A DNA stretch of 64,000 bases from Candidatus Sericytochromatia bacterium (GTDB lineage Bacteria > Cyanobacteriota > Sericytochromatia > S15B-MN24 > UBA4093): positions 64,228 to 128,227 of the forward strand of contig JAKFCT010000082.1 of the NCBI GenBank assembly GCA_036676495.1, read 5' to 3'. Below, piece by piece: positions 1 through 64,000 of this stretch (position 1 is its first letter; each line of letters begins with the position of its first letter). Made by a program: the position numbers and the translations under genes. The notes under the pieces are model-generated. The model saw only the letters and a list, made by a program, of their open reading frames with translations. It made no database searches and was not told where the DNA came from.

Positions 1-412
<412 letters not shown>

Positions 413-521
413 GCGCGGATCCTCTCGTCATGGGGGAGGGACGAGAGGTATTGTACCCACCTCCCCGAGCGCGGGGCGCGAAGTCTTGGACAAGGCCGCC
501 CTCATGCCCTAGTCTGGGAGA

Positions 522-1409
522 ATGCGCGAATTGAAGGTCTTTCCAAGTTTTGCGGCCAAGCCGGCCTTGCTTCCGGTCCTGGCGTTGGTCGGCGGAAGCC
601 TCTCGCTGACGCTGGGGGCATCCTTTGCCAAGGGGCTTTTCCCCGTGGTGGGGGCGGCGGGAACGACCAGCTTCCGCACGGCGTTCGCGGCGATCCTCCT
701 GCTGGCGCTCTGGAGACCGTGGCGCTTGCCGCTCTCGCGCCGCGACGCCGGGGCGATCGCCGCCTACGGCGCGGTGCTGGGCCTGATGAACCTGCTCTTT
801 TACATGGCCTTGCGGACGATTCCCCTGGGGGTGGCGATCGCCATCGAGTTCGTCGGCCCGCTGGCGGTCGCGGTCGCCGCGTCGCGCCGCCGGGCGGATT
901 ACCTCTGGATCGGCTTCGCCGTGGTCGGGCTCTTGCTCTTGCTGCCGCTCGACGCGACGGGACCGCGCCTCGACCCGGTCGGAGTCGCCTACGCCCTCGG
1001 GGCGGCCGTCTGCTGGGCCCTGTACATCGTCTTCGGCCAGCGGGCGGGAAGCGTCCATGGCGGGCAGGCGACCTCGCTGGGCATGACGGTGGCGGCCCTG
1101 GTGGTCTTTCCCTTCGGGCTGGCGCAGGCGGGGACGGCGCTCTTCGATCCGTCGCTCTTGCTCGCAGGCCTGGGCGTGGCCGTCTTGTCGAGCGCGCTGC
1201 CGTACTCTCTGGAGATGTTCGCCTTGACGCGCCTGCCCAAGCAAGCCTACGGCGTCTTGCTGAGCATGGAGCCTGCCGTGGGAGCGGTGGTGGCGTTGGT
1301 GCTGCTCGGGGAGGCGCTCTCGCCGCTTCAGTGGGGGGCGATCGCCTGCATCATGACCGCCTCGATCGGCACGGCGCGGGACGTGACGCCCGCGCCGCGT
1401 GACGCCTGA
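522..1409 (+). CDS. EamA/DMT family transporter (RhtA-like threonine/homoserine exporter)
   Basis: About 10 hydrophobic segments; RhtA-like motifs GASFAKGLFP, IPLGVAIAIEFVGPL and LSSALPYSLEM. Confidence 0.88.
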   Translation: MRELKVFPSFAAKPALLPVLALVGGSLSLTLGASFAKGLFPVVGAAGTTSFRTAFAAILLLALWRPWRLPLSRRDAGAIAAYGAVLGLMNLLFYMALRTIPLGVAIAIEFVGPLAVAVAASRRRADYLWIGFAVVGLLLLLPLDATGPRLDPVGVAYALGAAVCWALYIVFGQRAGSVHGGQATSLGMTVAALVVFPFGLAQAGTALFDPSLLLAGLGVAVLSSALPYSLEMFALTRLPKQAYGVLLSMEPAVGAVVALVLLGEALSPLQWGAIACIMTASIGTARDVTPAPRDA

Positions 1410-1435
1410 GGAGCCGAGCCAAGGAGAACGCCTGA

Positions 1436-2056
1436 CTAGGCGGATTCCTTGCCGGGCATGGCGGCCAGGTGATCGATGAAGCGGCTGATCTCCAGCGAGG
1501 TCAATTCGGAGCGGCTGAGCTTGTTGAAGGTCTTCAGCAAGTAGTCGCGGCCGTCCTTTTCGCTCCAGCCGACCCGGGCCATCTCGGCGGCGACCTTGTT
1601 GATCTGCTTGGGGGTCGCGAGCCGGACGGGGGCGGCCGTGAGCGCGACCGTCTCTCCGTCGGAGTGGCTGTGCGTCCCGACGCCGTGCGTCCCGGCGCCA
1701 TGCGTCCCGGCGCTCGCCGCTCCGGTATCGTCGAGCTCGACCACCGAGGTCATGCCGATGTTCACCGCGTCCCGGAAGGCCCGGGCCTTGGCGCGGGTCT
1801 CGGCCATGCGGATGAGGTGCTTGGCGATCATGGAATTGACGTTCTGGGGGTTGGCGTCGCCGATGCCGGCGAAGACCTTTCCTCCTTCGAGCTCGACCTC
1901 GGCGGTGACCACCGCGGTCTGGCCGTTAGAGGCGTCGGGAAGCTGCACCAGGCGGGTCCGGATGGCTTTCAGGCCCCGGGCATGGGCCTCGCTGAGCAGG
2001 CCTTCGTAGGTGATGAATTCCTGACCCTGCAGGGAGATGACGTGACGCTTGTCCAA
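1436..2056 (-). CDS. Rad52/Rad22-like single-strand annealing protein (putative)
   Basis: Core GIGDA...RMAETRAKARAFRDAVNIG, low-complexity AGTHG linker, small helical C-terminal domain (ATPKQI...LTSLEISRFIDHL); TTG start with AAGGAAGGA SD. Confidence 0.6.
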   Translation of the reverse strand: MDKRHVISLQGQEFITYEGLLSEAHARGLKAIRTRLVQLPDASNGQTAVVTAEVELEGGKVFAGIGDANPQNVNSMIAKHLIRMAETRAKARAFRDAVNIGMTSVVELDDTGAASAGTHGAGTHGVGTHSHSDGETVALTAAPVRLATPKQINKVAAEMARVGWSEKDGRDYLLKTFNKLSRSELTSLEISRFIDHLAAMPGKESA

Positions 2057-2129
2057 AGATTCCTTCCTTTGCTCTACGGATGCGCATAGGGGGGAAACCC
2101 TCTCGCAGAGAGCTTTATACCCGGTTTTT

Positions 2130-2143
2130 CGAACATCTATTCG
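2130..2143 (-). promoter_or_regulatory. LexA/SOS-box-like operator (CGAAC-N4-aTTCG)
   Basis: cgaacatctattcg is one mismatch from the Gram-positive CGAAC-N4-GTTCG; it lies just upstream of a minus-strand TATAAA -10 (2114-2119) for the Rad52-like gene. Confidence 0.6.
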
Positions 2144-2203
2144 ATTTCGGGCGGCGCGCGCATGGGGATAGGAGGGGCTGCGCGTGCGTGTTATACTGGT
2201 TAC

Positions 2204-2381
2204 GTATCAGTTGAGAAAGGGTTAACCTGGGATGCCGGGATCGGCATGGGCGCGGGAGACCGTCGTCCGTCGAGCACGGGACAGTGTAAGGCTCAAGGTC
2301 GGGTGGCCTACCACCCTCCGAGGGTCAAGACCCATCGACCCGCCGCAGGCGAGGCCTGCCGGGCTGTAGGAAGGAACCATC
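2204..2381 (+). promoter_or_regulatory. Structured rpsO 5' leader (candidate S15 autoregulatory RNA)
   Basis: Extended -10 TGtTATACT at 2189-2197; long leader with a possible three-way junction at 2297-2340. Confidence 0.4.
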
Positions 2382-2648
2382 ATGCTGCTTAAAGAGAAGA
2401 AGCTCGAGATCATCAACGAGCACAAGCTCCACGAGGGCGACACCGGGTCGCCGGAAGTCCAGATCGCGATCCTGAGCGCCGACATCGACCGCCTCAGCAC
2501 GCATCTCACGGCCAACAAGAAGGACTTCGCGTCCCGTCGGGGCCTGCTCAAGATGGTCGGCCAGCGTCGCCGCCTCTTGAACTACCTGATGAAGAAGGAT
2601 GTGCAGCGCTACCGCGCCATCGTCGCCAAGCTTGGCCTTCGCCGCTAA
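2382..2648 (+). CDS. rpsO: 30S ribosomal protein S15
   Basis: [12 protein letters not shown] and [19 protein letters not shown] motifs. Confidence 0.99.
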
Positions 2649-2680
2649 GGGGCCGCGGCTCGTTCCGCACCCATTGCCTT

Positions 2681-2777
2681 GAAGCCCGCTCTGTCCCACG
2701 GGCCGCTCGAACTCGATCTTGATTGAGCTCTTCGGCCCTGGGCAGGCGGGTTTCGACCGTTATACAGGGTCGAAACC
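2681..2777 (+). promoter_or_regulatory. rpsO-pnp intergenic long hairpin (possible RNase III processing site)
   Basis: Imperfect stem 2681-2754 (gaagcccgc...gcgggtttc) and an overlapping alternative stem ggtttcgacc/ggtcgaaacc (2749-2777). Confidence 0.45.
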
Positions 2778-2817
2778 GCGACACAGCAAGCCTGTAAGCA
2801 AAGAATTGGAAGAGAAG

Positions 2818-4950
2818 ATGAGTAACGAAGTGAAGACCTACCGCTATACCCTCGATGGCCAGGAAATCGAGATGACCTTCGGCAAGTATGCCGGCCAGGC
2901 CAACTCCTCGGTTTTCGTCCAGTGCGGCGGCACCGCCGTCCTGGTGATGGCCACCATGAGCAAGAAGCCCCGTGAGGGAATCGACTTCTTCCCCCTGGTG
3001 GTGGACTACGAGGAGAAGCTTTACGCGGTGGGCCGCGTTCCGGGCAGCTTCCTGCGCCGCGAAGGCCGGGGTTCGGAGAATGCGATCCTCAGCGGCCGCC
3101 TGATCGACCGCTCGATCCGCCCGCTTTTCCCCAACGGCTTCCGTAACGACGTCCAGGTCGTCGCCTACGTCATGAGCTCGGATCAGCAGGTCCAGCCCGA
3201 CGTGCTCGCGATGGTCGGCGCCTCGGCCGCCCTGGTCACTTCGGACATCCCCTTCTCGGGCCCGGTCGCAGGCGTTCGCGTCGGCCGGATCGACGGCGAG
3301 TGGATCGTCAACCCCACCTTCTCCGAGATCGAAGAGTCCGACATGGACCTGGTCGTCGCCGGGACCGCCGACGCCGTCATGATGGTCGAGGCCGGCATCA
3401 ACATCGTCCCCGAGGACGAGGTCCTCGACGGCATCGCCGTGGGCTGGGACGCCGTCAAGGAACTCTGCGAGTGGCAGGAGCAGATCATCAAGGAGATCGG
3501 CAAGGCCAAGCTCGAAGTCTCCAACGTCGAGCTCGACCCCCGCATGGTGAACTTCCTCGAGGGCTACATGGATCGCATGACCACGGTCATGCAGAACCCC
3601 GACAAGGCTGCGCGCTCCAGCGCCGTCGAAGCCGTCAACGAGGAGATCACCGGCGCCCTGGCCGCCCTTCCCGAAGGCGACGAGCTCCGCGAGCTGGTCA
3701 TGGCCAACCCCAAGCTGATCGCCGATGGCCTCTACTGGATCGAGAAGAAGACCCTGCGCAAGCTGGTCACCGAGAAGGGCATCCGGATCGACGGGCGCAA
3801 GCTCAACGAGATCCGCGCCATCTCCGTCGAGGTCGGCGTGCTGCCCCGCACCCACGGCACCGGCCTCTTCCGCCGCGGCCAGACCCAGGTCCTCTCGGTG
3901 GCGACCCTCGGCTCGACCGGCGACGCCCAGAAGATCGACTCGATCGACCCCATCGCGACCAAGCGCTACATGCACCACTACAACTTCCCCGGCTTCTCGG
4001 TCGGTGAGGTGAAGCCCCAGCGCGGTCCCGGCCGCCGCGAGATCGGCCACGGCGCCCTCGCCGAGCGCGCCATCCTCCCGGTCCTCCCCTCGGCCGAGGA
4101 GTTCCCCTACGCCCTGCGCGTGGTCTCCGAGGTGCTCGAGTCCAACGGCTCGACCTCGATGGCCTCGACCTGCGGCTCGACGCTGGCCCTGATGGACGCG
4201 GGCGTCCCCCTCAAGGCTCCCGTCGCCGGCATCGCGATGGGTCTCATCAAGGAAGGCGAGCGCTTCGCCGTCCTCACCGACATCCAGGGCATCGAGGATC
4301 ACCTCGGCGACATGGACTTCAAGGTGACCGGCACCAAGGAAGGCATCACCGCCCTCCAGATGGACATCAAGATCCACGGCATCTCCCTCGAGATCATGGA
4401 GACCGCGCTGGAGCAGGCGCTCCAGGCCCGCCTCTTCATCCTCGACAAGATGACCGCGGTCATGCCCGAGCCCCGCACGGAGATGAGCCCGTACGCTCCG
4501 CGGATCATCACCCTCAAGATCAACCCCGACAAGATCGGCGCCCTGATCGGCCCCGGCGGCAAGAACATCAAGAAGATCGTCGAGGAGACCGGCGTCAAGA
4601 TCGACATCGAGGATGACGGCTCCGTCTTCATCACCACGGCGGACGCCGAGGCGGCCCGCAAGGCCACCGCGGCGGTGGGTCGCTTCACCCGCGAGGCCGA
4701 GGTCGGCGGTATCTACAAGGGCAAGGTCACCCGCCTCATGAACTTCGGCGCCTTCGTCGAGATCATGCCCGGCAAGGAAGGCCTGGTCCACATCTCGCAG
4801 CTCGCCCCCGAGCGGGTCGCGAAGGTCGAAGACGTCGTCAAGGTGGGCGACGAGGTGGTCGTCAAGGTCGTCGAGATCGACAACCAGGGCCGCGTCAACC
4901 TCACCATCAAGGGCGTCAACGCCGAAGAGAAGCAGAAGGTTGGCGTCTAG
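2818..4950 (+). CDS. pnp: Polyribonucleotide nucleotidyltransferase (PNPase)
   Basis: [21 protein letters not shown] and [10 protein letters not shown] motifs, KH and S1 domains; ATG at 2818 chosen for its SD. Confidence 0.99.
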
Positions 4951-4963
4951 TCGCTAGCCTCTC

Positions 4964-4998
4964 AGCGGACCGGGGAGCTTCGGCTTCCCGGTCCGTTT
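4964..4998 (+). terminator. Probable intrinsic terminator after pnp
   Basis: agcggaccggggagc-ttcg-gcttcccggtccgtt hairpin with a short T tail. Confidence 0.65.
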
Positions 4999-5014
4999 CC
5001 CCATGGGAGGGGCC

Positions 5015-5052
5015 GTGGGGCGGGCCTGTGGGGCGGGCCTCCGTGCCCGCCC
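5015..5052 (+). repeat. REP-like palindrome, family A (partial copy plus full copy in tandem)
   Basis: gtggggcgggcct followed by gtggggcgggcctccgtgcccgccc; recurs at 38093 and 52546. Confidence 0.7.
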
Positions 5053-5213
5053 TGCATCGATGGTTTCGTGCTTGAACTCAGTGGCTGCGGCCCTCACAGC
5101 CAGCCTGAATGCACGAGGCGGCGCGGTTTATGCATTAGAATGAGGGCAGTGATGACTCAGGATGGCTGCATCCACGTCGCGGGTGGGTTCCCGCGTAGCA
5201 AGGGCCGGCATTG

Positions 5214-6479
5214 ATGGAAAACCGTGAGCAGAAGTTCGTCCTCTCCAACGGGGTGAGGGTGCTGATCGAGGAAATCCCGCACGTCCGCTCCGCCTCGGTG
5301 GGGTTCTGGGTCGACGCGGGGACCAAGGATGAGTCCGCGTCGAACAACGGGATCTCCCACTTCATCGAGCACATGATGTTCAAGGGGACCGCCACGCGGA
5401 GTGCCCTCGAAATCGCCCGCTCGCTGGAGGATACCGGAGGCGCCCTGAACGCCTTCACCGACAAGGAGAACACCTGCTACTACGCGCGGGTGCTCGACGA
5501 TCAGGTGCCCTTGGCCATCGACGTGCTCTCCGACATGCTCATGCACTCCGCCATGGATCCCGCGGAGCTGAAGCGCGAGAAGCAGGTGGTGATCGAGGAG
5601 ATCAAGATGTACGAGGACCAGCCCGACGAGCTGGTTCAGGACATGTTCAGCGAGGCCTTCTGGGGCGACCACCCCCTGGGCCGCCCCATCGTGGGCACGC
5701 GCCAGACGGTCCGCGGCACCCGCCGCGAGGACATCTTCGATTACCTCGACCGCAACTACTCCCCCGACCGGATCGTCGTCTCGATCGCCGGGAACGTGGA
5801 TACCGCCCAGGTGCTCGACCAGCTCGAATCGACCATCGGCCAGCTGAAGCGCCCCGGCGAGCAGCGCCTCCTCACCGGGCCCGCGAACCTCATCAACACC
5901 AAGATCAAGTACAAGGACATCGAGCAGGTCCACCTCTGCATGGGCACCCCGGGCATCGTGGCCACCGACCCCGATCGCTACGTCCTCGCCGTGATCGACT
6001 CCATCCTCGGAGGCGGCATGAGCTCGCGCCTCTTCCAGGAAGTCCGCGAGAAGCGGGGCCTGGCCTACTCGATCTCCTCCTACGAGATCATGTACGCCAA
6101 GGCCGGCGTCTTCGGGGTCTACGCCGGCTGCTCCCCCAAGCATGCCGATCAGGTCGTGGACTTGGTGGTCTCCGAGCTGGAGAAGGTCAAGGCCGACGGC
6201 TTCTCGGACGAGGAGCTGCGACGCGCCAAGGATCAGCTCCGGGGCGGCATGCTGCTCGCGATGGAGACGCCGCGGCACCGCATGAGCCGCATGGCCCGTA
6301 ACGAGCTCTACTTCGGCCGCCTGGTCTCGACCGACGAGGTGATCGCCGACATGGAGCGCGTGACCCTGGCGGACGTCAAGCGGGTGGCCAACCGGATCTT
6401 CGATACCCAGCGGATGACCATGACGGTCGTCGGCCCGGTCCGCAAGATCAAGATGCCGACCCTGGAGAAGGCCAGCTAA
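5214..6479 (+). CDS. M16 (pitrilysin) family zinc peptidase
   Basis: HFIEHMMFKGT (HxxEH), NAFTDKE and GGGMSSRLFQEVREKRGLAY; conserved position downstream of pnp. Confidence 0.96.
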   Translation: MENREQKFVLSNGVRVLIEEIPHVRSASVGFWVDAGTKDESASNNGISHFIEHMMFKGTATRSALEIARSLEDTGGALNAFTDKENTCYYARVLDDQVPLAIDVLSDMLMHSAMDPAELKREKQVVIEEIKMYEDQPDELVQDMFSEAFWGDHPLGRPIVGTRQTVRGTRREDIFDYLDRNYSPDRIVVSIAGNVDTAQVLDQLESTIGQLKRPGEQRLLTGPANLINTKIKYKDIEQVHLCMGTPGIVATDPDRYVLAVIDSILGGGMSSRLFQEVREKRGLAYSISSYEIMYAKAGVFGVYAGCSPKHADQVVDLVVSELEKVKADGFSDEELRRAKDQLRGGMLLAMETPRHRMSRMARNELYFGRLVSTDEVIADMERVTLADVKRVANRIFDTQRMTMTVVGPVRKIKMPTLEKAS

Positions 6480-6620
6480 TCTTCCCTGTCTTGTCCCCCC
6501 TTGATGGGGGGACCGGCGAAGCCGAGGGGGGTGTTAGCCGGCGAAGCCATGGCGCTCCGCGATAGGGAACCTGGGAGCAGTAACACCCCCCTGTGGTCCC
6601 CCCGTTGAGGGGGGACAAGA
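6477..6620. repeat. MITE/REPIN-like element, copy 1
   Basis: Closely similar to 14875-15040 over most of its length; inverted ends tcttgtcccccc/ggggggacaaga. Confidence 0.8.
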
Positions 6621-6628
6621 GACGTCAC

Positions 6629-7060
6629 ATGCACGACACCATCACCATTCGCTTCCAGTGCCTCAGCGATCGCGCCCGTCCTCCCCTGGTCAGCCAGGAA
6701 GGGGATGTGGCGGCCGATCTCTTCGCCGCCGCCGAGGTGGTGATCCCGGCACGCGGGCGCGCCATGGTTCCCACGGATCTGGCGCTCGAGTTGCCGCCTG
6801 GCTTCCGGGCTCGGATCCACTCGCGCTCGGGCCTCAGCCTGAAGCATGGCATCGAGGCGGGGGCGGGGCTCATCGACAACGGCTATCGCCATGCGGTCGG
6901 CGTCCTTCTGTACAACCACTCGGACGTCGATTACTCTGTGGCCGAGGGCGATCGCATCGCCCAGCTCTGCATCGAGCGCTACACGCATCCGATCTTCGAA
7001 GCGGTGGAGCGGGTTGCACCCACGCCGCGGACCGAAGGCTGGGGCTCTTCCGGATCGTAA
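6629..7060 (+). CDS. dut: dUTP diphosphatase (trimeric)
   Basis: Motifs ADL, SRSG, GLIDNGYR, GDRIAQ and GWGSSG. Confidence 0.92.
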   Translation: MHDTITIRFQCLSDRARPPLVSQEGDVAADLFAAAEVVIPARGRAMVPTDLALELPPGFRARIHSRSGLSLKHGIEAGAGLIDNGYRHAVGVLLYNHSDVDYSVAEGDRIAQLCIERYTHPIFEAVERVAPTPRTEGWGSSGS

Positions 7061-7161
7061 GTCCGACGACGGAGAAAATCGAGGCGAAATGCGGCTCTTC
7101 CCCCATCCTGAGAGGCGAGGCCTTGGTGTATGATGAGGGGGATGAAAGGAGCCGGTGCGCC

Positions 7162-8070
7162 ATGACTGACGGGGCCGAGACCCAGCAGGCCGAGACCCAG
7201 ACCACCGAGACCCGAGGGGCCAAGACCCCGCGGGCCGGGACCCAACAGGCCGGGACCGATGCGGCTCCGGGGGCCAAGATTCGCGTGGCCGTGGCCGGAG
7301 CGTCCGGCAAGATGGGGCGCGAGATCGTCAAGGCCATCGCGCAGTCGTCCGAGATGACTTTGGTGGCGGCGATCGCCCGCCGTCAGGCCGGCGAGGACGC
7401 CGGGACGGTCGCGGGCCTCTCTCCCTTGGGCGTCTCGATCGTGCCGCAGCTCAGCGAGGCCCTCGTGCAGGGCGGCATCGACGTCCTGGTGGACGTGACC
7501 ACGCCGCAGGCCGCGGCCGGCCATGCCCTGGAAGCCCTGACGGCCCGAGTTCGCCCCGTGATCGGCACGACCGGCCTCAGCGCCCATGAGATCCAGGAGA
7601 TCACGCACGCCAGCCAGAAGCGGGGCCTGGGAGCCATCCTCGCCCCCAACTTCGCCATCGGCGCCATCCTCATGATGAAGTTCGCCCAGGAGGCGGCCAA
7701 GCACTTCGCGAACGCCGAGATCCTGGAGCTGCATCATAACCAGAAGGCGGATGCCCCCTCGGGGACGGCCCTCAAGACCGCGGAGCTGATGCGGGAGTCG
7801 CGGGCCGCCTTCGGGCTGGACAACGCGCATGAGGTATCGAAGATCGCCGGCGCGCGCGGGGCCGAGGCCCCGGGCGGCATCCACATCCACAGCATCCGGC
7901 TTCCCGGCCTGGTCGCGCACCAGGAGGTCATCTTCGGAGGCCTCGGCCAGACGCTCACGATCCGGCATGATTCCCTCAGCCGGGAGAGCTTCATGCCGGG
8001 CGTCCTCTTCTCGGTTCGCAAGGTCATGGAGCTCGACCATTTCGTCTACGGCCTGGAGCAGATCCTCTAG
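7162..8070 (+). CDS. dapB: 4-hydroxy-tetrahydrodipicolinate reductase
   Basis: VAVAGASGKMG, VIGTTG, APNFAIG and ELHHNQKADAPSGTA; repetitive N-terminal extension. Confidence 0.97.
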   Translation: MTDGAETQQAETQTTETRGAKTPRAGTQQAGTDAAPGAKIRVAVAGASGKMGREIVKAIAQSSEMTLVAAIARRQAGEDAGTVAGLSPLGVSIVPQLSEALVQGGIDVLVDVTTPQAAAGHALEALTARVRPVIGTTGLSAHEIQEITHASQKRGLGAILAPNFAIGAILMMKFAQEAAKHFANAEILELHHNQKADAPSGTALKTAELMRESRAAFGLDNAHEVSKIAGARGAEAPGGIHIHSIRLPGLVAHQEVIFGGLGQTLTIRHDSLSRESFMPGVLFSVRKVMELDHFVYGLEQIL

Positions 8071-8104
8071 CCCGCGCCGGCGGCGCGTCATGAAGGAGGT
8101 CCCC

Positions 8105-9157
8105 TTGAATCGGTATCACGTCGCGATCCTCGGAGCCACGGGCATGGTCGGCCAGGAGATGCTGGAGATCCTGCTGGATCGGGGCTTTCCGGCCGAGCGG
8201 ATCACGCTCCTCGCCTCCGAGCGCTCGGCGGGCAGGACCGTGACGTGCCGAGGCCGGGACTTCACGGTGGAGCGGGCCTGCCCCGAGGCCTTCGAGGGGG
8301 TGGATGTCGTCCTGGCGTCGGCCGGCGGCTCGGTGAGCGCGGCGCTGGCCCCGGAGGCGGTGAAGCGCGGCGCGGTCGTGATCGACAATACCTCCCACTT
8401 CCGCATGGATCCGACCGTCCCCCTGGTGATCCCCGAGATCAACGCGCAGGCCCTGGAAGGGCATCACGGGATCGTCGCCAACCCCAACTGCTCGACCGCC
8501 ATCCTCCTGATGGCCCTCAACCCGCTTCGCAAGCGCTTCAACGTCGAGCGCGTCCTCGTCTCCACGTACCAGTCGGTCTCGGGAGCCGGCAAGGAAGCCG
8601 TCGACGAGCTCCGGATGCAGACCGCCGCCCAATTGAGCGGGGAGGACCTGGCGCCGGCGGCCCTCTCCCGGCCGATCGCCTTCAACCTGATTCCGCAGAT
8701 CGATGCCTTCCTGGACTCCGGTTACACCAAGGAGGAGATGAAGTTCACGAACGAGACTCGCAAGATCTTCGAGGCGCCGGAGTTCCGGATCTCGGGGACC
8801 TGCGTGCGGGTGCCGGTCGCGGTCGGCCATGCGATGACGGTGAACGTGGAGTTCGACCGGCCGGTCTCGCCGGAGGAAGTCCGCGATGCCCTCTCCGAGG
8901 CCCCCGGCGTCCGCGTCATGGACGATCCGAAGCTCATGGCCTACCCGCAGCCGACCGATGCCGCCGGCCTCGACGAGGTGCTGGTCGGCCGGATCCGCGG
9001 GGACGTCTCCCATCCGCATGGGATCAACCTCTGGGTGGTGGGCGACAACCTTCGCAAGGGAGCGGCGCTCAACGCCGTCCAGATCGCCGAGGCGATGCAC
9101 CGGCGCGGCCTCCTGCAGGCGCGGCGGCCCGCCTTGTCTGCTGATCCCCAGTCGTAG
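8105..9157 (+). CDS. asd: Aspartate-semialdehyde dehydrogenase
   Basis: GATGMVG, IVANPNCST and DNLRKGAALNAVQIAE; TTG start after AGGAGG. Confidence 0.97.
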   Translation: MNRYHVAILGATGMVGQEMLEILLDRGFPAERITLLASERSAGRTVTCRGRDFTVERACPEAFEGVDVVLASAGGSVSAALAPEAVKRGAVVIDNTSHFRMDPTVPLVIPEINAQALEGHHGIVANPNCSTAILLMALNPLRKRFNVERVLVSTYQSVSGAGKEAVDELRMQTAAQLSGEDLAPAALSRPIAFNLIPQIDAFLDSGYTKEEMKFTNETRKIFEAPEFRISGTCVRVPVAVGHAMTVNVEFDRPVSPEEVRDALSEAPGVRVMDDPKLMAYPQPTDAAGLDEVLVGRIRGDVSHPHGINLWVVGDNLRKGAALNAVQIAEAMHRRGLLQARRPALSADPQS

Positions 9158-9219
9158 CGCGCCTCTCGGTGGACTCCGTCCGCCAAAGGTGAGAAGATAA
9201 GAGGATTCAAGGAGTGACG

Positions 9220-10119
9220 ATGAAAACCTTCGGCCGCGTTTTGACCGCCATGGTGACCCCCTTCGATGCGGAGGGCCGCGTCGACGTCGCGCAGGCCAAG
9301 CGGCTCGCGACGCAGCTCCTGGACAACGGCTCGGACGGCATCGTGGTGGTGGGCACCACCGGCGAGTCGCCCACGCTCAGCCACGAGGAGAAGCTCGCGA
9401 TGTTCGCCGCGGTCGTCGAGGCCGCCCAGGGGCGCGGCGCGGTCATCGCGGGGACGGGATCCAACGATACCGCCGCCACCGTCGCGCTCACCCAGGACGC
9501 CGAGCGGCTCGGCTGCGACGGGATCCTCTTGATCTCGCCCTACTACAACAAGCCCAACCAGGAAGGCCTGTACCGGCATTTCCGGACGGCCGCCGAGGCC
9601 ACCCGCCTGCCGGTGATCCTGTATAACCACCCGCCCCGGACCGGGGTGGCGATCGCCCCGGAGACCGTCGCGCGTCTCGCGCAGGTCTCCAACATCGTGG
9701 GGCTCAAGGACTCCTCGGCCAGCCTCGACGTCGCCTCCGATTTCCGGAAGGTGACGCCCGATAGCTTCCTGCTTTATTCGGGCAACGACTCCCTCACCCT
9801 CCCGATGCTCGCCATCGGCGGCTACGGCGTGATCTCGGTGGCCACCCACGTGGTCGGCAACGAGGTGCGCGCCATGGTGGACGCCACCCTGCGCGGGGAC
9901 TGGGAGGAAGCCCGTCGGATCCACTTCCGGCTCTGGGATATTTTCAACGGATTGTTCATGGCGCCGTCCCCCGCCCCCGTCAAGGAAGCCCTCTCGATGA
10001 CGGGCTTGCCGGTGGGGGGAGTGCGCCTGCCCCTCGTCGAGCTCACGGCGGAGGAACGCCGCCGCCTCGCGGGGATGATGCATGACCTGGGCCTCATGAA
10101 GGCCCCTGCGGAGGTTTAA
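9220..10119 (+). CDS. dapA: 4-hydroxy-tetrahydrodipicolinate synthase
   Basis: GTTGESPTL, PYYNKP, LYNHPPRTG and GLKDSS. Confidence 0.97.
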   Translation: MKTFGRVLTAMVTPFDAEGRVDVAQAKRLATQLLDNGSDGIVVVGTTGESPTLSHEEKLAMFAAVVEAAQGRGAVIAGTGSNDTAATVALTQDAERLGCDGILLISPYYNKPNQEGLYRHFRTAAEATRLPVILYNHPPRTGVAIAPETVARLAQVSNIVGLKDSSASLDVASDFRKVTPDSFLLYSGNDSLTLPMLAIGGYGVISVATHVVGNEVRAMVDATLRGDWEEARRIHFRLWDIFNGLFMAPSPAPVKEALSMTGLPVGGVRLPLVELTAEERRRLAGMMHDLGLMKAPAEV

Positions 10120-10120
10120 T

Positions 10121-11833
10121 TTGGAGAACGTTCAGGTACTGCCCCTCGGAGGGACCGGGGAAATCGGGAAGAACATGTGGGCCATCCGCTCCGGTTCGGA
10201 CTTCCTGATCCTCGACTGCGGCTTCGCCTTCCCGACCGAGGAGATGTTCGGGATCGATCTGGTCCTGCCGGATTACTCGGTCGTGCTGGAGAACCAGGAG
10301 GACCTGCGGGGCATCTACATCTCGCACGGGCATGAGGATCATATCGGGGGCCTGCCCTACCTCTTGAAGCAGCTCGACGTGATCGTGCCCATCTACGCGA
10401 CCCCGCTGACCGCGGGCCTCATCGAGGCCAAGCTCAAGGAGCATGCGGCCATCCGCGGCAAGTTCCCGATCCACGTGGTCCGTCCGCGCGACGTCGTGGA
10501 CGCCGGGGCCTGCAAGGTCGAGTATATCCGGGTCACGCACTCGATTCCCGACGCCTGCTCGATCGCGGTCCACACCCCCGCCGGTACCGTCATCTACACC
10601 GGCGACTGGAAGATGGATCAGACCCCGGTCGACGGCCAGCACTTCGACTTCTACAAGTTCGCCGAGCTGGGCGAGAAGGGCGTTCTGCTGCTCCTGTCGG
10701 ATTCCACCAACGCCACCCGCGAAGGCTTCACCCCCTCGGAGCGCATGGTGGAGATGGGCCTGGACGGCGCCTTCGCCACGGCCAAGAACCGGATCATCGT
10801 CTCGACCTTCGCCTCCAATGTCCACCGGGTCCAGATCTTCTGCAACCTGGCCCAGAAGTACGGGCGCAAGGTCGCGCTCGTCGGGCGCTCCCTCTTGAAG
10901 GTGGCCGACCAGGCGCGCAAGCACGGCTTCCTCACGGTGCCCGATGGCCTGCTCATCAAGATCGACGAGGCCACCAACCTCCCCCACGATCAGGTGGTCA
11001 TCGTGACGACCGGCTCGCAGGGGGAGCCCACCAGCGGCCTCACCCGGATCGCCAATCACCAGCACAAGCACATCAACGTGGTGGCGGGCGATACCGTGAT
11101 CCTCTCGGCCATCCCCATCCCGGGCAATGAGCGGACCGTCTCGCGCGTGATCAACACGCTCTTCGAGCACGGGGCGCACGTGGTCTACGAGACCTCGCGC
11201 TCGACCGCTCCCGGCGCCACCAAGCACGTCTCCGGGCATGCCAGCCGCGAAGAGATGCGCATCATGCTCACGCTCACCAAGCCGAAGTTCTTCGTGCCGA
11301 TCCACGGCGAGGAGCGCCACCTGATCCGTCACGCCGAGCTCGCGGAGTCGGTCGGCATCCAGCCCGATCACATCCTGATCCCCGCCAACGGGGACATCAT
11401 GGAGTTCAATGCCGAGGCCTGCAAGGTCGTGGGCCAGTTCAACGCCGACCCGGTCCTGGTGGACGGCTCCGCCCTGGGCGTCGGCATGGGCCTGCTCAAG
11501 GATCGCAAGACCCTCGCCAACGAGGGGGTGGTCTCGGCGGTGGTCACCGTCGATGAGGAAGGCTTCGTGCTCGATGGCCCGGAGCTCTTGAGCCAGGGCT
11601 TCATTCACCATGATGAGTTCGCAGAATTGCTCGACGACGCCCGGGAGGCCATCGTCGCCTCGCTCATGCGTTGCCGGGAAGAAGGCGCCCTGACCTCGGA
11701 GGCGCTCAACCGGCGTCTCAAGGAGGATATCGGACGCTTCCTCTACGAGCGGACGCGCCGGCGTCCCGCGATCCTCGCGATGGTCCAGGTCGTTCGCTCG
11801 GCCGGGATGTCCTCGGTGACCCGTTCCGCGTAG
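10121..11833 (+). CDS. rnj: Ribonuclease J
   Basis: PLGGTGEIGKN, HGHEDHIG, TGSQGEP, HVSGH and PIHGE. Confidence 0.97.
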   Translation: MENVQVLPLGGTGEIGKNMWAIRSGSDFLILDCGFAFPTEEMFGIDLVLPDYSVVLENQEDLRGIYISHGHEDHIGGLPYLLKQLDVIVPIYATPLTAGLIEAKLKEHAAIRGKFPIHVVRPRDVVDAGACKVEYIRVTHSIPDACSIAVHTPAGTVIYTGDWKMDQTPVDGQHFDFYKFAELGEKGVLLLLSDSTNATREGFTPSERMVEMGLDGAFATAKNRIIVSTFASNVHRVQIFCNLAQKYGRKVALVGRSLLKVADQARKHGFLTVPDGLLIKIDEATNLPHDQVVIVTTGSQGEPTSGLTRIANHQHKHINVVAGDTVILSAIPIPGNERTVSRVINTLFEHGAHVVYETSRSTAPGATKHVSGHASREEMRIMLTLTKPKFFVPIHGEERHLIRHAELAESVGIQPDHILIPANGDIMEFNAEACKVVGQFNADPVLVDGSALGVGMGLLKDRKTLANEGVVSAVVTVDEEGFVLDGPELLSQGFIHHDEFAELLDDAREAIVASLMRCREEGALTSEALNRRLKEDIGRFLYERTRRRPAILAMVQVVRSAGMSSVTRSA

Positions 11834-11943
11834 CGTCGCGAACCCATGCTCAACGTGCCGAAGGTGCCGGATTCCGGCGCCTTTGGCGTATGCAGGCCCA
11901 TACCTTGCGGTCCAGGGTTTTGATTTGGAGGCTACGTGGGATA

Positions 11944-14046
11944 ATGCATGTCATGGACCTCCTGGATGCACGCAACGTCGGGAACACCCCGCAGGCCGAG
12001 CTCATGCAGCTGCGGCGCTTCTTCGAGCTGTCGCTCGATCCGCTGGCGATCAGCGATGAGCACGGCTGCCTCAAGCGCCTGAATCCCGCCATGGAGCGGG
12101 TGCTCGGCTACTCGCAAGGCGAGCTGCTTGCGCGCTCCATGTTGGAGTTCGTTCATCCGGACGACCGGGCCATGACCCAGGCGCAGCTGTCGCGCCTCAA
12201 GGCAGGCTTTCCCGTCTCGTACTTCGAGAACCGCTATCGCACCAAGGCCGGAGAGGTCGTTTGGTTGGCCTGGAGCTGTATCCCCGTGCCGGAGGAGGGC
12301 GTCTTCTACTCGGTGGCGCGGGATATCACGGCTCAGAAGCAAGGCGAGGAGCGCCTGAGGAATCAGCAGCACGTCCTCTCCGAGCTCTTGAGGCATCCCG
12401 CCATGCAGGGGGGCGACCTCCCGGGAGCCATGCGGGCCATCTCGGAGGCGGCGGCCCAGGCCATGGGCGTGGCGCGCGTCAGCGTCTGGTGCTACGACGA
12501 GACGAAGAGCCGCATCACCTGCCGCGATCTCTTCGAGACCGCAACCGGCATGCACCGCTCGGGGGACGTCTTGCTGGCGTGCGAGTACCCGGTGTACTTC
12601 CAGGCGCTGGCCAAGGAACGCCTCATCGCCGCTGGGGATGCGTGCGAGGACCCGCGGACTCGGGAGTTCGTCTCGGGCTATTTCGCGACCCATGGGATCA
12701 CCTCACTGCTGGACGTGCCGTTGCGGATCGGCGGAGCGGTGGCGGGGATCCTCTGCCATGAGCACATCGGCCCGAAGCGCCAATGGACGGCCGAAGAAGA
12801 GGCCTTTGCCGCCGCGCTCGGAGATGCGCTGGCGCTGGCATGCGAGACGCATGAGCGTCACCAGGCGCAGGAAGCCTTGAGGCAGAGCGAGGAACGCTTC
12901 CGCTACGTCGCGTTCGCGACCACGGATGCCCTCTACGATTGGAATATCAGGACCGGGGAGTTCTGGTGGAGCGACGGCTTGCAAAAGGTCAGCCCCTCCG
13001 CGGGGCTGGCCGATAGCTTCGGCATCGACCAGTGGCGCGAGCACCTGCACCCGGAAGACCGCGAGCGGGTCTGGTCCAGCTTGCGGGTGGCGCTCGCCCA
13101 GAAGGTGCCCTACTGGACCGAGGAGTATCGCTTCCTGCGGGAAAATGACGGCTATGCGACGATCCGGGAGCGGGGCTACGTCCTTCGTGACGCGGCGGGC
13201 CAGGCCATCCGGATGATCGGCGCGATGGAGGACATCACGGATCGGCGGCGGGCCGAGGAGGAAAGGGCCCGCTCGTTGGCCCGTGAAACCGCGGTGCGGA
13301 GCGAGTTCGAGGCCATCAAGGAGTTGAATCGCCTCAAGAACCAGTTCGTCAACGCCGTCTCGCATGACCTGCGGGTGCCGCTCACCTCGGTGATGGGGTA
13401 CGCGGAGTTCCTCGAGGATGGGATCGGCGGCATGCTGACGCCGCAGCAAACGGTCTTCGTCGATCAGATCCAGAAGAATGCTCTGCGCCTGGCGCGCCTG
13501 GTGGATGACTTGCTCGATTTCGCGCGCATGGAAGCCGGGACGCTCAAGCTGAACCTGGAGGAGGCGGATCTGGTAGGCCGCCTGCGCGAGGTCGCGCAAA
13601 GCCTGAAGCCCCAGGTCGAGGCCGCCGGACTGACGCTCGACCTGGACCTCGCTTCCGAGCCGGTCGCGACCTGCGTCGACGTGCCGCGGATCGAGCGGGT
13701 CTTCTTCAACCTCATCAACAACGCCATCAAGTTCACCGCGTCCGGGGGAGCCATCCGCGTTCGCCTGGCCAGCGACCATGACGCGATTCGCGCCGAGGTT
13801 CACGATACGGGCGTCGGGATCGCCACCGAAGACCTGCCGAAACTCTTCAGGCCGTTCAGCCAATTGGTCGGCGCTCAGGTGAAGGGAGGGACCGGACTCG
13901 GTCTCAACATCGTCAAGCTCCTGGTCGAAGCGCATGGCGGCTCCGTCGGGGTCTCCAGCGAGTTGGGGCGCGGCAGCTGCTTCTGGTTCACCCTGCCCCA
14001 GCGCGCCTGTGCGGAGGCGGAATTACGGCAGTCGCTCGACGCGTGA
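11944..14046 (+). CDS. Cytoplasmic PAS-GAF-PAS sensor histidine kinase
   Basis: PAS motifs (VHPDDR, LHPEDR), GAF, H-box SHDLRVPLTS, N-box NLINNAIKFT, G-boxes DTGVGI and GGTGLGL; start uncertain (11944 or 11953). Confidence 0.92.
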   Translation: MHVMDLLDARNVGNTPQAELMQLRRFFELSLDPLAISDEHGCLKRLNPAMERVLGYSQGELLARSMLEFVHPDDRAMTQAQLSRLKAGFPVSYFENRYRTKAGEVVWLAWSCIPVPEEGVFYSVARDITAQKQGEERLRNQQHVLSELLRHPAMQGGDLPGAMRAISEAAAQAMGVARVSVWCYDETKSRITCRDLFETATGMHRSGDVLLACEYPVYFQALAKERLIAAGDACEDPRTREFVSGYFATHGITSLLDVPLRIGGAVAGILCHEHIGPKRQWTAEEEAFAAALGDALALACETHERHQAQEALRQSEERFRYVAFATTDALYDWNIRTGEFWWSDGLQKVSPSAGLADSFGIDQWREHLHPEDRERVWSSLRVALAQKVPYWTEEYRFLRENDGYATIRERGYVLRDAAGQAIRMIGAMEDITDRRRAEEERARSLARETAVRSEFEAIKELNRLKNQFVNAVSHDLRVPLTSVMGYAEFLEDGIGGMLTPQQTVFVDQIQKNALRLARLVDDLLDFARMEAGTLKLNLEEADLVGRLREVAQSLKPQVEAAGLTLDLDLASEPVATCVDVPRIERVFFNLINNAIKFTASGGAIRVRLASDHDAIRAEVHDTGVGIATEDLPKLFRPFSQLVGAQVKGGTGLGLNIVKLLVEAHGGSVGVSSELGRGSCFWFTLPQRACAEAELRQSLDA

Positions 14047-14056
14047 GGCGGCTCGT

Positions 14057-14109
14057 TTAACAGATCCTAAACAGAATCGAAATCTAGCCGCCAAGCATGG
14101 CGGGAACAA
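14057..14109 (+). promoter_or_regulatory. 11-bp-phased TTAAC-like repeats plus a GGGAACAA element
   Basis: ttaacag(14057), taaacag(14068), gaaatc(14079); similar layout at 40650, 41740 and 48622. Confidence 0.4.
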
Positions 14110-14145
14110 TGGTTCAGCCTTGATGAAGAGGAGGAACCCTTTTTT

Positions 14146-14877
14146 ATGCGTCATTTTCAATTGCTTGCCGCCACGTTGGGGACCGTGTTCCTGGTTGCCG
14201 GCTGTGGAACCGGTTATTCGAGCGGCTTTATGGGCGGCCCCGTCCCGGATTTCGGTGAGATGGGCCCGCCGGCCTACCGCGAGCAGCCCCCCACCACGCC
14301 TCCGGATTTCACGATGCTGCCTCCGCCGGGCCAGCAGCCTGCTCCCCAGCCCAGCACGCCGACTCTGCCGTGGACTCCGAAGCCCACCCCGACACCGACG
14401 CAGCCCACTCCGCCCCCCACGTATCCGACGCCGGCTCCGCCCCAGCCGACGCCTCCGCCGGCGAGCGATTCGGAGTTCCTGAGCCAGCTAGAGGATGACA
14501 TCCTCAGGATGGTCAACGAGGAGCGGGCCAAGGTCGGCGCCAAGGCCCTCGCGATGGAGTCCATGCGGAGAGATGTCGCGCGGGGCCACTCCAAGGACAT
14601 GGCCGTGCGCAACTTCTTCGATCACAACAACCCGGATGGGAAGTCGCCTTTCGATCGCATGAGGAGCGCGGGCATCAGCTACACGGCGGCCGGTGAGAAC
14701 ATCGCCTACAACACCTATCCGGTCGACCGGGCCGCGAAGGCCGCCATGGACGGGTGGATGAACTCCGAGGGGCACCGGAAGAACATTCAGAACGCCAAGT
14801 ACGGCCGCACCGGGATCGGCGTCTACCGCAACCCGTCGAACGGAAGGGTCTACCTGACCCAGGTCTTCACCAATTAA
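14146..14877 (+). CDS. CAP (SCP/YkwD-like) domain lipoprotein with a Pro/Thr-rich linker
   Basis: Lipobox VAGC; VNEERAK, HSKDMAVRNFFDH, GENIA and WMNSEGHRKNI. Confidence 0.92.
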   Translation: MRHFQLLAATLGTVFLVAGCGTGYSSGFMGGPVPDFGEMGPPAYREQPPTTPPDFTMLPPPGQQPAPQPSTPTLPWTPKPTPTPTQPTPPPTYPTPAPPQPTPPPASDSEFLSQLEDDILRMVNEERAKVGAKALAMESMRRDVARGHSKDMAVRNFFDHNNPDGKSPFDRMRSAGISYTAAGENIAYNTYPVDRAAKAAMDGWMNSEGHRKNIQNAKYGRTGIGVYRNPSNGRVYLTQVFTN

Positions 14878-15040
14878 TCTTCCCTATCTTGTCCCCCCTC
14901 GACGGGGGGACCGGCGAAGCCGAGGGGGGTGTTGGCCGGCGCAGCCATGGCGTTCCTCGTTAAAGGAACCTGGGAGCAGTAACACCCCCCGGGGCTTCGC
15001 CCCGCCCCCCCGTCAAGGGGGGGCAAGATAGGGAAGTTTA
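14875..15040. repeat. MITE/REPIN-like element, copy 2
   Basis: Inverted ends taatcttccctatcttgtcccccc ... ggggggcaagatagggaagttta; fills the whole gap between two convergent stop codons. Confidence 0.82.
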
Positions 15041-16636
15041 GGTGGGCACGGTCGCTGCCATCTCGAGAAGCGTCTCTCGGGGTGGCAGCGCGTTCTTGTT
15101 GAGGTCGATCGGGCCCAGGTCCGCAAGCGCCAGGAAGAAGGCCTCGACGACCTTGGGGTCGAAGTGGTTGCCTGCGCAGCGGTGCATTTCCTTGAGGGCC
15201 CAGTCCATGTCGACGCGGGGGCGGTACTTGCGATCGCTGGTGAGCGTGTCGAAGGCGTCCGCCAGCGCGAGGATTCTGCCCCCGAGCGGGATGGCCTCGC
15301 CCTTGAGCTTGCGGGGGTAGCCGCCCCCATCCCAGCGCTCGTGGTGGGAGCAGGCGGCATCGGCGACGTCCCGCAACCCCTTGTAGGGCTCCAGGATCCG
15401 GTAGCCCTTGCCGGGATGCTGCTTGATGATGGCGAATTCCTCGTCGGTCAGCCGATCCGGCTTGTTGAGGATGGCGTCGGGGATGCCGATCTTACCGACG
15501 TCATGCAGGATACCCGCGAGCTTGAGGCGCTCGCAGACGTCGAAGGGCAGGCCCATCTTGCAGGCAATCAGGAAGCCGTACTGCGAGACGTTCTCGGAGT
15601 GGTTGGCGGTGTATTTGTCCTTGCTGTCCAGGGCGCGGGCCAGGGACTTGATGGTCTCGAGCGCGGCTTGCTGCAGTTCGCCGTAAAGCTCGACGTTGGC
15701 CATGGCCAGGGCGAGCTTGGCGGCGATTTCCTGGAGCAGTTGAATTTCGGAAGCCGTGAAGTCCGTGCCGTCGGTCTTGTTGTAGACCTCGAGGACCCCG
15801 TAGAACTGCTGAGAGGTGGCAATGGGCACGGCGACCACTTGCCGCTCGACGCAGCGATCATGGGGATCGCCTCCCAGGCGTTGCTGGATGGCTTCCGCGT
15901 TATGCGTGAGGGGGCGGGGGCTTTCGGCGAGCTCGCGGGCGATGCGACCGCAGGCATGGTCGGAGAGTTTTCCCGACATGGCATACGGGCAGCCGGCCGC
16001 CGCCGCGACTTCGAGCTCGCGCTTGGGGCCCTTGCGGGTGAAGATCAGGGCCCGTTCGGCCTGCATCCCACGCTGGACCAGGCTGGCCGTGGCTCCCAGG
16101 ACCTCGGCGATCTCGGGCTTGAGGATGGCGGCATCGAACTCGGCCAGGAAGGTGGAGTGCGTTTGCTGGCGTTCCAGATCACGGCGCAGGGTCTCGCTCT
16201 CCGCCAAGCTGGTGACCAGGGGGACGAAGGCCGCCAAGAGGGCTTCCTCGTCGGGGGTGTAGTCGCGGGCTTCGCGGCTTCCCAGCGCCAGCACCCCCAG
16301 AGCCGTTTCCCTCGCGATGAGCGGGATGAAGAGCAGGGTGGGGAAGCGCCAGTCGTCGATCTCGCTCGGCAGGGCGTCCAGGCTGAGTTCGCCCTCCTGC
16401 ACCAGCACCGGGTTGCGCTGCAGGGCCAGGTACTCGAAGAAGGGAAGCTGGTTGCGGCCGGGCGCCGACAGCTCGGCCATGGTCCGACCGATGGTGAAGA
16501 GGTGGGCGCGCTCGGCGCTCAGCATGGCGCGAGCAAGCGCGTAGATGCGCTCGAGCTTCGCCTCGAAGTCGGCGATCGCCTCGAGTTCCGCGGGCAGTTT
16601 GGCAAGACCTTGCCAGTGGGTCAAACGATCGATCAT
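15038..16636 (-). CDS. GAF-GAF-HD-GYP cyclic dinucleotide phosphodiesterase
   Basis: YTANHS, LHDVGKIG, HHERWDGGGYP and LADAFD; two GAF-like N-terminal domains. Confidence 0.92.
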   Translation of the reverse strand: MIDRLTHWQGLAKLPAELEAIADFEAKLERIYALARAMLSAERAHLFTIGRTMAELSAPGRNQLPFFEYLALQRNPVLVQEGELSLDALPSEIDDWRFPTLLFIPLIARETALGVLALGSREARDYTPDEEALLAAFVPLVTSLAESETLRRDLERQQTHSTFLAEFDAAILKPEIAEVLGATASLVQRGMQAERALIFTRKGPKRELEVAAAAGCPYAMSGKLSDHACGRIARELAESPRPLTHNAEAIQQRLGGDPHDRCVERQVVAVPIATSQQFYGVLEVYNKTDGTDFTASEIQLLQEIAAKLALAMANVELYGELQQAALETIKSLARALDSKDKYTANHSENVSQYGFLIACKMGLPFDVCERLKLAGILHDVGKIGIPDAILNKPDRLTDEEFAIIKQHPGKGYRILEPYKGLRDVADAACSHHERWDGGGYPRKLKGEAIPLGGRILALADAFDTLTSDRKYRPRVDMDWALKEMHRCAGNHFDPKVVEAFFLALADLGPIDLNKNALPPRETLLEMAATVPT

Positions 16637-16714
16637 GGGTCTCGGTTTCTAGCCGCTGGCGTTCGCAGGGGGAAGACATGCTTATCCGTCATCTACCCGG
16701 CTCGAAGAGCAGGG

Positions 16715-16742
16715 AAACGGGCGGGAGTTTCCCCCCGCCCGT
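16715..16742 (-). terminator. Probable terminator downstream of the lipoprotein gene
   Basis: acgggcggg...cccgcccgt stem with TTT on the minus strand. Confidence 0.5.
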
Positions 16743-16822
16743 CAGGATCCGTCTAGAACGTCCTCGCGACGTCAGGCGAGCATCGTGCCGACCTTCACGT
16801 CACTGACCGAGGGCTTGGCAGG

Positions 16823-17791
16823 TTACGAAACCAGCTGGGAGGCTGGCCGAAACTTCGGCAAGACGATCGGTGCCGTGATGGGCGATCCGGCACGCACGTA
16901 GATGCTGGTCAGGACGCCCTTGCCGTCCTTGTCCCAGGTGATGGTGGCCCGCTTATTGTCGTAGTCCGGCTTGCCGTCTTTGCTGGCGTAGAAGGTGCCC
17001 TGGCCGGCGCCGCTGGGCTGCTTCTCGAGCTTGACGAACATCGGGTTCCCGCCATTGTCCACCCCGGCGGGGACCACGACGCTCCAGGTTTCGCTGTTGA
17101 GGTCGATCGTGATCTCGCCCTCGTCGATTCGGTGGCCCTTGCTGATCTTGAACGTGCCGTCCAGGAGCGCGGAGTAGGCATCGAGCTTGCTCAGAGCGAG
17201 CTCGATCCGGGAGTCCTTGAGTGCGGAGAACCGTTCCACGTCGGTGGGAACGCTCTTGACCGTGACGTCGAGCTTGACCTCGGCCTGGTAGTCCTTGATC
17301 TTGTTGATGTCAAAATTAACGTTCGACGACTTGAGCATGGCTTTGCCGCCCGTCGTGAAGTTTTCGATCGGGGTGAAGTCGCCCTTCACGTAGAAGTAGC
17401 GGAAGTCGCCCGAAGTGTTCTCGATCTTGTATCCGTCGAACTTGCCCTCTTTGAAGGCGCCCCATCTCGCGTCGTTGTCCTCGGGGAGGTCGTCTGCGGT
17501 CGGTTCGAGGCTCGAGATGCGGTAGGCGGCGACGGACTTGAGGGCCGCGACGGACTTGAGGGCGTCGGCGGAGCCAGCGGCGGCGAGGCCCTGGCCGGCG
17601 GCGTCGACGGCGCTGGCCTCGAAGGCGGCGACGCTCTTGAGCTCGGATTCGCTGAGCTGGGTCAGCTTGGGGGTCTCGTCCTTGATGGTGTCCTTGCCGC
17701 CCGTGCCATTCTTGGGCAGGAATGCGTTCATGTCGCAGCCGGTCAGCATGGTGAGGGCCAAAAGGGCCGGGATGGCGCGGGTCAGTTTCAT
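16823..17791 (-). CDS. Hypothetical lipoprotein
   Basis: Lipobox LTGC, coding-like codon use, beta-rich body; no family recognised. Confidence 0.75.
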   Translation of the reverse strand: MKLTRAIPALLALTMLTGCDMNAFLPKNGTGGKDTIKDETPKLTQLSESELKSVAAFEASAVDAAGQGLAAAGSADALKSVAALKSVAAYRISSLEPTADDLPEDNDARWGAFKEGKFDGYKIENTSGDFRYFYVKGDFTPIENFTTGGKAMLKSSNVNFDINKIKDYQAEVKLDVTVKSVPTDVERFSALKDSRIELALSKLDAYSALLDGTFKISKGHRIDEGEITIDLNSETWSVVVPAGVDNGGNPMFVKLEKQPSGAGQGTFYASKDGKPDYDNKRATITWDKDGKGVLTSIYVRAGSPITAPIVLPKFRPASQLVS

Positions 17792-17916
17792 TCGTCATCT
17801 CCTTCGAGCAGGCAAGCGATCAGGCAGTCGATCTTAAACTACCCTAGCTTGCATCATTCTAACCCGACGCTTGACTGTTTAGCGAGAGGTTCGTCGCTGT
17901 GAAAGCGTGATCTTGG

Positions 17917-20900
17917 TTACGTTTGGAGGGGCGAGGCCGCGCTCAGTTGGGCCAGGTCGAGCTGGGCTCCCAGGCGCTCGAAGAGCTCGCGGGCCTGCGA
18001 ATGCGCGCGTTCTCCGTCAGGGGTGCCGGCCAAGAGACGGGCCGACAGCGCATAGGCGCGCCCGAGCTCGAGGGGGGCATCGACGTCGCTCAAGCGGGCG
18101 ATCGCCTCCGCCGCCTTCGCCTTCGCCGCTTCCAGGTCCCCGGCCTTCAGCGCCAACAGGCTCTGGATCCGGAGCACCACCGCCGGAGTGACGGGATCCC
18201 CCATCTCATGGGCGAAGTGAAGCGCCCGCTCCACGCTCTCCTGCGCCTCGGCCAGCAGATTCGCCTCGGCGCAGGCCAACGCGATGCTGCGGTAGACCTC
18301 CGGGAAGACTTCCCGCACATCCAGCGATTCGAAGATGGAGAGCCCCTTGCGCATGAACGTCAGGGCCTCTTCCAGCTTGTCACGATAGAAGAGGACGTTT
18401 CCGAGGTTGAAAAGGATGGTCGCCAGGATGTCCTTGTGCTGCAAGCGCTGCTGGATATCCAGCGCCTTGCGGAGATGTCCCTCCGCCTCCGCCAGCTTGC
18501 CCATCGCCATCAGGAGATCGCCCAGGTTGTTGTGGGCTTTGCTGATGAAATAGCCGTCTCCGATGCGCTCGTAAGCCTGTAAGCCGCGCAGGTAGTACTG
18601 CTCGGCAAGGGTGGTCTCGCCGGCGTCCGTGTAGATGGAGGCGAGATTGTTGCTGCTGGAGGCGACGCCCAGGAGATCCTTGGCCGCTTCCCGATGCTGC
18701 ATGGCGAGCTGGGTGTGCTGGATGGCCTGCTCGAGGTTGCCCAGCCGCCAGAGGCATAGGCCGAGCACCGAATGTGCGAATCCCGCTTCCTTCGGATGAT
18801 CCCCGCCCTCGATCAGCGCGAGGCTCTCATGGCAGAGCATTTGGCAGGCTTCCTGCTCACCCGAGCGATACTTGGCGTAGGCGACCTTGGCGAGCAGGGA
18901 GGCCCGCTCGGTCGTGTACTCGGGCGGCAGCAGATCGTAGCCCTGCTGATAGGTGTCGAGGGCATTGGGGTAATTCGCCTGCCGCTCGTAGAGATCGCCC
19001 TGGGCCAGCAAGACCTTGGCTTGATGCGGGGGGTCCGTGAGCAGCGCGAAAGCGGCCTCCAGAACGCTGTGGGCTTCCTCGAAAAGGTTGAGCGGCGTGA
19101 GGATCAAGCCCTTCAGGTAGAGGATCTCCCAGCGCTGCGGGCCCTCCAGGTCGGGCTGCTGGTCGATCAGGACGAGCGCTCGCTCGATCGTCGCCCTGGC
19201 GGTCGCCAGGTCGAAGAAGTCAAACGCGCGCTGGGCGGCCTTCACCTGGTAGCGCAGCGCCCTCGCGAAGTTCTCGGCCAGCGCGAAGTGATGCGCCAGC
19301 AGATGGGCGTTTTCGTCCAGGTGATCCGCGTAGAGGCCTTCGATCGCCAGCCCCGCACGCCCGTGAAGCTCCTTGCGGCTGGAAAGTAGCAGGCTCTGGT
19401 AGGCCACTTCCTGAGTCAGCGCCTGAGTGAAGGCATAATCTCCGGACGAGGTCTGGTAGAGGAAGTTCGACTTGATCAGCTCGTCGAGTCCCGGTACCGG
19501 AAGCTCGGTTCCGGCCACCTTGGCGAGGAGGGCTTGCGAGAAGGTTCGCCCGAGCACGGAGGCTACTTGTAACAACGAGCGTTTGAAGTGAGGCAGCCGG
19601 TCGAGGCGCGCCGCGACCGCCCCCTGGATCGTGCTGGGCATCTTGAATTCGCTGGACGGGCGCTGGACCTGCCAGCTGTCCTGGGTCTTCACGAGGACTC
19701 CCCCGTCGATCAGCGAGAAGACCAGCTCCTTCAGGTAGAAAGGGTTACCTTCCGCGCGCTCCTGAATCTGCTTCAGGAGCGTCGTCAGCGCGGGAGCCGA
19801 TCCCGCGTCAGGAACCGCTCCCAAGAGCGAGATCAGCAGCTTCTGAGAGTCCTGGGCTTCGAGGGGGCGCACCTGGATCACCGTCAGATCGAGCTTCCAG
19901 AACGCCTGGGCATCGAACGACATGCCCGGGCGGTGCTGGACGACGATCATCATGCGCTGGCGATCGGGCTGGTGGGAAAGGTAGTCGAGGAAGAGCTTGA
20001 GCCAGGAAAGAGACGCCTCGTCGGCCCACTGGAGATCCTCGACGGAGAGCATGACCGGCTGAATCTGGGAGAGCGCGAGCAGGAGGCCGTTGAGGGCTTC
20101 CAGAGCGGCATTGCGCCGTTGCTCCTGGCCCAGGGACGCGATTTCCGAGCTGGAGGGATCGAGGCCGAGGAAGGTTCCCAGGAGGTCGGCAAGGCGGGAC
20201 GCATCGTCCGGAGCGAAGTCCCGGCAGCGCGATTCCAAGGCGGCGCGGACTTCGTTGAGGGGCATGTGAGGCGTGGTCTTGGTCAGGTAGTGAAGGAGGT
20301 TGCCGACCATGCCGAAGGAGGAGCCCTGGGTGTAGGATTGGCAGCGGGCCCGCAAGCCCAAGGGGCTGGGCTGGCAGCGCTGGGAGAGGAACTGGCCGAG
20401 CAGGCGAGACTTGCCGACGCCGGCTTCACCCGAAACCACGATCAGCTGCGGATAGCCCTGGACGGCACGCTCCCATCCCAGGGTCAGCGAGTCGAGCTCA
20501 CGGACGCGGTTCACGAAGGGATGGGCGTCGGGGTTCTGTTCCTCAACCTGCTTCAGGGGGCCTTCGAGTTCGTAAACCTCGACCGGCTGAACCTTGCCTT
20601 TGACCGTGATGGGGTCGAGCGTCATGAAGCTGAAACGGTGGCGGGCGAGGCGGTAGGTCTCCCCGGTGACCAGCACCTTTCCGGGACGGGCGTTGGATTC
20701 CATTCGCTGGGCCAGGTTCACGGTGTCGCCCATGACCGTGTAATCCTGTTTCTGGGCGCCGCCCACGGCTCCGGCGACCACCAGGCCGGTGTTGATCCCG
20801 ATCCGGACCTTGAGGCCGATGCCGGTTTTGGCCTCGAGCTTGTCGGCGAATTCCTTGGCGGCGCGCTGCATCTCGTAGGCCGCCCAGACGGCGCGCTCGG

Positions 20901-21369
20901 GGTCGTCCTCGTGGGCGATGGGGGCTCCGAAGAGGGCCATGATGGCGTCGCCGATGTACTTGTCGACCACCCCACCGAAGCGGTAGATGGGCTCGGTCAG
21001 CACGGCGAAGAACTGGTTGACGATCTCGGTGACTTCTTCGGGGTCCAGCTTCTCGCTCATGGCGGTGAAGCCCGAGACGTCGGTGAAGAGGACCGTGACC
21101 ACCCGGCGATCGCTCTTGATCTCGGCTTGCTCGGGGGGGCTCGGAGCGGCTATCACGGGAGCGGGGGCGGGAGGGGCCGAGGGCACGGGGGCAGGCGCTC
21201 CTGCACCGGCGACCGGAGTTCCGCACTGGGAGCAGAACTTGGCGCCCGGCGCCAGCTCCGCCTGGCAGGATCCGCAAACGCACTCGACTTTGGTGCCGCA
21301 CTGGGAGCAGAATTTGGCGCCCGGGGTCAGCGCGGCTTGGCAGTTTGAGCAGTTCAACGTGTCAGCCAC
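17917..21369 (-). CDS. Class III adenylate cyclase with double zinc ribbon, STAND AAA ATPase and TPR repeats
   Basis: Repeated CxxC (AKFCSQCG), LFTDVSGFT, DKYIGD, GDTVNLAQR, Walker A GEAGVGKS and C-terminal TPRs; GTG start after GGAG. Confidence 0.92.
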   Translation of the reverse strand: MADTLNCSNCQAALTPGAKFCSQCGTKVECVCGSCQAELAPGAKFCSQCGTPVAGAGAPAPVPSAPPAPAPVIAAPSPPEQAEIKSDRRVVTVLFTDVSGFTAMSEKLDPEEVTEIVNQFFAVLTEPIYRFGGVVDKYIGDAIMALFGAPIAHEDDPERAVWAAYEMQRAAKEFADKLEAKTGIGLKVRIGINTGLVVAGAVGGAQKQDYTVMGDTVNLAQRMESNARPGKVLVTGETYRLARHRFSFMTLDPITVKGKVQPVEVYELEGPLKQVEEQNPDAHPFVNRVRELDSLTLGWERAVQGYPQLIVVSGEAGVGKSRLLGQFLSQRCQPSPLGLRARCQSYTQGSSFGMVGNLLHYLTKTTPHMPLNEVRAALESRCRDFAPDDASRLADLLGTFLGLDPSSSEIASLGQEQRRNAALEALNGLLLALSQIQPVMLSVEDLQWADEASLSWLKLFLDYLSHQPDRQRMMIVVQHRPGMSFDAQAFWKLDLTVIQVRPLEAQDSQKLLISLLGAVPDAGSAPALTTLLKQIQERAEGNPFYLKELVFSLIDGGVLVKTQDSWQVQRPSSEFKMPSTIQGAVAARLDRLPHFKRSLLQVASVLGRTFSQALLAKVAGTELPVPGLDELIKSNFLYQTSSGDYAFTQALTQEVAYQSLLLSSRKELHGRAGLAIEGLYADHLDENAHLLAHHFALAENFARALRYQVKAAQRAFDFFDLATARATIERALVLIDQQPDLEGPQRWEILYLKGLILTPLNLFEEAHSVLEAAFALLTDPPHQAKVLLAQGDLYERQANYPNALDTYQQGYDLLPPEYTTERASLLAKVAYAKYRSGEQEACQMLCHESLALIEGGDHPKEAGFAHSVLGLCLWRLGNLEQAIQHTQLAMQHREAAKDLLGVASSSNNLASIYTDAGETTLAEQYYLRGLQAYERIGDGYFISKAHNNLGDLLMAMGKLAEAEGHLRKALDIQQRLQHKDILATILFNLGNVLFYRDKLEEALTFMRKGLSIFESLDVREVFPEVYRSIALACAEANLLAEAQESVERALHFAHEMGDPVTPAVVLRIQSLLALKAGDLEAAKAKAAEAIARLSDVDAPLELGRAYALSARLLAGTPDGERAHSQARELFERLGAQLDLAQLSAASPLQT

Positions 21370-21578
21370 TTTCTCCAGTTGACCGCATTCCCGGCAGCTT
21401 GCCAGGGACAAAGACAGGCCATCGATAGCACCCTGGAATTCTACCCGGGCGAGCCCATCTTAGCACGCTTTCCGCCCTCTCGGCATCAAGGCGACATCTC
21501 CATGGGGAGGTGTCGCCTTGATGCTATGTTGTTGCCGTGCTGTGTCGGCTTACGGACGCCCGGAAGTCGACCGGTTTT

Positions 21579-22637
21579 CTAGGGATGGAAGAGGAACGCC
21601 AAGGCGATGAGCCCGTAGGTGCCGAGCAGCATGGCTCCTTCCAGCCAGTTCGATTCGCCGTCGAGCGAGATGAAGTTGACGATCAGGACCGAGACGAAGA
21701 CCGTCACCAGCTCGAAGATCCCGAAGTTAAGGGTAAGGGGCTGCCCGATGGCCCAGCCGACCAGAATGAGCAAGGGGGCGATGAGCAGGGCGATCTGCGT
21801 GCTCGAGCCGATGGCCACTCCGAGGCTCAGGTCCATCTTGTTCTTCATGGCGACGGTCACGGCGGTCAGGTGCTCGGCGGCGTTACCGATCACCGGCACC
21901 AGGATGACGCCGATGAAGAGTTCCGACAGTCCCCAGGTTTCGGCGACATGCGAGATCGAACCGACCAGGAACTCGGCTTCGACCGCCACGACCGCCGTCG
22001 CCAGCAACAGGAGGCCGACCGCCGGCCAGAGCTGGAGCTTAGGCTCCTCGACCCCTTCGCCGTGGCTGGAGCCGTCGTAGAGGTGGGTATGGGTCTTGAG
22101 CTGGAAGATCAGGTAGAGCGCGTAGATGCCAATCAGGATGAACGCTGCCCAGTGCGACAGGTTGGAGAGCCCGGTGAGCGTTTCCGCGGTCGCGGGGGAG
22201 GTGGCGACGAAGGCCGCGGGCATCGTCAGGGCGACGACGGCCAGCATCAGCATGGAGGCGTTGACCCCGGCGGCAGACCGGTTAAAATTCTGGGCTTTGT
22301 GCTTGAAGCCGCCCAGCAGGAGGGCGAGGCCCAGGACCAGGAGGATGTTGCCGATGATCGAGCCGACGATGGACGCCTGGACGACGGTCAGCAGACCCGC
22401 CCGGAGCGCGAAGAACGCGATGATGAGTTCGACCGCGTTCCCGAAGGTCGCGTTCAGCAAGCCGCCCAGGCCGGGACCGGTGCGCAGCGCGATTTCCTCG
22501 GTGGCGTAGCCCATCGTCTTCGCCAGGGGCACGATGGCCAGCATGCTCGTCACGAAGACGATGGTGGGGTTCCAGTGAAGCAACTCGGCGGCGATGGAGA
22601 CCGGAACGAAGAGCAGGAGCAGGTAGATCAGTTTCAC
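21579..22637 (-). CDS. cax: Ca2+/H+ antiporter (CaCA family)
   Basis: GGLLNATFGNAVE, GNAAEH, GSSTQIAL and DGESNWLEG. Confidence 0.95.
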   Translation of the reverse strand: MKLIYLLLLFVPVSIAAELLHWNPTIVFVTSMLAIVPLAKTMGYATEEIALRTGPGLGGLLNATFGNAVELIIAFFALRAGLLTVVQASIVGSIIGNILLVLGLALLLGGFKHKAQNFNRSAAGVNASMLMLAVVALTMPAAFVATSPATAETLTGLSNLSHWAAFILIGIYALYLIFQLKTHTHLYDGSSHGEGVEEPKLQLWPAVGLLLLATAVVAVEAEFLVGSISHVAETWGLSELFIGVILVPVIGNAAEHLTAVTVAMKNKMDLSLGVAIGSSTQIALLIAPLLILVGWAIGQPLTLNFGIFELVTVFVSVLIVNFISLDGESNWLEGAMLLGTYGLIALAFLFHP

Positions 22638-22676
22638 GTGCGATCCTCTAAGGTGGGGTTGCGTCTCTAGTTGCTC

Positions 22677-24128
<1,452 letters not shown>

Positions 24129-24136
24129 CATCCTTC

Positions 24137-25615
24137 CTATCGGTTAGTCGCGAACGCCAGCTCGGGGCGGCGGCGATGGAACTCGGTCGCTTGCTCGAAG
24201 GCATAACCGGCCTGGTAGAGGCGGCCTTCCGAGAGTGCGGGGCCCTGAAGCTGCAAGCCGATGGGCAGCCCGTTCGCGTCGAAGCCGCAAGGGATGCTGA
24301 GGGCCGGGATACCCGCGAGGTTCGCGAGCACCGTGGCCACGTCCGTCAGGTACATCTCCAGGGGATCGGCCGTCTTCTCGCCCAGCCGGAAGGCGGTATC
24401 CGGGGTGGTCGGGCTCAACAGGACGTCGAAGCGCTCGAAGGCCTTCGCGTAGTCCTCCCGGATCCGGGTGCGGACCTGCTGGGCGCGCTTGTAGTAGGCA
24501 TCGTAGTAGCCGCTGGAGAGGGCGTAGGTGCCGAGCATGATGCGGCGCTTGACCTCGGCGCCGAAGCCTTCCTCGCGGGTGCGCTGGTACATGGTCAAGA
24601 GGTCGGGGGCATCCGCACGACGGGTGTATTTCACGCCGTCGTAGCGGGCCAGGTTCGAGCTGGCTTCCGCCGTCGCGACCAGGTAGTAGGCGGCGATCCC
24701 GTACTCGGCCATCGGGAGGCTGACTTCTTCGACGCGGGCGCCGAGCTGCTCGTAGGTTTCGGCGGCGCGCCTCACGGCGTCCCGGACGGCCGGAGCGACG
24801 CCTTCGCCCATCAGCTCGGTGATGAGGCCGATCTTGACTCCCTTGAGCCCACCGCCGACGAGGCTCGCGCTCCAGGCCGGGACTCCCTCGGTGAGCGAGG
24901 TGGAGTCGAGGGGGTCGTGACCGGCGATCGCCTCCAGCAGCAGGGCGTTGTCGCGAACGTCCCGGGAGAGGGGGCCGATCTGATCCAGGCTCGAGGCGAA
25001 GGCGACCAGCCCGTAGCGCGAGACCCGGCCGTAGGTGGGCTTCATGCCGACCACGCCGCAGAGGGCCGCGGGCTGGCGGATGGACCCGCCGGTATCCGAA
25101 CCCAGCGAGAGGATGGCCTCGCCGGCGGCCACGGCCGCGGCCGAGCCGCCCGAGGAGCCTCCCGGCACGCGAGAGGTATCCCACGGGTTAGTGGTCTTCT
25201 TGTAGGCCGAGTTCTCGGTCGAGGAGCCCATGGCGAACTCGTCCATGTTGGCCTTGCCGACGCTGATCATGCCGGCTGCCTGGACCTTGGCGGTGGCGGT
25301 GGCGTCGTAGGGTGGGACGAAGTGCTCGAGCATCTTCGATGCGCAGGTCGTGAGGGTCCCCTTGGTGTTGAGGTTGTCCTTGAGGGCGATCGGAATGCCG
25401 GCCAGGGGCCCGAGCGCTTCGCCTGCCGCGCGGCGGCGGTCGATGGCTTCGGCCTGGCGCAGGGCCGACTCGCGGGTCACGGTCACGTAGGACCCGATCG
25501 TTTCCTCGACGGCGTCGATCCGGGCGAGGACGGCCTGGGTCAGCTCGACGGCGGACAGGTCTCGATGGCGCAGCCGCTCGGCCAGCTGCACGGCGGTAAG
25601 CTCGAAAAGGTTCAC
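24137..25615 (-). CDS. gatA: Asp/Glu-tRNA amidotransferase subunit A
   Basis: Amidase signature [18 protein letters not shown] and [13 protein letters not shown]. Confidence 0.99.
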
Positions 25616-25698
25616 GGGGGTCTCCTCTAATCGACGATTGGCGGAACTTCCGCTAGTAGTCGATCGTACACGAAACCCTCCGTCCGATCCACTCAGAA

Positions 25699-25745
25699 AC
25701 GGCAGGTTGAGCGTCGAGACATCGGCTCGACGCTCAACCTGCCGT
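25699..25745. repeat. Perfect 20-bp inverted repeat (terminator or REP-like hairpin)
   Basis: acggcaggttgagcgtcgag-acatcgg-ctcgacgctcaacctgccgt. Confidence 0.7.
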
Positions 25746-25770
25746 CATTCCCGCGCAAGGGGGGGGACCG
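25744..25770 (+). repeat. GTCATTCCCGCG-type palindromic repeat, family B (degenerate)
   Basis: gtcattcccgcgcaagggggg; compare 56613. Confidence 0.5.
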
Positions 25771-25795
25771 GAACTCCGTGGACCGGGAGGCAGGG

Positions 25796-27313
25796 TCACT
25801 GCCGTCGCAGAGCGATTCGTCGGTCGAAGCGCTTGAGCACGCTCGCGGCGAGCTCGCGCTCGGTGGCGTCCAGCGCGCCGGTGAGCCAGAGGCCAGCGGC
25901 ATAGACGGCGCCCCCGGCTGCAGGGGCGGCGAGAAGCGCCAGCCATGGCGGTAGATGATTGACGATGAGCCAGACCGGCAAGGCCATCAGCCCCGTGGAA
26001 AGGGTGACAGGCAGGAGCATGGCGACGGGCGGGCGGACTCCGGCGTAGGTGTAGGCTCCCCAAAGGCCGGGGATGAGGCTTGCAAGCTGCGCGAGGCCGT
26101 TGGCGGCCACCGCGCCCCAGGCTCCCCAGAAGGGGATCAGCGCGACGTCGAGGATGAGGTTGAGGACCGCCACCGAGACGCCGACGCGGACCAGGTAGCG
26201 CTCGCCTCCGGTCGAATAGAGCAGCGAGGAGGCCGGGTAGCCGTAGATCATCACGAGGGCTCCGGCGACCAAGAGGGCGGCGAGCAGGCCTGCGACCGGG
26301 AGGTAAGCCGTGCCGTAGAGCAGCGTGACCAGGGGCTTCGCGACGAGGGCGCCTCCGACGGCGACCGGCACGGCCAGCATGGCCATCGCGCGGCAGCTGC
26401 GGGTGAAGACGCGCGCGGTGCCCTCGCGGTCGCCGGCGCCTTCCGAACGGGCCATCATGGGGATCAGCAGCCCCACCAGGGTTCCCGGCAGCAGCTTCAT
26501 GGCCATGGTGGCGAGCCCGAAGGCCAAGCTATAGAAGGCGACTTGCTGAGCCGGCGCCCAAGCGCCCAAGAAGAACAGTTCCGAGCGCTGCCAGACGATG
26601 GCATCAAGGCCCAGCATGGCGAAGACGGCCCACTGAAAGCGCTTGAGCTTTTGCTGGAAGCCGAGATCCACCTGGGTCCGCCACCAGCGGGGATTCCAGC
26701 GGGCGAGGAAGGCCAGGTAAGCCAGGCAGCTGATGGCGGCCACGCCGGCGGTGACGCCGAGGAGGCCGGGGATGCCGCCTCCGGCGAGGAGGACGGCGAT
26801 CGCCCCTCCGAGCGTGAGCAGCGTGCCGAGGCCCGTGACCGCGGCCATCCAGTCGTAGCGCTGCAACCCCTGGCAGGCCCCGGCGAAGAGGGCGCTCATC
26901 GCCGTGGGCAGGATCCCCAGCGCCCCGATGCCGAGGTAGAGCGTGATTGGAAAGCCGGGGTAGATCCGCGGCGCCAGGGGGGCCAGGGCGAGCACCAGGG
27001 CCGTCACTCCCAGGCCCGTCCAGGCCACGCGGCGTGCCGCGTGCGCCAGCACTCCCGCAGCCTCCTCGGATCCCGCGCCTTCAAGATCCTGACCCAACCG
27101 CTCGGCCATGAAGCGCGTCGCTGTGGTCACGTAGCCCAAGTTGGCGATGAGACCCGCGAGGGAGGTGAACCAGACGACGAGGGAGTAGTGGCCCATGGCT
27201 TCGGGAGCGAGCACGCGGGCCACGAGGGCCGTGAGGCCGATCCCGAGGACGGCGCTGGAGAGCAGGGAGATGAACGAGAAGGCGGTGTTCTTGGCAACTT
27301 TGAGATTAGCCAT
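25796..27313 (-). CDS. Wzx-like polysaccharide flippase (MOP family)
   Basis: KVAKNTAFS start, about 14 TM segments, LIPFWGAWGAVAA motif. Confidence 0.9.
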   Translation of the reverse strand: MANLKVAKNTAFSFISLLSSAVLGIGLTALVARVLAPEAMGHYSLVVWFTSLAGLIANLGYVTTATRFMAERLGQDLEGAGSEEAAGVLAHAARRVAWTGLGVTALVLALAPLAPRIYPGFPITLYLGIGALGILPTAMSALFAGACQGLQRYDWMAAVTGLGTLLTLGGAIAVLLAGGGIPGLLGVTAGVAAISCLAYLAFLARWNPRWWRTQVDLGFQQKLKRFQWAVFAMLGLDAIVWQRSELFFLGAWAPAQQVAFYSLAFGLATMAMKLLPGTLVGLLIPMMARSEGAGDREGTARVFTRSCRAMAMLAVPVAVGGALVAKPLVTLLYGTAYLPVAGLLAALLVAGALVMIYGYPASSLLYSTGGERYLVRVGVSVAVLNLILDVALIPFWGAWGAVAANGLAQLASLIPGLWGAYTYAGVRPPVAMLLPVTLSTGLMALPVWLIVNHLPPWLALLAAPAAGGAVYAAGLWLTGALDATERELAASVLKRFDRRIALRRQ

Positions 27314-27899
27314 TGATGGTCTCCCTCGTTTGTAGGGGGCGCGCGGGGGCTCCGACCAGCACGGTGCCGGGGCCGAAGGAGCGGGTCACCACCGCGTTGG
27401 CGCCCACGACGCAGCCGTCCCCGAGCGTGACGCCCTTCATGAGGACGACGTTGGCCCCGATCCAGACGTTGTTGCCGAGCGTCACGGCTTCCACCCGGTA
27501 GCCTTGCTCGGAGACGGGGCGGTGGGGATCGTCGAAGCGGTGGTCATGGTCCCGGATGCTGACGCGTTCCGCCAGGAGGCAGTCGGCGCCGATGCTGAGG
27601 CGTTCGAGCACGCTGAGCACGCTCCATGCTCCGATCAGGCTGCGCGGTCCGATTTCCAAGAGGCCGTCGACTTTGAGCTCGGTGCCCTCCCGGATGCAGG
27701 CTCCGGGACCGATCCGGATGCGGCCTTCGTCGCCGACCCGCCAGATCAGTCCGCGCTCCAGGCGCGCCTGTGGGTCCAGCATGAGCCGTCCGTGCAGCTC
27801 GCGCTCCACGAGGAGCTGGTGGGCCCGCGCGCGCCAGAAGCCGAGCCGGCGGTCCCAGTAGGCAAGGTCCGCCACGCGTTCACGGAGCCAGCGCTCCAT
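27306..27899 (-). CDS. Hexapeptide-repeat (LbH) O-acetyltransferase
   Basis: IRDHDH and VWIGANVVLMKGVTLGDGCVVGANAVVT...VGAPAR; ATG at 27899. Confidence 0.9.
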   Translation of the reverse strand: MERWLRERVADLAYWDRRLGFWRARAHQLLVERELHGRLMLDPQARLERGLIWRVGDEGRIRIGPGACIREGTELKVDGLLEIGPRSLIGAWSVLSVLERLSIGADCLLAERVSIRDHDHRFDDPHRPVSEQGYRVEAVTLGNNVWIGANVVLMKGVTLGDGCVVGANAVVTRSFGPGTVLVGAPARPLQTRETING

Positions 27900-29151
27900 A
27901 CCCGGCCTCCTTCCCCGTCCGACGGCGTATGGCCTCCAGGTAGGCCTCGACCGTGAGCTTGGCGATCCGGCGCTGGTCGAAGCAGGCTTCCACGTGCCGC
28001 CGCGCCTCACGGCCCATGCGCCGACGCCGTCCCTCGTCCGTGGCCAGCGCCATCATGGCGACCAGCAAGGAATCGACCGATCCCGGCAGGACCAGGTAGC
28101 CATGCCGCTCGCTCATCACGATCTCGGGCACGCCGCCCGCGAGCGTGCCGATCACCGGCAGGCCGCATGCCATCGCCTCGAGGTAGACCATTCCGAAGGG
28201 CTCCATGCGGGACGGAGCCACCAGCGCGTCGCAGGCCGCGTAGACCTCAGGCAGGCGCTCGGAGGCCACCCCGCCCAGCCAGTGGACGCGATCGTGCACG
28301 CCCGCCTCGCGGATGGTGCGCGAGACGGCCTCCCAGGCCGAGCCCTCCAGGGTCCGGGTATCCTCGCCCGCCAGGACCAAGTGAAGGTACGGCACCCGTG
28401 GTGCCAGCCGCGCAAACGCCTGGGCCAGCACGTCGACGCCCTTGCGGCGTTCGAGTCTCCCCACGTACCCCATGACCACATGGTCCGCCGGGATACTCAA
28501 CTCGTCGCGCAAGAGCGAGGGCAGGCCGGGGCGGAAACGCTCGACGTCGACCCCCAGGCGCAGGACGCCGATGGTCGAGAGGGGGAGATGGTGGTCCAGG
28601 CTGCATGCTTCGGCGAGTGCCCGGGAGTTGGCCAGGCGCAGGATGCCGCGGCGCATGGCGAGTCCCTCGAGCATGGCGCGGAGGCGCTGGTCCATGCTGT
28701 CGGGACGGTCGTTGAGCCGTCGGACCAGGGCTGCATGGGTATGGTGCCGGATCACGATCGGCACGCTGCGGGGCAAGGCCAGCCCTCCGGCCTGCCATTC
28801 GGGAACTTCCACCAGGTCGAGCGGCTGGGTCGCATGGATCCGGCGGACGGCCCGCGAGGCCTCGACGATCCATGGCCAGCACGCGAGCGAAAGCCCCCAG
28901 AAGCGGTTCCCGAAGGGCAGCTTGGCCTGGGGTTCCAGCTCCAGCCGGTGCACGCTGAGCTCTCCCTTGGCCTCGATGCCCGCGGGCATGGCCCCGCGTG
29001 GGGCCACCAGGTGGACCCGGTGGCCCAGGCTCGCGAGCCCGCGCGCGAGCATCGCCGAGTAGGTGCCGATGCCTCCGGTCGGCCCTTCCACCGGCTCCGG
29101 GCAGAGCAGGGCCAGGCGCAGCCGGGACCCCTGAGGCCGCGGGGGGCTCAC
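27880..29151 (-). CDS. GT4 glycosyltransferase
   Basis: GGIGTY, YVGRLERRKG and EPFGMVYLEAMACG; GTGA overlap with the upstream stop. Confidence 0.92.
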   Translation of the reverse strand: MSPPRPQGSRLRLALLCPEPVEGPTGGIGTYSAMLARGLASLGHRVHLVAPRGAMPAGIEAKGELSVHRLELEPQAKLPFGNRFWGLSLACWPWIVEASRAVRRIHATQPLDLVEVPEWQAGGLALPRSVPIVIRHHTHAALVRRLNDRPDSMDQRLRAMLEGLAMRRGILRLANSRALAEACSLDHHLPLSTIGVLRLGVDVERFRPGLPSLLRDELSIPADHVVMGYVGRLERRKGVDVLAQAFARLAPRVPYLHLVLAGEDTRTLEGSAWEAVSRTIREAGVHDRVHWLGGVASERLPEVYAACDALVAPSRMEPFGMVYLEAMACGLPVIGTLAGGVPEIVMSERHGYLVLPGSVDSLLVAMMALATDEGRRRRMGREARRHVEACFDQRRIAKLTVEAYLEAIRRRTGKEAGYGALAP

Positions 29152-30626
29152 GACGAGGCCCCCGCGTGCGGGCCGCCGCCTTGCGCGCTGGCGACGGCGT
29201 TGGCATGGGCCTGGCGGGCCATGCAGAACTGCACATGCGTCGGAGCATGCCATGCGGCGTGCTTGGCGAAGCGCGCCCATGCCCAGAGCTTGGCGACGCC
29301 GCGCTTTCGGGCGATCGCCCGAGCCCTCAAGGTCTTCTCCAGTTCGCCTTGCGCCCAGCGGTAGGCCAGGCGGACCTCGGCGTCGGAGAGATGCTTGGTG
29401 CGCACCAGGCATTCCGTGCCGGAGTACTGCCTCCAGGACCCCGTCTTCAGCACCAGCCCCTGCTGCTCGGCCTCCTCACGGTAGACCGTCCCGTGATACG
29501 GCGTCATCAGCGAGACCGAGTAGTTCATCGGCAGCGCCTGGGCCATCCGGACCGTGGCATGGACCGAGTCGTAGGACTCGGAGCTCGAGCCCACCACCAT
29601 GAACCCCGTGAGCTCGATGCCCAGCTCCTCGCAGCGCTTCATGTTGGCGATGGTCAGCTTCAGCGCGTCCGGGTGCTGGTGGATCTCTCGCAGGATCTGG
29701 GGATCCGCGGACTCGATGCCGGTCATCAACCGCCTCAGCCCGGACTGGGCCAGCACTTTCAGGGTCTCCGGGTCCAGGCTCTCGAGATCGGTCTCGATCA
29801 CCCACTCGAACGTCAATCCCTGGGTGGCCATGCCCTCGGCGAGCGAACGAAGGCGCTTCTTGACCAGGCCGATATTGGGATCGCGCGCTTGCAGCCGCTT
29901 GGCTCCGAGCTGCTTCAGCATCTGCAGCTCGCCGAGCACGTTCTCCACCGAGCGCTGGCGCCAGGGGCCTCCCTGGTTGACGTAGTAGGGGCACATCGAG
30001 CAGGCCTTCGGGCAGCCGCGCGTCGTGAGCACGTAAAACGTCATCTCCGGTCCGTAGCGCGAAAGGTCAAGCAGGTGCCAGGCCGGGAAGGGCAAGTCGT
30101 CGAGCGTCTGGAGCAATTGCCAGTCCTGCGGCGCGGCGCGGCCCGGACGCCAGATAGACGCCGAGTCCTTGCCGTCGAGGTAATCCCCCAGGACGACCTC
30201 TCCCTCGCCGAAGAAGGCCGCGTCCAGGGCCGAGCCCTCCAGCCATTGCGCATGGGTGGTCCGGATCACGTTGCCGAAGCCGAAGACCTCCAGGGTCGGC
30301 AGCGCCGCCTTGATCGCTTTGACCAGCTCCAGGTCCTCGCTCAAACTTGGCAGCGAAATTCGGATGCCCAGCCGATCGGGCGGATCGGCCTTGAGCCGGG
30401 CGAGCACCGCGGCGGGATCCAGCCCCTCCGCCGGGGCGTCGATCAAGGTGACCTCCCAGCCCCGCTGCTCTGCCACGGCTCCCGCGTAGAGCCAGTCCAT
30501 GGGAGGCGTGAGCGCCCGGTAGCGGTAGCGGGAGTTGATCCGGAACATCACCCCCAGACCGCCCGCCTTGTCGCGATCGGAAAGGAAGCCCGGCGTCTCC
30601 GGCGGGTTGATCAGGTGGAGTCGCAT
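29148..30626 (-). CDS. B12-binding-domain radical SAM protein
   Basis: N-terminal LINPP...PP..WLY..A...IDA region, LDDLPFPAW, RGCPKACSMC (CxxxCxxC) and GIES. Confidence 0.9.
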   Translation of the reverse strand: MRLHLINPPETPGFLSDRDKAGGLGVMFRINSRYRYRALTPPMDWLYAGAVAEQRGWEVTLIDAPAEGLDPAAVLARLKADPPDRLGIRISLPSLSEDLELVKAIKAALPTLEVFGFGNVIRTTHAQWLEGSALDAAFFGEGEVVLGDYLDGKDSASIWRPGRAAPQDWQLLQTLDDLPFPAWHLLDLSRYGPEMTFYVLTTRGCPKACSMCPYYVNQGGPWRQRSVENVLGELQMLKQLGAKRLQARDPNIGLVKKRLRSLAEGMATQGLTFEWVIETDLESLDPETLKVLAQSGLRRLMTGIESADPQILREIHQHPDALKLTIANMKRCEELGIELTGFMVVGSSSESYDSVHATVRMAQALPMNYSVSLMTPYHGTVYREEAEQQGLVLKTGSWRQYSGTECLVRTKHLSDAEVRLAYRWAQGELEKTLRARAIARKRGVAKLWAWARFAKHAAWHAPTHVQFCMARQAHANAVASAQGGGPHAGASS

Positions 30627-30628
30627 GC

Positions 30629-32023
30629 TCACCTCCCCATTCCCTGGTAGCTGAACCCGGCCGCCCGGACTTCTCCGGGGTTCAGGAGGTTGCGCCCGTC
30701 CAGCAGGAGGGGCATCGCCTGCTGGGGGTTCAAGGCCGCGCGCAGGGCCGCGAGATCCAGCGTGCGGAACTCGTCCCATTCGGTCGCGATCAGGACGGCA
30801 TCCGCTCCGTGGGCCGCTTCGAGGGGACTCGCGCAGATGACCAGCCGCGGCAAGAGCTTGCCCGCCCCGTCAGCGGCGATGGGATCGAATCCCTTGACCC
30901 GGGCTCCCAGCTTCAAGAGATCCTTGGCGATGGACAGGGCCGGGGCATCGCGCAGATCGTCGGTATTGGGCTTGAAGGCCAGCCCGAGGATGGCGATCGT
31001 CTTGCCCTTGAGGACCTTGAGGTGACTCTGGAGCTTCTGGACGGCGATCGCCCGCTGCCGCCGGTTGACGTTTTGAACGGCCGTCAGCAGCTCGGCCTCG
31101 TAACCGTAGTCCTGAGTGATGTGCATGAGCGCCGAGACGTCCTTGGGGAAGCACGACCCGCCCCAGCCGAGCCCCGCATGGAGGAAGAGCCCTCCGATCC
31201 GGCGATCGAGGCCCATGCCCATGGCCACCTGCGTCACGTCGGCCCCCACCCGCTCGCAGACGTTGGAGATCTCGTTGATGAAGCTGATCTTGGTGGCCAG
31301 GAAGGCGTTGGCCGCATACTTGATCATCTCCGCCGACGTCAGGTCCGTCACGATGAACGGCACCTCGCGCGCCTCCAGGGCGTCCCAGTCGCCATGCCCC
31401 GGCACCCGCCGCTCGATCAAGGGCGCGTAGAGCTCGCGCATGATCCGGACCGCCCGCTCGCTCTGAGAGCCGATCACGATCCGGTCCGGGAAGAAGGTGT
31501 CATGGATCGCCGAGCCCTCCCGCAAGAACTCGGGGTTCGACACCACGTCGTACCCATGTTCGGCCTCGGAGAGCCCCCCAGACCCCACCCGCTCCCGCTG
31601 GACCTGGGCCAACCCCTCGCTGACCAGCATGGCGACCCAGTCTCCCGAGCCCACGGGCACCGTGCTCTTGTTGACGATGACCTTGTAGCCGTTGAGTGCC
31701 TGGCCGATCCCCCGAGCGACCTCCTCGACCGCCGAGAGATCCGCCTCCCCGTTCGGCAACGGCGGAGTGCCCACCGTGATGAAGACCACTTCCGACGCCC
31801 GCACCCCCTCGGCCAGATCCGAGGTGAAGCGCAGCCGCCCCGCCAGGCTGTTCATGTTGACCAGCGCCTCCAGGCCCGGCTCGTAGATGGGAATCAGCCC
31901 CTCCTCCAGGCGCGCGATCTTCTCCCGATCCGCATCGACGCAGATCACGTCGTTGCCGACCTCCGCCAGACAGGCCCCGGAAACCAGCCCCACGTATCCG
32001 GTGCCGATCACGCAAACCTTCAT
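30629..32023 (-). CDS. ugd: UDP-glucose 6-dehydrogenase
   Basis: IGTGYVGL, KSTVPVG, SNPEFLREG, GGSCFPKD and GLAFKPNTDD. Confidence 0.96.
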   Translation of the reverse strand: MKVCVIGTGYVGLVSGACLAEVGNDVICVDADREKIARLEEGLIPIYEPGLEALVNMNSLAGRLRFTSDLAEGVRASEVVFITVGTPPLPNGEADLSAVEEVARGIGQALNGYKVIVNKSTVPVGSGDWVAMLVSEGLAQVQRERVGSGGLSEAEHGYDVVSNPEFLREGSAIHDTFFPDRIVIGSQSERAVRIMRELYAPLIERRVPGHGDWDALEAREVPFIVTDLTSAEMIKYAANAFLATKISFINEISNVCERVGADVTQVAMGMGLDRRIGGLFLHAGLGWGGSCFPKDVSALMHITQDYGYEAELLTAVQNVNRRQRAIAVQKLQSHLKVLKGKTIAILGLAFKPNTDDLRDAPALSIAKDLLKLGARVKGFDPIAADGAGKLLPRLVICASPLEAAHGADAVLIATEWDEFRTLDLAALRAALNPQQAMPLLLDGRNLLNPGEVRAAGFSYQGMGR

Positions 32024-32338
32024 GCTTGCCTCCTCAACCCCTCGTCGCCCCGCGGTCGCCTCGGCCCTGCGCGCGCTTCGCGCCGGTCTCGTTCCCGTGT
32101 CTCTCGCTCCCGTGTCTCTCGCTCGCTCGTTTCGGCCTGCCCCGGGCATTTCCGCCTCCCGAGCCCAGTCTCGTCCAAACGTTACAATCCTTCACCCCCG
32201 CCTCCATCGGCATGGGGACTTAAAAATCCGGTCACCCCGCCCAATGCCGCGCCGAAACACGCTTGCTTACAGCATTCGAGGCGCTTGACCCTTTCCAGGC
32301 CCGCTCCTTACAATGGATCGTCTGAAAGGAGGTGCGGA

Positions 32339-33283
32339 TTGGCGCTCCACCCCCGTCTCGCCCTGGTCGGCCTCGGCTTCGCCCTGATCGCGACCCTCTC
32401 GCCCCCCTCGGCCGCAGGAAACCCTCTCCCCTTCGCCCTGCGCACCCTCGACGACCACCTCGCCATGCTCCCCGTCTCCCCCGGTGAAGTCGTCACCCTC
32501 GCCGCCTACGATCCCCAGACCCAAGCCCCGCTCTCCGTCCGCTGGACCCATGCCGCCGGAGCCATCGCCCACGGCGCCCGCGACGCCCGCTGGAAAGCCC
32601 CCGACCAGCCCGGCGTCTACTCCCTGATCGGCGTCGCCCAGCACGGTGACAAGACCTTTCGGCGCCGGCTGAACGCCTTCGTCACCGTCCCCGCCGCCGC
32701 CGCCAAGGACGGAGTCATCAACGGCTATCGCGTCGGCCGCTATCCCGCGCTCATGGCCCTCGGAACCCGCTCAACCGTCAGCCGCAGCACGCCCGGCCGC
32801 GCCTCCGAGTTCCCCGAAGGCTTCATCAAGCTCGATGCCGCATCCCGCAAGGCCAAGGTCTCCCGCCACTTCACCCTCGGCCAGTTCGAAACCAAGGACG
32901 GAAACCGGCCCGAAAAATACATGTTCCTGAGCCCCCGCCTGATCACCAAGCTGGAGCGCATCGTCGACGCCCTCAACGCCGACGGCTACCCCGCAAACGG
33001 TCTGCGCATCATGAGCGGCTACCGCACCCCCGCCTACAACTCCGGCATCGGCAACAAAACCTCGCTCAGCCGCCATACCTACGGCGACGCCGCGGATATC
33101 CTCGCCGATGACTGGAACCGCGATGGCCAAATCACCCGGGCCGACGCCCAGATCCTCTACCGAATCGCCGATCGACTCGACCGAACGACCGAGCTAAAAG
33201 GCGGACTCTCGCTCTACAAGCCGACTTCCGCCCACGGTTGGTTCGTTCACGTGGATACGCGCGGTAAAGCGAGTAGGTGGTAG
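32339..33283 (+). CDS. Secreted peptidase M15A (D-Ala-D-Ala carboxypeptidase-like) with an N-terminal beta domain
   Basis: SRHFTLGQF, SGYRTPAYN, SRHTYGDAAD and FVHVDTRG; TTG start after AGGAGG; TTGACC...TACAAT promoter upstream. Confidence 0.85.
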   Translation: MALHPRLALVGLGFALIATLSPPSAAGNPLPFALRTLDDHLAMLPVSPGEVVTLAAYDPQTQAPLSVRWTHAAGAIAHGARDARWKAPDQPGVYSLIGVAQHGDKTFRRRLNAFVTVPAAAAKDGVINGYRVGRYPALMALGTRSTVSRSTPGRASEFPEGFIKLDAASRKAKVSRHFTLGQFETKDGNRPEKYMFLSPRLITKLERIVDALNADGYPANGLRIMSGYRTPAYNSGIGNKTSLSRHTYGDAADILADDWNRDGQITRADAQILYRIADRLDRTTELKGGLSLYKPTSAHGWFVHVDTRGKASRW

Positions 33284-33357
33284 TCGTATAATGGCGGGAG
33301 GGGCCTCTTCCCGTTTGCGTTGAGAAGGGGCCGTCGGGTCTGCAAAAGGAGGCAGTG

Positions 33358-34437
33358 ATGCCGATCCTTTCCAAGTGCAAGGTCGTTCTCGCCGCCGCGA
33401 TCCTCCTCGGGAGTCCGGCCCTCGGAGGGGAACCCCTCTGGGGAGCTCCCGAGCCGAGCTTGCCTTCCGGGGAACGGGTCGCCGCTGCCCAACCCGCCGC
33501 CGCGTCGGTCCTCGGCCGGGAATGGCGCTACACCGTTCAGCCCTCGGATACCCTGAGCCGCATCGCCGCCCGCCACGGCCTCGACCTGCGCCGCCTGCTC
33601 GCCATCAACTCCCTCACCACCCGCAAACCCCTGCGCGCCGGCCAGATCCTCCACCTGAGCGATCGCCACATCGCCCCGCCCTCCGAAGGAGCCGCCCTCG
33701 TCGTCAACATCCCCGACGCCCTCCTCTACCGCTACGACGCCACGGGCATCACGGTCTACCCCGTCGCCCTCGGAGAACCCTCCTCCAAGACCGCCGAGGA
33801 CCCCACGCGCTGGCGCACCCCCACCGGCACCTTCAAGGTCGTGGAGAAACGCAAGGACCCCGTCTGGACCGTCCCCCCGTCCATCCAGGACGAGATGCGC
33901 CAAGAGGGCAAAGAGGTCCTGACCAAGGTCAAACCCGGCGCCTCGAACCCCCTCGGCACTCGCTGGATCGGCCTATCGGCCTGGGGGTACGGCATCCATG
34001 GCACCAACGCGCCCACCTCCATCGGGCGCTACTCCACCCACGGCTGCGTCCGCATGCGCTCCGAACACGTCGAGGAGATCTTCGACGCCGTCTCCAACGG
34101 CACGCCCGTCCGGATCGTCTACCAGCCGGCCAAGCTCGCCGTCGACGGCGACGCCGTCTACCTGGAAGTCTCCCGCGACGTCTACCGCCGCATCCCCGAC
34201 ATGAACGCCCACGTCCAACGCCTGATCCGGGACGCCGGCCTCGCGGATCGCGTCGACCCCGCCCACGTCACGCGCGTCGTCAAGGGGCGCTGGGGAGTCG
34301 CCACCCGCATCGACCGCGGAGCCCCCATCCCCTTCGAGAAACCCAAGACCGTACCCTCGGCTACCCCCACGCCCCCTCGCCAATCCACGCCACAGCCTCC
34401 CTCCACCCCCTCCGCGACCCCCCAGGAGACTCCCTGA
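33358..34437 (+). CDS. LysM-domain L,D-transpeptidase (YkuD family)
   Basis: LysM YTVQPSDTLSRIA, NPLGTRW and YGIHGT...STHGCVRM. Confidence 0.93.
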   Translation: MPILSKCKVVLAAAILLGSPALGGEPLWGAPEPSLPSGERVAAAQPAAASVLGREWRYTVQPSDTLSRIAARHGLDLRRLLAINSLTTRKPLRAGQILHLSDRHIAPPSEGAALVVNIPDALLYRYDATGITVYPVALGEPSSKTAEDPTRWRTPTGTFKVVEKRKDPVWTVPPSIQDEMRQEGKEVLTKVKPGASNPLGTRWIGLSAWGYGIHGTNAPTSIGRYSTHGCVRMRSEHVEEIFDAVSNGTPVRIVYQPAKLAVDGDAVYLEVSRDVYRRIPDMNAHVQRLIRDAGLADRVDPAHVTRVVKGRWGVATRIDRGAPIPFEKPKTVPSATPTPPRQSTPQPPSTPSATPQETP

Positions 34438-34440
34438 CCC

Positions 34441-35346
34441 ATGCTTACCGTCACGGTCCCCGCCACCTCCGCCAACCTCGGCCCCGGCTTCGATTGCCTG
34501 GGCTTGTCCTTGTCTCTGTACAACCGTTTTCGCGTTCGAGAGCGTCAAGATGGCCATAGCCAGACTCGAGCCGTCGGAGAGGGGGCGGAAAGCCTCGATG
34601 GCACCTCGGATAACTTGGTGATCCAGGCGGCAAAACGCCTCTACGAATCCGCCGGCAGGCCCTTTCCGGGGTGGGACCTGACGATGCACGCGGAGATCCC
34701 GCTCGCCAGAGGGCTGGGCTCAAGCGCCTCGGCGGTCGTCGGGGGACTGGTCGCCGCAAATGCGCTCCTGGGCAATCGCTTCACCCCGGACGAGATCCTG
34801 GCCCATGCGACGGCCATGGAGGGCCATCCCGACAACGTGGCCCCCGCCCTGCAAGGGGGCCTGACCGTGGCCACGACGATCGCGAGGGGAGTCGTCGCGC
34901 GGCCGCTGCGCGCCGAGACCCTTCCAGGCTTCGTCGTGGCCGTCCCGGAGTTCGCGCTCTCCACGGAGGTGGCGCGAAAGGCGCTGCCCGAGGTGATCAG
35001 TCGGCAGGACGCCGTGTATAATATCGCTCGCGTGACGCTGCTCACCACGGCGCTGGCGACGGGCCAACTAGAATGGCTCGCGGACGCGCTGGGCGATCGC
35101 CTGCATGAACCCTACCGCCGCCCCCTGGTCCCCGGCATGGACGCCGTCTCGCAGGCGGCCGTCGCGGCCGGAGCGTGGGGCGTGACCCTCAGCGGCGCGG
35201 GGCCCACGTTGCTCGGCTGGTGCCCGCCGGAGCGCGACACGCACGTCGCGGAAGCCATGGCTTCCGCCTGGAAGGCGGAAGGCGTCACCGCCTGGGCGAG
35301 ACCGGTCCCGGTGGACCCGTCGGGAACCCGTATCGAAAGGGAATAG
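34441..35346 (+). CDS. thrB: Homoserine kinase
   Basis: PATSANLGPGFD, PLARGLGSSA, EGHPDNV and SGAGPT. Confidence 0.97.
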   Translation: MLTVTVPATSANLGPGFDCLGLSLSLYNRFRVRERQDGHSQTRAVGEGAESLDGTSDNLVIQAAKRLYESAGRPFPGWDLTMHAEIPLARGLGSSASAVVGGLVAANALLGNRFTPDEILAHATAMEGHPDNVAPALQGGLTVATTIARGVVARPLRAETLPGFVVAVPEFALSTEVARKALPEVISRQDAVYNIARVTLLTTALATGQLEWLADALGDRLHEPYRRPLVPGMDAVSQAAVAAGAWGVTLSGAGPTLLGWCPPERDTHVAEAMASAWKAEGVTAWARPVPVDPSGTRIERE

Positions 35347-35349
35347 GCC

Positions 35350-36585
35350 ATGGCCCTCATCGTTCAAAAGTTCGGCGGCACGTCGGTCGGCAACAGCGAT
35401 CGCCTCAAGCATGTCGCCAAGCGGGTCGCTCAGACCAAGCTGGAGGGCAATGACGTCGTCGTCACCGTCTCCGCCATGGGCAAGACCACCAACGGCCTTA
35501 TTTCCCTGATGGGGGAGATCTCGAACAACCCCTCGCCTCGCGAAATGGACATGTTGCTCTCCACCGGCGAACAAGTCTCCATCGCCCTCCTCGCGCAGGC
35601 CCTCCACGAGCTGGGCGTCCCGGCCATTTCCCTCACCGGCTGGCAAGCCGGCATCTTGACCGAGCCCGTGCATACCAACGCCCCGATCCTCCGCATCGAC
35701 ACCCAGCGCGTCCGGGAACTGCTGGATCAGGGCTTCGTCGTCGTCCTCGCGGGCTTCCAGGGCGTCTCCGAGGCCGGAGCCATCACCACGCTCGGCCGCG
35801 GCGGATCCGACACCACCGCCGTCGCTTACGCAGCCGCCTTGAAGGCCGATTTCTGCGATATCTACACCGACGTCGACGGGGTCTACACCGCGGACCCCCG
35901 GGTGGTGCCCGAGGCGCGGATGCACGGCGAGATCTCCTACGACGAGATGCTCGAACTGGCGAGCCTCGGAGCCAAGGTGCTCCACCCGCGCTCGGTGGAG
36001 TACGCCAAGCACGTGAACCTCTTCCTGAGGGTGCGCTCGAGCTTCAACGAGGGGACGGGAACGGTGGTCAAGGGGGTGGATCAATTGGAGAAGCAGAACC
36101 CGGTGAGCGGCGTGGCCGCGGACCTCAACCAGGCGAAACTCGCCATTCTCGCCGTGCCCGACAAGCCGGGGACGGCGGCCATGCTCTTCAATGCCCTCGC
36201 CGAAGCGCATATCGACGTGGACATGATCATCCAGTCGGTGCAAGGCGAGTCGACCAACGACATCGCCTTCACCGTGGCCGAAACCGACCTCATGCGCGCC
36301 AAATCGGTGGTCTACGACATCGCCCAGAAGATCGGCGCCTCGGGAGTCATCTCGGACGCGGACGTCGCCAAGGTCTCCATCGTCGGAGCCGGCATGATCA
36401 ATCATCCCGGGACGGCCGCCACCATGTTCTCGGCCCTGGCCGAGGCCGGCATCAACATCCAGATGATCTCGACCTCGGAGATCAAGGTCTCCTGCGTGAT
36501 CGAGCGCAGCCGGGCCCAGGAGGCCGTGCAGGCGATTCACAAGGCCTTCGCATTGGATCAGGAGAACGTGCCGGTTATTTCGTAG
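35350..36585 (+). CDS. lysC: Aspartate kinase (alpha subunit)
   Basis: VQKFGGTSV, TLGRGGSDTTA, DVDGVYTADP and two ACT domains. Confidence 0.97.
   Translation: MALIVQKFGGTSVGNSDRLKHVAKRVAQTKLEGNDVVVTVSAMGKTTNGLISLMGEISNNPSPREMDMLLSTGEQVSIALLAQALHELGVPAISLTGWQAGILTEPVHTNAPILRIDTQRVRELLDQGFVVVLAGFQGVSEAGAITTLGRGGSDTTAVAYAAALKADFCDIYTDVDGVYTADPRVVPEARMHGEISYDEMLELASLGAKVLHPRSVEYAKHVNLFLRVRSSFNEGTGTVVKGVDQLEKQNPVSGVAADLNQAKLAILAVPDKPGTAAMLFNALAEAHIDVDMIIQSVQGESTNDIAFTVAETDLMRAKSVVYDIAQKIGASGVISDADVAKVSIVGAGMINHPGTAATMFSALAEAGINIQMISTSEIKVSCVIERSRAQEAVQAIHKAFALDQENVPVIS
36085..36585 (+). CDS. Aspartate kinase beta subunit from an in-frame internal start (putative)
   Basis: AAGGGGGTG SD-like sequence then TTG at codon 246, at the start of the ACT region. 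Confidence 0.55.
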   Translation: MEKQNPVSGVAADLNQAKLAILAVPDKPGTAAMLFNALAEAHIDVDMIIQSVQGESTNDIAFTVAETDLMRAKSVVYDIAQKIGASGVISDADVAKVSIVGAGMINHPGTAATMFSALAEAGINIQMISTSEIKVSCVIERSRAQEAVQAIHKAFALDQENVPVIS

Positions 36586-37024
36586 CCTGCGCGGCCGTGG
36601 CGGCGCTCGCCTGAGGAGCCTTGCGGTTGAGGTGCAGCGAGGCAGCCAGCAAGGCTGCGGCGAAGCACGCGTGGAAGCCGATCATCGGCGTGAGGGCCGC
36701 GGCCGGCAGGCCTCCGTTGAGGTAGAGCTGCACGTCCAGGAGCGTGTTCCAGGACTCGTCCAGGAGGGGCAGGATCAGCCAGCGCTTGGCGGCGCTGTCG
36801 CCCCGGTAGAGCTTCCATGTGATGAACAGGTAGACGAGGCCGAAGAGGGCGATGCGCTGGCCGTAGCCTTGGGTGATCCCGGGGATTCCGAGGGGGAGGC
36901 CGGAGCGGGTGGCGAAGGCTTCGGGGGCGGTGAGCATGCCGAGGCCGGTGAGCAGGTCGAGGGCGCCGAGTGCGCCGACCAGCAGCAAGGGAAACCAGGG
37001 GCGCGGCGAGGTTTCAGTCGACAT
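36575..37024 (-). CDS. Hypothetical four-TM membrane protein
   Basis: AGGAGG SD and four hydrophobic segments. Confidence 0.75.
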   Translation of the reverse strand: MSTETSPRPWFPLLLVGALGALDLLTGLGMLTAPEAFATRSGLPLGIPGITQGYGQRIALFGLVYLFITWKLYRGDSAAKRWLILPLLDESWNTLLDVQLYLNGGLPAAALTPMIGFHACFAAALLAASLHLNRKAPQASAATAAQATK

Positions 37025-37054
37025 GGCGGTTCCTCCTGGGCTATTGCGAACGAA

Positions 37055-37086
37055 GACGCCCCCTGACCTGCGGGTCAGGGGGCGTC
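37055..37086 (-). terminator. Strong hairpin between two minus-strand genes
   Basis: gacgccccctgacc-tgcg-ggtcagggggcgtc. Confidence 0.55.
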
Positions 37087-37094
37087 GCGGTCTC

Positions 37095-37976
37095 TTAGAA
37101 GGGGACGTCGGCCATCGCGGAGAGGCCGCGCAGGGTCTCGTTGATCTCGTTGATGGCGTTCTGGCGCTTCTCGGCGGGGAGTTTGCGCAGCTCCATCAAG
37201 AGGGTGTCGAGGGCCTCGCGCCATTCGTCGCGCGAGGGGCCGTGGACGGAGTAGGTGGCCTCGTAGGCGCTGGCGTTTTGCACGCCGGGCACGGAGCCGG
37301 GGGCCTTGTAGGCGGGTTCGGGGTCGGGATCGTAGGCGGGCTCGATCTTGGGGGGACGGCCCAGCCGCTCGTTGATATGGCGGTTGAGGTCCTTGACCTT
37401 GACGTCGTTGAGCGGCTTCTCCTCGGGGATGCCGTCGTCGCGCAGCAGCATGATCTTGCCGGTCTCGAGCACGCGCTTCTGCTCGTCGACGTCAGGCAGG
37501 CGGGAGATCTGGGCCAGCTTGGAGATCTGGAGCTCGCGGGCGGCGGGGAGGGTGGGGTCCACGCCGGCCTTCTCGATGACCTCACCGACCTTGGCGAGCT
37601 GGTAGATGAAGCTCCGGCTCATGTTGAGCTCCTTGGAGCGGATATAGGCCTCGAAGGTCTCGTGGCCCAGCGCCCGGTAGAGCTCCTTGGAGCGGATCCG
37701 GTGCACGAGCTGGGCGATCTGGGTCACGTACTCCTGGAACGTGTGAAGGAGGCCGTTGAGCTGCTGATCGGCCTCGTTCGCCGCTTGAATCTGTTCGGGG
37801 CCGAAGGAGGGGGCTTCGGCCGGGGGGGCGATCGTCACCACCTCCCAGCCGTCCTCGGAAGCCATCGCTTCCAGGGCCTCCGGGGCCTCTACGGCTTCCG
37901 GGGCGGCCGCCGGGTCGCTTTCGGGCTCGGAAGGGGCGAGGGTGACGATTTCAATCTCGTCGGAGTCGTCTTGCAA
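37095..37976 (-). CDS. Hypothetical protein with a DUF3102/ParB-like helical DNA-binding segment
   Basis: ELYRALGHETFEAYIRSKELNMSRSFIYQL pattern, acidic N-terminus, ends in DVPF. Confidence 0.6.
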   Translation of the reverse strand: MQDDSDEIEIVTLAPSEPESDPAAAPEAVEAPEALEAMASEDGWEVVTIAPPAEAPSFGPEQIQAANEADQQLNGLLHTFQEYVTQIAQLVHRIRSKELYRALGHETFEAYIRSKELNMSRSFIYQLAKVGEVIEKAGVDPTLPAARELQISKLAQISRLPDVDEQKRVLETGKIMLLRDDGIPEEKPLNDVKVKDLNRHINERLGRPPKIEPAYDPDPEPAYKAPGSVPGVQNASAYEATYSVHGPSRDEWREALDTLLMELRKLPAEKRQNAINEINETLRGLSAMADVPF

Positions 37977-38092
37977 GGTCGAATCCTCTCTTGATCCGGA
38001 TGGCGCATCCGGGGGACGCCTTCATGATAGGCGTCCCGTCGCCGAGAGGCAAGCCGTTTTGGGAGGAGGCCCGCGCCTCCGGCAGGATGCTT

Positions 38093-38116
38093 GTAGGGCG
38101 GGCCTCCGCGCCCGCC
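38093..38116 (+). repeat. REP-like palindrome, family A
   Basis: gtagggcgggcctccgcgcccgcc. Confidence 0.7.
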
Positions 38117-38122
38117 GCAACG

Positions 38123-38308
38123 TTAAATCGAGTTCTCGGGGGCCAGGGGCGCGATGCGATAGGTGAGTTCCCGGGCGTCCCGGCGTTCGGGCTCCGGGAT
38201 CGGGCGTCCCTCCTCGTCCACCAGCACGGAGCTCTGGCGGGCCAGGATCAGGAAACACGCAGCCGCCACCCCATGGACGACGGCCAGGATCACGATGACG
38301 GTGCCCAC
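38123..38308 (-). CDS. Small single-TM protein (about 61 aa)
   Basis: AGGAGGT SD then GTG; hydrophobic VGTVIVILAVVHGVAAACFLILA followed by a charged tail. Confidence 0.55.
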   Translation of the reverse strand: MGTVIVILAVVHGVAAACFLILARQSSVLVDEEGRPIPEPERRDARELTYRIAPLAPENSI

Positions 38309-38623
38309 GATCACCTCCTGTGGTCTCGTCGCGTCAGGGCCGCGTCGCGCTTCCTCGAAGAGCCGCCGCCCTGCGGACCCGCCGCCAGCCTCCCCCTTGC
38401 TGGCCACGTGCGGTCGCCGCTCATCCCTTGCTTGGTTAGGGGGATCATGCCCGGCAAAGGTTGCGGATTTCTTGCTTGAAAGTATCCATGAGGTGAACCC
38501 CCGTTTCATCGTTAGAAACGCAAAGAACGCTCGTCATGGGGAGGAGGGCGACAAAGCCCCGCCACTTTGCTAGAATGGCTAAGATCCGCGTTTTGCCTTA
38601 CCTTCCCCCTGCGAGGCCCCGCC

Positions 38624-39831
<1,208 letters not shown>

Positions 39832-39835
<4 letters not shown>

Positions 39836-40638
39836 GCCGCATCCTTTCCGCCTTCCAGGCCCACCCCGGCCTCCTCGTCCCCTTCATCACCGTGGGCGAT
39901 CCCGATCTCGCGACCACCGTGGAGATCATCGTCGAGCTGGCCCGCCAGGGAGCCGGCGTGATCGAGCTGGGACTCCCCTACTCCGATCCGATCGCCGACG
40001 GCCCCACCATCCAGGCCTCCAGCCAGCGCGCCCTCGACAAGGGCGTCAAGCTCGGGGACGTCTTCGGCCTGGTCCGCGCCGTGCGCGAGCGCTCGGACGT
40101 GCCTCTGGTGCTCTTCACCTACTGCAACCCGATCTACCGCTACGGCCTCGAGCGCTTCCTCAAGGAGGCCGCCGAAGCCGGGGCCGACGGCATCCTGATG
40201 CCCGACATCCCGCCCGAGGAAGCCGAGGATCTCCGCATGCTCGCCGAGCGCGTCGGCCTCGATGTGATCTTCCTGGTGGCCCCGACCTCGACCCCCGAAC
40301 GCGTCCGCCTGATCTGCGAGGCCTCCCGCGGCTTCGTCTACCTCGTCGCGGCCACCGGCGTGACCGGCGCGCGCGCCGAGCTCGCCGCCAACCTGCAAGA
40401 GAAGCTCGCGCTCGTCAAGCAATCTGCCCAAGACCTCGGCAAGCCCCTGCCCGTGGCGATCGGCTTCGGCGTCTCCACCCCCGAGCAGGTGGCCACCCTC
40501 CGAGCCATGGGAGCGGACGGGGTGGTGGTCGGCTCGGCCCTGGTCGAACGGATCGGGACCTGGAGCCAGGAGCCCGGCCTCGCGGCCCCGGCCCTGATCG
40601 AAAGGGTCGGCCGCTTCGCCGCCGCCCTGCAGGCCTGA
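39832..40638 (+). CDS. trpA: Tryptophan synthase alpha chain
   Basis: [25 protein letters not shown] and ADGVVVGSA; ATGA overlap with trpB. Confidence 0.98.
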
Positions 40639-40649
40639 GACGCTAAAGC

Positions 40650-40702
40650 TTAACCGGATATTAACCGCGTCCTAGCAATTTTCGACCCTTTCCGGGCGAC
40701 AA
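40650..40702 (+). promoter_or_regulatory. TTAACC-N5-TTAACC direct repeat plus a GGCGACAA element
   Basis: ttaacc at 40650 and 40661; ggcgacaa at 40695. Confidence 0.45.
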
Positions 40703-40742
40703 CTCTCGTGATGCATGGGAGTTCCCGGAAAGGACGGAGATC

Positions 40743-41708
40743 ATGGCGGCAGGACGGATCGGCCTCTCCCTCGCCCTCTTGGGAGTGACGCTCACGGCCC
40801 TTGCGGGCTGCGGCTTCGACACGCCCACCCGCCGAGCGGGTACGGGCGGCAGTTCGACCACCGTGGACCCGGCGCGTGACTACGGCCGGGAGCCCCAGCC
40901 CCAGACGCCGAACCGCGATCCGGACGAGGTCCCCACCAACATTCCCGCCCCCATCCCGCAGCCGCTGGATCCGCCCGCCCCCGGGGAGATCACCGTGCGG
41001 GCCGTCGCCCATTCGGTGACGAGCAACCCCTTGGCGGCCTTCGACGGGCGCTCCTTCAAGACCATCTCCATCTACACCCAGCTGACCTGGACTCCCATCA
41101 AGGGAGCGGCCAGCTACCGGATCTCGCGCGCCGAGGAAGGCTCCGAGCGCTTCGTCGTCCGCGGAACCGTCAGCGGATCCGTGCCCCTCTTCCGCGACGG
41201 CGGCGGGGTTCTCGGCAACCTGAACGTCGCCACCGAGTACAAGTACCTGATCGAGGCCTTCGACACCTCCGGCAACAAGCTGGCCCGCGGGAACGACTCC
41301 TGCCGCCCCTTGTATCCCCTCGATATCCCGGAGCTGAAGGCCCCCGCCAACGGGGAGGCCCTCAACGGCATGCAGCCGATCATGCGCTGGAGCTACGCCG
41401 ATGAGAACGGCAAGGCCAAGGAAGGCCCCGACGGCTTCTACACGGAAGTCTTCTCCGGGACCTACCTGGTCCCGGTCTGGCGGGGCTTCCGGCAGGGGAA
41501 CCTGGCCGACTCGATCCAGTACGGCAACCAGGTGGACTTCTATCCCGGCACGGCCCCGGCCATCTGGACCTCCGTCCTGCAGCCCGGCGCGCGCTATACC
41601 TGGTCGGTCACGGCCTACAAGACGGATACCGGCAACGCCCGGACCGCCAAGGCCTTCGCCAAGAGCAACGCCCCGGCCTTCTCCTTCACCGTGGGCAAGA
41701 CTCCCTAA
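40743..41708 (+). CDS. Lipoprotein with FN3/Ig-like domains (paralog 1)
   Basis: Lipobox LAGC, Pro-rich linker, LTW..GAASYRISR...EYKYLIEA and LQPGARYTWSVTAY. Confidence 0.8.
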   Translation: MAAGRIGLSLALLGVTLTALAGCGFDTPTRRAGTGGSSTTVDPARDYGREPQPQTPNRDPDEVPTNIPAPIPQPLDPPAPGEITVRAVAHSVTSNPLAAFDGRSFKTISIYTQLTWTPIKGAASYRISRAEEGSERFVVRGTVSGSVPLFRDGGGVLGNLNVATEYKYLIEAFDTSGNKLARGNDSCRPLYPLDIPELKAPANGEALNGMQPIMRWSYADENGKAKEGPDGFYTEVFSGTYLVPVWRGFRQGNLADSIQYGNQVDFYPGTAPAIWTSVLQPGARYTWSVTAYKTDTGNARTAKAFAKSNAPAFSFTVGKTP

Positions 41709-41822
41709 TTCAGAAATAAGAGCTGAATTTGTTCCAAGCTTAAAGCCTCCATAACCAAGATCCGACCCGCAACCGGCGATATAACAGCAGATGAACCCGA
41801 TTGCAGGAAAGGATGGGGAGCG

Positions 41823-42824
41823 ATGCGGAACGTGAGGAAGCAACAGATCGGTTGGGCGATCGCGCTGACCACGGTGATCGCGTTGCCGGCGCTGACGGCT
41901 TGCGGAGCCGCTCCGACCGGCCGCCAGCCCGCCACCTCCACCACCAAGAAGAGCACGGCCAAGACCTACGATCCCAACGATCCGCGTCTGGTGGAGCCCA
42001 CCCCCACCAGCTGGAACCAGGATCCCCACGATGTTCCCACGAACATCCCCCAGGGCATCCCCACCCCTCCTCCTCCGACCGACCCCGGGGAGATCGCGGT
42101 GAGCGCGCAGGCCAACACGGTTTCGTCCAACCCCCTCTTCGCCGTCACCGGCAGCAACTACCGCCAGATCTCGATCTCGGCGACCCTCAAGTGGACCAAG
42201 GTCGACGGCGCGAACCAGTACCGCGTCTCCCGGTCCGACGACGGTTCCGAGCGCTTCGTGGTCCGCTCGATGGTGCCTGGCAGCTACTCGGCCTTCCGGG
42301 ATGGCGGTGGTTTCGCAAACCTCGCCGTCGGGAACGAGTATAAGTATCTGGTCGAGGCGCTCGACCACAGCGGCCAGGTCATCGCTCGCGGGAACGACAA
42401 TGTGAAGCCCCTCTACCCTCTCGACGTCCCCGCCCTCAAGGGCCCCGACAACGGCAACTCGGCCGGCAGCCTGCAGCCCGTGCTGCGCTGGAGCTACGCC
42501 GACGCCGACGGCCGGGCCAAGGAAGGTCCCGACGGCTTCTACGTCGAGGTCTTCTCGGGCACCTTCCTGACCCCGATGTGGCGCGGCTACCGCCAGGGCA
42601 ACATGGCGGACTCGATCCAGTACGGCGACCAGCCCGATTTCTACCCCGGGACCAAGCCCGCCATCTACACCGGCGTGCTGCAGCCCGGAGCCCGTTACAC
42701 CTGGTCCGTGACCGCTTACAAGACCGACACCGGCAACGCCATGACCGCCAAGGCGATCGCCAAGAGCAACGCCCCGGCCTGGAGCTTCCTCGCAGGCTCG
42801 GCGCCCACCCAGGGAGGCAAGTAA
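41823..42824 (+). CDS. Lipoprotein with FN3/Ig-like domains (paralog 2)
   Basis: Lipobox LTAC; collinear with the upstream gene, sharing blocks such as AKEGPDGFY and LQPGARYTWSVTAYKTDTGNA. Confidence 0.8.
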   Translation: MRNVRKQQIGWAIALTTVIALPALTACGAAPTGRQPATSTTKKSTAKTYDPNDPRLVEPTPTSWNQDPHDVPTNIPQGIPTPPPPTDPGEIAVSAQANTVSSNPLFAVTGSNYRQISISATLKWTKVDGANQYRVSRSDDGSERFVVRSMVPGSYSAFRDGGGFANLAVGNEYKYLVEALDHSGQVIARGNDNVKPLYPLDVPALKGPDNGNSAGSLQPVLRWSYADADGRAKEGPDGFYVEVFSGTFLTPMWRGYRQGNMADSIQYGDQPDFYPGTKPAIYTGVLQPGARYTWSVTAYKTDTGNAMTAKAIAKSNAPAWSFLAGSAPTQGGK

Positions 42825-42825
42825 G

Positions 42826-44235
42826 ATGAAGGCAATCAACACGCTTTTTGCCCTGGTGATGGCGACCACCCTGGTCGGTTGCGGCAACCGCATCCCCACC
42901 CAGGGCGGCACCGGCGGAGCCGCCGGCCTCCTGGAAGTCATGGTCGAGCAGGGCGGCATGGGCGTCGCCGGCGCCAACGTCCAGGTCCTCGATCCCAACG
43001 GCCAGCCCTTCCAGGATGCTCAGGCCGATGAGAACGGCGTCGCCACCTTCGAAGACCTTCCTTCCGCCACCGGCTACACCGTCACCGCCGAGTACGACGG
43101 CGCCACCGGCAAGACCACCGGCGTCTCGGTCGCCCCCAGCGACAAGACCCTGGTCCGCGTGGCCCTGGGCTTCGGTTCCGGCCCCGGCGGCATCATCGCC
43201 GGCAGCGTGAAGATTGCCAGCAACGGCTTCGGCATCGCCAACGCGGTCGTCGAGGTGCTCGGCACCCAGATCAAGACCACCACCGACAACACCGGTCACT
43301 ACAAGCTCGAGAACGTCCCTGCCGGCGCCCAGAAGGTCCAGGCGACCGCCCCCGGCTACCGGGCCGGCGTCTACACCTCCACCGTCCGGGCTGGCGGCTC
43401 GGTCTCGCTGAACTTCGACCTCTACAGCAACGCGGACGGCGCCTCGGCCGGCCACACCCTGGTCACCACCCAGTCCCGCGTCGTCGAGTTCGACCAGTGG
43501 CACAACGCGGTCGGCGAGAGCAAGACCACCGCCGCCTGGAGCGCCACCTTCGACCGCGTGTCGGGCACCATCCTCCTCGCCGACGCCGGCAAGAACGCGG
43601 TCGTCGAGTCCACCATCCGTGGTTCGGTCGTCAAGTCCTACAACGCCACCGCCTTCTGGAAGCTCGGCATCGGCGGCCTCAAGGCCCCCCGCGGCGCCGT
43701 CCGGACCAAGAACTCCACCATCCTGGTGGCCGACACCGGCAACAACCGCGTCGTCGAGATCGACCCCTCGGACAAGAAGGTCTGGGCCTACGAGACCAAG
43801 CTCAACCAGCCCCGCTGGGCCGAGCGCCTTCCCAACGGCAACACCCTCATCGCCGACTCGGGCAACAACCGGGTGATCGAGGTCAACGCCGGCGGACGGA
43901 TCGTCTGGGGCGTGGGAGACGGCTCGCGGAACGTGGTCAACTTCCCCACCCACGTCCAGCGCCTCGCCAACGGCAACACCCTGGTGACGGATGCCGGCAA
44001 CTCCCGGGTCCTCGAGGTCAACCCCCAGGGCGGGCTGGTCTGGATGGTCGGAATGCAGCGCCCGATGGCCGGCGACGACAAGGGCCTCCGCAACCCCAAC
44101 TCGGCCATCCGTCTCTCGAACGGCAACACCCTGATCGCCGACACCGGCAACAACCGGGTGGTCGAAGTGGACACCAAGAGCAACGTGGTCTTCCAGCAGC
44201 CCGTCGCCGCCCCGATGTTCGCAGACCGGATGTAA
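42826..44235 (+). CDS. Lipoprotein with two carboxypeptidase-regulatory-like domains and an NHL-type beta-propeller
   Basis: Lipobox LVGC, TTTDNTGHYKLENVPAG and repeated NGNTLIADxGNNRVxE. Confidence 0.85.
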   Translation: MKAINTLFALVMATTLVGCGNRIPTQGGTGGAAGLLEVMVEQGGMGVAGANVQVLDPNGQPFQDAQADENGVATFEDLPSATGYTVTAEYDGATGKTTGVSVAPSDKTLVRVALGFGSGPGGIIAGSVKIASNGFGIANAVVEVLGTQIKTTTDNTGHYKLENVPAGAQKVQATAPGYRAGVYTSTVRAGGSVSLNFDLYSNADGASAGHTLVTTQSRVVEFDQWHNAVGESKTTAAWSATFDRVSGTILLADAGKNAVVESTIRGSVVKSYNATAFWKLGIGGLKAPRGAVRTKNSTILVADTGNNRVVEIDPSDKKVWAYETKLNQPRWAERLPNGNTLIADSGNNRVIEVNAGGRIVWGVGDGSRNVVNFPTHVQRLANGNTLVTDAGNSRVLEVNPQGGLVWMVGMQRPMAGDDKGLRNPNSAIRLSNGNTLIADTGNNRVVEVDTKSNVVFQQPVAAPMFADRM

Positions 44236-44253
44236 TCACCTCAAAACCCTGGT

Positions 44254-44282
44254 GCCGAGCGGCTTTGCCGCTCGGCTTTTTT
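44254..44282 (+). terminator. Intrinsic terminator
   Basis: gccgagcggc-ttt-gccgctcggc followed by T6. Confidence 0.85.
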
Positions 44283-44315
44283 CCGCCTGAAACGCCGGCA
44301 TGGAGGAATAGCATC

Positions 44316-44612
44316 ATGGCCGAGATCGTGAACCCCACCCCCGACGGGATCCGCCTGGCGGTACGCTTGCAGCCCAGGGCCAGCCGGAATCAGGTCGTGG
44401 GGGTCATGGGCGATCGCCTCAAGGTCGCGCTCACCGCTCCCCCGGTCGAGGGAGCCGCGAACGCCGCCTGCCAGGCCTTCCTGGCGGAACTCTTCAAGGT
44501 GAGCAAGGGCTCGGTGAGGCTCATCCAGGGAGACAAGTCCCGCGACAAGCTCTGGGAGATCGAAGGCGACCCCGGCCGGCTGGCCGAGATCGCCCGGAAA
44601 CTCGTCGACTAG
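44316..44612 (+). CDS. DUF167/YggU family protein
   Basis: VRLQPRASR, LKVALTAPPVEGAAN and GDKSRDK; GGAGG SD. Confidence 0.92.
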   Translation: MAEIVNPTPDGIRLAVRLQPRASRNQVVGVMGDRLKVALTAPPVEGAANAACQAFLAELFKVSKGSVRLIQGDKSRDKLWEIEGDPGRLAEIARKLVD

Positions 44613-44642
44613 CGCCTCCCGCATGGGGGCACGACCTAGACG

Positions 44643-45161
44643 CTACTCATCCGCCCACTGGAACTCGCGAAGCCACGGCACCTCTCCGGCGAGGGCCTTG
44701 TTGCTGTGTTCCAGGATGATCTGGCAGCCGGCCTCCGGAACTCCCGCCGCGCGGGCCATCTCGGCCCCGTAGAGCCCATGCCAGCGGTAGATCTGGAGGG
44801 CCCACGGCCAGCGACGCGTGAAGCGCGGCTCGGCCGGGATCTCGCGATCGGGGCGCAGCACCACCAGCACCCGCCAGATCAGCCCGTAACCCCGGGGCTT
44901 TCCCACGTCATGCAACAACGCTGCCTTGAGCGCCCAGTCCGGGGGCTGCTGGGTGGCGAGCTTCCGCGCCACCTTCACGGTATGCGCCTGGTCGTGAAGG
45001 CTCATCCCGTCGTAAAGCGCTCGCTCTGCGGGCGCCAGCACGGTGTCCACCCAGGCCAGATCCGCGGGCGTCGGGCGCAGGACCAGGTATTCCCAGACCT
45101 GCCGGACGCGCCCGAGCGTCTTGGCGAGCTTGCGGGACGCAGGGCTCAGGGCACGATCCAC
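44643..45161 (-). CDS. HD-domain phosphohydrolase
   Basis: DQAH, AALLHDVGK, H..YGAEM and WAD; start uncertain. Confidence 0.8.
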   Translation of the reverse strand: MDRALSPASRKLAKTLGRVRQVWEYLVLRPTPADLAWVDTVLAPAERALYDGMSLHDQAHTVKVARKLATQQPPDWALKAALLHDVGKPRGYGLIWRVLVVLRPDREIPAEPRFTRRWPWALQIYRWHGLYGAEMARAAGVPEAGCQIILEHSNKALAGEVPWLREFQWADE

Positions 45162-45793
45162 AGCAGGAACTCCAGGGCTTGGCGCATCAGGATGCCCAGC
45201 ACGCTCGGCATCCCCGGCACGAACATGGGGCCCAGCACCAGCAAGACCAGCACGATCACCCCGTACGGCATGATCTGGTAGTAGGTGGGCCGCCAGCGGT
45301 AGGGAAGCAGGTTCTGGAGGATATGGCCCCCGTCCAGCGGAGGGATGGGGAGCAGGTTGAAGACCGCCAGGGCCAGGTTGAGCATCATCATGACCTGCAA
45401 GGGCTCGATGAGGCCCTCGTAGGCGACGGGAATCGGGGCGTGCTTGAGGATCGCGACCGCCAGCACGGCCAGGATCAGGTTCGCCAAGGGGCCTGCCAGC
45501 GAGACCCAAAGCTCCGCGTAGCGCCCCTTCAGGGCCCTCGGATCGATCCGGACGGGCTTGGCCCAGCCGATGGGGCCGAAGAGGATCATCAGGGTCCCGA
45601 TGGGATCCAGGTGCGCGATCGGGTTCAGCGAGAGCCTTCCGTCGAGCTTGGGGGTCTGATCACCCAGGCGGTAGGCCGTGTAGGCGTGGCCGAACTCGTG
45701 CAGGGTGATGGAGACCAGGAAGATCGGCAACCAGATCATGAGGCGGGAGGCGAAGTCGCCGCCGCCGGAGGTCAGAAGGCCAAAGTTGAACAA
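45146..45793 (-). CDS. Site-2 protease family (M50) intramembrane metalloprotease
   Basis: LHEFGH, VSLAGPLAN and FNLLPIPPLDG. Confidence 0.95.
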   Translation of the reverse strand: MFNFGLLTSGGGDFASRLMIWLPIFLVSITLHEFGHAYTAYRLGDQTPKLDGRLSLNPIAHLDPIGTLMILFGPIGWAKPVRIDPRALKGRYAELWVSLAGPLANLILAVLAVAILKHAPIPVAYEGLIEPLQVMMMLNLALAVFNLLPIPPLDGGHILQNLLPYRWRPTYYQIMPYGVIVLVLLVLGPMFVPGMPSVLGILMRQALEFLLWIVP

Positions 45794-45810
45794 GCGTTAC
45801 CTCTTTATCG

Positions 45811-45968
45811 CGGACGCCGCCGCGTCCCTCACGGGGGAGCGTGGCGTCCGAAAGCGCCCATAGCGCGGCTGTTTCGAAAGGCAGCGAGAGATAGCCGTGA
45901 ACCTGACCCTGTCAGGGGGATAGCTTCCTCTCGCGGTCCTGTAGAAACGACATTAGCTCTCGGAGCGT
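45811..45968 (-). ncRNA. Unassigned structured RNA (6S-like small RNA or regulatory leader)
   Basis: Minus-strand TATAAT at 45977-45982; closing stem uccgagagc/gcuuucgga, nested stems guuuc/gaaac, gcgagag/cucucgc and ccugac/gucagg, then a second hairpin. Confidence 0.45.
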
Positions 45969-48529
45969 AAGCCCCCATTATACCGCGCGATCAGCGCTTT
46001 CGCCTCCCGCTCCTCGTCCTCGGCGCCCGGAAGGGTTCCTGCGCGCTTGCGATCCAGCAAATGCCTCAAGATCTCCGCGTACCGCGGGCCGGGGGGCAGC
46101 CCCTGGGCCTTCAGCCACTCTCCGTTCACCCGCTCCAGCCCGAGATGGCGCAGTCTCGCCTGGTAGTCGGCGATTCGCGCGCGCGCCGGCCGCGAGCGCA
46201 GCGTGGCCAGGAGGTAGTACACGGCGAGATCGGGCACGCTCTCCAGCCTCTGGGCGAGCTCCGCTGGGGACCCGAGTCCTTCGACCGGAGGCCGCGCGTC
46301 GAGTTCCCAGGCGGCGTGAAGCACCTGGAGGTCCTGGCGGGAGAGGTGCATGGCCGCCACGATCCGCTCCCGGCTCGCGGCGTCGAGCGGGCGCAGGAGG
46401 ACGGCCAGGTACAGCAGCCAGCGGGAGGCCTCGGGGAGATCCATGCGGTCGATCCGGGCGATCGCGCAGGCCTCGCGGCGCCTCAGGTGAAGCTTCGGAT
46501 CGAGCATCCTCCATGCGTCGAGATCCTCCAGCCGCAGGGCGAACCCCTGCGCGGGCTGCAGGGCGAAGCCCCGTCGCAGCTCGCCCTTGACCCGGGCGCT
46601 GGAGAGCCCGTCGAAGCGCGACGAGCTCAGCGCATGGCGGGCGAAGGCCTCGGTCTGCGGATCCATTCGGAAGCCCGCGAGCTGCTGCTCGAAGCGGGCC
46701 GCCCTCACGATCCGGGTGGGATCCTCGATGAAGCTCAAGGGATGAAGGATCGTGAGCCGGCCATGCGCGAGATCGTCGAGCCCCCCGAAGAAGTCGACCA
46801 GTTGCCCGTGTTCGGGGCTTCCGATCCGCATGGCCAGGGCGTTGATGGTGAAGTCCCGGCGGGACAGGTCCTGCTTGAGAGTGGCCGGCTCGACCACCGG
46901 AAGGCCACCGGCCACCGGGTAGTGCTCGATGCGGGCGGTGGCGAACTCCACCCGCTTGCCGTCGGGCAGGTCCACGTGGGCGGTGCCGAAGGCGTCATGG
47001 GTCTTGATCGTCCCGCCGTGCCGGGAGGCGAAGTGGCGGGCGAGGGCGATCGCGTCCCCTTCCACCACCAGGTCCACGTCGAGGTTGGGCTGCCCCAGCA
47101 GGAGATCCCGCACGGCGCCTCCCACCAGGTAGGTGGGAGTCTCCCCGGCCAGGTTCCCGATCGCGTCGAGGAGTTCCGCCCAGTCCCGCGGCCACGCGGC
47201 ATGCAGCCGGCTCGCGAGGTTGCCCGCCAGCGGATGCGGGTTGCTCGGACCCTCCAGGTCGTAGCGGGCCCTCAGCACGTCGGATCGGGTCACGATCCCG
47301 ACCAGCATGCCCCCGTCGAGAACCAGGAGGCGCCCGATGTCCTTGCCCACCATGCGGGCCTGGATCTCCGAGAGCGGCGTGTCGGGGGAAACCGCCTCCA
47401 CCCGCCGCGCTACCATGCCCTGGATGCTGGCGTTCCCGCGCCCGTGGGCCAGGGCGCGGTCGAGGTCGCGCCGCGAGATCACGCCTTGCGGCTTGCCCCG
47501 GTGCATGACGGGCATGGCCGAGTGCCCGAAGCGCGACAGCTGCTCAGCGGCGTCCTTCACGCGGATCTCGAGCTCGAGGGTCCGGACGGGATGGCTCATG
47601 AGCTGCCGGGCCGTGGGCTCCTGGCGGACCAGCTTCTGGAGGCGCTCGCGCAGGACGGGCAGGACCTCCTCGACGGGAAGGTCGGGGGCATGCGCGCTGG
47701 CGGCTCCGGCGTGCCCTCTCGGCGACCATGGGGCCAGCAGCTCGCGCACGTCGAAGCCGGGGATGCTCGAGCGGGCGACGAACTGGGTGCGCGATCCCTC
47801 CCCGTCCGGGGTCTGGACGGCGATGGCCGTCACGTCCGCGCCGGTGAGGTCGATCAGCTTGGACGTGAGCATGGAGAGCTCGGGGGCGTCGTCATGCCAG
47901 TTCAGCCCCGCCAGGAGCGCCTGCGAGCCAGGCAACGCATGGCGCTCGGCGCGGTCGAGGAGCGCCTTGAAGAGGTCTTGTTGGCGGGCGCTCAGCACCG
48001 TTTCGAGGTACTCCGCGACCGTGTCGAGCTGGCCGCCCTGGCGCAGCAGGTAGGCGGCGGCTTCGAGATCCTCGGGCGTGGTGGAGGGGTAGGTGAGCTG
48101 ACCGGTATCGGCATAGATGCCCAGCAGCATGGCCGTCGCCTCGGGCGGCGTCAGGGTCTGCCCCTCGCGCATGAGCGCATGGACCAACAGGGAGGTGGCA
48201 GCCCCGATCCGGCGGACTTCCCCATGGGGCGGGGCCTCGAAGGGGGGATGATGATCCCAGATCACCGCGTCGAGGCCTTCCGGCAGCCGCACGCCCACGC
48301 GGCCGAGATCCTGGGTGTCCACCAGGATGATCCGGGTCACGGCGCCGAGATCGACCTCGGTCAGGGGCTGCAGGCCAAAGGACTCGGCGTGCAGTCTCAC
48401 GAAGCGCTTGACGTTGCTGTTGAGCTGGGGCGCATAGGCGGCGAGCGCTCTCGGGTAGAGCCGCTTCGCGGCCACCATGGCCCCGAGGCCGTCGAAATCG
48501 GTGTTGGTGTGCGTCAAAATCAGGTCCAT
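45953..48529 (-). CDS. tRNA nucleotidyltransferase (CCA- or A-adding) with N-terminal DHH and CBS domains
   Basis: [22 protein letters not shown] pair, [19 protein letters not shown] and EDPTR. Confidence 0.92.
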
Positions 48530-48621
48530 GGGGCGATCATACCGCAAAACGCCCCCCATCGCCCTTGCCCCGGGCATACGGCCGAGCCGCATGCCGCTCC
48601 CTGCTCGGCCCGCTTTCGGGA

Positions 48622-48680
48622 TTAAGCTGCGGAAAAGCTTTGCTTAAGGGCCGCAGTTCACGGCTCATGAACGGCGACAA
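48622..48680 (+). promoter_or_regulatory. 11-bp-phased TTAAG repeats plus a GGCGACAA element
   Basis: ttaag(48622), aaaag(48633), ttaag(48644); ggcgacaa(48673). Confidence 0.35.
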
Positions 48681-48762
48681 ACGAGGTAGCCCCATTGGCG
48701 CTTGCGCGCGTCTGCAACGCAGACCTGAGGCAAGAACCGGCTGGTCATCAAGGAGGTCCCCC

Positions 48763-49491
48763 ATGCTGCGTTTGCTTCCGATCTTGGCCCTCATGGTCGG
48801 CCTGCTCGTCCAGGCTCCGGCGTTCGCGGCCGAGACTCCCGCCCTGGCCGAGGCGCTTTCGAGCGCCCGCACCGGCGTGGGCAACGTCATCTCCGACGGC
48901 AACGGCCAGCCCGTCTACGACGCGCAGGGCATGCCGCTACGCGTGACCGGCGTGGCGACGGATCCGGCCAGCCAGACCGTGGCCTCCCTGGCGACGGCCA
49001 TGCGGGTGCCGGTCGCGGATCTCCTGGCGTACGCCGGACGGCTTGGCATGACGCTTCCGATGGTCATGACGGGGACGCAGACCCTGGTGACCCGCTCGGA
49101 CGGCGGGGTCGAGCAGATCTTCGTCTTCAAGGCCAACGGGGCCGAGTACGCCTTCATGGCGGACAAGACCGGAAACAATTGCTTCGGCTTGCGCATGGCC
49201 AACGTGGATCCCACGGGGATGGGCCGGATCATGACGGCCCACGGCCTGAACGGGAACTTCACCAATCCGCCCTGGTACCTCTCGGAAGAGGCCAAGCGGG
49301 ACTACTGGATCGCCTGGGCCCAGGATCGGATCCTCGCGCCTCCCGTGAGCGTGGCGACGTCTGCGAAGGGCGTGAGCCAGTTGAGCTCGGCAGCTAAGCG
49401 CGGCAACGTCCGTCTGGGGAACCACCTGGTGCTGGATGCGGGACAGCGGGCAGTCCTGGCGGATACCGCCGGACGCGTGGGGGCCCGCTAG
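48763..49491 (+). CDS. Hypothetical secreted protein
   Basis: AAGGAGG SD; signal peptide ending AFA. Confidence 0.75.
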   Translation: MLRLLPILALMVGLLVQAPAFAAETPALAEALSSARTGVGNVISDGNGQPVYDAQGMPLRVTGVATDPASQTVASLATAMRVPVADLLAYAGRLGMTLPMVMTGTQTLVTRSDGGVEQIFVFKANGAEYAFMADKTGNNCFGLRMANVDPTGMGRIMTAHGLNGNFTNPPWYLSEEAKRDYWIAWAQDRILAPPVSVATSAKGVSQLSSAAKRGNVRLGNHLVLDAGQRAVLADTAGRVGAR

Positions 49492-49600
49492 CGCGGCCCC
49501 CCGCTGTGCGACGCCCAAGGCGTCGGGGTTTGGGGCGAATCGGCCGGGGCGGGCATGGTACAATTGGAAGGTTGTTTTCGAACCGAGAGGAGAGCCTCCC

Positions 49601-49966
49601 ATGTTGAATTCCGTCGTCCTGGTGGGTCGCGTCGGCCAGGATCCCGACATCAAGTTCTTCGAGACCGGTCGCGTCAAGACGACCTTCAGCCTCGCCGTGA
49701 ATCGTCCGACCAAGGACAAGGAGACGGATTGGTTCCGGATCGAGCTCTGGGGCAAGCAGGCCGAGGTGGCGCGGGACTACGTCCGCAAGGGCAGCTTGAT
49801 CGGCATCGAGGGTCGGCTCGAGTTCAGCCGCTGGACCGATGCGCAGGGTCAGAAGCACGAGATGCCGATCATCGCGGCCAACAACCTCCGGCTTCTGGGC
49901 AGCAAGAACGATAACCAGGCCGCCGGCATGAGCTCGGACGGCGGTTACGGAGACGTCGGCTTCTGA
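49601..49966 (+). CDS. ssb: Single-stranded DNA-binding protein (short form)
   Basis: NSVVLVGRVGQDP, FSLAVNR, TDWFRIELWGKQAE and KGSLIGIEGRL. Confidence 0.97.
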   Translation: MLNSVVLVGRVGQDPDIKFFETGRVKTTFSLAVNRPTKDKETDWFRIELWGKQAEVARDYVRKGSLIGIEGRLEFSRWTDAQGQKHEMPIIAANNLRLLGSKNDNQAAGMSSDGGYGDVGF

Positions 49967-51315
49967 ACCCCACGGATCGCGGCCGGTTCGGGATCGTCGC
50001 CGACGACCTGACCGGCGCGGCGGATACCGGGCTTCAGTTCAAGCGCGCGGGCCTGCGCACCTGGGTCATCACCCAGTTTCCGACGCGGGGCGAGGAAAGC
50101 CTCCCCCCCGACGTCCGCACCCTCTCGGTGAACGTGGACTCCCGCCATCTGAGCGGGGCCGCCGCGAAGGCCCGCACCCAGGAAGCGGTCCGCTGGCTCT
50201 ACTCCCTGGGATGCCGCCGTTTCTACAAGAAGATCGACTCCACCCTGCGGGGCAACTGGGTCAGCGAGACCCGGGGCATGCTCGCAGAGCTGGGCTGGGA
50301 GCTGGCCGTGGTCGCCCCCGCCTACCCCGAGGCCGGCCGGATCACGGTCGGAGGGTATCAGCTGGTAGACGGCAAGCTCGTCCACGACTCCCCGTATGCC
50401 CAGGACCCGCTCTCTCCGGTCACGGAATCCCATTTGCCCAGCATCCTGGAGGCGAGCGGCCTATCGGTGGGACACCTGGACCTGCGCATCGTCATGCGGG
50501 GCTGGGAGGCGATCGCCGGGGAGATCGCGCGCCTTTACCAATCGGGCATCCGCCTGGTCTCGGCCGATGCGACCCGCCGCGAGGATTTGCTGGCGATCGC
50601 CGAGGCCATCAAGACCACCCCCTACCGGATCCTGCCCGTGGGCTCTGCCGGCCTCGCCGAGGCCCTCGTGACCCGCAGCGTGCTGGCCGGAGCCGAACTG
50701 CTGGGGGTTGCCAAGCCCAAGCCCCTCTTGCCCACCGCGAGCAAGCGTCCCGTGCTCATCCTCAACGGATCCGCCAACCCCGTCTCCCTGGCCCAGGTGC
50801 GCCATGCCTCGGAGCACATGCGGACGCTCGTGCTCGACATCAGGCAGCTCTTGCTGGCCGAGGACGACGCCCTCCACCACCTCACCCGCCAGGTGCTCCA
50901 GAACCTGCTGGCGGGCCTGGACGTCCTGGTCACGGCGGCCACCAGCCTCGAGCACGTTCGCCGCGATCGCGCGCTCGCGCGGGACCTGGGGATGACCCCC
51001 TGGCAACTGGGAGCCGCCATCAGCGCGGCCCTCGCACGACTGGCCCGGACCATTGCCGACGAGGATCTGCTGGCGGGCCTGGTGATCGCCGGCGGGGACA
51101 CGGCCGCCGCGGTCTGCGCCGCCCTGCCCGAGACGCGCCTGGAAATCCTCGAGGAGGTCCTGCCGGCCATCCCCTGCCATCAACTGGTCGGCGCACTGCC
51201 TTTGCGCCTCGTCACCAAATCGGGGGGCTTCGGCGCCCCCGAGACCCTGCTTCGGATCGCGGAACATTTGCGTTTGACCGGATCCGACGCGTCGTCTATG
51301 CTACGATCACGTTAA
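49963..51315 (+). CDS. Four-carbon acid sugar kinase family protein (DtnK/OtnK-like)
   Basis: In-frame GIVADDLTGAADTG upstream of the ORF-track start, plus YKKIDSTLRGN, GSAGLA, GGDTA and TKSGGFG; inferred CTG start. Confidence 0.88.
   Translation: MNPTDRGRFGIVADDLTGAADTGLQFKRAGLRTWVITQFPTRGEESLPPDVRTLSVNVDSRHLSGAAAKARTQEAVRWLYSLGCRRFYKKIDSTLRGNWVSETRGMLAELGWELAVVAPAYPEAGRITVGGYQLVDGKLVHDSPYAQDPLSPVTESHLPSILEASGLSVGHLDLRIVMRGWEAIAGEIARLYQSGIRLVSADATRREDLLAIAEAIKTTPYRILPVGSAGLAEALVTRSVLAGAELLGVAKPKPLLPTASKRPVLILNGSANPVSLAQVRHASEHMRTLVLDIRQLLLAEDDALHHLTRQVLQNLLAGLDVLVTAATSLEHVRRDRALARDLGMTPWQLGAAISAALARLARTIADEDLLAGLVIAGGDTAAAVCAALPETRLEILEEVLPAIPCHQLVGALPLRLVTKSGGFGAPETLLRIAEHLRLTGSDASSMLRSR
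51274..51302 (+). promoter_or_regulatory. Sigma70-type promoter for the GT4 gene
   Basis: TTGACC-N17-TATGCT. Confidence 0.5.
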
Positions 51316-51342
51316 AGTTACGATAAGGAAGGGATCGACGCC

Positions 51343-52539
51343 ATGCGTATCTGTATGCTCAGCTGGGAGTACCCGCCTCGGATCGTCGGAGGCATCGCCC
51401 GTCACGTGGAGGAGCTCTCCGAGGCCCTGGCCTCCAAGGGACACGAGATCCACGTCATCACGGCGGATCATCCGAATACCCCCGCGTACGAGCTTCGCAA
51501 GGGCGTGCACATCCACCGGGTCAAGACCGACGTCGCCCCGGCGCCGGACTTCGTCACCTGGATCCACCACATGAACTGGGGCATGGCCGAGATGGCCATC
51601 CGGCTCCAGATGGCGCATCCCTTCGACCTCGTGCATGCACATGACTGGCTGGTCGCCCAGTCGGGCGTCCTGCTCAAGAAGACCTTCGGCGTGCCGCTGG
51701 TCGGCACCATCCACGCCACGGAGTCGGGCCGCAACCAGGGCATCCACACGCCCCTTCAGAGCTATATCCACCACCAGGAGTGGTTCTTGACCTACGAAGC
51801 CTACCGGGTCATCGTCTGCTCGCATTACATGCACCGCGAGGTCCGCGAACTCTTCGCCGTCCCCGAGGACAAGCTCGACATCCGCCCGAACGGCATCGAC
51901 TACCACAAGTTCGACTTCCCCTTCGAGAACCGCCAGGAGTTCCGCCGGCAGTTCGCCATGGACCACGAGAAGGTCGTCATGTTCGTCGGCCGCATGGTCC
52001 CCGAGAAGGGCGCGCAGGTCCTGATCGAGGCGGCCCCCCGGGTGATCGCCCAGAACCCCGACGCCAAGTTCGTGATCGTCGGCAAGGGCGGCTTCCTCAA
52101 CGACCTCAAGCGCCGTGCCGCCGAACTTCGCCTGGGCTCGAAGGTCCTCTTCACCGGCTACGTGGACGATGACACCCTGCTGCGCATCTACCGCTCCGCG
52201 GATGTCGCGGTGGCCCCGTCGCTTTACGAGCCCTTCGGCATCGTCGCCCTCGAGGGCATGGCGGCCAAGCTCCCGACCGTCGTCGCGGAGACCGGCGGCC
52301 TCGGCGAGATCATCGACCACGGCAAGAACGGCGTCACCACCTATGCCGGCAACCCCGAGTCCCTGGCCTGGGGCATCACCGAGGTGCTGAAGCACCCGCA
52401 GGCGGCCCGCCAGATGGGCGAGAACGCCTACCAGAAGGTGCTGGACGTCTTCAACTGGCAGGTGATCGGCGACCAGACCCTGCAGACCTACGACCGGGTC
52501 CTGGAGATGGCCGGCCGCAAGGAAGCCGCCGCCCGCTAG
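51343..52539 (+). CDS. GT4 glycosyltransferase
   Basis: WEYPP..VGG, HAHDWL, TIHATE.GR and YEPFGIVALEGM. Confidence 0.93.
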   Translation: MRICMLSWEYPPRIVGGIARHVEELSEALASKGHEIHVITADHPNTPAYELRKGVHIHRVKTDVAPAPDFVTWIHHMNWGMAEMAIRLQMAHPFDLVHAHDWLVAQSGVLLKKTFGVPLVGTIHATESGRNQGIHTPLQSYIHHQEWFLTYEAYRVIVCSHYMHREVRELFAVPEDKLDIRPNGIDYHKFDFPFENRQEFRRQFAMDHEKVVMFVGRMVPEKGAQVLIEAAPRVIAQNPDAKFVIVGKGGFLNDLKRRAAELRLGSKVLFTGYVDDDTLLRIYRSADVAVAPSLYEPFGIVALEGMAAKLPTVVAETGGLGEIIDHGKNGVTTYAGNPESLAWGITEVLKHPQAARQMGENAYQKVLDVFNWQVIGDQTLQTYDRVLEMAGRKEAAAR

Positions 52540-52545
52540 GCCTCC

Positions 52546-52569
52546 TTGGGGCGGGCCTCCGCGCCCGTC
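52546..52569 (+). repeat. REP-like palindrome, family A
   Basis: ttggggcgggcctccgcgcccgtc. Confidence 0.6.
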
Positions 52570-52585
52570 ATCAGCCCCCCCCCTT

Positions 52586-52620
52586 TCCGGCCCCGGTCCT
52601 GTCTCAGGACCGGGGCCGGA
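52586..52620. terminator. GC-rich hairpin after the GT4 gene
   Basis: tccggccccggtcctg-tct-caggaccggggccgga. Confidence 0.45.
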
Positions 52621-52816
52621 TGCGTCTCCCTGCCCCTCGCCTGGGCCTTTCGCATGGGGCTCGGACGCTAAAACCGGGCGGACAAGCTAAATACCGTCTG
52701 GATGCTTGCCCCATGGATGTGGTACACTCTTTCGTGTAACGAAAGGTGAAGCGATGAGGCTTCACAGTTACGTGTTCACCGGCGAATACCCACCCACGAC
52801 GAAAGAGGTGCCCTCC

Positions 52817-55330
52817 ATGAAGGCCGTCCTGATGGCAGGCGGATCGGGGACCCGGCTGCGGCCCCTGACCTGCGACATCCCGAAACCCATGGTGCCGATG
52901 CTCAACCGCCCGATGATGGAGCACATCATCAACCTGTTGAAGCGCCACGGGATCACGGACATCATCGTCACGCTCTACTACTTGCCGCACGTCATCCAGA
53001 ACTACTTCGGCGACGGACGCGACTTCGGGGTCAACATCACCTACTCGGTCGAGGAGAAGATGCCCCTGGGCACCGCCGGCTCGGTCAAGGCCATCGAGCA
53101 GTACCTCGACGAGACCTTCCTGGTCATCTCCGGCGACTCGATGACCGACATCGACCTCACCGCCGCCCTCGACTACCACCGCCGCCAGCAGTCCCTGGCC
53201 ACCCTGGTCCTGACCCGGGTGGAGAACCCGCTGGAGTTCGGCGTGGTGATCACCGACGAGGCGGGCCGGATCCGGCGCTTCCTCGAGAAGCCCTCCAGCT
53301 CCGAGGTCTTCTCCGACACCATCAACACCGGCACCTACATCCTCGAGCCCGAGGTCCTGCGCCTCATGGAGCCCGAGAAGGAAGTCGACTGGTCCAAGGA
53401 TGTCTTCCCCCTGATCCTGCGCCGCAACGATCCGATGTTCGGCTACGTCGCCGCAGGCTACTGGGAGGACGTGGGCAACCTCCAGAGCTATCGCCAGACC
53501 CATTACGACATCCTCGAGGGCAAGGTCGCCATCGACATGACCTACCCCGAGCGCGAGCCCGGCCTGCACATCGGCGAGGGCACCTTCATCCATCCCACCG
53601 CGCGCCTCAACGGCCCCGTGGTGGTCGGCAACAACTGCCAGATCGGCGAGGGCGTCACCCTCAGCCCCGGCACGGTGATCGGCGACAACGTCATCGTCAA
53701 CGCCAACGCCTCCCTCAAGCGGCCGGTGATCTGGAACAACGCCTACCTCGCCGAGAACGTCGAGCTGCGCGGCTGCGTGGTCGGCAAGAACACCTCCATC
53801 AAGCGGGGCGCCGAGGTCCTGGAGGGAGCCATCCTCTCCAACGACGTCATCGTGGGCGAGGGCGCCGTCCTCAAGCCCAACGTCAAGGTCTGGCCCAACA
53901 AGACCATCGAGACCGGCGCGACCGTGGCCTCCTCGCTCATCTGGGGCTCCAGCGCCCAGCGGACGCTGTTTGGCGCCTCGGGAGTGAGCGGCCTGGTCAA
54001 CGTCGAGCTGATCCCCGAGTTCGCGGTGAAGCTGGGGGCCGCCTACGGCGCCACCCTGCCTCCCGGATCCGCGGTCACGGTCAGCCGCGACGGCTCGCAG
54101 GCCTCGCGCATGCTCAATCGCGGGATGATCTCGGGCCTGATGAGCGTGGGCATCAACGTCCAGAACCTCGAGACCACCGCCATGCCCATCGCCCGCTACC
54201 AGGCCCCGGCCCTCAACGTGCAGGGCGGCGTCCACATCCGCATCTCGCCCGAGCAGCCGGACGTGGCCATGATCGAGTTCATGGATCAGCACGGCATGAA
54301 CATCACCAAGGCCATGGAGAAGAAGATCGAGGGCAACTACTTCAAGGAGGACTTCCGCCGGGTCCAACTCACCGACATCGGCGACATCTCCTTCCCGGCC
54401 CGCGTGGTGGAGTACTACCGCCAGGGCTTCAACAAGATGGTCACCGAGTCCCGCGAGCTTCGCGACCGCAAGCTCAAGGTGGTGATCGACTACGCCTTCT
54501 CGATCTCCAACGTGATCCTGCCGGGCATCCTCGGGGCGCTGGGCATCGAGCCCGTCGTCCTCAACGCCCACCTGCGTCCCAAGATGCCCTCCGCCAAGGA
54601 GAAGCGGGCCCTCGCCGATCAGCTCGCCGAGGTCACGCAGGCCCTGCGCGCCGACTTCGGCGTGCAGATCGACGCCCATGGCGAGCGCATGACCCTGGTC
54701 GACAACAAGGGCCGGGTCCTGCGTAACGAGATGCTCCTCTCGACCATGGCCCAGCTCTTCCTGAGCGCCAACCCGGGCGGCAAGATCGCGGTCCCCGTGA
54801 CGGCGTCCAGCGTCATCGAGCGCGTGGCCAAGCGTCATGGCGGCCAGGTGATCCGGACCAAGGCCAACCCCCGCGCCATCATGGAGGTGGCCCGCGCCGA
54901 GGACGTGCTCTTCGCCGGGACCGACGGATCCTTCATCTTCCCGACGCTGCACCCCGGCTTCGACGCCATGTTCGCCACGGCCAAGATCGCCGAGTTGCTC
55001 GCCAAGACCGGGAAGTCCCTCTCGCAGGTCCAGTCGGAGATCCCCGACTTCTACCACCTGCATGAGGAAGTTCCCTGCCCCTGGGAGCAGAAGGGCACCG
55101 TCATGCGCGTCCTGGTCGAGCAAGGCCGCGACAAGAACATCGAGCTGATCGACGGCGTGAAGCTCTACACCCAGAACGGCTGGGTGCTCGTCCTGCCCGA
55201 TCCGGTCGAGCCCCTGATCCACCTGTACGCCGACAGCGTCTCGGCCATCGAGACCGAGCAGCTGATCGAGGAGTACACGACGGTCATCCGTTCCATGGCC
55301 AGCGGCCAGGCCGAGGTGGCGCTCGCCTAA
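52817..55330 (+). CDS. Mannose-1-phosphate guanylyltransferase / phosphohexomutase-like fusion
   Basis: MAGGSGTRLRPLT..PKPM, PLGTAG, FLEKP, LbH repeats and a C-terminal PGM/PMM fold (LFG..GVSG, DGVK, WVLVLP). Confidence 0.9.
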   Translation: MKAVLMAGGSGTRLRPLTCDIPKPMVPMLNRPMMEHIINLLKRHGITDIIVTLYYLPHVIQNYFGDGRDFGVNITYSVEEKMPLGTAGSVKAIEQYLDETFLVISGDSMTDIDLTAALDYHRRQQSLATLVLTRVENPLEFGVVITDEAGRIRRFLEKPSSSEVFSDTINTGTYILEPEVLRLMEPEKEVDWSKDVFPLILRRNDPMFGYVAAGYWEDVGNLQSYRQTHYDILEGKVAIDMTYPEREPGLHIGEGTFIHPTARLNGPVVVGNNCQIGEGVTLSPGTVIGDNVIVNANASLKRPVIWNNAYLAENVELRGCVVGKNTSIKRGAEVLEGAILSNDVIVGEGAVLKPNVKVWPNKTIETGATVASSLIWGSSAQRTLFGASGVSGLVNVELIPEFAVKLGAAYGATLPPGSAVTVSRDGSQASRMLNRGMISGLMSVGINVQNLETTAMPIARYQAPALNVQGGVHIRISPEQPDVAMIEFMDQHGMNITKAMEKKIEGNYFKEDFRRVQLTDIGDISFPARVVEYYRQGFNKMVTESRELRDRKLKVVIDYAFSISNVILPGILGALGIEPVVLNAHLRPKMPSAKEKRALADQLAEVTQALRADFGVQIDAHGERMTLVDNKGRVLRNEMLLSTMAQLFLSANPGGKIAVPVTASSVIERVAKRHGGQVIRTKANPRAIMEVARAEDVLFAGTDGSFIFPTLHPGFDAMFATAKIAELLAKTGKSLSQVQSEIPDFYHLHEEVPCPWEQKGTVMRVLVEQGRDKNIELIDGVKLYTQNGWVLVLPDPVEPLIHLYADSVSAIETEQLIEEYTTVIRSMASGQAEVALA

Positions 55331-55427
55331 CGCCGGCGAGTTCTCCATCCGGTCTGCCGATTAAAGCCCGGAGTGGGGGGTATACTGTCGATACCCCCCT
55401 TCTCCTGGGCGTCAATAAGGTAGACCC

Positions 55428-56606
55428 TTGAGCGTCAAGAAGCGTAAACAAGCCAGAGCGCTGCAAGATCTCGTCCGGCGCATCCCCCTCACCAACCTGC
55501 TCGGCCTCCTCATCATCTACTTCCTGGCCAGCAACATGGCTGGAACGTTCGAGCTGATGATGGAGGGCTCGACCGGATGGTGGGTCGGCCTGCTGATCGG
55601 CGGCCTCGCGGGCGTCTTCCTCTTCGGAGCCCTCCAGAAGCACGTCCAGCGTTACGAGAGCAAGTTCAAGGCCCGCATCCAGGACGTGGCGCAAAAGATG
55701 GAGTCGAGCGCCGACGAAGAGGACAAGAGCCAGAACAAGCTGCTCGATGCCTTCGAGATCCAGTACCTGGGCGGCCACCCCGGTTTGAGGGTCTCGGACA
55801 AGCTCGTCTTCGGCACCTTGGAGGTCCGCGAGAAGTCCCTGATCTTCAAAAACAAGGAATCGCGCATCAAGATGTCGCTCGCGCGCCTCAAGCGCGTCTC
55901 GGTCGAGCCCGATCGCCTCATGCGCCACAAGAAGCTCCCCAACGTGAAGCTTCCGCCCATGCCGGTCCTCTCGAAGCGCATCCTCAAGCTCGGCTACGAG
56001 CAGCTCCGCAAGCTCCAGCGCTACGTCCTGCTGGACTACCAGGACGACATGGGCGAGCGTCACCTGATCCTCTTCTATCCGATGATCGGCCACCCGCTCT
56101 TCGGCAACCCCCCGAAGGCCAAGGCCATCAAGGTCGCGATCGACGAGCCCCTGAGCAAGTACCAGAAGGACGCGAAGAAGGGCACCAAGAGTTTTGCCAA
56201 GGAGGGCGGCACCGGCAAGCTCTCCCGGCCTCCCGCCAAGGAGCCTCTCCCCCAGCAGGCGGAGACCACGGTTCCGCAGGCTCCTCCTGCTGCGGCAAGG
56301 CCCGCACCCGCCCCTCGCCCGGCCGCTCCGCAGCCGGCACCCATGCCTCCCGCGCCGGTCAGCGACCTGCGCTACCAGGTGAGCCTGGTGGGAGCCGGGA
56401 GCACCCCTGAGGAGCAGCAGGCGGTCGCCCAGCAGATGGCGCAGCTCTTCGGACTCCCCCTGGAGAAGGCGCAAGCGGCCGTCCAGCGCATGCCGCTGGT
56501 GGTTAAGCGTAATCTCACCGAGGCGCAGGCCGATGAGCTCTACCAGTCCTTGAGCGCAACGGGTGCGCGCGTCTCGGTCGAGGCGATGCAGGCTGCCGCC
56601 CGTTAG
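55428..56606 (+). CDS. Membrane protein with two TMs, a PH-like domain, Pro-rich linker and L7/L12-C-terminal-like domain
   Basis: Two hydrophobic helices, YLGGHP..GTL, and YQVSL...FGLPLEKAQAAVQRMPLVVKRNLTEAQA...GARVSVE. Confidence 0.65.
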   Translation: MSVKKRKQARALQDLVRRIPLTNLLGLLIIYFLASNMAGTFELMMEGSTGWWVGLLIGGLAGVFLFGALQKHVQRYESKFKARIQDVAQKMESSADEEDKSQNKLLDAFEIQYLGGHPGLRVSDKLVFGTLEVREKSLIFKNKESRIKMSLARLKRVSVEPDRLMRHKKLPNVKLPPMPVLSKRILKLGYEQLRKLQRYVLLDYQDDMGERHLILFYPMIGHPLFGNPPKAKAIKVAIDEPLSKYQKDAKKGTKSFAKEGGTGKLSRPPAKEPLPQQAETTVPQAPPAAARPAPAPRPAAPQPAPMPPAPVSDLRYQVSLVGAGSTPEEQQAVAQQMAQLFGLPLEKAQAAVQRMPLVVKRNLTEAQADELYQSLSATGARVSVEAMQAAAR

Positions 56607-56612
56607 CCGAGC

Positions 56613-56637
56613 GTCATTCCCGCGGAAGCGGGAATCC
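56613..56637 (+). repeat. GTCATTCCCGCG-type palindromic repeat, family B
   Basis: gtcattcccgcggaagcgggaatcc. Confidence 0.65.
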
Positions 56638-56682
56638 ACGGGAGCCCACCTCCACTGAACTCCCGCTTCCGCTTGCGCGAGC

Positions 56683-56720
56683 AAAAACGGGGCTGTCTCA
56701 CGCGTGTGAGACAGCCCCGT
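56683..56720 (-). terminator. Intrinsic terminator of the TonB/HmuY operon
   Basis: acggggctgtctcac-gcgt-gtgagacagccccgt with a T-run on the minus strand. Confidence 0.8.
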
Positions 56721-56737
56721 CGGCGTTTGGCAGCGTC

Positions 56738-57982
56738 CTACTGGATGCTGCTGCGATCGATCACGGAAACCGTGTTGTCGCTGATGTTGGAGACATAGGC
56801 CTTGGTCGCGGTGAAGGCCATCTTGTGGTGGCCGTTCCCGACCGTGATCACGGCGATCGCCTTCTGGGTCTCGGCGTCGAGCACCGTCACCGACCCGTCG
56901 CCGTCGCCGCCCACCCAGACCTGCTGGGCGATGGTCGCATCGTCGTGACCTTCATGGGCGACGCGGTACCCGGAGGCATGGGCCGGCTTGTCGACGAGGT
57001 AGATGTGGACCGGCTTGGAGGCGGTGCTACCGCCGCGCCCGACGGCGACCTTGGAGTGCAGCGTGCCCGCGCCCAGGTCGATGATGGCGACTTCGCCCGC
57101 ACCGGCGCACGTGACGTAGGCGTAACGGCCATCCCCACGGATGACGAGATCGGTGGGCGTGGAGCCCACGCTCAGCTTGCCGAGCTGCTTCTTGGCCTTG
57201 AGGTCGTAGACGATGACGGTATTGGAGTTCTTGTTGCCGTAGACGAGAAGGGCGCCGTCGTTGAGCGTGGAGATGCCGATGGGACCGGGAGCGTTCCCGT
57301 CCTGAAGCGTCGTCGCTGCGGTCTCGCCGAGCTTCACATAGGAGACGGCGTTGTCGTTGGCGTTGGGGACGGCGAGGTAGCCGCCGCCGACGGCCAGAAA
57401 GCCCGCGACGAAGGCCTCCGCCCCGTCACGGGCGACGGTCAGCTTCTCCACCGTGGCCGGGGCCTCGAAGCCGTTGTTCCAGGTGATCTTCGCGACGTTC
57501 TCGCTGGCCGTGGTGCCGATGGCGAGGTAGGCGGTCTTCTCATCGGCCCAGACGATCTTCGAGCCGGGGGCCTTGCCGAGCGCCACCGTGTCGACGATGG
57601 TCTTGCTCTCGCCCTTGACCACGCGAAGGAGGTTGGCCTTGGAGTCCATGGTGACGGCGTACTTCCCGTCCTTGGTGGCCTGGGCCTGGGTCGGGCTGTT
57701 GCTCTCCTTGCCTCCTTCGAAGCTGAGGGTCTCGCTGACCGTGTCGGTGGCGGGATCGATGATCGAGATGTCTCCCGACTTGGGGTTGGAGTTGATGATC
57801 ATGCCGCCGGCGTAGGTGATGCCGTGGGGGCCCTGGCCGACCGCGAGGGTCTTGGCGTGGCTGAGCTGCTTGATGCCGTCCGGGAGGCCGGACTGGTTGG
57901 GCGACTGCGCGAAGCAAGCGCTGAGGAGGAGGGAGCCGGTCACCACGAAGGCGGCCAGCCCGCGAGAGGCGAGGCGGTGCAT
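56738..57982 (-). CDS. YVTN/YncE-like beta-propeller lipoprotein
   Basis: Lipobox LSAC; blades VGQGPHG, YAYVTCAG..EVAIID and AYVSNISDNTVSVID. Confidence 0.85.
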   Translation of the reverse strand: MHRLASRGLAAFVVTGSLLLSACFAQSPNQSGLPDGIKQLSHAKTLAVGQGPHGITYAGGMIINSNPKSGDISIIDPATDTVSETLSFEGGKESNSPTQAQATKDGKYAVTMDSKANLLRVVKGESKTIVDTVALGKAPGSKIVWADEKTAYLAIGTTASENVAKITWNNGFEAPATVEKLTVARDGAEAFVAGFLAVGGGYLAVPNANDNAVSYVKLGETAATTLQDGNAPGPIGISTLNDGALLVYGNKNSNTVIVYDLKAKKQLGKLSVGSTPTDLVIRGDGRYAYVTCAGAGEVAIIDLGAGTLHSKVAVGRGGSTASKPVHIYLVDKPAHASGYRVAHEGHDDATIAQQVWVGGDGDGSVTVLDAETQKAIAVITVGNGHHKMAFTATKAYVSNISDNTVSVIDRSSIQ

Positions 57983-58023
57983 GGAGGATGAGTCCTTTCG
58001 GATGCGTGACGCGAGGCGTTGGC

Positions 58024-59010
58024 TTACATGAAGCGGTAGTACGAGAGGATGAAGTTCTGATCGGTCATGGCGTTGACCCAGGGGCCGGGCGACGGATCGG
58101 CGCCGTAGGCAAGGCGGACGCCCTGGCCTTCCCAGAACCGCCACTCGATGCTGGGAGTCAACTTGATCTTGCCGAGCTTGGAGGCGGTGGGGGAGGTGTC
58201 CCGGGCGGCCATTTCCCCGTAGAAGGAGGAGGCGCCCAGGCCGAGGCGCCAGGACGGGACGAACTCCCAGTTGGCCTGGAATTGCCCGAGGAGGGACTGA
58301 CCGACGTAGAAGGCCGTCGAGACGTCGGCGGCAGGCTCCGAGAAGGGGCGCTGGTAGCCGACTCCCGCCGAGAGCTCGACGGGGCCGAGCATCTTCAGGG
58401 CCGAGAGACCGATCTGGGCGCTGAAGACGCCGCTGCCGGTGTAGGTCGCGGCCGACGCGCCGGTGGCGTTGCCCGTGGGCAGCATCAATCCGCCCCAGAG
58501 GGCCAGGGACGGCCAGAAATCCTCGCCCCGGTAGGCGACGTAGGAGGTTTGCAGGCTGATGTCACCCATGCCGGCGCCGGACTGCTGCTCGGACGCTCCG
58601 TCCATGGTGTCGATGGGGACGACCGCTCCCTGAGCGGCCCACTGGGCGCCGTTCAGCATGTTGGCGGCCACGGGAACCAAGAGGCCGAAGGTCCAGTCGT
58701 TGCCCGGATAGTAGGTCACGCCCAGGTTGGCCTGGAAGGTGTTGAGCGACGAGCCTTGGGGCTTGGGCGTCCAGGTGCCGTTCTCGTTGAAGCTGCCGGT
58801 GACGTCGCGGGCGCTCAGCGAGGTCTGGTAGAGGAAGTTGCCGTCGGAGGCGAAGAGGGTCGAGGCGCCGGCCACGGAGGTCATCTCCGCGCCGGAGCCC
58901 GGCAAGGCGCAGCCGCAGTTGCAGGCGTGAGCGGGGTCGGCGAGCATGCCGAGCGAAAGCAAGGCTACGGTGCCGAAGGCGAGGGGGTTGAATCGAATGG
59001 CCATGGCCAT
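58024..59010 (-). CDS. Putative outer-membrane beta-barrel ('transporter'/MetA-pathway-like) with N-terminal CxCxC
   Basis: Signal peptide ending AHA then CNCGC; GMGDISL, LMLPTG and alternating amphipathic strands. Confidence 0.65.
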   Translation of the reverse strand: MAMAIRFNPLAFGTVALLSLGMLADPAHACNCGCALPGSGAEMTSVAGASTLFASDGNFLYQTSLSARDVTGSFNENGTWTPKPQGSSLNTFQANLGVTYYPGNDWTFGLLVPVAANMLNGAQWAAQGAVVPIDTMDGASEQQSGAGMGDISLQTSYVAYRGEDFWPSLALWGGLMLPTGNATGASAATYTGSGVFSAQIGLSALKMLGPVELSAGVGYQRPFSEPAADVSTAFYVGQSLLGQFQANWEFVPSWRLGLGASSFYGEMAARDTSPTASKLGKIKLTPSIEWRFWEGQGVRLAYGADPSPGPWVNAMTDQNFILSYYRFM

Positions 59011-59095
59011 TCACTCCTTTCCGTGTCGAGTGGAGAGCGAGGACGGGGTCGAGTGGAGGTCAAGCATGATTGGACCTCCCTCGACCCTTGTTTGT

Positions 59096-60862
59096 CTAAT
59101 GGGAGGAGTGGGCGCCGGCCGCGTCGGGCGATGGGCCGAGGGCGGCGATCCCGGCCTGGATCTGCGCCTCGAACCACGCGACGAACTTGGGATGCGGGGC
59201 GAAGCCGCTGCCGTGCGCGAAGGTGAGCCCTTCCAGCAGCCGTTTCTCGGGGCCTTGAGCCGTGGTGCGCGCGGGGATCACGATCACGCGGCCGCCATCC
59301 TGGTTGCCCTCCTCGACGAACTTCCGGACCTTGGCGATCGAGGGTTCGCGGAGATCCGGCCAGTCTTCCCGCCAGGTGGCCGTCTTGATCGCCCGGAACT
59401 TGCCGCCGCCCTTGGCGCGCATGGTGCTCGCCAGGGACTCCAGGTTCTGCTCCCACTCGGAGTTGCGGGCGTTGCTCGAGGTTCCGTGCGCGACGAGGAT
59501 GACCGTCTCCTTCTGGGCGTCCTGAGAGAGCGCGTTGGCGCGATCGAGCAGGGCCTCGGCGAAGAGCGGGCTCGCGTCGAGGCCGCCCACGGTCGTCATC
59601 AAGGCCGAGCTGAGGATGCGCTGGTTGCTCATCATCATGCCGTGGCCTCCGTGGCCGCCATGCCCGCCATGGCCCCCGTGCCCACCCGCCATGGCATGGT
59701 GGCCCATGGCCGCATGGTGGGCGGCGGACTCGACGTCATTGCCGATCATGCGCTCGACATCCGACTTGAAGCTGTCCGAGAGGCCGAAGACGCGCACGAT
59801 GACAATAGCCTTGGCCCCGCGGCTTTCGAGCCTGCGAACGGCGCGCTCCGTGACGATCGGATCGGCCATGGAGAGGGCGGGCTCGATCATGTAGCGGGAG
59901 GTGAGCGGCTTGACGGCGTTGATCATGGTCTCGTTCCAGTGGTGGTCGGAGCCGTGGGCCATGAGGATCACCCCGATCTCCTCGGGGCGCAAGGTCGCCG
60001 CCCGGTTGGCCTCGCGGCCGAACCAAAGCGGCAAGGCCGCATGCGTGGCCAGCTCACCGGCGATCAGCTCGACGCCCTTGGGAGCGGCCTGCTGAAGTGA
60101 CGCATCGAAGCTCATCATGCCGTCGAGCTTCTTGCCGAGGTGGAAGGGCACGATGACAGGACGCTCGGCTCCCTTGGCGGCAGCTTCGAGCTCGCGCTTC
60201 AGCGTGTCGGGGCCCGCGTTCACGACGACCGTCACGGCCTTGAAGTCGAGCCCGTCGGCAGCCTGCTTGGCAATCCGCTCCAGGTCGGCCCGCATGGCCT
60301 GCTGGGACTTGGCGTCCCCGGCTCCGGTGCTCACGACGATCGCCGTCCGGCCTTGGCGCTGGGCGACGGCCGATAGGCGCTGGGTCAGCATCTCGACGGC
60401 GAAGTAGGAGTCGCCGAAGAGCGGGCTCCAGACAAGCTGCGCGCCGGCCCTGGCCTGTGCGTCCTTGAGGATCGCCTGCACGCGCCGGTAGCCCGGATCG
60501 GCGTCAGAGAGGAAGAAGGGAAGCACGGCCACGCGCTTGGCGCCGGATTTGACCAGCGACTTGACGGCCTCGGTCACGCTCTTCTGGGTCCGATCGTCCG
60601 TGGTGTGGACGAGGGTGGCGTTCCGGCCCTTGGCGAAGGCTTCGAACGCATCCTGAAGCTCGGTGTTGCCGAGAAAGCCGCGGTCCGGCGCCACGAGCAG
60701 GTAGGCGGTGTCGGAGGCGGCGATCGGGGCGCCGGCATGGCCATGGTGGCCGTGGTGGGCAGCGGGCGCTGCGAAAGCGGGGACGCTGGACAGCATCCCG
60801 AGGCTCACCATGGCCGAAAGGGAGCCGGCGCTCAGAACCTTGCGAATCTTGGTCTTGGTCAC
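59096..60862 (-). CDS. Exported tandem CbiX/SirB-like class II chelatase, His-rich
   Basis: Signal peptide ending AFA; chelatase-like units (VAVLPFFL, IVPFHL, VILMAHGS, VILVAHGT, FAPHP); His/Gly/Met-rich loop. Confidence 0.75.
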   Translation of the reverse strand: MTKTKIRKVLSAGSLSAMVSLGMLSSVPAFAAPAAHHGHHGHAGAPIAASDTAYLLVAPDRGFLGNTELQDAFEAFAKGRNATLVHTTDDRTQKSVTEAVKSLVKSGAKRVAVLPFFLSDADPGYRRVQAILKDAQARAGAQLVWSPLFGDSYFAVEMLTQRLSAVAQRQGRTAIVVSTGAGDAKSQQAMRADLERIAKQAADGLDFKAVTVVVNAGPDTLKRELEAAAKGAERPVIVPFHLGKKLDGMMSFDASLQQAAPKGVELIAGELATHAALPLWFGREANRAATLRPEEIGVILMAHGSDHHWNETMINAVKPLTSRYMIEPALSMADPIVTERAVRRLESRGAKAIVIVRVFGLSDSFKSDVERMIGNDVESAAHHAAMGHHAMAGGHGGHGGHGGHGGHGMMMSNQRILSSALMTTVGGLDASPLFAEALLDRANALSQDAQKETVILVAHGTSSNARNSEWEQNLESLASTMRAKGGGKFRAIKTATWREDWPDLREPSIAKVRKFVEEGNQDGGRVIVIPARTTAQGPEKRLLEGLTFAHGSGFAPHPKFVAWFEAQIQAGIAALGPSPDAAGAHSSH

Positions 60863-60949
60863 GTGTCTTCTATCTCCTGAAGGGGATCCCAGCGAGATCC
60901 CCGGTGCGTCGCCTCGGCGACGGAAGCGGGCTAAGGGGTCAGCCAGGGG

Positions 60950-61585
60950 TTACGGGGCCGCGGGGGCTTCGATCTCGGCCCACTTGAACGCGATCATCCG
61001 CGAGGTGCCGTTCGCGTCCTGGTAGGAGAGGAACTGGACCTTCATGTACTTGCCGGCCGTCGTCTTCACGACGTAGACGACGTTCGGGTTGATCGAGACT
61101 TTGTGGTCCGCGTAGGTGTACCAGGAACCGTTTTCCTTGAGGGCGTAGACGGTCTTGCCGTTGACCGAGGCGTCGGTGAGGTAGGTCGCGGCGGGCGCCT
61201 GCTTCAGGGCGTTGAAGTCCTGATCGGCGAGACGGGTGATCACGACGCCGCCCTTGCCGTGAATGCCGCCGTTCAGCTTGGTGTCCAGGGCCTTGAAGCC
61301 GAGATCCCAGCCCGTGGAGTCTTCAGGGGTGGCGATCGTGACTTCCTTGGCCTCGGCGAAGCTGAAGTAGTGGTACTGGTCCGCTTTGGCGGCGTCGGCG
61401 TCCATGGTGAGGGTTCGGACCTCGCCGTCGATCGTGACCGTTCCGGTTTCGGTCCCGGTCTTCTCCTGCGTATCGGGGTTACTTCCGGCGATGCTCGGGG
61501 CGCAGGCCGTGAGGCTGGCCGCGAAGAGGCCGGCGAAGAGCGCGCGGGTCACGGTGTGGTTCAAAGGCAGGCGCATGATGATCAT
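60950..61585 (-). CDS. HmuY family heme-binding lipoprotein
   Basis: Lipobox LTAC; YFSF, WDLGF, WYTY and VYVVKTTAGKYMKVQFLSY. Confidence 0.85.
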   Translation of the reverse strand: MIIMRLPLNHTVTRALFAGLFAASLTACAPSIAGSNPDTQEKTGTETGTVTIDGEVRTLTMDADAAKADQYHYFSFAEAKEVTIATPEDSTGWDLGFKALDTKLNGGIHGKGGVVITRLADQDFNALKQAPAATYLTDASVNGKTVYALKENGSWYTYADHKVSINPNVVYVVKTTAGKYMKVQFLSYQDANGTSRMIAFKWAEIEAPAAP

Positions 61586-61612
61586 TCGTACTCCAATGGG
61601 GTGAGTGGGGGG

Positions 61613-63550
61613 TCAGAACTTCGCGGTGAGGCCCGCGAGGACGGTCAGGGGTTGCATGGGCGCGTAGGCGGGATCGTTCACGTTGAGGAGGTTGGTTCCC
61701 TGGACGTGGGCGGTGATCCGCTCGGTGACGGACTTGGTGATCCGGGCTTCGAGGGTGGTGTAGGGGCTGGCCATGGTCGTGGACGTCACGCCGTTGGCCT
61801 CGCTATAGAAGGGGCGCGCGCCGTTCCAGGCGCCGCGGGCGTAGAGCCCGAGCCCCCACGGATCGTGCTGGTAGCGGGCCGTGAGGGTGGCCTTGTGGAG
61901 GGGGCGGCCCTCCAAGGCGAGGCCGGAGTTGCGATCGAGGGTGTCGTTGAGGGTGTAGCCCGGCTCCAGGGTGAGGCCCTCGAGGGGCTGGAACTGGATC
62001 GAGGCCTCGACTCCGCGGGTCATGGCCGAGGAGACGTTGATGTAGGAGTACTGGGTGATGGCCTCGGCGGTGCCGGCGCGGGTCAGCTGGGTCTGGATGA
62101 GGTTGTTGACCTCGTTGTGGTAGAGGTTGGCGGCGAGCGAGGCCCAGGAGGTGAGGCGGGTCTCGGCGCCGAGGTTGTAGCTCGTGGAGGTCTCGGGGCC
62201 GAGATGAGGGTTGCCGATGACCTCGTAGCCCGCGCTGACGTTCTGGAAGCTCATCAAGAGCTCCTTGAAGTCGGGGGCGCGGAAGCCCGTGCCCAGGCTG
62301 GCGCGTAGCGTCACAGTCGAGAAGGGGTCGTAGCGCAGGGCGATCTTGGGGGCCAGGTGGGTCCCGTACCGGGAGTCGAGGTCGGCGCGGACGCCGGGAA
62401 CGAGGACGAGCTGGGAGAGGCCGAAGGCCTGCCATTCGTCCTGGCTGTAGAGCGCGGCGCGGAAACGCTCGCCGAACGCTGCGTTCAGCCGATCGGCGTG
62501 GAGGCGCTCGTAGGCCAGCTCGGCGCCGGTCGTCAGGATATGTGACTCGCCGAGCGCGCGCTCTTCCTGGATCTGCAGCTGCGCGAGCTGATCGAGGGTC
62601 TCCTCGTAGACATCCTGGATGTCCACCTTGCGCTGGTCCTTCTTGTACTGATCCCGGTAAAGGTTGTAATAGGCGGCCATCGAGAGGTTGCTGAAGCCCG
62701 GGATCGACAGCTGGGGTTCGACCGAGAGGCTCAGCGTCTCGGTCTGGTTGATGCGGTCGAAGACGGCCAGGCCACTCGTTTCGATTCCGTCTTGGCGGCG
62801 GGTCAGATAGTCGACATGCGTCTTGATCTGGGTGTCGCGGGAGATCTTGAAGGTGCTGTTGTTGGAGACGGTGAAGTCTTGGTAGGCGTTGCCGGTGGTT
62901 CCGAGCGTTCCGGGGGTGAGGTCGTAGGCGTCGGCGCGGCGGAAGCCCGCGGAGACGAGCGTGTCCGCGGCGGCGTGGGTGATTCCCATGGTGCCGTTGA
63001 CCACGGCGGTGTTGAGGGCGCCGATCATGGTCTGTCCTTCGAAGGAAAGGGGCGCCTTGGCCTTGCGGGTGATGAGGTTGACGACGCCCGCCATGGCCTC
63101 GGAACCGTAGAGGGCCGACGAGCCGCCGCGGACGATCTCGACGCGCTCGAGGCTGTCGATCGGATAGCGGGTCAGGTCGACCGTGCCGCTGAGGCGGCCG
63201 GTGACACGGCGCCCGTCGACGAGGATGAGGACGTGCTTGGAGTCGAGTCCCTGGAGCCGGATGCCCTCGCCTTGCAAGGCGGAGAAGACCTCGATGCCCG
63301 TGCGAGAGGAGAGCAGGTCGGCGACGTTGACGGCGCCGGAGGCCTCGATCTCGCTGCGGGGGATGACCTCGGTGGCGACCGGGGTATCCGCGAGGCGCCG
63401 TTCGGTGCGGGTGCCGGTCACCACGACCTCATCCAGCCGTGGGGAGTAGGCTTGCTCGGTGGCCTGAGCCGGCGGCGCACCGACGAAGAGGGTGAGGGCG
63501 GCCACAGTCGTGGCGGCTTGGAGCGGAGGGCTGAAGCGGGGCGCGGTCAT
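61613..63550 (-). CDS. TonB-dependent outer-membrane receptor
   Basis: EVVVTGTRTER, LILVDG, ERVEIVRGGSSALYGSEAMAGVVNLIT, GFRAP, NPHL and C-terminal F; ATG at 63550. Confidence 0.95.
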   Translation of the reverse strand: MTAPRFSPPLQAATTVAALTLFVGAPPAQATEQAYSPRLDEVVVTGTRTERRLADTPVATEVIPRSEIEASGAVNVADLLSSRTGIEVFSALQGEGIRLQGLDSKHVLILVDGRRVTGRLSGTVDLTRYPIDSLERVEIVRGGSSALYGSEAMAGVVNLITRKAKAPLSFEGQTMIGALNTAVVNGTMGITHAAADTLVSAGFRRADAYDLTPGTLGTTGNAYQDFTVSNNSTFKISRDTQIKTHVDYLTRRQDGIETSGLAVFDRINQTETLSLSVEPQLSIPGFSNLSMAAYYNLYRDQYKKDQRKVDIQDVYEETLDQLAQLQIQEERALGESHILTTGAELAYERLHADRLNAAFGERFRAALYSQDEWQAFGLSQLVLVPGVRADLDSRYGTHLAPKIALRYDPFSTVTLRASLGTGFRAPDFKELLMSFQNVSAGYEVIGNPHLGPETSTSYNLGAETRLTSWASLAANLYHNEVNNLIQTQLTRAGTAEAITQYSYINVSSAMTRGVEASIQFQPLEGLTLEPGYTLNDTLDRNSGLALEGRPLHKATLTARYQHDPWGLGLYARGAWNGARPFYSEANGVTSTTMASPYTTLEARITKSVTERITAHVQGTNLLNVNDPAYAPMQPLTVLAGLTAKF

Positions 63551-63575
63551 CGAAGGCGTCTCCAGGTGAGCTAGA

Positions 63576-63654
63576 TGCGAATTATTCTCAGTTTCAGGCA
63601 AGCATAAAATACTTGAGAATGATTTGCAAGTATCATGCGATTTATTCTCAAGTA
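63576..63654. promoter_or_regulatory. Three Fur-box-like 7-1-7 palindromes
   Basis: tgcgaattattctca(63576), tgagaatgatttgca(63614) and tgcgatttattctca(63636) in an AT-rich island upstream of the receptor. Confidence 0.75.
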
Positions 63655-63794
63655 GCGTGATCCGGGGAGCGTTCCGAACGGGCGTGGCAGGCCCGTGGCG
63701 AGGGCGTGGCCGCCCCCCGTCGCCCGGGGGCCATGATCGCGGCCCCCTTGGCGCGGAGCGGCCTCGGGGGCGCAAAATCGCTTGGGAACCGGGC

Positions 63795-63823
63795 TTGAGA
63801 TCCGGGGGGACTTGTGTTAGGAT
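63795..63823 (+). promoter_or_regulatory. Sigma70-type promoter for rpsF
   Basis: TTGAGA-N17-TAGGAT with an extended TG. Confidence 0.6.
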
Positions 63824-63857
63824 GAGCCTCTACGGCGTTTTAACGCTGTTTTAATCT

Positions 63858-63907
63858 TCCCTGCTCCTCGGGATGTCCCGGGGGGCCGTCTAGTCCGGAG
63901 GGAGGTG
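63858..63907 (+). ncRNA. S6:S18 ribosomal protein leader RNA
   Basis: TGCTCC...GGGCCGTCTAGTCC..GGAGGTG directly upstream of rpsF, resembling the Bacillus rpsF leader as I recall it. Confidence 0.65.
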
Positions 63908-63913
63908 AAAAGA

Positions 63914-64000
63914 ATGCTTCGGGCCTATGAAACTATGTACATCCTGCGCCCCACGATCGAAGAAGAGGCCGTGGATGCAGTGGTTACCAAGTTCGCGGAC
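63914..64000 (+). CDS. rpsF: 30S ribosomal protein S6 (5' part only)
   Basis: Manual translation MLRAYETMYILRPTIEEEAVDAVVTKFAD after a GGAGGTG SD. Confidence 0.93.
   Translation, partial: MLRAYETMYILRPTIEEEAVDAVVTKFAD

Follow-up and report, generated by a model that had tools for sequence, protein, structure and literature searches.

The operon described here lies behind predicted Fur operators and couples a TonB-dependent receptor and an HmuY-family lipoprotein to an exported protein whose modelled structure comprises two complete class II chelatase folds in tandem. It is located in a 64,000-nt stretch of Sericytochromatia DNA, referred to below as the window. The gene content, the fold, the boxes and their regulon, and the conserved linkage to heme-type receptors and HmuY are observed; what the proteins bind, which way the reaction runs and how the iron travels are inferred. 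Our preferred reading, that the operon is a Fur-repressed system taking iron from heme, is well supported by context, and we place its overall probability somewhat short of even.

The operon consists of five co-oriented genes on the minus strand, the strand of every feature given below. Their order is receptor, HmuY, CbiX-type protein, MetA-type barrel and YVTN propeller, with intergenic gaps of 27, 87, 85 and 41 nt. In the 85-nt spacer between the chelatase and barrel genes (59011–59095) there is a GGAG ribosome-binding site as well as an imperfect hairpin that lacks a T-run; neither a Fur box nor a terminator-like site was found in it. A strong intrinsic terminator (56683–56720), identified by fold analysis and formed by a 15-bp G+C-rich stem, a 4-nt loop and T5, lies 18 nt past the propeller stop codon. 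A 146-nt stretch containing it folds with −86.8 kcal/mol (z-score −6.9), and none of 200 shuffled sequences folds equally well. The reading frames, the box positions and this z-score confirm the first-pass annotation, which had described five co-oriented genes flanked by three Fur-like boxes and one terminator. Its statement that every product carries a signal peptide or lipobox also holds, as read by eye without a predictor: Sec-type signals end at AQA/TEQ in the receptor, AFA/AP in the chelatase-fold protein and AHA/C in the barrel, and lipoboxes are found in HmuY (LTAC) and the propeller (LSAC). With just these five genes, the unit indeed has no gene for a heme oxygenase, HemS or an ABC transporter. 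The host is a soil bacterium.

Three Fur-type 7-1-7 boxes, inverted repeats of the type TGAGAATnATTCTCA, are positioned upstream of the receptor gene at 63636–63650, 63614–63628 and 63576–63590. They overlap a weak sigma-70-like promoter, TTGCAA-17 nt-TATGCT (63624–63629 and 63601–63606), which is our own reading with 8 of 12 matches and scores under the threshold of a promoter scan. The 4.1-Mb genome (66% G+C) contains 3 perfect, 5 one-mismatch and 4 two-mismatch copies of the box. This count is far above chance, as about 0.001 perfect copies are expected by hand calculation from base composition. Elsewhere in the genome the same box precedes feoAB, a receptor-TonB-ExbB operon, PepSY_TM genes and a porin-FMN_bind-PepSY-ApbE operon, and it is therefore assigned as an iron box. 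Thus, the earlier description of the boxes as Fur-like stands; they carry a genuine iron-type regulon motif and are predicted Fur operators in a genome with four Fur-family genes. Orthologous boxes are retained upstream of the receptor in two other loci (L004 and L005). As in the first-pass annotation, no cobalamin riboswitch was found: an Rfam search of the window returned no family at gathering score, and the distance from the end of box 3 to the ATG, 26 nt, is too short to accommodate a riboswitch. A cobalamin riboswitch or other RNA leader was rejected on the Rfam result.

The receptor (61613–63550; 645 aa, with a Sec signal) matches the Pfam Plug and TonB_dep_Rec_b-barrel domains with E-values of 1e-23 and 1e-45. 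Its top NCBIfam match, TonB-B12, reaches 199 bits and lies far under the cut-off of 599.7; on the two heme/hemoglobin-receptor models (TIGR01785/TIGR01786) it scores 185.1 bits for TonB-hemin, against a cut-off of 316.85, and 162 bits against 323.75 for the other. By sequence the protein resembles HmuR-type receptors, yet it remains under the curated heme-receptor cut-offs. The gene 27 nt downstream encodes the 211-aa HmuY-family lipoprotein (60950–61585), the sole HmuY in this genome, which matches PF14064 with 77.5 bits (cut-off 27). Its matches in the PDB include 8b6a (E 1e-11) and HmuY of Porphyromonas gingivalis (3h8t, E 2e-9), and His161 is conserved in the HmuY-like domains of chelatase loci. 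This lipoprotein is presumably a surface ligand-capture protein.

The third gene (59096–60862) encodes a Sec-exported protein of 588 aa, the only CbiX match in this genome (PF01903, 44.6 bits against a cut-off of 22, residues 66–159). The first-pass annotation called it CbiX-type, and as a simple CbiX the label does not fit. In the AlphaFold2 model (pLDDT 85.4, pTM 0.84) the chain is predicted to form two whole chelatase modules in tandem, module 1 at about residues 48–291 and module 2 at about 292–578, each with its own cleft between two Rossmann-like alpha/beta domains. His-rich disordered tracts occupy residues 33–47 and 380–410. Each module aligns with an entire chelatase, SirB at Z 18 and CpfC/HemH at Z 16, and further matches include FetB (9b86, Z 15.9 with module 1) and the periplasmic CbiK (Z 15.8). 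Over the SirB, CpfC, CbiK, CbiX and FetB chains, the alignments give Z 15–18 and rmsd 2.9–4.0 for 211–236 residues; sugar- and solute-binding proteins appear at lower rank in Foldseek. Of the proteins with a solved structure, the Ni/Co chelatase CfbA is closest in sequence, and it has a His-rich loop at the same place. NCBIfam returns a weak CfbA match, and PF06180 (CbiK) scores 17.9 bits, under its cut-off of 26.2.

The canonical metal-binding residues of these enzymes are a His after strand 1 and a second His or Glu after strand 3 of the active domain. In an alignment of 41 family sequences, H303 and H459, both within AHG motifs, are invariant, and H241, H308, H557 and M249/M250/M332 are nearly so. 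E539 and a TWREDWPD motif are strictly conserved across phyla. The His-rich loop GHxxGHGHG is also conserved, with near-invariant H401, H404 and H407, and the protein here has an additional N-terminal HHGHHGH tract. Module 1 carries DRGF where HGS is expected, and in module 2 the position of CfbA His75 is occupied by Ser364. Searches with hhalign against the HemH ferrochelatases of relatives gave weak local matches only, and therefore no residue-level mapping onto ferrochelatase is drawn; E539 would be the counterpart of the ferrochelatase glutamate. An N-terminal Sec-type signal, read by eye from the same alignment, is common across the family; that of the 588-aa protein lacks a lipobox cysteine.

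Clustered at 50% identity, the family of this protein comprises at least 279 clusters; the lineages that carry it include the ammonia oxidisers Nitrosomonas and Nitrosospira as well as Xanthomonadales, Acidobacteriota, Rhodothermales, Balneolales, Nitrospirota and Sericytochromatia; PF01903 is present in all 120 homologues listed. We surveyed 73 chelatase-family loci from many phyla. Of the 45 loci flanked by 5 kb or more of sequence on each side, 33 have a receptor within 6 kb of the chelatase and 12 have none nearby. HmuY (PF14064) is adjacent in 11 of the 73 loci, from about six phylum-level groups, and the receptor-HmuY-chelatase trio recurs in several phyla. In five of five sampled loci without HmuY (L007, L011, L018, L030 and L035), the receptor scores above the curated TIGR01785/TIGR01786 cut-offs for heme/hemoglobin receptors. 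The receptor beside the Nitrosomonas europaea chelatase reaches 550.8 bits on the curated heme-receptor model, and the sampled partner receptors of Proteobacteria fall far under the cut-off of the B12 model. Classic Fur sites, defined as at least 14 of 19 matches to the consensus within 4.5 kb upstream of the chelatase, occur in 35 of 66 loci compared with 1 of 66 after shuffling; in total, 110 Fur-consensus matches were found against 9.4 expected. The 112 neighbour proteins of 20 loci include ferritin-like proteins (2 loci), an encapsulin, an FTR1-cytochrome c protein, a siderophore monooxygenase and a heavy-metal-binding domain protein, with no match to FecCD or Peripla_BP_2. The gene context of the family is one of receptors and iron genes, not of biosynthesis.

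The last two genes of the operon have a different distribution. The barrel (58024–59010; 328 aa) is a MetA-type outer-membrane protein (Phenol_MetA_deg, PF13557, 36.9 bits against a cut-off of 22), annotated in a database lookup as “transporter family protein, PF13557”, and its mature N-terminus begins with a CxCxC motif conserved in orthologues. The propeller (56738–57982) is a YVTN/YncE-like lipoprotein of 414 aa that matches TIGR02276 with 58 bits (cut-off 27.85) and passes PF21783 (YncE-like) marginally, at 27.7 bits against 27.1. Of 301 genomes of the phylum, 35 encode the barrel, every one of them from the class Sericytochromatia, and the propeller adjoins a barrel homologue in seven of eight further loci without heme genes. 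No Fur boxes accompany the pair in a same-genus genome, and in a genome of this genus an SCO1/SenC gene comes next after the pair. The two genes are thus an independent pair, found across Sericytochromatia without the other three, and only three genomes combine them with the heme module. The first-pass annotation had treated them as extra parts of the heme system and proposed a search for co-occurrence of the HmuY, chelatase, barrel and propeller genes. Such co-occurrence holds across several phyla for HmuY, receptor and chelatase; by tblastn, L004 and L005 are the only other loci in which the barrel and propeller accompany the chelatase. The pair was rejected as a conserved part of a heme system because it occurs alone across the class.

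The 92%-complete genome has no match to heme oxygenase (PF01126), HemS (PF05171) or the class I chelatase HmuS/CobN (PF02514). In a survey of degraders that covered heme oxygenase and HemS, one of 30 carrier genomes had a canonical heme oxygenase; in control genomes the base rates are themselves low (heme oxygenase 3/14, HemS 1/14), which makes the absence weak evidence. The boxes carry an iron-type motif, the trio recurs, the sampled receptors of loci without HmuY are of heme type, and neither HmuS/CobN, heme oxygenase and HemS in the genome nor a cobalamin riboswitch was found. On these grounds it is a fair description that the exported class II protein is in the HmuS position, and as a description this earlier proposal is upheld. 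A single FecCD permease is encoded elsewhere in the genome; it is unlinked to the operon, and its locus has no Fur box within three mismatches and no riboswitch (Rfam finds only tRNAs). True FeoB was counted only at E < 1e-40, because Pfam FeoB_N also matches other GTPases. It is present in 10 of 30 carrier genomes, so that an iron route through FeoB is not general, and FeoB was rejected as a universal partner. The genome with the operon has no match to ferrochelatase or URO-D. An assembly gap is the likelier cause, as ferrochelatase is found in 11 of 12 relatives searched, including both other operon carriers, and ALAD is present; heme auxotrophy was dropped for the same reasons.

Based on these observations, we suggest how the operon could operate. 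At low iron, Fur would vacate the three boxes that cover the promoter. The HmuY-like surface lipoprotein would capture heme or a close metalloporphyrin, and the TonB-dependent receptor would then move it into the periplasm. There the Sec-exported tandem protein would bind heme and most likely run the ferrochelatase reaction backwards, giving Fe(II) and porphyrin. The likely site of this reaction is module 2, whose cleft retains His303, His459 and Glu539, and the released metal may pass to the conserved His-rich loop; module 1, having lost the HGS histidine, may only bind the ligand. Fe(II) would enter through FeoAB, whose genes bear the same box in this genome. The barrel-propeller pair would be made from the same transcript and possibly serves another metal. 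The first-pass annotation had proposed capture, import and de-metallation of heme: the context favors a role in the use of heme iron, and the de-metallation is a step that we infer. Several observations speak against the heme-iron reading. The receptor in the window is far under the heme-receptor cut-offs, the active-site histidines are incomplete, 12 of the 45 well-flanked loci lack a nearby receptor, and FetB/IhtB, the nearest tested analogue and the only exported class II chelatase assayed for de-metallation, showed no reverse activity on haemin according to the cited part of its report (PMC13065792).

The same incomplete histidines would suit a protein that binds heme and does not act on it. 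As a non-catalytic periplasmic shuttle, it would deliver heme to an unlinked importer or to periplasmic heme users, and iron would be released elsewhere. The class II chelatase fold is common to periplasmic binding proteins, as stated in the cited section of PMC12583661, and solute binders do appear among the lower-ranking Foldseek hits; H241, M249, M250 and M332 would suit axial ligation of heme, the genome has one FecCD/ABC importer, and the portion of PMC13065792 cited here describes metalloporphyrin binding by FetB as well as by the D. vulgaris periplasmic CbiK. We nevertheless consider such a shuttle unlikely, if deserving of attention: no importer gene is found in the 20 annotated loci, the FecCD locus lacks a Fur box and a riboswitch, heme oxygenase and HemS are nearly absent from carrier genomes, and the strict conservation of H303, H459, E539 and TWREDWPD looks more like an active site than a pocket.

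Two other functions would not involve the release of iron from heme. The tandem protein could be a forward chelatase or metal exchanger, inserting Co, Ni or Mn into imported porphyrins or corrinoid precursors, in an operon for cobalt, nickel or corrinoid supply. This reading draws on CfbA as the best solved match with its His-rich loop, on the weak NCBIfam CfbA match, on the slightly higher score of the window receptor on the B12 model than on the heme model, and on FetB, which inserts Co and Mn into a porphyrin analogue according to the main text of PMC13065792. It is improbable, however, as the leader neither contains nor could hold a cobalamin riboswitch, the boxes are those of feoAB and other iron genes, Fur-consensus sites recur across the family beside iron-storage and transport genes, the sampled receptors of Proteobacteria pass the heme and not the B12 cut-offs, and the synthesis of metalloporphyrins during iron starvation has no clear use. 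Alternatively, the protein could be a periplasmic metal chaperone that makes no contact with tetrapyrroles; its His-rich tracts and cleft would bind free Fe(II) or another divalent metal that enters by way of the receptor or porins. H401, H404 and H407 of the His-rich loop, the N-terminal HHGHHGH tract, the 12 of 45 well-flanked loci without a receptor, and the ferritin-like, FTR1 and heavy-metal-binding neighbours would all be consistent with a chaperone, but the full two-domain chelatase cleft is kept twice and the pairing with heme-type receptors and HmuY would be left unexplained; we regard this function as very improbable.

For the preferred heme-iron reading, the consequences extend beyond one operon. 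The tandem CbiX-type protein may found an unrecognised and widespread family of periplasmic class II heme de-chelatases, a doubtful proposal at present. Equally tentative is the view that this family, Fur-controlled and docked to heme receptors, replaces heme oxygenase, HemS and HmuS in many lineages of environmental Gram-negative bacteria. The extraction of iron from heme without a heme oxygenase was settled recently for gut Bacteroidota, with the class I protein HmuS. For 25 years the same function has been suspected for exported class II chelatases such as IhtB/FetB and the periplasmic CbiK, and we know of no proof. If our reading is correct, there would be a second, ATP-independent route of porphyrin-sparing use of heme iron, and such extraction would be in general use in soil and water and not peculiar to Bacteroidota, with a bearing on how nitrifiers of soil and wastewater obtain their iron. 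If the protein only binds heme, it would still be a new periplasmic partner of heme receptors. In either case the family is distinct and testable, tied by context to heme receptors and Fur in many phyla, culturable nitrifiers among them; culturable carriers include Nitrosomonas europaea, Methylibium and Aliifodinibius. A literature search outside subscription journals turned up no publication that describes tandem exported CbiX proteins next to heme receptors.

Among the known systems closest to this one, E. coli YncE is a periplasmic beta-propeller under iron control, being overproduced in a fur mutant as described in the cited part of PMC5120174; the propeller gene here likewise lies behind Fur boxes. 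The match to YncE is marginal, however, and the propeller here is a lipoprotein paired with a MetA-type barrel, without a Fur box in the same-genus genome. The cytoplasmic chelatases CbiX/SirB/CfbA and HemH/CpfC share the fold and the first-strand His with the tandem protein, and CfbA also the position of the His-rich loop, with its second catalytic His replaced here by Ser364. Unlike them, the protein is exported and tandem, and its module 1 lacks the HGS His; a role in cytoplasmic siroheme, B12 or F430 synthesis does not fit its Sec signal and non-biosynthetic context. The D. vulgaris CbiKP is likewise an exported class II chelatase (2xvx/2xvz, Z 15.7–15.8), but has a single module and belongs to the CbiK family.

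The Iht system of P. gingivalis also combines a TonB receptor, IhtA, with an exported class II chelatase-fold protein, IhtB/FetB, which has long been proposed to strip iron from heme (cited section of PMC12094164). FetB is a single-module CbiK-family lipoprotein, whereas the protein here is a tandem with a Sec signal and no lipobox, and the iron ABC genes IhtCDE have no counterpart in the operon. In the Hmu system of Bacteroidota, HmuS strips iron from heme in the periplasm and FeoB imports the Fe(II), according to the cited parts of PMC12583661 and PMC6460266. As in our operon, the genes for an HmuY lipoprotein and its neighbouring TonB receptor come before that for an extracytoplasmic member of the chelatase superfamily, no heme oxygenase is encoded at the locus, and uptake of Fe(II) by FeoB is proposed. 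The Hmu locus differs in carrying HmuT, HmuU and HmuV (ATPase, ExbB-like), none of which is present here, where the host is of Sericytochromatia type and the receptor precedes HmuY. The third genes differ as well: HmuS, at about 1,400 aa, is CobN-like and belongs to class I, whereas the operon described here encodes an ATP-independent class II tandem of 588 aa.

The operon comprises five minus-strand ORFs running from 63550 down to 56738, with intergenic gaps of 27, 87, 85 and 41 nt, at the end of one contig of a 4.1 Mb genome (66% G+C, 92% complete) whose closest public relatives are MAGs labelled Candidatus Sericytochromatia. Pfam and NCBIfam profiles identify, in order, a TonB-dependent receptor (Plug and barrel domains), an HmuY-family member (77.5 bits), a 588-residue CbiX-type protein (59096–60862, hereafter the chelatase), a Phenol_MetA_deg outer-membrane barrel (58024–59010) and a YVTN/YncE-like propeller ending at 56738. 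Read by eye, Sec-type signals are present on three products and lipoboxes on two (LTAC and LSAC), in agreement with the first-pass annotation of five co-oriented genes for exported products. The single terminator proposed to close the unit was also recovered, as a 15-bp G+C stem followed by T5, 18 nt 3′ of the propeller stop (fold z −6.9). Upstream, a divergent ORF at 63914–64000 (+), starting MLRAYETMYILRPTIEEEAVDAVVTKFAD, resembles the N-terminus of ribosomal protein S6; the contig stops there, and the contig of L004, a relative carrying the five-gene operon, opens with the same sequence. The convergent neighbour at 55428–56606 (+) encodes 392 residues of odd architecture, in which a predicted membrane segment (by eye) and a linker rich in Pro and Ala are combined with a ribosomal protein L7/L12-like domain at the C-terminus (29.5 bits).

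The operon leader contains three 7-1-7 inverted repeats (63636–63650, 63614–63628 and 63576–63590). Box 2 overlaps the −35 element of a putative weak promoter, TTGCAA-17-TATGCT (8/12 matches, under the promoter-scan threshold), and box 3 lies just downstream of this promoter, ending 26 nt before the ATG. No Rfam family was found at gathering score, in line with the earlier reading that a cobalamin riboswitch is not seen. A genome-wide census of the palindrome TGAGAATnATTCTCA returned three perfect, five one-mismatch and four two-mismatch copies, with about 0.001 perfect copies expected by chance (a hand estimate from base composition). Three of the 12 are the operon's own boxes; others precede feoA-feoB, a receptor-TonB-ExbB operon, a PepSY_TM gene, a porin-FMN_bind-PepSY-ApbE operon, and di-heme cytochrome c peroxidase and glycolate-oxidase-like Fe-S/FAD genes. 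Because the boxed genes include feoA-feoB, receptor-TonB-ExbB and PepSY genes, the set is, as judged from sequence, an iron (Fur) regulon and not a zinc, nickel or cobalt one. The Fur-like boxes first noted in the leader are thus part of a genome-wide motif at iron genes, and orthologous boxes precede the receptor in both other operon-bearing genomes. The genome encodes four Fur-family proteins. A second, TTAGAATnATTCTAA-like box type occurs outside the window (C59:31086 and C69:73211), directly upstream of two of these genes (C59:31162-31464 and C69:72868-73149), which suggests that these two paralogues are PerR- or Zur-like and control their own expression through an operator different from the TGAGAAT-type iron box.

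In the AlphaFold2 model (pLDDT 85.4, pTM 0.84), the chelatase has four alpha/beta domains, and two His-rich tracts are disordered. In structure comparisons of this model, residues 48–291 (module 1) and 292–578 (module 2) can each be aligned to whole class II chelatases; matches include SirB (Z 18), CpfC/HemH (Z 16), denitrifier CbiX (Z 15.9), Porphyromonas gingivalis FetB (Z 15.9) and Desulfovibrio vulgaris periplasmic CbiK (Z 15.8). On the predicted model, the fold is certainly that of two class II chelatases in tandem. The proposed CbiX-type identity stands at the level of fold and PF01903, but the protein is not a simple CbiX. In a 41-sequence alignment of the family, H303 and H459 (AHG motifs), TWREDW and IPART...GPE are invariant, and H241, H308, H557, M249, M250, M332 and a GHxxGHGHG loop are nearly so. 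Module 1 has DRGF at the position of HGS in CbiX, and Ser364 occupies the position of the second histidine of CfbA. Profile alignment onto the relatives' own ferrochelatases gave weak local matches only. An intact catalytic site is no more than plausible.

A word-indexed search found 417 homologues, of which the best 120 are full-length, 45–89% identical and all contain PF01903. A profile built from the 41 sequences matched, among 1.84 billion representatives, 279 clusters at E <= 1e-30 and 1,155 at E <= 0.001. Since these include proteins of about 300 residues that match the second half only, module 2 may be the ancestral working unit. Single-module proteins P0223-P0271 (loci L067, L068 and L076) match profile positions ~283-555, and in L076 such a protein lies directly behind a receptor. 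In three Marinacidobacterales MAGs (L056, L057 and L061), the receptor ORF that precedes the tandem chelatase (4592-7648) has an additional N-terminal CbiX domain (residues 46-139) ahead of Plug, either a fusion or two genes unseparated by a stop in the ORF call.

Of 73 family loci, 44 have a receptor ORF no more than 6 kb from the chelatase (33 of the 45 with flanks of 5 kb or more on each side), and in 35 of the 73 the receptor is encoded on the chelatase strand no more than 1.5 kb away. HmuY adjoins the chelatase in 11, in some cases as tandem repeats, spanning Sericytochromatia, Balneolales, Rhodothermales, Spirochaetia, Thermodesulfobacteriota, Dadabacteria and one MAG labelled Enterobacterales. 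In all five HmuY-less loci sampled (Stagnimonas, Nitrosospira, an unclassified Pseudomonadota MAG, Thermoanaerobaculia and Nitrosomonas europaea), the partner receptor scores above curated heme/hemoglobin receptor cut-offs; five sampled HmuY-linked receptors and the window's own score below them. Classic Fur consensus sites (at least 14/19 matches) number 110 at family loci versus 9.4 in shuffles; 35 of 66 loci, versus 1 of 66 shuffled, have such a site in the 4.5 kb preceding the chelatase. The 112 neighbour proteins examined, drawn from 20 loci, gave no match to FecCD or Peripla_BP_2; iron-related neighbours comprised ferritin-like proteins (two loci), encapsulin, an FTR1-cytochrome c protein, lysine/ornithine N-monooxygenase and TonB/ExbB. 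DUF2325 proteins flank the chelatase-receptor pair in L035 (N. europaea) and L018, and a cluster of ~444-residue neighbours, perhaps the same proteins, recurs in 10 loci; an extra partner may be conserved in Nitrosomonadaceae. In L009 (Methylibium), DUF3501 precedes the receptor Plug and barrel in a single open frame (4824-7859), as a fusion or as adjoining genes.

Receptor, HmuY and chelatase recur together, but all five genes occur only in the window and two Sericytochromatia relatives; the chelatase itself is present in 3 of 41 genomes searched within the class. The barrel was found in 35 of 301 phylum genomes sampled, every one from the same class, and 7 of 8 additional loci have the barrel and propeller genes side by side in unchanged order, with receptor, HmuY and chelatase all missing. 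The barrel's mature N-terminus carries a conserved CxCxC-LPGS motif, also in orthologues L101-L108. The window's genome has a second pair on a different contig. A same-genus genome without the heme genes has an orthologous pair (72% and 68% identity), with no Fur-type box in the 650 bp upstream, even at four mismatches. These gene arrangements lead us to conclude that the heme module, of three genes, was set in ahead of a two-gene pair already resident there. Because no terminator was found between chelatase and barrel, transcription in the three operon-bearing genomes probably continues into the pair, placing it under Fur control. The suggestion that barrel and propeller are extra parts of the heme system does not hold: by its distribution, the pair lies outside the conserved system. 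The same-genus pair is followed by a copper-chaperone gene, SCO1/SenC, and thioredoxin-fold genes adjoin the pair or barrel in two further loci; our guess would be a function involving copper or some other metal.

As first described, heme oxygenase, HemS and ABC transporter genes are absent from the five-gene unit. Searches of the genome for heme oxygenase, HemS and CobN gave no match, and its one FecCD/ABC pair is unlinked, with neither Fur box nor riboswitch found at that locus. Among 30 carrier genomes, one has a canonical heme oxygenase and one HemS. ALAD is present in the window's genome; ferrochelatase and uroporphyrinogen decarboxylase were searched for and not found, and probably sit in an unassembled stretch (ferrochelatase is present in 11 of 12 relatives searched).

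We tentatively propose that, under iron limitation, heme would be captured and imported, module 2 would de-chelate it in the periplasm, the His loop accepting the metal, and Fe(II) would then be taken up; as a whole, this reading has somewhat less than an even chance. The iron boxes, shared with feoAB, and the heme-type receptor and HmuY context favor the heme capture and import first envisaged. Against the periplasmic de-metallation also envisaged, canonical chelatase residues are incomplete, and FetB, in the main text of PMC13065792, inserted Co and Mn yet showed no reverse activity on haemin. Two thirds of carrier genomes lack FeoB (a true FeoB is present in 10 of 30), which weakens the uptake step. 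The protein could instead be a non-catalytic heme shuttle, an unlikely reading to be set beside both the incomplete residues and the invariant histidines. Forward chelation, or Co, Ni or corrinoid supply, is improbable: FetB offers a precedent for insertion, and the boxes mark an iron regulon. A tetrapyrrole-independent metal chaperone, for which the His-rich loop would be suited and the heme-type context is not, appears about as improbable.

Heme capture followed by periplasmic de-chelation has known parallels. In Bacteroidota, heme reaches the periplasm by way of HmuY and HmuR; HmuS, a homologue of class I chelatases, takes out Fe(II), leaving protoporphyrin, and FeoB imports the iron (PMC12583661, PMC6460266). 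In P. gingivalis, the IhtA receptor is paired with the exported CbiK-like IhtB/FetB, a long-proposed reverse ferrochelatase (PMC12094164). Heme-iron acquisition using an extracytoplasmic chelatase-superfamily protein is of a known kind. A full-text literature search, covering journals outside subscription, found no paper on the tandem chelatase family. What is new is the class II tandem architecture, its wide distribution beyond Bacteroidota and its pairing with two different heme-receptor types: in contrast to the Bacteroidota Hmu system, the HmuS position is held here by a class II tandem protein.
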